DNA of 23,936 nt, filler included, from an uncultured virus (IMG/VR IMGVR_UViG_2049941000_000296) (taxonomy: Duplodnaviria; Heunggongvirae; Uroviricota; Caudoviricetes). It is 17 parts of one record of this genome, joined end to end, with 100 filler letters (N's around TTAATTAATTAA, not from the genome) between each part and the next. Parts side by side here need not be neighbours in the genome. Positions count along the whole stretch, not along the records: positions 7,164 to 7,455 come from IMGVR_UViG_2049941000_000296; positions 7,556 to 7,959 come from IMGVR_UViG_2049941000_000296; positions 8,060 to 8,445 come from IMGVR_UViG_2049941000_000296; positions 8,546 to 9,431 come from IMGVR_UViG_2049941000_000296; positions 9,532 to 11,991 come from IMGVR_UViG_2049941000_000296; 12 more parts are not named here. One strand, written 5' to 3'. Position 1 is the stretch's first letter. Each line of letters starts with the position of its first letter. Positions 1-23,936 of this stretch are shown in pieces. The position numbers were made by a program, and so were the translations under genes. The notes under the pieces are model-generated. The model was not told the DNA's origin. It made no database searches and saw only the letters and a list, made by a program, of their open reading frames with translations.

Positions 1-1
1 G

Positions 2-283
2 CCGGACCACAGGCTTGCTGTCATCTTGCTCGACAAGGACAGCAAGCCGCGACACCTGGACGAGGCCAACGCCGACCCGCTCGGCACGAAGGGCTTCATC
101 GTTCTGGTGCGCCGGACCGGCGACCCGCGACCGACCGAGGCTGAGATCGAAATGTGCAAGGCTTGGAAAAAGGCGGCAGCCGACACGGCCATCTCCCTTG
201 TGGATTTCATCATCATCTGCGGCGGCTCGCATTATTCCTTCGCCTCCGAAAAGGTGGAGGGGCCGGGCCCGAAGGGGTTCTAA
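2..283 (+). CDS. RadC/JAB-like domain protein, degenerate; 5'-truncated
   Basis: The frame is open from the window start: HRLAVILLDKDSKP...FIVLVRRTGDPRPTEAEIEMCKAWKKAAADTAISLVDFIIICGGSHYSFASE. This matches the RadC pattern vl.Ld..n / HNHPSGdp.PS..D / I.llDHiIig...y.Sf, but the metal ligands are substituted. Confidence 0.65.
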   Translation, partial: PDHRLAVILLDKDSKPRHLDEANADPLGTKGFIVLVRRTGDPRPTEAEIEMCKAWKKAAADTAISLVDFIIICGGSHYSFASEKVEGPGPKGF

Positions 284-293
284 NNNNNNNNNN

Positions 294-421
294 CACCGGC
301 TGCGGCGGCGAACTCCAGGACTGGAAGGACGGCTACGAAAGGCTCTTTGTAGAAAAGGGCATCGGGAAGCCGGTCTGCTGGTACGATTTCACCGGCGCGG
401 AAATGAACGCGGAGTACGGAC
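294..421 (+). CDS. Hypothetical phage protein, internal fragment
   Basis: Open frame TGCGGELQDWKDGYERLFVEKGIGKPVCWYDFTGAEMNAEYG between two 10-N gaps, with GC3-rich codons. Confidence 0.55.
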
Positions 422-431
422 NNNNNNNNNN

Positions 432-528
432 ATTCGAGGACTACTGCTACGACCACGACATCGACACGGTGGATGTGGACATCGACGCGGAGGATGTGTT
501 GCGTTTCAATCCGGACGCGCAGGAGTAA
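432..528 (+). CDS. Acidic hypothetical protein, C-terminal fragment
   Basis: FEDYCYDHDIDTVDVDIDAEDVLRFNPDAQE then TAA 526-528, followed by a hairpin. May belong to a different gene from 294-421. Confidence 0.5.
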
Positions 529-559
529 GGGGCCGGGCGGGTGGCACCGCCCTACCTCT
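528..559 (+). promoter_or_regulatory. Intergenic GC hairpin without U-tract
   Basis: AGGGG-cc-GGGCGG-gtggca-CCGCCC-ta-CCTCT, followed by an A/C-rich leader to ATG 586. Confidence 0.5.
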
Positions 560-670
560 CCAAACCATTCTAAATTCTTTGAGTTATGAGCACTACTGAA
601 CTTTTCCAGATGGCCTANNNNNNNNNNTCCCGACCCCTGCCAAGTTCAACCAACTAAATCTAAATGAGTT

Positions 671-868
671 ATGAAACCTATCAATTTCACGAAAGCAGAG
701 CTCGACCTTATTAGCGAGTGCGCCCTCGCGGCCATCTCGGACCTGAACGAAAGGGGCCGGAAGATGCCGCTTGAAAGCCTCCGCATCGCCGTCCAGGAAA
801 ACATCGTCAAATGCAACGCGATCATCGTAAAAATCGCAAAGCACTACGAAGAGGAGGGCGTGGAGTAA
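671..868 (+). CDS. Hypothetical helical protein (65 aa)
   Basis: ATG follows an A-rich leader; the stop overlaps the next start (TAATG 866-870). Confidence 0.7.
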   Translation: MKPINFTKAELDLISECALAAISDLNERGRKMPLESLRIAVQENIVKCNAIIVKIAKHYEEEGVE

Positions 869-1068
869 TGGCAAACGAAAAAGCAAAGGTGGGGGACCGC
901 ATCAAGATCATCCGGCTGGAAGATAATTACGACAAGACCTACCCCGGACGATGCGGGACCGTATTGCACATCGACTCCCTCGGCCAGTTGCACGGCACCT
1001 GGGGCGGTCTGGCGGTCATCCCGGAAATAGACGAGTACATCATCATCAAACACTTTAAAAGCAATTAG
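868..1068 (+). CDS. DUF4314-like small beta protein (66 aa)
   Basis: MANEKAKVGDRIKIIRLEDNYDKTYPGRCGTVLHIDSLGQLHGTWGGLAVIPEID fits G.Rv.l..m.D...G..GTV..vDd.Gq.h..W. True start is ATG 868 (TAATG coupling), not 811. Confidence 0.75.
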   Translation: MANEKAKVGDRIKIIRLEDNYDKTYPGRCGTVLHIDSLGQLHGTWGGLAVIPEIDEYIIIKHFKSN

Positions 1069-1070
1069 TT

Positions 1071-1213
1071 ATGGCAAAGGAAGTTAACAAGGACAATCTG
1101 TCAAAGTACGCGAAAGAACACTTGCACGACACGGCATCGGCGGTTTCCACCGGACTGATGGACGCAACAACCGCGAAAGGTCACATTCGCGAGCTCTTCT
1201 ACCTCTCCGCGAC
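1071..1213 (+). CDS. Hypothetical protein, 3'-truncated
   Basis: ATG 2 nt after the upstream stop; frame is open to the spacer. Confidence 0.6.
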
Positions 1214-1313
1214 NNNNNNNNNNNNNNNNNNNNNNNNNNNNNNNNNNNNNNNNNNNNTTAATTAATTAANNNNNNNNNNNNNNNNNNNNNNNNNNNNNNN
1301 NNNNNNNNNNNNN
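1214..1313. other. Artificial scaffold spacer N44-TTAATTAATTAA-N44 (first of 16)
   Basis: An identical 12-mer with stops in all six frames, centred in 100 nt, starts at 1258, 2754, 3403, 4501, 7108, 7500, 8004, 8490, 9476, 12036, 14487, 15889, 18725, 20700, 23233 and 23709. Not biological. Confidence 0.98.
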
Positions 1314-1337
1314 ACATTTCGCACTTGTTTTCAAAGG

Positions 1338-1368
1338 CAAAAATAGGAAAAAACTCCCGCTTTTCAAA
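1338..1368 (-). promoter_or_regulatory. Bacteroidota sigma-A promoter, leftward
   Basis: Minus strand reads TTTG (1368-1365), 19 nt, TATTTTTG (1345-1338), an exact fit to the -33/-7 consensus TTTG-N19-21-TAnnTTTG. Confidence 0.65.
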
Positions 1369-1794
1369 GGATTCGGAACGGATAAGTAACTAACCCGCGA
1401 GTCCTTTGAAGATCTGATGGTATGCCGCGACCTACGACAAAGAGGCGGCTGCGGTCCTGGGGTTAAGCTGAATATCCCCTTGACTTAATACGATGCGTTC
1501 CCTTGCGGATTTGAGGATTGTGTGACCTCGCACACGAAGATGGTGCGGGAAAGAAGCCTTTCCGCGATAATGATGCCTGGGAGAAAAATAGAAGCAGGAA
1601 AGGCGAAAGAAACGACCTTAAAGAAAAGAACTACTACGAAGATACAAGGTATTTGATAGGTATAAATATCGAATCGTCGCAAAGTGATTACCAAGCCTCG
1701 GAAGCCGGGGACAAAGGGATGCGCCGGAAGATAGAAAAGTCCGGTCCGGGGGCGGTTCCCGGATGCGGGCTCCATTTCCAATTTCAACAAACAA

Positions 1795-1829
1795 ATGGAC
1801 ATCAAAAAGATTACTGAACTAATCGCCGG
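1795..1829 (+). CDS. Start of a hypothetical gene (MDIKKITELIA...), truncated by gap
   Basis: ATG preceded by AATTTCAACAAACAA, a typical A-rich Bacteroidota initiation context. Confidence 0.5.
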
Positions 1830-1839
1830 NNNNNNNNNN

Positions 1840-1962
1840 GTACTTTCCCTGCCTGATGCCGGTCACGGTCTGTTGGTGCATACCGGCCTTGTCCGCAAAT
1901 GCTTTCGCGTTCCCGCCCTCAAGGACGGCGACGAGGTATTCTATTCTCTGCGCGTCGGTCAT
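1840..1962 (-). CDS. XRE-type HTH protein, 3'-truncated (absent from ORF track)
   Basis: MTDAQRIEYLVAVLEGGNAKAFADKAGMHQQTVTGIRQGKY. Starts 2 nt after the repressor stop; HTH pattern FA...G....tv..I..Gk. Confidence 0.75.
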
Positions 1963-1964
1963 AA

Positions 1965-2573
1965 TCAGTCAAGAGTTATCGCACCGTTCACAAGTGCTAT
2001 CGAAACGATGTCCTCCTTCGGCACATCGAACGGTGCGTAGGAGGGGTTGTCGGAGACGCAAGTTATCCAGGCGGGATCGTCCGCCGGGCGCACCCGCTTA
2101 ATCATTATCCCCTGGCTCCGCGTCCCAATCACATACACCCGCCCCCATTGGAGGAAATAGGTCGCGTCCATCGGGATCTTCTTGCAGGCGACCAGGTCTC
2201 CGCCGTTGTATTTCGGAGTCATTGAATCGCCCTTGACGCGGANNNNNNNNNNCTGGTCGTCGTAGGACGGCAGACCCGGACCCGCGAAAGCCTCAAGCGG
2301 GATAAGGGGGAGTGTGTGCCCGGAAGAAGATGGGGGCGGGGTGGGGGTTGGTGTCATTTCCCCCTCGCCAAGAATCAGCCAGCTTGGGGAAATTCCCAAA
2401 TCCGAAGCAAGTATGTCGTAGATGAGATTGAAGCCAGGTTGCGATTGCTTCCCGCCTATGATGTCTTTGATAGCCTCCACCGGCCTTCCGATCCGTCGGC
2501 AAAATTCCGACTTGTTTCCAGCGCATAGGGCATCTACGGCCCTTTGAATGCGTTCCCCGATTGTCCTGTCCAT
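1965..2573 (-). CDS. CI/LexA-like phage repressor (HTH plus S24 peptidase); internal gap
   Basis: N-terminal HTH ending ISPSWLILGEGEM; Pro-rich linker; AFAG cleavage site; VKGDSMTP (catalytic Ser); IMIKRV (Lys); SDNPSY. Confidence 0.93.
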   Translation of the reverse strand: MDRTIGERIQRAVDALCAGNKSEFCRRIGRPVEAIKDIIGGKQSQPGFNLIYDILASDLGISPSWLILGEGEMTPTPTPPPSSSGHTLPLIPLEAFAGPGLPSYDDQXXXXRVKGDSMTPKYNGGDLVACKKIPMDATYFLQWGRVYVIGTRSQGIMIKRVRPADDPAWITCVSDNPSYAPFDVPKEDIVSIALVNGAITLD

Positions 2574-2625
2574 AACTCAATAAATTAGGTTCAAAGAAAG
2601 GTCCGGGGCTTTCTAAAAAAAATTA

Positions 2626-2674
2626 TTTGCGAAATTTCCCTAAAAAGTTTTGGAGGTTTGGGAAATATCCCTAA
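2626..2674. promoter_or_regulatory. Two 18-bp quasi-palindromic operator-like sites
   Basis: TTTGCGAAATTTCCCTAA (2626-2643) and TTTGGGAAATATCCCTAA (2657-2674): 16/18 identical, 31 bp apart. The second fills the promoter spacer. Confidence 0.75.
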
Positions 2675-2681
2675 CTTTGCA
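2649..2681 (+). promoter_or_regulatory. Bacteroidota sigma-A promoter divergent from the repressor (PR-like)
   Basis: TTTG (2649-2652), 19 nt, TAACTTTG (2672-2679), then CA. Confidence 0.85.
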
Positions 2682-2809
2682 TTCGGGTTTAGTAAGTAAG
2701 TAACCTACCNNNNNNNNNNNNNNNNNNNNNNNNNNNNNNNNNNNNNNNNNNNNTTAATTAATTAANNNNNNNNNNNNNNNNNNNNNNNNNNNNNNNNNNN
2801 NNNNNNNNN

Positions 2810-3268
2810 AAATGCTATTGTCTGCACATTGACAAGAAAGAACGCACCATAAAAGGCCTCGTTCCGATCGAACCCGTGAGCGAGGCCGAGGTGGATGCGC
2901 TCCTCCTTGCTGAAAAGGAAGGCCGGATCTACATCGACCAATACGAAGAGCCGTCCGCTGAACTCGTCCTGACAGATGCGGAACTGACCGCCTATGTCAC
3001 CCAACAGGCCGAGATTGCCAGGCTCAAGGAGCAGATCAAGGCCATTGAGGAAACGATCAAGGGCCTGGATGCCCGCGTCCTCGACTATATGACCAAGAAC
3101 AACCTCGAGGTCCTTGAGGGCGGCGGTGGCGTGTTCAAGGTAAAGAAAGCCTACGAACGGACTGCCGTTGACACCGCACGGCTCAAGAAGATGCAACCCG
3201 GCATCTACGAGCAATACAAAAAGACCACTACCGTGGCCGCAAGTCTCACATTCAAACCAAACGAATAA
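2810..3268 (+). CDS. Probable phage recombination nuclease (PD-(D/E)XK/YqaJ-like), C-terminal part
   Basis: Frame is open from 2810 (KCYCLHIDKK...). Coiled coil followed by ERTAVDTARLKKMQPGIYEQYKKTT, resembling YqaJ-type C-termini; lies upstream of ssb. The catalytic core is not in view. Confidence 0.5.
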   Translation, partial: KCYCLHIDKKERTIKGLVPIEPVSEAEVDALLLAEKEGRIYIDQYEEPSAELVLTDAELTAYVTQQAEIARLKEQIKAIEETIKGLDARVLDYMTKNNLEVLEGGGGVFKVKKAYERTAVDTARLKKMQPGIYEQYKKTTTVAASLTFKPNE

Positions 3269-3358
3269 TGCCTTCTTTGAATCTCTGCCAATTCATTGGC
3301 CATTGTGGCGCAGACCCGGAGGTGCGCTACTTTGAAAACGGCAACAAGATTGCCACCA
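3268..3358 (+). CDS. ssb: Single-stranded DNA-binding protein, N-terminal fragment
   Basis: MPSLNLCQFIGHCGADPEVRYFENGNKIAT fits the SSB pattern lN.v.liG.lg.DPevRy..nG..va; TAATG coupling to the upstream gene. Confidence 0.9.
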
Positions 3359-3458
3359 NNNNNNNNNNNNNNNNNNNNNNNNNNNNNNNNNNNNNNNNNN
3401 NNTTAATTAATTAANNNNNNNNNNNNNNNNNNNNNNNNNNNNNNNNNNNNNNNNNNNN

Positions 3459-4223
3459 CCGTCCCAGGGAAAGACAGCCGTTATGCTTCAATTCGCAAAG
3501 GCGGCGGCACAGAACGGGAGGCAAACCCTTGTATTCACCCTTGAAATGACGAAGCAGGAGCTTGGCCGAAGGCTTCTTTTCTCCACCGGCCTTGTGTCGC
3601 AAGAGGATTTGATGGGGTCGAAAGTGAATTGGGACAACTACACGATGGCCGAGACGCAGATCTGCAAACTCCCGATCTATATCAACGACGAGGCAAGGAC
3701 GATGCAAGCTATCCTTTCCAGGATTACCGTTGCAGTCAATCAGGGTCTGTGCAATATCGCTATGATTGACTACCTGGGGCTTATGAATTTCGATGCAAAC
3801 TCGCATCTGACCCTTGCACAACAAATCGGTTTCGCCACGAAGGAGTTGAAAGATGCCGCCAAGCGGCTCGGAATCCCGATCGTCCTCCTTGTCCAGCTGA
3901 ACCGCGAATCGGTAAAAGACGGTAGGCCGCCTGAACTTCACGATCTCCGAGACTCCGGTGCGATAGAGCAAGATGCAGACATCGTGTTGATGCTGGCGCA
4001 ACGGTACGATGCGGGAATGTCGAAAGAGAACGGTGACACCCCGTTCCTTGACATTTGGGTGCGGAAGAACAGGCAGTACAAGAAAGACATCAAGATAGTA
4101 ACCGTCCCTAACGAGTCGTACACGAAGTTCATTGAGCAAGCAAGGCTGTCGGAATACGCACCGCCGCAAGAAAGATACAATCCGGGCGGGGAATCACGCG
4201 AAATCGACAACGATCCATTCTAA
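3459..4223 (+). CDS. dnaB: Replicative DnaB-like helicase, C-terminal ATPase domain; 5'-truncated
   Basis: PSQGKTA (Walker A), FTLEM, MIDYLGLM, LVQLNR, DLRDSGAIEQDADIV, VRKNR. Confidence 0.95.
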   Translation, partial: PSQGKTAVMLQFAKAAAQNGRQTLVFTLEMTKQELGRRLLFSTGLVSQEDLMGSKVNWDNYTMAETQICKLPIYINDEARTMQAILSRITVAVNQGLCNIAMIDYLGLMNFDANSHLTLAQQIGFATKELKDAAKRLGIPIVLLVQLNRESVKDGRPPELHDLRDSGAIEQDADIVLMLAQRYDAGMSKENGDTPFLDIWVRKNRQYKKDIKIVTVPNESYTKFIEQARLSEYAPPQERYNPGGESREIDNDPF

Positions 4224-4399
4224 TGAGAGTAACACCATTTTCAATCGTAAAGGCTTTGGAGGTAGGGGACTCCACATCCCTGCCCTCCGAAAAGGCCTAT
4301 GCCGCCAAGTGCGCCGTGTCGTACCTTGAGGCGGAGTACGAACGCACATTCTCCGTCTATCAGGACGGGGAGAAGATAACCATCAAAAGACTTACATAA
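4223..4399 (+). CDS. Small hypothetical protein (58 aa; absent from ORF track)
   Basis: MRVTPFSIVKALEVGDSTSLP...RTFSVYQDGEKITIKRLT; TAATG-coupled to the helicase. Next gene begins at 4402. Confidence 0.7.
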   Translation: MRVTPFSIVKALEVGDSTSLPSEKAYAAKCAVSYLEAEYERTFSVYQDGEKITIKRLT

Positions 4400-4556
4400 A
4401 AATGAAACCACAAACGACAGCCATTCTCTACAAGGTTCAGGGCAAGCTGGAAGAACNNNNNNNNNNNNNNNNNNNNNNNNNNNNNNNNNNNNNNNNNNNN
4501 TTAATTAATTAANNNNNNNNNNNNNNNNNNNNNNNNNNNNNNNNNNNNNNNNNNNN

Positions 4557-4847
4557 CTTCCAAAAGCCGGGAGAATGATCCAGGATGCTCTTGATAAAAA
4601 AGGGTGGACGCAATTTAAACTTGCACAAATGATTGGCATGCCGTCTCCGGTTCTTAATGATTACATCTCCGGGAAAAGACTTGGCATCAATCCCAGGCAA
4701 GTCATAAGAATAGCCCTACCACTTGGACTTGACCCGCACGAACTTGCAACTTCTTTTGTGAACCATTCAATAGATATTGAAATGGAAAAGTTGCTTAATA
4801 CCTTCAAGGTATGGACCGCAAGCGACAATGATAAAGATGAAGACTAA
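4557..4847 (+). CDS. XRE/HigA-like HTH protein (start at 4575 or within the gap)
   Basis: GRMIQDALDKKGWTQFKLAQMIGMPSPVLNDYISGKR is a classic XRE HTH. Confidence 0.8.
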   Translation, partial: LPKAGRMIQDALDKKGWTQFKLAQMIGMPSPVLNDYISGKRLGINPRQVIRIALPLGLDPHELATSFVNHSIDIEMEKLLNTFKVWTASDNDKDED

Positions 4848-5007
4848 CTACCTACTTTGTTCCGGCGAGGCTTGCCCGTTACGTATGTCCTGCAACCGCC
4901 ACCAAGAGTGGCTAAACAATGAGGATTTTGAAGCACCAGAAATGACACCGGACTACCACGACGGCGAATGTTACGCGTTCGCCCCGAAACCACAATACGG
5001 AAACTAA
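4837..5007 (+). CDS. Small Cys-rich phage protein
   Basis: MKTNYLLCSGEACPLRMSCNRH...ECYAF carries a C-x4-CP-x4-C-x-R...C motif, a possible metal site. Confidence 0.65.
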   Translation: MKTNYLLCSGEACPLRMSCNRHQEWLNNEDFEAPEMTPDYHDGECYAFAPKPQYGN

Positions 5008-5010
5008 ACT

Positions 5011-5503
5011 ATGCCAAAGAGATTGGACATTAAAGAAGGCACCAGATATGGTCGCCTTGTTGTGATTAAAGAAGTAGAACCTCGCAAAGTGTCTCGCGGA
5101 CACGATAGGCAATTCCTATGCAAGTGTGATTGCGGGAATATGGTCGTAACCTTGTTGCGTTCTTTGAGATTTGGGCGCACATCATCTTGCGGGTGCAAAC
5201 AACGGGAGTCTGCCACAAGCATAGGTGGTAGCAAAAGAATATGCCCAAACAACGACACGGCGAGGAGGATTTACTCAATATGGAGGGGTATGAAAAGCCG
5301 TTGTTATTGTAAGGCGAATAGCACCTACGACAACTATGGAGGTAAAGGAATCTCGGTTTGCGACGAGTGGCGAAATGAATTTCTCGCGTTCTATCGTTGG
5401 TCTATGGAACACGGATATAAGGACGGGTTGACCATAGACAGAATTGATGGTCGTGGAAATTATGAGCCGTCTAACTGTCGATGGGCGACAATGAAAGTCC
5501 AAG
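5011..5503 (+). CDS. HNH-like phage homing endonuclease, N-terminal and core part
   Basis: YGRLVVI, CKCDCGN, SCGC, IWRGMKSRC, YGGKGISVCDEW, TIDRIDGRGNYEPSNCRWAT. Confidence 0.88.
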
Positions 5504-5513
5504 NNNNNNNNNN

Positions 5514-5864
5514 CACCGTCCTGGTGGAAGATATAGACCAGCAACTCAAAGCACAAGGAAACCGATTCCACCGCGAGAAGAAACAATACATCAAGAACTA
5601 CGCACGGAGCCTTGAACAAGCAAGGTATTGGATGGAAAAATTCGGGCTTGACACCTCTTGCTGGGAGGCGGTCGGGGAAGATGGACGCGCATACTCAAAT
5701 GTGATTGCCGATGCAAACGAACTGATCCGCCTCGTTATGCTCTACATTGACCGCGCACATGCGGAAGATGGCTACTATAAGATTTTTCGCTTCCTTCGTT
5801 CCTTGCCAGAGAACGGAATATTCCCCGAATGGTACATCGGCCGTTTCAATATGCACCATGTATG
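5514..5864 (+). CDS. Hypothetical helical phage protein fragment (misplaced contig)
   Basis: Open frame TVLVEDIDQQLKAQG...YYKIFRFLRSLPENGIF, unrelated to the flanking HNH halves. Confidence 0.6.
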
Positions 5865-5874
5865 NNNNNNNNNN

Positions 5875-6061
5875 TGTACTCATCACCCACGGTGGAGAGA
5901 CTCATACCGTTACGGAGTGGAGTAGGATAACCGGCATAAACAGAACCACGCTTCAACTCCGTATGAAAAACGGCTGGGATGACGATATGTTGTTCTCAAA
6001 ACCGATGCTTGGTGGAAAAAGAATAAAGGGACAATGCTATGGAAGGAAACAACAAAAATGA
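5875..6061 (+). CDS. C-terminal DNA-binding part of the HNH endonuclease
   Basis: VLITHGGETHTVTEWSRITGINRTTLQLRMKNGW is the usual tail of the family seen at 5011-5503. Confidence 0.8.
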
Positions 6062-6106
6062 GGGCAAGCACCCACCTTTGAATTGGCTCGTCAATGNNNN
6101 NNNNNN

Positions 6107-6568
6107 GACGATACTACTGATAATATTCGCACTCTGCACATTCGCCCTGCTCGTTTGGGTACTCTGGAAGATGACCGAACTTGACGAACGCCAGGAGGAA
6201 CTGGACAAGTATTCAGTCCACCTGGACGAAAGGGCGAACCGAATAGCGGCAGAGGAGGGAACCCTACGAAACCTTTCCGTATCGTTCAAGCGCGAGATTG
6301 ATGCCTTCCACAACCGCGACATCTACACCGCATCCTACACCGAAACCGATTCGGATTTGATGAAATACACCACCGATGCGTCGATGGCATCCCNNNNNNN
6401 NNNNNNNNNNNNNNNNNNNNNNNNNNNNNNNNNNNNNNNNNNNNNNNNNNAAGGCACATCGCGAACGCCATCGCACAGGACATCGTCAAGCAGTTCAAGG
6501 CCATAGAGAGCAAGACCGAGGACGGCAGGCGGCGGTTCACCTACAAGTTCAAGATCGTGGAACAATGA
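6107..6568 (+). CDS. Membrane-anchored coiled-coil hypothetical protein (gapped)
   Basis: TM segment ILLIIFALCTFALLVWVLW, then a coiled coil. After the gap, RHIANAIAQDIVKQF...FTYKFKIVEQ ends at TGA 6566-6568; the join across the gap is assumed. Confidence 0.55.
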
Positions 6569-6753
6569 CACAANNNNNNNNNNNNNNNNNNNNNNNNNNN
6601 NNNNNNNNNNNNNNNNNNNNNNNNNNNNNNNNNNNNNNNNNNNNNNNNNNNNNNNNNNNNNNNNNNNNNNNNNNNNNNNNNNNNNNNNNNNNNNNNGTTG
6701 CAACAATTCAAGAGGTTTGAGGAACTATTGTTAAACGATTAAATACAAAAGAA

Positions 6754-7020
6754 ATGGAAGTTGTCATTGAAATCAAGGAGAAAAAATTGAGGGACGATTA
6801 TTTCCCTTGCTTGTTTGCCAACAACAACAAAAGTGTTGTAATTTTGGCAGACGGAAGAACATCCGAAAAGACTTTTTCCGGGATGGTTATCTACGCCGCC
6901 GGGGACGACCGCAAAAGGGCGGCACTCGGCACTTATTCTACCGGGTGGACATACTCACAATTCACAAGGTTGCCGAAAGGTTCGGAAATAACTCTTTGCA
7001 TCACGCAGGAAAATGGATAG
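6754..7020 (+). CDS. Hypothetical protein (88 aa)
   Basis: Complete ORF with A-rich leader; overlaps the next start at about 7013. Confidence 0.7.
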   Translation: MEVVIEIKEKKLRDDYFPCLFANNNKSVVILADGRTSEKTFSGMVIYAAGDDRKRAALGTYSTGWTYSQFTRLPKGSEITLCITQENG

Positions 7021-7178
7021 AATCAAAGAGTCGGATTACATCGTTCTATCAATATCCGGTTGTNNNNNNNNNNNNNNNNNNNNNNNNNNNNNNNNNNNNN
7101 NNNNNNNTTAATTAATTAANNNNNNNNNNNNNNNNNNNNNNNNNNNNNNNNNNNNNNNNNNNNAAGCCTACTGACGGA

Positions 7179-7283
7179 CTATTTCAATCTCTCTGCGTAT
7201 TGCTTCGGGGCGAGGGTTTCCTCCGGCTTGATGTAAGCCTTGTTCGTGAAAAGAAGAATGGCGGCGATGATCATTTGGGTCAT
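7179..7283 (-). CDS. Small peptide (34 aa) with hydrophobic N-terminus
   Basis: MTQMIIAAILLFTNKAYIKPEETLAPKQYAERLK; ATG 11 nt after the upstream stop in an AATAATT context. Confidence 0.45.
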   Translation of the reverse strand: MTQMIIAAILLFTNKAYIKPEETLAPKQYAERLK

Positions 7284-7294
7284 AATTATTGCGG

Positions 7295-7455
7295 TTAAAA
7301 TGAATAGCCAAATGTCGCACCAACTCCCGCGTATGGCTGGAACCCTTTCGGAGTGAAACCGACTCCCAACTGCGGGCCGAGTGTCCAACTCCAATGCTTG
7401 CGGTAGGGGACGGCCACGAATGTCTCCTTCTGCCTTATCCAGATGTCAGTCATCT
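7295..7455 (-). CDS. C-terminus of DUF6808-like lysis-cassette protein (absent from ORF track)
   Basis: MTDIWIRQKETFVAVPYRKHWSWTLGPQLGVGFTPKGFQPYAGVGATFGYSF then stop. Plausibly continues 9865-10236. Confidence 0.75.
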
Positions 7456-7555
7456 NNNNNNNNNNNNNNNNNNNNNNNNNNNNNNNNNNNNNNNNNNNNT
7501 TAATTAATTAANNNNNNNNNNNNNNNNNNNNNNNNNNNNNNNNNNNNNNNNNNNN

Positions 7556-7959
7556 GGAAGGTTTCCGACATCAAACGGGGCACGGAACTGCGTAGCGGAA
7601 CCCGTCTTTATCTTCGGAAGTGTTTGCGGAACGGCCTGCGACACCAAGACGGAGCCGGTTATCACCGTCGAGTCGCTATGCCTCACGGCAGACCAACTGA
7701 CACTCTGCAAGGTGTAAGCCTTCGACATATCGTTGGTCTGCGTGTCCGTCCCCTCGACATTCGCGGCCACCAGCGACGCGGTGATGTTGCCCCGTTTCAG
7801 CCAGCACATCCTCTTGTCCTCAATCGTGAGACCGCTCGTCGAAATCTTGTAGACATTCTCGGCAGGTTCGACGATTGTGATGACCCTATGACCGTACCCA
7901 TCCTCGGTATTGAGACTCCACAAGGCTCTGTCATAGGTGTTCGACCAGGCGGCCTGGGC
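7556..7959 (-). CDS. Beta-rich, probably tail-associated protein fragment
   Basis: Open across the whole contig, S/T/V-rich, on the late strand. May continue the gene starting at 8419. Confidence 0.5.
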
Positions 7960-8059
7960 NNNNNNNNNNNNNNNNNNNNNNNNNNNNNNNNNNNNNNNNN
8001 NNNTTAATTAATTAANNNNNNNNNNNNNNNNNNNNNNNNNNNNNNNNNNNNNNNNNNNN

Positions 8060-8419
8060 CGGAATCGAGAGCCCGCAAGTCGCGTTCACGCCCGTAAGGC
8101 CTCGCCACCAATCGGCACTCGACTTCCATACCATTCGGTGGCTCGCCGTGTCCTCCTCCAGTTGGTCGTAGGTGTCCATTCCTGGGTGTACGACCGGCTT
8201 GTATTTCGCCCACTTGTTGATGCGATTGACCGGACGGAGGGCATAGATAGGGTTTCCTTGCCCATCCAAGACTCCGGTATCGTACCACTCTTGGTCGGAG
8301 CATAGCTGACCGAGGTCGCCAGTGCCCCTTTCGAGTACCTGCTGGAGGTCGGCGATCTCGACACCCTTGTTCGGGGTGGTGGAAGTGTCTATGTATATGC
8401 GTCCGTTCTGGTGTGCCAT
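8060..8419 (-). CDS. Tail-fibre-region protein, N-terminal part
   Basis: MAHQNGRIY...IADLQQVL...DLGQLCS...INKWAKYKPV is a motif I recognise from Bacteroidales phage tail regions. Confidence 0.65.
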
Positions 8420-8545
8420 ATTATTCGCCACTTACTTTCGTTCTCNNNNNNNNNNNNNNNNNNNNNNNNNNNNNNNNNNNNNNNNNNNNTTAATTAATTA
8501 ANNNNNNNNNNNNNNNNNNNNNNNNNNNNNNNNNNNNNNNNNNNN

Positions 8546-8737
8546 CGAACTCGTCGCCAGGGTACTCGTTGGACTGCCCGGCGTTTTCAAGTCCGCGAAC
8601 GGGGTAGTCCGTGTTCGGGAACCATTGGGAGAGGGACTCGTCCTCGGTGCGCCAGCATTCCAGCACCCACGCATCGTTCGTGGAGTCGTACTGAACGGAG
8701 TTGATGGCAAATGACCGCCCGGCACACTTGCCGGTAC
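8546..8737 (-). CDS. Baseplate hub/Tal-like tail protein, internal fragment
   Basis: TGKCAGRSFAINSVQYDSTNDAWVLECWRTEDESLSQWFPNTDYPV...PGDEF, in a different frame from the supplied 8498-9337 ORF. Confidence 0.55.
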
Positions 8738-8747
8738 NNNNNNNNNN

Positions 8748-9431
8748 AGCGCGTTTGATTCTATCCCTATCCCTTCCTTATCCGCTTTTATTGCAACATC
8801 TTGAGCGAGGGTGTTCTGTGCGTCCGTTCCCTCAATAACGCCAGTTCCGAGATTTGGGCCAGGAACATTTATGGCTGAATAAATTGCCGTTGTCATTCGT
8901 AATTGGCAATTTGCTACCGAAATCGGTACGGCGAGTTGCCTCATTAACCATTTGAAAACGACAAAGGCTTGCAACAAACACGGCAACCCTTCTTGCGTAT
9001 GAGTGCCGTCAGGCGACAGATGTCCTCTATCCCCCAAGGAATCAAGGTCAGTTGAAAGCGCCCGATATACCGCAATGCCAGGGGAAAGCATTGATTCTGC
9101 AATAGTTGTTTTTAAAATCAACTCGTTTCCTGCCTTTGTCATATTGAAAACCGATGTGGCAGATGAACGCAGCGGTGCGTGAAAAAGCGTGACGACCTTG
9201 AAGTTCTTATTGTAGTTGCTTTTTATGTACGAAAGGCAGTTGTTAAAATCCGTGCAATCCGTGTAGGTGTTCTTGTAGTTGAAATACTCTTGCAAGCAAA
9301 CAATGTCAAAAACGTAAGACGACAATATGGAAGACATCGTGACCGAGTTGTTGTAGTTGGTCCACGAGGTGTTGTTCTCACATACGCTGAATATCTCCGC
9401 CGTATTGTTGTTCGTAAACTTCGTGTATTGC
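8748..9431 (-). CDS. SGNH/GDSL-fold esterase-like domain (DUF4886-like), fragment
   Basis: FDIVCLQE, MLSPGIAVYRALST, LSPDGTHTQEG (DxxH block V). Block I (GxS) is not in view. Visibly more AT-rich than the flanks. Confidence 0.65.
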
Positions 9432-9531
9432 NNNNNNNNNNNNNNNNNNNNNNNNNNNNNNNNNNNNNNNNNNNNTTAATTAATTAANNNNNNNNNNNNN
9501 NNNNNNNNNNNNNNNNNNNNNNNNNNNNNNN

Positions 9532-9854
9532 TTCTTCACATCGGTCGGCCTTGCAGGATGCCCCTCGCGAAGATAGGCATAGAGGCTCGCCCGCGTGATG
9601 CCGGTAAGTTGGATGTAGCCGGAAAGGGCGATGGGGATGGAGACATTTCGGACTCCGGCGGCGGCGGAATCGAACACCACGGACTCCGTGAGGATGGTCT
9701 GCACGACAATCTCCGCTCCCGCAGGAACACTTTGAGTGTGGCTATACGAAACACTTTGGTAATCCGTGAAGATGGTCTGCTTGCCGTCCTCACCGGCCAA
9801 TCCGCTGTCGAACGATGCCGGGGCGGAAAGGACTTGGTCTATCCGTTGCGAGGG
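9532..9854 (-). CDS. Tail protein internal fragment (probably Tal/hub)
   Basis: Open frame PSQRIDQVLSAPASFDSG...; beta-rich; late strand. Confidence 0.5.
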
Positions 9855-9864
9855 NNNNNNNNNN

Positions 9865-10236
9865 CGATAGCCACGGATCGTAACGCGGTAGTTCTCGCTT
9901 GCATATCCCTTCTCGCTTATCGGAACATCAACCAGCACCGAGTCCACAACTTGCAGGGTGTCGCGGAGATAGGTCGTGTCGTGGACGGGGAGGTAGGCTG
10001 TCTGCCAGCGGACGATGACGGAATCCCTCGGCNNNNNNNNNNNNNNNNNNNNNNNNNNNNNNNNNNNNNNNNNNNNNNNNNNNNNNNNTGTCGCGAACCC
10101 ATTTCTCCACGATAACCGTATCGGGGCGATTTAAGGCACTTTCGTACCTTTTCCGAGTAATTGTACTACCGAGCCAAAACGATGCGACTACGGCCAAAAG
10201 AACGGCTATTAGAAGGAAGATGGACGGCTTTCTCAT
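9865..10236 (-). CDS. DUF6808-like membrane protein, N-terminal and middle parts (candidate spanin)
   Basis: TM IFLLIAVLLAVVASFWLG, then RPDTVIVEKWVRD, a gap, and PRDSVIVRWQTAYLPVHDTTYLRDTLQVVDSVLVDVPISEKGYASENYRVTIRGY. Downstream of the lysin. Confidence 0.75.
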
Positions 10237-10284
10237 TTCTTATTCAAATTCATTGGCGGTTTCTTTGAATAGCCAGACTCTTAT

Positions 10285-10404
10285 TCAAGTTTCCGTGATT
10301 GTCCAAGTGCCGGGTTCGAGGTTCATAGAACCGAAGAAATGGGCATCGGCCTCGTTCTCATACGGGCCGTAAGCCTCCTCCGTTGAAGTGATGACCCACC
10401 ACAT
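10285..10404 (-). CDS. Small hypothetical protein (39 aa; absent from ORF track)
   Basis: MWWVITSTEEAYGPYENEADAHFFGSMNLEPGTWTITET; TAATG-coupled to the lysin stop. Confidence 0.6.
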   Translation of the reverse strand: MWWVITSTEEAYGPYENEADAHFFGSMNLEPGTWTITET

Positions 10405-10862
10405 TACACAATCTCAATCGTGATGTCCTCGCCCTTCTCCCACACCGGGACGAGTTGCTTCATCAGCTCGTCGTACCTCTTGGTGGAGTTGAGTACTTTG
10501 CCGACCTTGAGGTTGTCCCCCGGGGCGCAACAGCCGAGTAACTCCGACGCGGAATTGGCGGGATGAATCCTCACGCCTGACCAACCCTTGACATCGAGGA
10601 TTTCCGGGACAAGACCGCCCCACTTCTTCGCCCACGGCCTATCCTTGAACTTGGGCGAGACGGAGAGGACAACCTTGTATGTTCCCTTTGGGATTGCAGT
10701 ACGACCGTACACCTTAATTTGGTTGATTTTCCCGGTCGGCATCGTCTGGACAAGGCCCCTGTCCTCGTCCTCTAGCGATTCGCACAACCGCTTGCCAGAC
10801 ACATAGAATACACCGATGCAGTAGCCCTTTTTCGGCCACTTGCGCCAAATCTTGAGTTTCAT
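10404..10862 (-). CDS. DUF5675-like protein, putative endolysin (YkuD/L,D-transpeptidase-like His/Cys motif)
   Basis: CESLED.DRGL, KVYGRTAIPKGTY, SPKF, GVRIHPAN......GC. Confidence 0.85.
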   Translation of the reverse strand: MKLKIWRKWPKKGYCIGVFYVSGKRLCESLEDEDRGLVQTMPTGKINQIKVYGRTAIPKGTYKVVLSVSPKFKDRPWAKKWGGLVPEILDVKGWSGVRIHPANSASELLGCCAPGDNLKVGKVLNSTKRYDELMKQLVPVWEKGEDITIEIV

Positions 10863-10986
10863 TTCTTACCTCCTTTCTTGGGTGCGAACTGGCCGTTCTT
10901 GGCCCTGGGCTGCTTGGACTTCCTGGCATCTTTCAGGATGGACTCAACCGCATCCTCCTCGCATTGGAGTTTCCGGGCGATCTCGC
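10859..10986 (-). CDS. Basic C-terminal tail of a probable holin
   Basis: EIARKLQCEEDAVESILKDARKSKQPRAKNGQFAPKKGGKK with an ATGA overlap onto the lysin. The call is positional; no TM segments are in view. Confidence 0.45.
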
Positions 10987-10996
10987 NNNNNNNNNN

Positions 10997-11465
10997 ACGC
11001 GATATGTTCGTACTCTCCTGCAATTTATTCCAGAGGTATAGCGATATGCGAAGGATCACCCCGGAGTGCTTTTCGCGGAACACTTTCACGATTACCCAGC
11101 AAAAGACCGGGAATGTCGCGGTCGTGAACATCGACAAGTTTGCCATTGATGCAAAGACCACATACCGCATCCTGGAGCGGTACGGCTACCAAGCCCCTTA
11201 CACCGGGGAGAATAACCGATACAACAGCCGACTACATATCTTGATGCGCGACATCGGTTTCACGGAGCCAGTCCGCGAGGAGGAACGGATCAACGGGAAA
11301 CTCGTCGTGACCACCGCGCCGAAATGGAAGAAGATTTCATCGCATACGGCAAGGCGGACGGCCATCACGATCGGTGTTCTCCGTGGCCACAATGTTCACG
11401 CGCTGAAACGGTGTAGCGGCCACAGCAATCTGGACACCTTCGATAGGTACATCATCGACGAGTAG
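10997..11465 (+). CDS. Tyrosine recombinase/integrase catalytic domain; 5'-truncated
   Basis: RDMF...QRYSD (R), QQKTG (K), ISSHTARR (HxxR), SGHS (H), FDRYI (Y): full catalytic set, Bacteroidota-type wording. Confidence 0.92.
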
Positions 11466-11475
11466 GATGCTCAAG

Positions 11476-11490
11476 AATGTCAAAGAACTC
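11476..11490 (-). promoter_or_regulatory. BoxA-like antitermination motif
   Basis: Minus strand GAGTTCTTTGACATT, intergenic; compare rrn boxA (TGCTCTTTAACA; GTTCTTTGA variants). Confidence 0.5.
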
Positions 11491-11499
11491 TTTTTGGAA

Positions 11500-11533
11500 G
11501 GGGTGTCGGGTTATCCTGGCACCCCTTTTTTTT
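11500..11533 (+). terminator. Intrinsic terminator of the recombinase gene
   Basis: GGGGTGTCGGG-TTAT-CCTGGCACCCC (11 bp, two G-U pairs) followed by T8. Confidence 0.88.
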
Positions 11534-11536
11534 GTT

Positions 11537-11683
11537 TCACGAAGTTACCGAGTTAGGGCCGTCTGCATACAAATGCGCGTGTTTCTTCGCCCACTCCTCG
11601 TTGATGCGCTTGGTAACGATGACTCCCGTACCGGCATCGTTGATGGAGATGTTCTTGAAATTGCCTTTTTCCTTGATGTCCAT
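11537..11683 (-). CDS. Small hypothetical protein (48 aa; absent from ORF track)
   Basis: MDIKEKGNFKNISINDAGTGVIVTKRINEEWAKKHAHLYADGPNSVTS; starts 4 nt after the upstream stop. Confidence 0.6.
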   Translation of the reverse strand: MDIKEKGNFKNISINDAGTGVIVTKRINEEWAKKHAHLYADGPNSVTS

Positions 11684-11687
11684 AGTG

Positions 11688-11991
11688 CTAATCTCCTATG
11701 ATTCCGTTATCAATAAGGAACGCGAGGGCCTCCAGGGTGATGTCCTCGGAAAAGGCCGAAATCGCGTCCATTCTTGCCGGGGCAAGGTCAATCTCCACCT
11801 CTTGCGAGAAAATGTCGCAAATCGCCTTGTTCGCGTCTTTCTCGGCCTCCAGGTAGTCAAGGTGGCCAAGCACCGGCTTGCCCTCGGCGCGGAACTTCCC
11901 GATAGCCGGTATCTCGTCCTTCCAATCGTCCTGGAACTTTCGGATGATTTCATCGCGGTCGGCCTCGGCCTGCCTCGCCTCCTTTCGGAGC
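11688..11991 (-). CDS. Helical phage protein of the type found after tail-fibre genes; 5'-truncated
   Basis: Frame is open to the gap: LRKEARQAEADRDEIIRKFQ...EVEIDLAP...ITLEALAFL. Confidence 0.6.
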
Positions 11992-12091
11992 NNNNNNNNN
12001 NNNNNNNNNNNNNNNNNNNNNNNNNNNNNNNNNNNTTAATTAATTAANNNNNNNNNNNNNNNNNNNNNNNNNNNNNNNNNNNNNNNNNNNN

Positions 12092-12375
12092 CCCGTTCCA
12101 TTAAACGAATATCCCCCATCATTCAACAGCGTCGCTCCATTGTTTACAAGTTCAAGACCATTTATAAGGTCAGTCCATTTTTCGGTTGTCGCCCCATATT
12201 TCCCATCAAAATGGATGACGAGACCGTCCGTCACATAGCCAGATGGCGGTTCTGGAGGAGTCGGTCCTGGCCCGCTACCGCTCTGGTACACGAGTTGCGC
12301 TCCGAGATATGCTTTCGCCATCTCGGTATTGCCAAGGAGGAGTTTCCCGATGCTATTTATCCCGATGTAACTCAT
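12092..12375 (-). CDS. Tail-fibre partner protein with LamG/ConA-like domain; 3'-truncated
   Basis: IGKLLLGNTEMAKAYLGAQLVY adaptor, Pro/Gly linker, then YVTDGLVIHFDG...WTDLI...FNGT. ATGA overlap with the fibre gene. Confidence 0.7.
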
Positions 12376-13349
12376 ACGGTAGCGGGGATTAAGTAAAGCG
12401 TGTCGCTATCCTTCGTCGGGAGGGCGTCGTATTCGGCTTGCGTACATATCACATACTTCGGGTACTGCGGATGCTCGTGGTTAAAGTCAACGGTCGTCAC
12501 ATCTCCTCCCGTGAAATGGAAATCCACCGTACCATCCTCGTTGCTCGTGATTTGTTCGACCCCGTAACCACCGCCGCCGCCANNNNNNNNNNCGTTGTTC
12601 CCAATCTGGTTTGTGGTAACATGGATTGCCACGTTAGTTGCATCGTACTCAATGCGGGCCGGGCCGATGTCGATGTGGCCAGTCTGCGCCAACGAGAGGT
12701 CGCCGGAGAGGTCGGCGTTCACGCCGTAGATGTTCTCCCAGCGGTAGTTCGTGCCGTTGTAACCAAGATTAACCCCAGCCGTTTCCGGATATAAGCCGTA
12801 AGTTTCGTGGAAGGTAATCTGCTTGTATGAACTATTGATGTCGGCCCCGGAACGGAGAATCATCCATCCGTTAGCGAACGACAAATATCCGGTCGTGGCG
12901 GAATTGTTTGAATCCTTGAAATTGATTTCCTTAACACCTCCGATAGTCCGCACATTCAAGTTGGAGAACCGCCTACTGGAGTAACCGAGCTGCGAGCCGA
13001 GGTCGGCGGACGGAACGATGTCCGCTCCGTCCATCACGATGCCGCCGGAGAATGTCTTTCCCCCCGTTATCGTCTGCGCACCGGAGAGTGTCACATAGGT
13101 CCCGGAAATGTCCGGGATGTCCGCAGTGGCGAGCGAGGACTTGTACGCGAGAGATCCGAGCCCCTTGACGGCGATGTTGTCGGTCGTACCTGCGGCCGTG
13201 GTCAGTTTCAAGGTCCCGTTGTTCGTTCCGCTCGCGAGGATCACGGACTGGTGCGCGGAGAGGTAGGCGGTCGTGTCGAGCGACCAGGCGTTCGTCCCGG
13301 TCCGCTTGAGGAGACCCGTGCCGGACAAGGCCTCAATCGCCTGAAGGTC
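12372..13349 (-). CDS. Tail fibre protein, C-terminal fragment(s)
   Basis: G/T/S-rich; YVTLSGAQTITGGKTF; repeated LG....RW/F.N motifs; ends CTQAEYDALPTKDSDTLYLI. 10-N gap at 12583-12592. Confidence 0.8.
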   Translation of the reverse strand, partial: DLQAIEALSGTGLLKRTGTNAWSLDTTAYLSAHQSVILASGTNNGTLKLTTAAGTTDNIAVKGLGSLAYKSSLATADIPDISGTYVTLSGAQTITGGKTFSGGIVMDGADIVPSADLGSQLGYSSRRFSNLNVRTIGGVKEINFKDSNNSATTGYLSFANGWMILRSGADINSSYKQITFHETYGLYPETAGVNLGYNGTNYRWENIYGVNADLSGDLSLAQTGHIDIGPARIEYDATNVAIHVTTNQIGNNXXXXGGGGGYGVEQITSNEDGTVDFHFTGGDVTTVDFNHEHPQYPKYVICTQAEYDALPTKDSDTLYLIPATV

Positions 13350-13895
13350 NNNNNNNNNNNNNNNNNNNNNNNNNNNNNNNNNNNNNNNNNNNNNNNNNNN
13401 NNNNNNNNNNNNNNNNNNNNNNNNNNNNNNNNNNNNNNNNNNNNNNNNNNNNNNNNNNNNNNNNNNNNNNNNNNNNNNNNNNNNNNNNNNNNNNNNNNNN
13501 NNNNNNNNNNNNNNNNNNNNNNNNNNNNNNNNNNNNNNNNNNNNNNNNNNNNNNNNNNNNNNNNNNNNNNNNNNNNNNNNNNNNNNNNNNNNNNNNNNNN
13601 NNNNNNNNNNNNNNNNNNNNNNNNNNNNNNNNNNNNNNNNNNNNNNNNNNNNNNNNNNNNNNNNNNNNNNNNNNNNNNNNNNNNNNNNNNNNNNNNNNNN
13701 NNNNNNNNNNNNNNNNNNNNNNNNNNNNNNNNNNNNNNNNNNNNNNNNNNNNNNNNNNNNNNNNNNNNNNNNNNNNNNNNNNNNNNNNNNNNNNNNNNNN
13801 NNNNNNNNNNNNNNNNNNNNNNNNNNNNNNNNNNNNNNNNNNNNNNNNNNNNNNNNNNNNNNNNNNNNNNNNNNNNNNNNNNNNNNNNNNNNNNN

Positions 13896-14172
13896 CACCT
13901 CTTGAAGGGCATTCTTGTATTGCTCAATGGCAGGGAGCAGTTTCTCAACGCCGCCGCCCAGGATGAGACCGTTCTCAATGTCGTACTTGAGCTTGTCAAG
14001 GTTCATTCCGCCGTTCTCGTCGGTGTATGCGGCAAGGAACTCGTCCCACCACCAACTGCCGTCTCTGAGCGCGTCGTAGAAATCGGTCAGGACGGTCTTG
14101 TACTTCTCCATTATCCGCGTATGTTCGCGGAGCTTGCCCATACTATCCACACCGAACACGGTTTCACGGCTT
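13896..14172 (-). CDS. Displaced tape-measure protein fragment
   Basis: Helical ETVFGVDSMGKLREH...IEQYKNALQEV reads plausibly into IASSAADKIVDSW at 15844 and is not fibre-like. Confidence 0.55.
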
Positions 14173-14204
14173 GGCGATGTTGTCGGTCGTACCTNNNNNN
14201 NNNN

Positions 14205-14442
14205 GTTTCCTGGATGTCGTAGTACTATATCCAACAGTAAACTTGCTTGTGTTCGTCCAGTTGTCAGCGGCCCCAGAGGCCAATGCGACCCCATTTGCAA
14301 ATCCTCTATCAAGGGATAGGGACATGGACACCTTCGTCGCCGAGGGCATGGAGTATGTGTATGTACTCTGCCTTTGCAAAAATGTCCACGCGGACGAGTT
14401 GCGGAAGAGGACGAACCTCCCGGATGTGTTGCTCCCATCCGA
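14205..14442 (-). CDS. Beta-rich fragment, likely continuation of the LamG-like domain
   Basis: SDGSNTSGRFVLFRNSSAWTFLQ...VSMSLSLDRGFANGVAL...FTVGY. Confidence 0.45.
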
Positions 14443-14542
14443 NNNNNNNNNNNNNNNNNNNNNNNNNNNNNNNNNNNNNNNNNNNNTTAATTAATTAANN
14501 NNNNNNNNNNNNNNNNNNNNNNNNNNNNNNNNNNNNNNNNNN

Positions 14543-14780
14543 ACGCACCGCCATAGGTGTTCGTGCGGGCTTGTTTCTTGAGCTGGGGCGCGGTATAAAT
14601 GCGGTATCTATGACCCGTCCGGGTGTAGTCCACATAACAGCCGGGAACGAGATCCACAAGGGCGGGCAAGGACACCTCCCGGAACTCCAGGAGCCCTGGC
14701 TTCATATACTGCCCCGTGAATGTGGGGGTGCCTTCGTAAAGGGCAACCCCGGCGGGGGAATATATCGTGAACCTTGCCAT
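14543..14780 (-). CDS. Baseplate hub/Tal-like tail protein, N-terminus
   Basis: MARFTIYSPAG...FTGQYMKPG...GCYVDY...PQLKKQAR; synteny TMP-Dit-Tal. Confidence 0.65.
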
Positions 14781-14783
14781 ACC

Positions 14784-15083
14784 TTATGCCGTGACAATCT
14801 TGTTGTTTTGCAGTTTCATCTGCGTTACGGGGTCGTTCACTTTGAACTCCACCGTGAAGATGACCCTCGCATACTCCGTCCGCACACGCGTATTGGGATT
14901 CGTGATGTAGAACGCATCGAAGTTGCCGTCCGACGGCATCGGGAACTGCGACAGGCGAACATTCTGGAACCCGTATCCGGTCCACGAATCGTACACCTTG
15001 AACTCTCCCGCGAGGGCGTTCTGGAACGCAAGCACACCGGCCTTGAGGTCGGCGCGNNNNNNNNNNGGCGGAACATACAACAT
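14784..15083 (-). CDS. Distal tail (Dit-like) protein (gapped)
   Basis: FKVYDSWTGYGFQNVRL...FTVEFKVNDPVT; directly follows the tape measure gene. Confidence 0.65.
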   Translation of the reverse strand: MLYVPXXXXRADLKAGVLAFQNALAGEFKVYDSWTGYGFQNVRLSQFPMPSDGNFDAFYITNPNTRVRTEYARVIFTVEFKVNDPVTQMKLQNNKIVTA

Positions 15084-15133
15084 TTCGTGTGCAAGTTACG
15101 ATGAAAAATCAATAAATCGTACTATTTTGCGGT

Positions 15134-15161
15134 ATTTAACGGAATTTTACTTCCGTTAAAT
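15134..15161. repeat. Perfect 11-6-11 inverted repeat, dif/tyrosine-recombinase-site-like
   Basis: ATTTAACGGAA-TTTTAC-TTCCGTTAAAT between TMP and Dit. The repeat is directly visible; its function is inferred. Confidence 0.6.
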
Positions 15162-16297
15162 TACGATGCCTCAACCCTGACCACCATTCCGGATGTGCCG
15201 GGCGCACCGATGACGGATTGGAGTTCCGACAAGATGCGCTGGTTGCTCTGCGCTATGTCGAAGTTCGTGGCCGCAATCTGGGCGATATGGTCGTTGAGGG
15301 TAGGGAGTGACGCACCGAATGCGTTGNNNNNNNNNNNNNNNNNNNNNNNNNNNNNNNNNNNNNNNNNNNNNNNNNNNNNNNNNNNNNNNNNNNNNNNNNN
15401 NNNNNNNNNNNNNNNNNNNNNNNNNNNNNNNNNNNNNNNNNNNNNNNNNNNNNNNNNNNNNNNNNNNNNNNNNNNNNNNNNNNNNNNNNNNNNNNNNNNN
15501 NNNNNNNNNNNNNNNNNNNNNNNNNNNNNNNNNNNNNNNNNNNNNNNNNNNNNNNNNNNNNNNNNNNNNNNNNNNNNNNNNNNNNNNNNNNNNNNNNNNN
15601 NNNNNNNNNNNNNNNNNNNNNNNNNNNNNNNACCATCGCCATCGCATCTGCGTAGCGGTTCTCCATAAACGCCCTCTTCAAGTCCTCGGTAATCGGGTCG
15701 AGGAAGGTCTCCATAATCGTGGATTGAATGAGCATCTTGGAGTAAGATTTCGCCACATCGTCAAGGATGTCCGCATAGTCAAGCGCGGCATTTCCGGCCT
15801 GCACCCAGGAGTCCACGATCTTGTCTGCTGCCGAACTCGCGATGNNNNNNNNNNNNNNNNNNNNNNNNNNNNNNNNNNNNNNNNNNNNTTAATTAATTAA
15901 NNNNNNNNNNNNNNNNNNNNNNNNNNNNNNNNNNNNNNNNNNNNATTCCCCTTGCCACATCTGCCGCACTTGAAATTGCATTCGCGGCATTCACCAAATT
16001 ACCTTTCCCGGTCGCCTCGCCCAATTCGCGGAAGGAGCCGGCGAGCTCGTTTACTTGGCCAGCCGCATACTTGGCGAACTTGGCGATGGATTTCATTTCC
16101 TGTTCGTCCAGGTTCTTCAAACCCTTCCTGACGGCAGATTGGATCTTGTCCGTGAGTGTGTCGAACGACAACCCGGCATCTTTGACCGACCTCCACAGGC
16201 GAATCATTTCGATCGTGGATTCCGGGAGCTTGTCGTTAAGCGATTCAAGGTCCTCTTCGGTCAGGGTCTCGATGTCCATTCCGAGAGAGCCGAGGAA
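15161..16297 (-). CDS. Tape measure protein, middle and C-terminal fragments
   Basis: Helical pieces at 15945-16297, 15632-15844 and 15161-15326; the last ends LNDHIAQIAATNFDIAQSNQRILSELQSVIG...VRVEAS then TAA. Confidence 0.75.
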
Positions 16298-16307
16298 NNN
16301 NNNNNNN

Positions 16308-17147
16308 GCCGAGCATCGCCGCCGTGTCTGCGACATCGAAACCGATGGAATGCGCGATAGCACCGACATACGGCAGGGCGATCTTCAACTTGTCAAAGTC
16401 GAGAGCCGTCTTGTTGGTGGACGCGGTCAGGATCTCCAACGCCTTCTGCGTCTCCGACGAGTGCATACCGAACATACGAAGTGCGGCACCGGCGAGGTTG
16501 GCCGCGTCCGGTAGTTTCGCGCCGACGGCGGTTGCGAACTGCAACACGCTCGCCTGCATGTTTTGGATTTGCGGTATGTTGTAGCCGAGTTTCGCAAGGG
16601 CGGTCTGCAATTCCGTCACTTGCGATGCGGTCCATTCCGTCGTCCGTCCAAGCATCAAGGCATCGTTCGTGAGCGTCTCGATTTCCTGCTTGGACACTTG
16701 CATAATGGTCGCAAGGTTGGCGTTCGCTTGTTGGAAGTCGGCGATATTCTTGATTGCTTGGCCTATGGTCCGCACGAACAGCCGGATAACGGAAATGATA
16801 CTCCACAAGGTCGCGGAGAAACGAAGCCACGCACGATTGAGGGATATGCCGCTTGATGTCAATCCCTTTGCTTGCCTTTCAATGGCGGCTTTTGCCCTTT
16901 TTTGGGNNNNNNNNNNNNNNNNNNNNNNNNNNNNNNNNNNNNNNNNNNNNNNNNNNNNNNNNNNNNNNNNNNNNNNNNNNNNGAAGGACCGTTCCTCCAC
17001 GACAAGTTTCTTCCGCAAGTTCAAAGACTCCGTAAGAGATTGGTTGAGCCTCTTGGCGAGGTTGATGTCGTCATTGACCTGCTGCTTGAACTTGGTATCG
17101 TTCAGGATGACCTCGAAATTGAGTTGATCTATCGTGCTGCGAGCCAT
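16308..17147 (-). CDS. Tape measure protein, N-terminal part (TP901-family core)
   Basis: ADFQQANANLATI...LTNDALMLGRTTEWTASQVTELQTALAKLG...VLQFATA...AANLAGAALRMFG. Confidence 0.92.
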
Positions 17148-17150
17148 TTT

Positions 17151-17966
17151 TTATTCCGTGTTAAATAGTTCTTCGGTTGTGAACCCGGACTCTTGCGCCA
17201 TCCTTTCCTTCCGTCTNNNNNNNNNNCTAATGGACTCTTCCGTCTTGGCTATCGCGGGGTCTTTCGGGTTGTATTCGTAGTTTTCCACCGTCTTCCTCTT
17301 ACCCTTCTTCTTCTCATTCAAGTACAAGGTGTGCGGGAGGTCGGCCTGCATTATTTGTATCTGCGGAACGGTCAAAACGCACCGTGCCGTGTAGTTTGTG
17401 ATCCGCCCCACGAACGGAATCCAACGAGAGTCTCCGTAGCAGGGAAAATCCTTTATGAAGGCGGCTATCCGCCCGGTGTGGGTTCGCGAAGGGATTGCTC
17501 TACTTCCCCCTTCGTCAAGTTCATCAAATCCGTCCTCGTACCCGTCCAAGATGTGATAGTGTAAAAGGACATCACGCAGTACTCCGTTATTTTTTTTTTG
17601 AATGGCCGTCGTTACCGATGCCATCTGCGCCTCGTTGTACTTTCTCACAAACGCCCACCAACGCCACTTCAAGGGGTAGAGTAGGGCAATCTTCAACGGA
17701 CTGTTCAAAACGGCTAAAACGGCCATTTTTATTGAGAAATACGGGTGCTTGACGGCTGACCGCATCACCTCGTTCGAGTCGCCATTTTTTGCAACTTGTT
17801 CAATTTCCTCTCGTTCAAGGAGGAGCTCCGTTATCTTCTGGACGGTGTAGTCGTGCAGAAAGGAAATCTTGAGTTTCCTCCTTGTCCCGGGAATAGTAAC
17901 ATACTCGCTTTTGTTGGACTCAAGCTGCGCGAGTACCATTCGTGTTGCTAATTCGGGCTGGTTCAT
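17151..17966 (-). CDS. Tail assembly chaperone (G/GT type), reading through as the fusion form in this assembly
   Basis: Lies between the tube and TMP genes; A10 run at 17590-17599; an alternative short-form frame ends at TAG 17465-17467. Confidence 0.75.
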   Translation of the reverse strand: MNQPELATRMVLAQLESNKSEYVTIPGTRRKLKISFLHDYTVQKITELLLEREEIEQVAKNGDSNEVMRSAVKHPYFSIKMAVLAVLNSPLKIALLYPLKWRWWAFVRKYNEAQMASVTTAIQKKNNGVLRDVLLHYHILDGYEDGFDELDEGGSRAIPSRTHTGRIAAFIKDFPCYGDSRWIPFVGRITNYTARCVLTVPQIQIMQADLPHTLYLNEKKKGKRKTVENYEYNPKDPAIAKTEESIXXXXRRKERMAQESGFTTEELFNTE

Positions 17967-17976
17967 ATATGCTTAT

Positions 17977-18008
17977 AAAAAAGGGGCAGGGCTTTCGCAC
18001 CCCGCCCC
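17977..18008 (-). terminator. Intrinsic terminator after the major tail gene
   Basis: Minus strand GGGGCGGG-GTGCGAAAG-CCCTGCCCC followed by T6. Confidence 0.8.
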
Positions 18009-18032
18009 AAAGGTTTAGGTTCGTCGGACCAA

Positions 18033-18626
18033 CTAAACAGTCGTGGCCTTGAGGACGGCGAAGTCGCCGACCGGGGTAGCCGGGGTTCCCTTCGTGAACG
18101 GGTTCGGGAGAACGAAGCCCGTGAAGGAAAGGTAGGCGGGATTTTGGTTGTCGTCCTTCTTCGGCTTGGACACGATCATCTTCACATGCGGGAAGAGGAT
18201 AGCCGTGTTCTTGCTCTCGGACTCGGCAAGCACCGTGACCTCGATGATTTCCGGGGTGGCGAGGAAGCCCTTGCCTGTGTAGGTCGTGCTTTCGCCGCCG
18301 GTAACGGTGCCGGTGGCCTGGCCTTCCGTGAAGAAGTATTCGAGGAGCGCGGTGGCGACGGACGGGATGTTTCCGGTCATGCGCCAGTTGCCGCCTTTGT
18401 CCATCTGGACATCGATGACCTCTTGGTGTTGGTCAATCTTGATGTCGGTCGAGGAAGGGTCGTCGCACTCCAGGTTGAACGTGCCTTCGAGGGTGTAGAT
18501 TTTGTCTGCGGCGGAGAAGTCCTGCGCAGTCGTGAGGTCCACACCGGCGGAGGTGTAAGCCTTGAGGGAGAGACATGCGTTGCCGATGTGGAGGTCGTCA
18601 AGCATCGCGTGGGTAAGAGTAGCCAT
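18033..18626 (-). CDS. Major tail tube protein
   Basis: Complete 197-aa beta-rich ORF with strong C/G-ending codon bias, followed by terminator, chaperone and TMP. Confidence 0.75.
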   Translation of the reverse strand: MATLTHAMLDDLHIGNACLSLKAYTSAGVDLTTAQDFSAADKIYTLEGTFNLECDDPSSTDIKIDQHQEVIDVQMDKGGNWRMTGNIPSVATALLEYFFTEGQATGTVTGGESTTYTGKGFLATPEIIEVTVLAESESKNTAILFPHVKMIVSKPKKDDNQNPAYLSFTGFVLPNPFTKGTPATPVGDFAVLKATTV

Positions 18627-18630
18627 AGTT

Positions 18631-18680
18631 CTATGTTGCCTTTACGATTAAACGGTAAGTGATAATCCTTGCGTGGAATC
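18631..18680 (-). CDS. C-terminus of probable tail terminator/completion protein
   Basis: FHARIITYRLIVKAT then TAG, 4 nt before the tube start. Positional call. Confidence 0.45.
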
Positions 18681-18780
18681 NNNNNNNNNNNNNNNNNNNN
18701 NNNNNNNNNNNNNNNNNNNNNNNNTTAATTAATTAANNNNNNNNNNNNNNNNNNNNNNNNNNNNNNNNNNNNNNNNNNNN

Positions 18781-19135
18781 GGATTTTGGGATTGGGGTCG
18801 GAAAACGGCTCATCCCACTTGTCGTATAGGTCTTTCGCCATCTGCATAAGAGCGTCACGCGAAACGACATTCTTGATTGCGACATAGTGAGTCCAACCGC
18901 CGTCCGACTCTCCCTGCGTCCCCGACTTGGTGGAAGATACGGCGGCACCGAAATAGGCATCTGCGAGGATAAGGTCGCGGGTCCGTTCGTCGGTGTTGGC
19001 GACGAGGGTGGAATCGTCATCGACCCCCCGGTGCAGGAAAGTGGCCCACATAAATTCATCGGAATAGTCGATGATGTGGTCGGTCTTGGCCTTGAACCAA
19101 CTCGCAAGAGTCATATTGTTAGCGATGCTTGCCAT
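18781..19135 (-). CDS. Head-tail connector-like protein (DUF6706-like); 3'-truncated
   Basis: RTRDLILADAY...ESDGGWTH...MAKDLYDKWDEP; immediately downstream of the capsid gene. Confidence 0.65.
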
Positions 19136-19169
19136 ATCTTCCGTCGGATTTCACGATTTCAAAGAGCTT

Positions 19170-19659
19170 TTAGGCGTTCGGGAACAGGTACCAGAAGTAC
19201 TGCGGCACGGTCGGGATGACGAGGGAGGTCATCTCCGTGTTGTAGCTCTGGCACTTCTTCACATAGTCAACGCCGACGGTGAGGAGGAGCTTGCCGCCGT
19301 AGAAGGAACCATATTGGCCGCCCTCGATGGCGATAGGCTCGACGGTCTTGACCACACCGATCTCGCCGTCCGGGACGAACACCCACACGTTCTTGTTGAA
19401 CGCATCGACGTTGGAACGGACGAAAGCCTTGTTGGTCTTGTCGATGCTCTCGATGGAAACGAGGGAGTCGATAGCCTTGATAGGCGCACCAATGAGGGCT
19501 TCCAGACGAGCCTTGAGGGTCTCGTAAGGCTGGATGCGGGCATAGGCGGCCTGGGCGGTTGAGTCGCTGGCGGGCAGCATGGAGATGCCGATGACGGACA
19601 GGACGGCGGAGTGGTACAGGCACTCCTTGAGGTAGTCGATGTTCACCTCGAAGTGGCCG
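19170..19659 (-). CDS. Major capsid protein (lambda gpE-like), C-terminal fragment
   Basis: AFNKNVWVFVPDGEIG...TEMTSLVIPTVPQYFWYL; strong codon bias. Confidence 0.8.
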
Positions 19660-19669
19660 NNNNNNNNNN

Positions 19670-19838
19670 CCGCGCCGGTGGCGGCGAGGGTGTAGCCGTT
19701 CGCGCTACCGCCGAGGTTGCCGAAGTAGATGTCGTTGTAGAGGTAGCCGTTCGGCTGGTTCGCGAGGCTCTTGCTGGAACCGGCGGCGGTGGCGGAGGAA
19801 ATGGCGATGTAGTCACCGGCGGGGGGGGTGGTCACGGG
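19670..19838 (-). CDS. Displaced fragment of the head decoration protein
   Basis: AGDYIAISSATAAGSSKSLANQPNGYLYNDIY continues the gene starting at 20533 rather than the capsid. Confidence 0.55.
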
Positions 19839-19848
19839 NNNNNNNNNN

Positions 19849-20093
19849 GGCGTTCCGGGCAACCTTGACCATCGCGGAGAGGTCGCCAACCGGGTCGGCG
19901 GCGGAACCTTCGTTACCGGCGGTGTGGGTGGAGGAGGTCCACCAACGGGCGTNNNNNNNNNNGTCGGAAAGGGTGGTCTTGTTCGCGGCGGGAACATGGT
20001 AGTCGATGACCACGTTCTTGATACCCTTCGGGTTGTTCGTGTCGGTGATGGCGAACTTACCGGCGGAGACGGCCTGATGACGCTGATAGGTCA
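19849..20093 (-). CDS. Major capsid protein, middle fragments
   Basis: TYQRHQAVSAGKFAITDTNNPKGIKNVVIDYHVPAANK and WW...AADPVGDL fit the gpE-like idy.vp..nk / W....adPi.Dl pattern. Confidence 0.75.
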
Positions 20094-20103
20094 NNNNNNN
20101 NNN

Positions 20104-20533
20104 TCGCGGAGTGGAGGACCTTGATTTCGTACTTGCCAACATTGTCGCCGGTGAGGGCGGTAATGGAGGCAACCACGGCGGCCTTGCCGGTAGCGGCGAA
20201 CGTGGCACCGACCTTCTGGATGAGGTCGTCAGCAGCAGGAACGAGTTCAGCACCGCCGAACCCGGCGGCCTTGATGACGATAGTGTCCTCGGTAGCGGGG
20301 GAAACGGCGGCGGTGAAAGAGACTACCTCCCACGCGACGAACGGGGTGATGATCTTCCCGGTGAGGTTAACCGGCGCACCCGCGCCCAGAAGGAAACCGG
20401 GCTTGGCGTACTCCTTCGCGAGAGTACCGCCGACGGGGACGGGGCCAACGAAGTCCAGCCACACGGGAACATGGCTCTGGTTAGTCTCGATGGACTCGGA
20501 GCCAAATGCGTTGAAAGAGCTGAATTTAGGCAT
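20104..20533 (-). CDS. Head decoration-like structural protein, N-terminal part
   Basis: MPKFSSFNAFG...VPVW...PVGGTL...GAGAPV; upstream of the capsid; highly biased codons. Confidence 0.6.
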
Positions 20534-20552
20534 CTTGTGTTAATGTTTGGGG

Positions 20553-20655
20553 TTACTTTTCCTGCGGAGGCAGAAGTCCCTGCTTGCGGAGGAAGTCGTT
20601 CTTGTGGTCGGTAGCGGATTTGCTGTCGATGAACGGCTGCCCGCCGTACCCCGGA
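20553..20655 (-). CDS. C-terminus of probable scaffolding protein
   Basis: PGYGGQPFIDSKSATDHKNDFLRKQGLLPPQEK then TAA. Positional call. Confidence 0.4.
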
Positions 20656-20755
20656 NNNNNNNNNNNNNNNNNNNNNNNNNNNNNNNNNNNNNNNNNNNNT
20701 TAATTAATTAANNNNNNNNNNNNNNNNNNNNNNNNNNNNNNNNNNNNNNNNNNNN

Positions 20756-21874
20756 CTCCGTACCTATCCCCCCGGCGATTGTCGGGACCGCGCCCATCAA
20801 CACCCCGGGATCGGTGTTTGTCAATCCACTTAACGATGTCCAAAGGGAATTGAGGACACAAGGCGACTTCGTGCGGGAGTTCTACCCTTCCTCGCACAAG
20901 ATCAATTACATCAAGTACTACCCGAACACGATGTATGTCAACCGCGAGTCTGGCTCCTACCAAGCCAAAGTCCGGTCCCGCATCGCGGTCGGTTTCCAAC
21001 AATACATTCACTTGCAGAGAAAGGAGGCCCTTCTCGGGAACAATGTCGGTATGCGCCTCGTATCCGAGTCCACCAACCAACAAATGATTGACCGGCTTGC
21101 CTTCTTCCGCGAAGGTTGGGAGGACAAGGATATGGAGGTGGCCGTGAACGAGGCTATTTCCGCAGACTTCTGCGTGGCCGATGTCGCGGTGTATGTCTAT
21201 ATGGACGAAGGAAAGGTGCGTTGGCGCGTGTTCTCCTACACCAACGGAGATGTCCTCTATCCACACTACGACTCGTTGACCGGAGACCTTGCCCTCTTGG
21301 GACGGCTCTACACCCAATGCGATTGGGACGGAAAGACCACCCGATACCTTGATGTCGTGGATAAGACCCATTTCATCACCTACCGGGAGGACACCGAAAA
21401 CGACGGTTGGGAGGCTGAAGGCGAGGCCACGCCACACGGGTTCCCCATCTGCCCGGTAGCCTACCACCGTTCCGACAATGGACCGGTATGGTCTGCGTCC
21501 CAAGCCCTTATCGACGGGTGGGAAATCGCCCTATCCCAATTCTCCGAGAACAATGCGGCCTACGCCCTCCGCATCCTCTACACCCTCGGCGGTGACTTCG
21601 AGTTGATGACCAACACGGACGGAACACCCGCCCGTATCGACTCCATCGACACCAACGCAAAGGTTGGATTCCTCGAACCAGCCGCCGGTGCGGACGGCGC
21701 GTTCACAAAGCAGCTCGACTTGATGAAGAAGGAAATCCTCCGGGGTTCGTTCGTGGTTGAAACACCTGAAATAAAGTCTGGCGCGGATATTTCCTCCAGG
21801 ACGGTCAAGATGATGTTCGCCGACTCCTACATGAAGGCGATGTCAGACTCTATGGAGTACCAACAATTCCTTAA
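20756..21874 (+). CDS. Portal protein (SPP1 gp6-like), main part; 5'-truncated
   Basis: TQGDFVREFYPSSHKIN, FSYTNGDVLYPHYD, PHGFPICPVAYHR, SQALID.WE, KSGADISSRTVKMMF. Joins in frame to 22826. Confidence 0.85.
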
Positions 21875-21884
21875 NNNNNNNNNN

Positions 21885-22235
21885 GTACGGGTTCCGTCGC
21901 TACGAGGCTGATGTCAAGAGAGGCATTTACAAGAGCGCAAAACCGCTTTTCCGTGGCCTTGCGAATTTCGCGGACACCTCCTTCGAGGCAAAGTTCTACA
22001 ACGGGACCGGGGCCACGATGAAGATGGAACACCTTGCAGACCTTACCAAAGTCAAGGATCGTTTCCGTGGTGCGGAAATGCCCTATATCGTCATCGAGGA
22101 ACTTGCGGAATTTACCCGGGAGTCCATGTCGGTCATCTTCGACCTTATCGGCTCAAACCGTTCCACCGCTGGAGTCCGGCCACGTTTCATCTGCACATGC
22201 AACCCCGTAGGCCGGTCCAACAAGCTCCGTTGGTT
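21885..22235 (+). CDS. Terminase large subunit, ATPase fragment
   Basis: FRR motif, RFRGAEMPYIVIEELAEF (Walker B), ICTCNP (coupling motif). Confidence 0.85.
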
Positions 22236-22245
22236 NNNNNNNNNN

Positions 22246-22808
22246 TCTTGTGGGCGATGGACGGGATGCATATCATAGACCTTTTTGCGAAACGGTATGT
22301 AACCAGCGAAGATGTCATCCCGATTATCCTTGAGTTCTTGAAAAAGAACGAGATACCCAAAGAGAACTTTGCCTTCGATGTCAACGGCATCGGCAACTGG
22401 CTCAAGCAGTCCGAGGAATTGAGGGGTTGTTGGGGATTCGACAATAAGGCCCCGGCGAAAGACAAGACCTCCTACAACACACGAAAGTCCGAATGTGCGG
22501 GCTTGTTAGTCGATGCCTTGCAGAACGGACAACTGTCCATCGAGGAAAGCCTACTACGAAAGACCTACACCGAGAAAAGGGTGCCCTTTACCGTCCGGGA
22601 CAAGCTCGTCGAGGAAAGGATTGCAATCAAGTGGAAAGAGGACGAAAACCCAAAAGCCCTTATAAAAAAGACTGACATGAAAGGACTTATCGGACACTCC
22701 CCGGACTGGATAGAGGCCCTTTTGTATTGCCTTGACCGTATGGATTACGCAAAGAAAGCACGCCGCGTCCGCCGTGGCGATTGGAGTTGGGTTTGGAATG
22801 TAAACTAA
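22246..22808 (+). CDS. Terminase large subunit, C-terminal nuclease domain
   Basis: FAFDVNGIG, YNTRKSEC, MKGLIGHSPDWIEAL. Confidence 0.85.
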
Positions 22809-22825
22809 AACGAAANNNNNNNNNN

Positions 22826-23171
22826 CCGGTTGTCAACCCTTTTCAAGCACGGCTACTTCACCGAGCGCAACCGCGTCCACGAAGCCGAGTCCTTCAAGGT
22901 AAAGACTTATCTCGACCCGTTCATCTTCCTCTCCGAGAACGATGTCATCGCCGGTATCCAACAACTTGTTACTTGCGGGGCGATGTCCACCAAGACCGCG
23001 ACCGAGCTGGCCTACAACATCGGCTACTCCTCCCCGGACGAGGTGAACCGCATCCTCCAGGAGGCCCACGACGAACTGGTCGCCGAGTCCCAGGTGCAGA
23101 ACGCGCAGGCGGCCCAGCAGACGACAACCAAGTCCAACCCCGTAGCCGAGAGCAGAAATGCCGGTCAGTAA
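22826..23171 (+). CDS. Portal protein, C-terminal part
   Basis: RLSTLFKHG...GAMSTKTATE...DEVNRILQE; codon AAC is reconstituted across 21873-21874 and 22826. Confidence 0.8.
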
Positions 23172-23376
23172 CGAAAGGATCGTTTCCGNNNNNNNNNNNN
23201 NNNNNNNNNNNNNNNNNNNNNNNNNNNNNNNNTTAATTAATTAANNNNNNNNNNNNNNNNNNNNNNNNNNNNNNNNNNNNNNNNNNNNTGGGGCCCCCTG
23301 GCGCGAGCGAGCGCCCGCTCACGCCGTCCGCCGTCCGGGGCTGTTGCAATAGTGCTATATTATAACCCGAAAAGGG

Positions 23377-23640
23377 CTATTTTGCACCCTTTTTCCGGGC
23401 GTTTTGGTACAGCGGACACGCCTCGCACGATATCGGCAAATAAACCCTTTGAACGCGCCCTTCCTTTGCGGCCTCCCGGTCCGCTTTTTGGCCCTGAATA
23501 ATCACTTTTAGGGCATCGAGAGCCTCGCCCGGATCGCTCGCCGTGTTTACTAATTCATTCAATTTGGCCTGCTGTGCCGCCGGGCTGCTGTAATCAACAA
23601 ATTTTGTACGGGCGTTTTCCGGCGCGGCTTTTGCCCGTTC
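23377..23640 (-). CDS. Hypothetical protein with C-terminal CxxC, possibly terminase small subunit; 5'-truncated
   Basis: ...KLNELVNTASDPGEALDALKVII...RVYLPISCEACPLY. The TerS role is a guess from context. Confidence 0.5.
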   Translation of the reverse strand, partial: ERAKAAPENARTKFVDYSSPAAQQAKLNELVNTASDPGEALDALKVIIQGQKADREAAKEGRVQRVYLPISCEACPLYQNARKKGAK

Positions 23641-23765
23641 ACCAACAAATGATTGACCGGCTTGNNNNNNNNNNNNNNNNNNNNNNNNNNNNNNNNNNNN
23701 NNNNNNNNTTAATTAATTAANNNNNNNNNNNNNNNNNNNNNNNNNNNNNNNNNNNNNNNNNNNNC

Positions 23766-23936
23766 CGGGTTTATAAGCGGCGCACGACCTTCGCCAACGA
23801 CTTCGCGATCGCGGAGTGTTTCGGGGATGATGCCATCCTCGACACCTACCGCCGCGCGGTCCGGGAGTGGATCGGGAACTACAAGTATATGACCGAGCTC
23901 ATTATGGTGCTCAACTGGCTCTGCTGGTTCTCCCTG
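23766..23936 (+). CDS. Conserved hypothetical phage protein fragment
   Basis: YKRRTTFANDFAIAECFGDDAILDTYRRAVREWIGNYKYMTELIMVLNW; open at both ends. Confidence 0.65.

Follow-up and report, generated by a model that had tools for sequence, protein, structure and literature searches.

The lysis cassette and its last gene

The window, the whole stretch of 23,936 nucleotides (filler included) that was analysed, derives from an uncultured rumen phage and contains a lysis cassette on the minus strand in the order holin, DUF5675 lysin, 39-residue ORF and DUF6808 gene. The holin is present as a C-terminal stub of about 42 residues (10859..10986) that reads like the C-terminus of the 188-residue protein of locus L089, which matches Phage_holin_4_1 with 25.4 bits (cut-off 22.2) and the PHROG 199 holins. 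The rest of it is lost at the 10-N joint 10987-10996, where piece mapping shows that about 1.1 kb of the complete relative G002 is missing. The endolysin candidate (10404..10862, 152 residues) is a DUF5675 protein (Pfam E 8.1e-25, 87.3 bits; phrog_1501), a family placed structurally with C82 peptidases in a bioRxiv preprint. The 39-residue ORF (10285..10404) between the lysin and the last gene has no Pfam or PHROG match and is conserved among relatives: L009, L098, L109 and L111 have look-alikes of 40–48 residues at the equivalent position.

The DUF6808 gene lies in three pieces, all on the minus strand. Codons 1–49 (10089..10236) comprise the start codon, a short basic N-terminus, a hydrophobic helix of about 23 residues and a basic juxtamembrane stretch, and agree with the N-terminus of the full-length relatives P0001–P0010. 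Codons 54–108 (10032 to 9865, with 55 residues translated from 10031-9867) encode a beta-rich stretch, presumably in the periplasm, and the first section of the Pfam domain (E 0.015 for DUF6808 profile positions 1-26; phrog_26448 positions 101-129). Codons 112–163 and the stop codon (7455 to 7295, with 52 residues translated from 7453-7295) supply the remainder of the domain (profile positions 42-83 of 86 with 32.2 bits, against a cut-off of 24.4; phrog_26448 positions 141-183 of 187) and a terminal amphipathic Gly/aromatic beta-hairpin that ends in Phe.

The window contains 16 N44-linker-N44 joints as well as shorter N runs, which makes it a string of scaffolds in no set order, and most of the span 7295-10236 is DNA unrelated to the DUF6808 gene. 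The first-pass annotation had suggested that the post-lysin gene continues at 7455-7295, and had proposed that the join be confirmed from reads. Logan contigs link place 9865 directly to position 7455 in four of four runs (X1, X2, X5 and X8, of which X1 and X2 possibly represent the source sample), and the 30-letter consensus at the loose end at 9865 is made up of 7431-7455, the closing 25 letters of the 292-bp scaffold, and 5 further letters. The contigs also show that the true size of the N56 gap 10033-10088 is 10 letters. Counted by hand, the gene thus has 49+4+55+3+52 = 163 codons, which equals the length of P0001, and its C-terminal piece is 100% identical to P0001 across 100% of the piece. 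All three pieces map contiguously to G002 5756-6834, whereas the intervening window pieces 7556-9854 match G002 at about 13.6-16.6 kb. A loose end of X1 at 9854 shows that different DNA follows piece 9532-9854, and the 10-N joint there consequently represents no real adjacency. None of six ORFs in the intervening pieces has a PHROG match, and a nucleotide search of both scaffolds against 50,697 phage records gave no matches. The fragments 10236-10089, 10032-9865 and 7455-7295 are one 163-codon gene, and the earlier concern that they might belong to different genes can be set aside.

The gene belongs, over its full length, to Pfam DUF6808 (PF20647) and to phrog_26448. For its full-length, near-identical relative P0001, PF20647 gives 58.7 bits (profile positions 1-83 of 86), and the C-terminal piece of the window gene passes the HMM gathering score of 24.4 bits alone. 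Both family entries are without function, and members appear in the sources as 'hypothetical protein' (1 named of 82) or, in one record, as 'signal peptide containing protein'. At 50% identity the family falls into at least 1,232 clusters. It is predominantly viral (75–100% in the Atlas clusters) and was found in 2 of the 201 genomes sampled from the order. The cultured Bacteroides phages BF1-TP2 (gp45), BS-TP1 (gp127), BS-TP4 and BKO1-TP3 have the gene. Two fusions, P0026 (444 residues) and P0002 (222 residues, with a DnaB-like N-terminus), look chimeric and were set aside as giving no functional hint. The post-lysin gene of Bacteroides phage B124-14, which is listed as spanin-less in a table of Kongari et al. 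2018 (PMC6139136), proved to be DUF6549 and not DUF6808. A literature search found no paper naming DUF6808, and one on spanins and the beta-signal found only unrelated work. Passages of the BV01 and P. gingivalis phage papers give spanin annotation of the ordinary kind, and LambdaSo is described as having nested Rz/Rz1.

Architecture of the DUF6808 protein

Architecture statistics were computed for 156 members of 140-200 residues. At the N-terminus the family has a hydrophobic helix, about 19-23 residues long and without lipobox in most members; the median length of the uncharged run is 19 residues (n=156). Translation of 10236-10089 bears out the Cys-free hydrophobic N-terminal stretch reported for the window protein: its first 49 residues contain no Cys and thus no lipobox Cys. 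The flank N-terminal to the helix carries a more positive net charge than the C-terminal flank in 118 of the 156 members. A lipobox-like motif is found in nine, including the L111 and L090 proteins, which indicates that the type of N-terminal anchor is not uniform.

The helix may alternatively be a long signal peptide, with cleavage possible after the small residues that follow it in the window protein and are suitable for signal peptidase. DUF6808 would then be a secreted outer membrane (OM) lysis protein of about 135 residues when mature, with a hairpin oligomer that forms a small pore or lesion, so weakening the OM during lysis, and no tether to the inner membrane (IM). The cassette and slot evidence applies equally to such a protein, the label in the single record mentioned above accords with it, and in about one member out of four the h-region spans just 11-16 residues. 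However, the hydrophobic run of about 23 residues in the window protein, like the family median, is long for a signal peptide and argues for an anchor, and the AF2 model of P0001 extends the helix over residues 4-33. A Cys is positioned just past the helix in 59 of 156 members, often after Arg or Lys, and under the -1/-3 rule for signal peptidase cleavage sites such a residue suits neither signal peptidase. Secretion also gives no reason for a linker as long as that of u-spanins. Overall, we consider a secreted protein unlikely.

The helix is followed by a linker of about 109 residues that is predicted to be beta-rich and is conserved family-wide. The linker described in the first-pass annotation is present, but the AF2 model of P0001 (mean pLDDT 80.7) does not depict it as merely extended: the helix is followed by seven strands, the last two of which form a hairpin. 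The monomer is modelled as an open sheet, with membrane-like character confined to these two strands. One hairpin alone cannot span a membrane. The maximum KD19 value beyond residue 60 is 0.7 in P0001 and at most 1.67 family-wide (n=156), indicating that there is no second transmembrane (TM) segment. No solved fold was matched by the model: Foldseek against the PDB gave nothing at E ≤0.001 (all E >0.1), and the best Z in a VIA-align comparison with 48,161 chains was 3.3. A BFVD fold search returned at E ≤0.001 only another DUF6808 protein (one match), with weak rows from flavobacterial phages.

The window protein terminates in V/A/F/Y/F at -9/-7/-5/-3/-1, as first read, and this pattern is conserved across 148 members far beyond chance. 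In both strands of the hairpin, the outward positions are 82-100% hydrophobic and the inward positions are 75-99% Gly/Ser/Thr/Gln in these 148 members, with Gly columns 137, 141, 143, 154 and 156 on the inward face at 89-99% Gly; charged residues are absent at 132-144 and 151-158. The C-terminal residue is Phe, Trp or Tyr in 128 of the 156 members, and non-aromatic in 28. The consensus of the BAM beta-signal consists of alternating hydrophobic residues and an aromatic last residue. A C-terminus of this type is present in DUF6808, with a partial fit to the consensus.

A domain with these features might also belong to an IM regulator of lysis, similar to an antiholin or a periplasmic wall sensor, in which the beta domain is periplasmic and the hairpin binds a partner instead of a membrane. 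A single N-terminal helix with a periplasmic domain is also found in some holin regulators, such as T4 RI, and residues 83-124 in the middle of the DUF6808 protein are well conserved and soluble-looking. The 30-residue uncharged hairpin, with its fully hydrophobic face, basic collar and aromatic end, is nevertheless conserved more strictly than the rest, which would be difficult to account for in a soluble domain, and we judge a regulatory role very improbable.

The slot behind the lysin

An ORF was taken to occupy the slot if its start fell within -120 to +400 nt after the lysin. At 60 of 87 DUF5675 loci the slot holds a classical u-spanin (an ORF with a lipobox and a C-terminal TM segment), the type surveyed by Kongari et al. 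2018 (PMC6139136), and at one of the 87 it holds DUF6808. The nearest relatives of the window lysin, L009 (78% identity) and L010 (63%), are followed in this slot by u-spanins. The gene is post-lysin, as initially reported, and is placed in a holin-lysin cassette at exactly the position of the relatives' u-spanins. A same-strand cell-wall hydrolase recognised by Pfam lies upstream in 14 of the 15 DUF6808 loci that have upstream flank, and belongs to DUF5675 (5 loci), Peptidase_M15_3 (6), Amidase_3 (1) or GH108 (2); a hydrolase is also found there by annotation in BS-TP1, BF1-TP2 and csAssE-Sib. The DUF6808 linker, with a median of 109 residues (IQR 106-116, n=148), agrees in length with that of the same-slot u-spanins, with a median of 117.5 (IQR 108-121, n=56). 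A candidate homology between this linker and neighbouring u-spanins was rejected (hhalign, 31% probability over 15 columns). The full-length DUF6808 HMM matched four u-spanin/slot proteins among 5,487 ORFs at E 2e-5 to 6e-4, which is due to the hydrophobic N-terminus and Asp-Thr repeats.

Lipoboxes were sought in all frames with a custom regular expression, which may miss atypical ones. In the window, the scan gave a single match, antisense and implausible, and no credible ORF; since the window is gapped, the point rests on complete relatives. At the 17 DUF6808 loci no credible same-strand lipobox ORF was found, save two DUF6808 proteins themselves. In the complete DTR phage G002, the only candidates were a 249-residue lipoprotein without C-terminal TM segment, located 28 kb off, and a 59-residue ORF, and in the complete phage BF1-TP2 none of the 83 features is named spanin and the scan yielded no credible candidate. 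The earlier observation that the lysis pieces carry no lipobox ORF therefore extends to the relatives, and a canonical spanin pair, which might have been hidden in the gaps, was found neither around the gene in relatives nor in G002 or BF1-TP2.

The occupancy of neighbouring positions bears on whether DUF6808 could be the OM half of a two-protein spanin, an o-spanin paired with a separate IM protein such as a TM plus coiled-coil protein upstream of the lysin. Proteins of this kind (phrog_32423 and look-alikes) indeed precede the lysin in L099, L100, L101 and L109, and an OM protein as o-spanin is suggested as an untested idea by Kongari et al. 2018 (PMC6139136). By contrast, cassettes of the window type (L089/G002, L098 and L111) have a multi-TM Phage_holin_4_1 holin at that place and no coiled-coil protein, and the coiled-coil proteins occupy the holin position and display, by eye, a holin-like basic tail. 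Such a pairing is distinctly improbable.

The position at the end of a late operon would also accommodate a moron, that is, an envelope protein of lysogenic conversion with no part in lysis that acts, for example, in superinfection exclusion or receptor masking. Several carriers are temperate, with an integrase beside the cassette in L089 and in the window and an integrase and repressor in BF1-TP2, and envelope morons adjoining lysis genes are known, as exemplified by lambda bor. However, DUF6808 keeps its place beside four lysin families (14 of 15 loci), fills the u-spanin slot in otherwise similar cassettes and is rare in the bacterial genomes sampled (2 of 201), and no other spanin was found in carrier genomes. 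These data make a moron improbable.

Proposed role and comparison with known systems

The arrangement of the protein and its slot suggest, at slightly under an even chance, that DUF6808 is a lipoprotein-free, single-chain analogue of the spanins with inverted anchors, responsible for the OM step of the cassette. In the proposed mechanism, the Sec system would insert the N-terminal helix as an uncleaved, N-in IM anchor, and the beta-forming linker of about 109 residues would cross the periplasm via the peptidoglycan meshwork. The uncharged C-terminal hairpin, with a hydrophobic face, a Gly-rich face, a preceding basic collar and an aromatic C-terminus, would enter the OM, probably via BAM, as a homo-oligomeric mini-barrel or paired with a host barrel. 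Upon removal of the wall by the holin and the DUF5675 lysin, the linker would fold or collapse into its predicted sheet and so draw the membranes together, which may result in their rupture or fusion. The first-pass annotation had put forward a protein of this kind. The single gene, its cassette slot, the failure to find a canonical spanin around it or in two complete carrier genomes, and a linker as long as that of same-slot u-spanins support it, and we infer the topology with its IM anchor, OM insertion with recognition by BAM, oligomerisation into a barrel and the role in lysis.

A broader proposal, which we advance with more reserve, is that DUF6808 represents a third spanin architecture, in which an IM helix is combined with a BAM-inserted, homo-oligomerising, Gly-rich OM hairpin. 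It would dispense with the lipoprotein pathway, be widespread in Bacteroidota phages and possibly explain part of the 'spanin-less' phages. Among 677 phages that infect Gram-negative bacteria, Kongari et al. 2018 (PMC6139136) detected no spanin in 91, and suggested as an untested possibility that other anchor types, including OM proteins, take over the task. The large and mostly viral DUF6808 family fits this gap for Bacteroidota phages, because it swaps with u-spanins behind the same lysin, has equal periplasmic length and is found in genomes without canonical spanins. If the proposal is true, it assigns a function to more than 1,000 protein clusters, improves the annotation of lysis cassettes in gut and rumen viromes, implies that the lipoprotein pathway is dispensable for anchoring OM disruption, and makes available a small natural substrate with which to study how the unusual Bacteroidota BAM inserts beta-hairpins. 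The role is testable now, as cultured Bacteroides phages have the gene.

A comparison with u-spanins of the phage T1 gp11 type reveals extensive similarities. These are likewise single chains encoded right after the endolysin, with an anchor element at each end and a beta-rich middle devoid of coiled coil, and DUF6808 replaces them, and vice versa, in related cassettes. By contrast, T1 gp11 has an N-terminal lipobox Cys and a C-terminal TM helix, both of which are missing from the window protein. The lipid is the OM anchor in u-spanins, whereas the order is reversed in DUF6808, with the beta-hairpin as the presumed OM anchor, and profile-profile comparison (the 31% given above) detected no homology between them.

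The i-spanin lambda Rz has an N-terminal IM helix, as presumed for DUF6808, and a role after wall degradation is likewise presumed. Spanins form disulfide-linked dimers, which the membrane-near Cys of 59 of 156 DUF6808 members recalls. However, Rz/Rz1 are two genes and DUF6808 is one, the coiled coil of Rz-type i-spanins is absent from DUF6808, for which AF2 gives seven strands, and the regular expression scan found no Rz1-type lipoprotein partner, whether embedded, overlapped or separate, beside it.

Trimeric autotransporter anchors and TolC are oligomeric OM barrels to which each subunit contributes few strands. DUF6808 likewise has short amphipathic strands at its C-terminus, lined with Gly on the inside and ending in an aromatic residue, and a single subunit of either cannot close a barrel. 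Fold scores to the Hia anchor (Z 2.4) and KdgM (Z 2.5) are within noise, and DUF6808 has only two clearly membrane-like strands. In these barrels the passenger is exported, whereas the N-terminus of DUF6808 presumably stays in the inner membrane or is cleaved there.

Assembly and integrity of the DUF6808 gene

The window (23,936 bases) contains 16 joints composed of N44, a 12-letter all-frame stop linker and N44, besides many shorter N runs, and is a pseudo-molecule rather than a continuous genome. A complete relative, G002, is a phage contig of 60,322 bp that carries direct terminal repeats (CheckV 100%). The translated window pieces map onto G002 in scrambled order and orientation, and the span 7295–10236 therefore takes in four unrelated scaffolds. 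Any mapping of the pieces within 7556–9854 falls at 13.6–16.6 kb of G002, and the three pieces of the DUF6808 gene are contiguous on it (5756–6834). Several 10-N joints in the window, such as those at 9855–9864 and 10987–10996, conceal about 1 kb or link non-adjacent DNA.

Translation of the minus strand yields an N-terminal piece of 49 residues (10236–10089), a middle piece of 55 (10031–9867) and a C-terminal piece of 52 residues followed by the stop codon (7453–7295). A search with the C-terminal piece retrieved P0001, a protein of 163 aa that matches this piece along its full length at 100% identity. Compared by reading, P0001 also includes the middle piece and, nearly identical, the N-terminal one. 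The 292-bp scaffold is present in 20 runs from 14 studies, every one a bovine or gut metagenome, and contigs from four of these runs, two of which possibly represent the source sample, were placed on 9532–10300. That the fragments form one gene, as the first-pass annotation had supposed, is borne out by these public assemblies together with the full-length P0001: in all four runs the loose end at 9865 joins the 292-bp scaffold, with a 30-letter consensus made up of the last 25 letters of the scaffold plus five more. Three runs have contigs across the N56 gap, those of run X8 placing 10 letters between 10032 and 10089, and the codon sum 49+4+55+3+52 gives 163 (partial codons counted by hand). 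The contigs carry the piece 9532–9854 into other DNA, so the 10-N joint beside it represents no real adjacency.

Family and architecture of the protein

The C-terminal piece matches Pfam DUF6808 at 32.2 bits (curated cut-off 24.4; profile positions 42–83 of 86), the middle piece covers profile positions 1–26, and P0001 scores 58.7 bits. Both pieces also match phrog_26448, a family without assigned function. Searched exhaustively with phmmer, 1.84 billion cluster representatives contained 1,232 relatives at E ≤0.001 and 229 at ≤1e-10, nearly all of 150–190 aa. The viral share of ESM Atlas clusters named DUF6808 is 75–100%, and the family occurs in just 2 of 201 bacterial genomes sampled from the order. 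Relatives were found in 6 of 50,697 phage records, four of them from cultured Bacteroides phages, and none carries a name; the only source-given name among 82 close relatives is 'hypothetical protein', and a literature search for DUF6808 did not find the name. In P0002 (222 aa, from a 59-kb contig) the final ~109 residues of DUF6808 follow a DnaB-like domain (PF00772) at the N-terminus; this protein probably arose through chimeric assembly or recombination.

An AlphaFold2 model built from a 148-sequence alignment (mean pLDDT 80.7) shows a helix at 4–33 and strands at 40–47, 58–68, 84–97, 101–106, 111–124, 132–145 and 148–161; structure searches with it gave no match among solved folds. The earlier strands carry charges on either face and look soluble. 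The description of the last two strands as Gly-rich and amphipathic holds family-wide: column statistics reveal alternate positions that are 82–100% hydrophobic, in-between positions that are 75–99% Gly/Ser/Thr/Gln, glycine columns at 137, 141, 143, 154 and 156 (89–99% Gly), and no charged positions inside the strands. The two strands are joined by a tight Thr-Pro-x-Gly turn, and a Lys/Arg collar (64–80% charged) lies ahead of the first Trp. Among 156 members of 140–200 aa, 128 end in F, W or Y.

In the same 156 members, the uncharged run at the N-terminus is 19 residues long at the median (the window's protein has about 23), a lipobox-like motif occurs in 9, and no second hydrophobic segment was detected (maximum KD19 = 1.67). 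The net charge is more positive on the N-flank of the helix than on its C-flank in 118 members. Across the family (P0012–P0161), 59 of these members have a Cys, often preceded by Arg or Lys, shortly past the helix; this residue, absent from the window's protein, could form intermolecular disulfides. Rz/Rz1 spanins have intermolecular disulfides. Were the helix cleaved, the protein would be a candidate outer-membrane lysis factor rather than an envelope-spanning one. In one record a homologue is annotated as containing a signal peptide, whereas the helix length and the Arg/Lys-Cys motif argue for an anchor.

The spanin slot in DUF5675 and DUF6808 cassettes

The minus-strand cassette of the window runs from a holin stub through a DUF5675 lysin and a 39-aa ORF to the DUF6808 gene, and the gene order in G002 (locus L089) is identical, with a 188-aa upstream protein that matches Phage_holin_4_1 and a PHROG holin. 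DUF5675 has no PDB relative detectable by sequence; a lysin preprint groups it structurally with C82 peptidases (10.64898/2026.04.11.717860). A conserved soluble ORF of 39–48 aa separates the lysin from the slot gene (window 10285–10404, minus strand; L009 4456–4578; L098 3705–3851; L109 3782–3922; L111 3508–3648). It accompanies either DUF6808 or a unimolecular spanin (u-spanin; L009), and has no match in Pfam or PHROG. A 34-aa ORF with a short hydrophobic N-terminus (7179–7283, minus strand) starts ~12 nt past the stop codon of DUF6808; it matches no PHROG family, and L089 has no counterpart of it.

The slot was inspected in 88 fetched loci with lysin relatives, the lysin being located by script in 87. 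In 60 of these, the lysin is followed at −120 to +400 nt, most often at 0 or −3 nt, by the start of an ORF that combines a lipobox with a C-terminal hydrophobic helix, which is the textbook u-spanin layout. DUF6808 was found in one locus, another locus is truncated, and the script found neither type in 25, of which L010 and L020 also have u-spanins by eye. Both of the nearest lysin relatives, L009 (78% identity) and L010 (63%), have u-spanins. In four more of the 25, inspection by eye shows other slot proteins, whose N-terminal helix comes with Asp-Thr repeats and whose beta-type C-terminus is rich in Gly and ends in basic residues (L021 1241–1813; L026 4672–5286; L038 4381–5007; L078 4391–5017), which may represent further families of the same design. 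Those of L038 and L078, the latter with a lipobox-like motif at its N-terminal helix, match phrog_25644, a family without assigned function; those of L021 and L026 have no family match.

DUF6808 genes are preceded on their own strand by a hydrolase that Pfam recognises in 14 of the 15 loci with upstream flank, some of which are near-duplicates from different samples (DUF5675 in 5, Peptidase_M15_3 in 6, Amidase_3 in 1 and GH108 in 2). The fifteenth, L098, has a 148-aa protein without family assignment behind a holin. DUF6808 is not bound to one lysin family. GenBank annotation indicates a like neighbourhood in BS-TP1, BF1-TP2 and csAssE-Sib. Some DUF6808 cassettes encode, upstream of the lysin, proteins with a single helix and a coiled coil (L099 2828–3205, phrog_32423; L100 2887–3321; L101 185–526; L109 2894–3340), whose basic tail resembles the C-terminus of multi-TM holins in other cassettes. 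These proteins may act as holins or else as spanin partners, and in the latter case DUF6808 would be their o-spanin-like counterpart. Bacteroides phage B124-14, listed as spanin-less in the survey of Kongari et al. 2018 (PMC6139136), encodes directly after its Peptidase_M15_3 lysin a DUF6549 protein (L117 6765–7370, minus strand) that combines an N-terminal helix with a stretch resembling a coiled coil and a beta-rich end.

All frames were scanned for lipoprotein signals with a home-made regular expression, which may miss atypical signals. Consistent with the first-pass annotation, no credible lipobox spanin was found beside the gene: matches in 17 DUF6808 loci were antisense ORFs or two DUF6808 proteins, with no credible same-strand candidate, and G002 (60,000 of 60,322 bases scanned) gave only a 59-aa ORF and, 28 kb away from the cassette, a 249-aa lipoprotein that lacks a C-terminal helix. 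The whole 68,350-bp genome of the cultured phage BF1-TP2 yielded no credible candidate, and 'spanin' names none of its 83 annotated features.

A putative spanin analogue with inverted anchors

In DUF6808 proteins, the stretch between the N-terminal helix and the hairpin is 109 aa long at the median (IQR 106–116, n=148); in slot u-spanins, the lipid Cys and the C-terminal helix lie a median of 117.5 aa apart (IQR 108–121, n=56). The two groups show no sequence homology (hhalign probability 31%), and the similar lengths are therefore better read as a common physical requirement. Together, position, slot exchange, missing canonical spanin and this molecular ruler point to a putative outer-membrane lysis step. 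Rival readings of the gene are the o-spanin-like counterpart of the coiled-coil proteins, a moron closing the late operon, and a periplasmic lysis regulator. The most economical reading is that the DUF6808 protein is a putative single-chain functional spanin analogue whose anchors would be inverted and free of lipoprotein, as proposed in the first-pass annotation (N-terminal TM, C-terminal outer-membrane beta-signal). Its mechanism is a proposal: the N-terminal helix would stay uncleaved as an inner-membrane anchor, the hairpin would be inserted in a BAM-dependent manner, the protein would oligomerise, and the linker would collapse. The N-terminus is the weakest link of this scheme.

In the survey of Kongari et al. 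2018 (PMC6139136), 91 of 677 phages are spanin-less, and the authors raise the untested possibility that an OMP takes the outer-membrane role in a spanin. Compared with the slot u-spanins, the DUF6808 protein has a similar span length, with anchors that would be inverted and lipoprotein-free.
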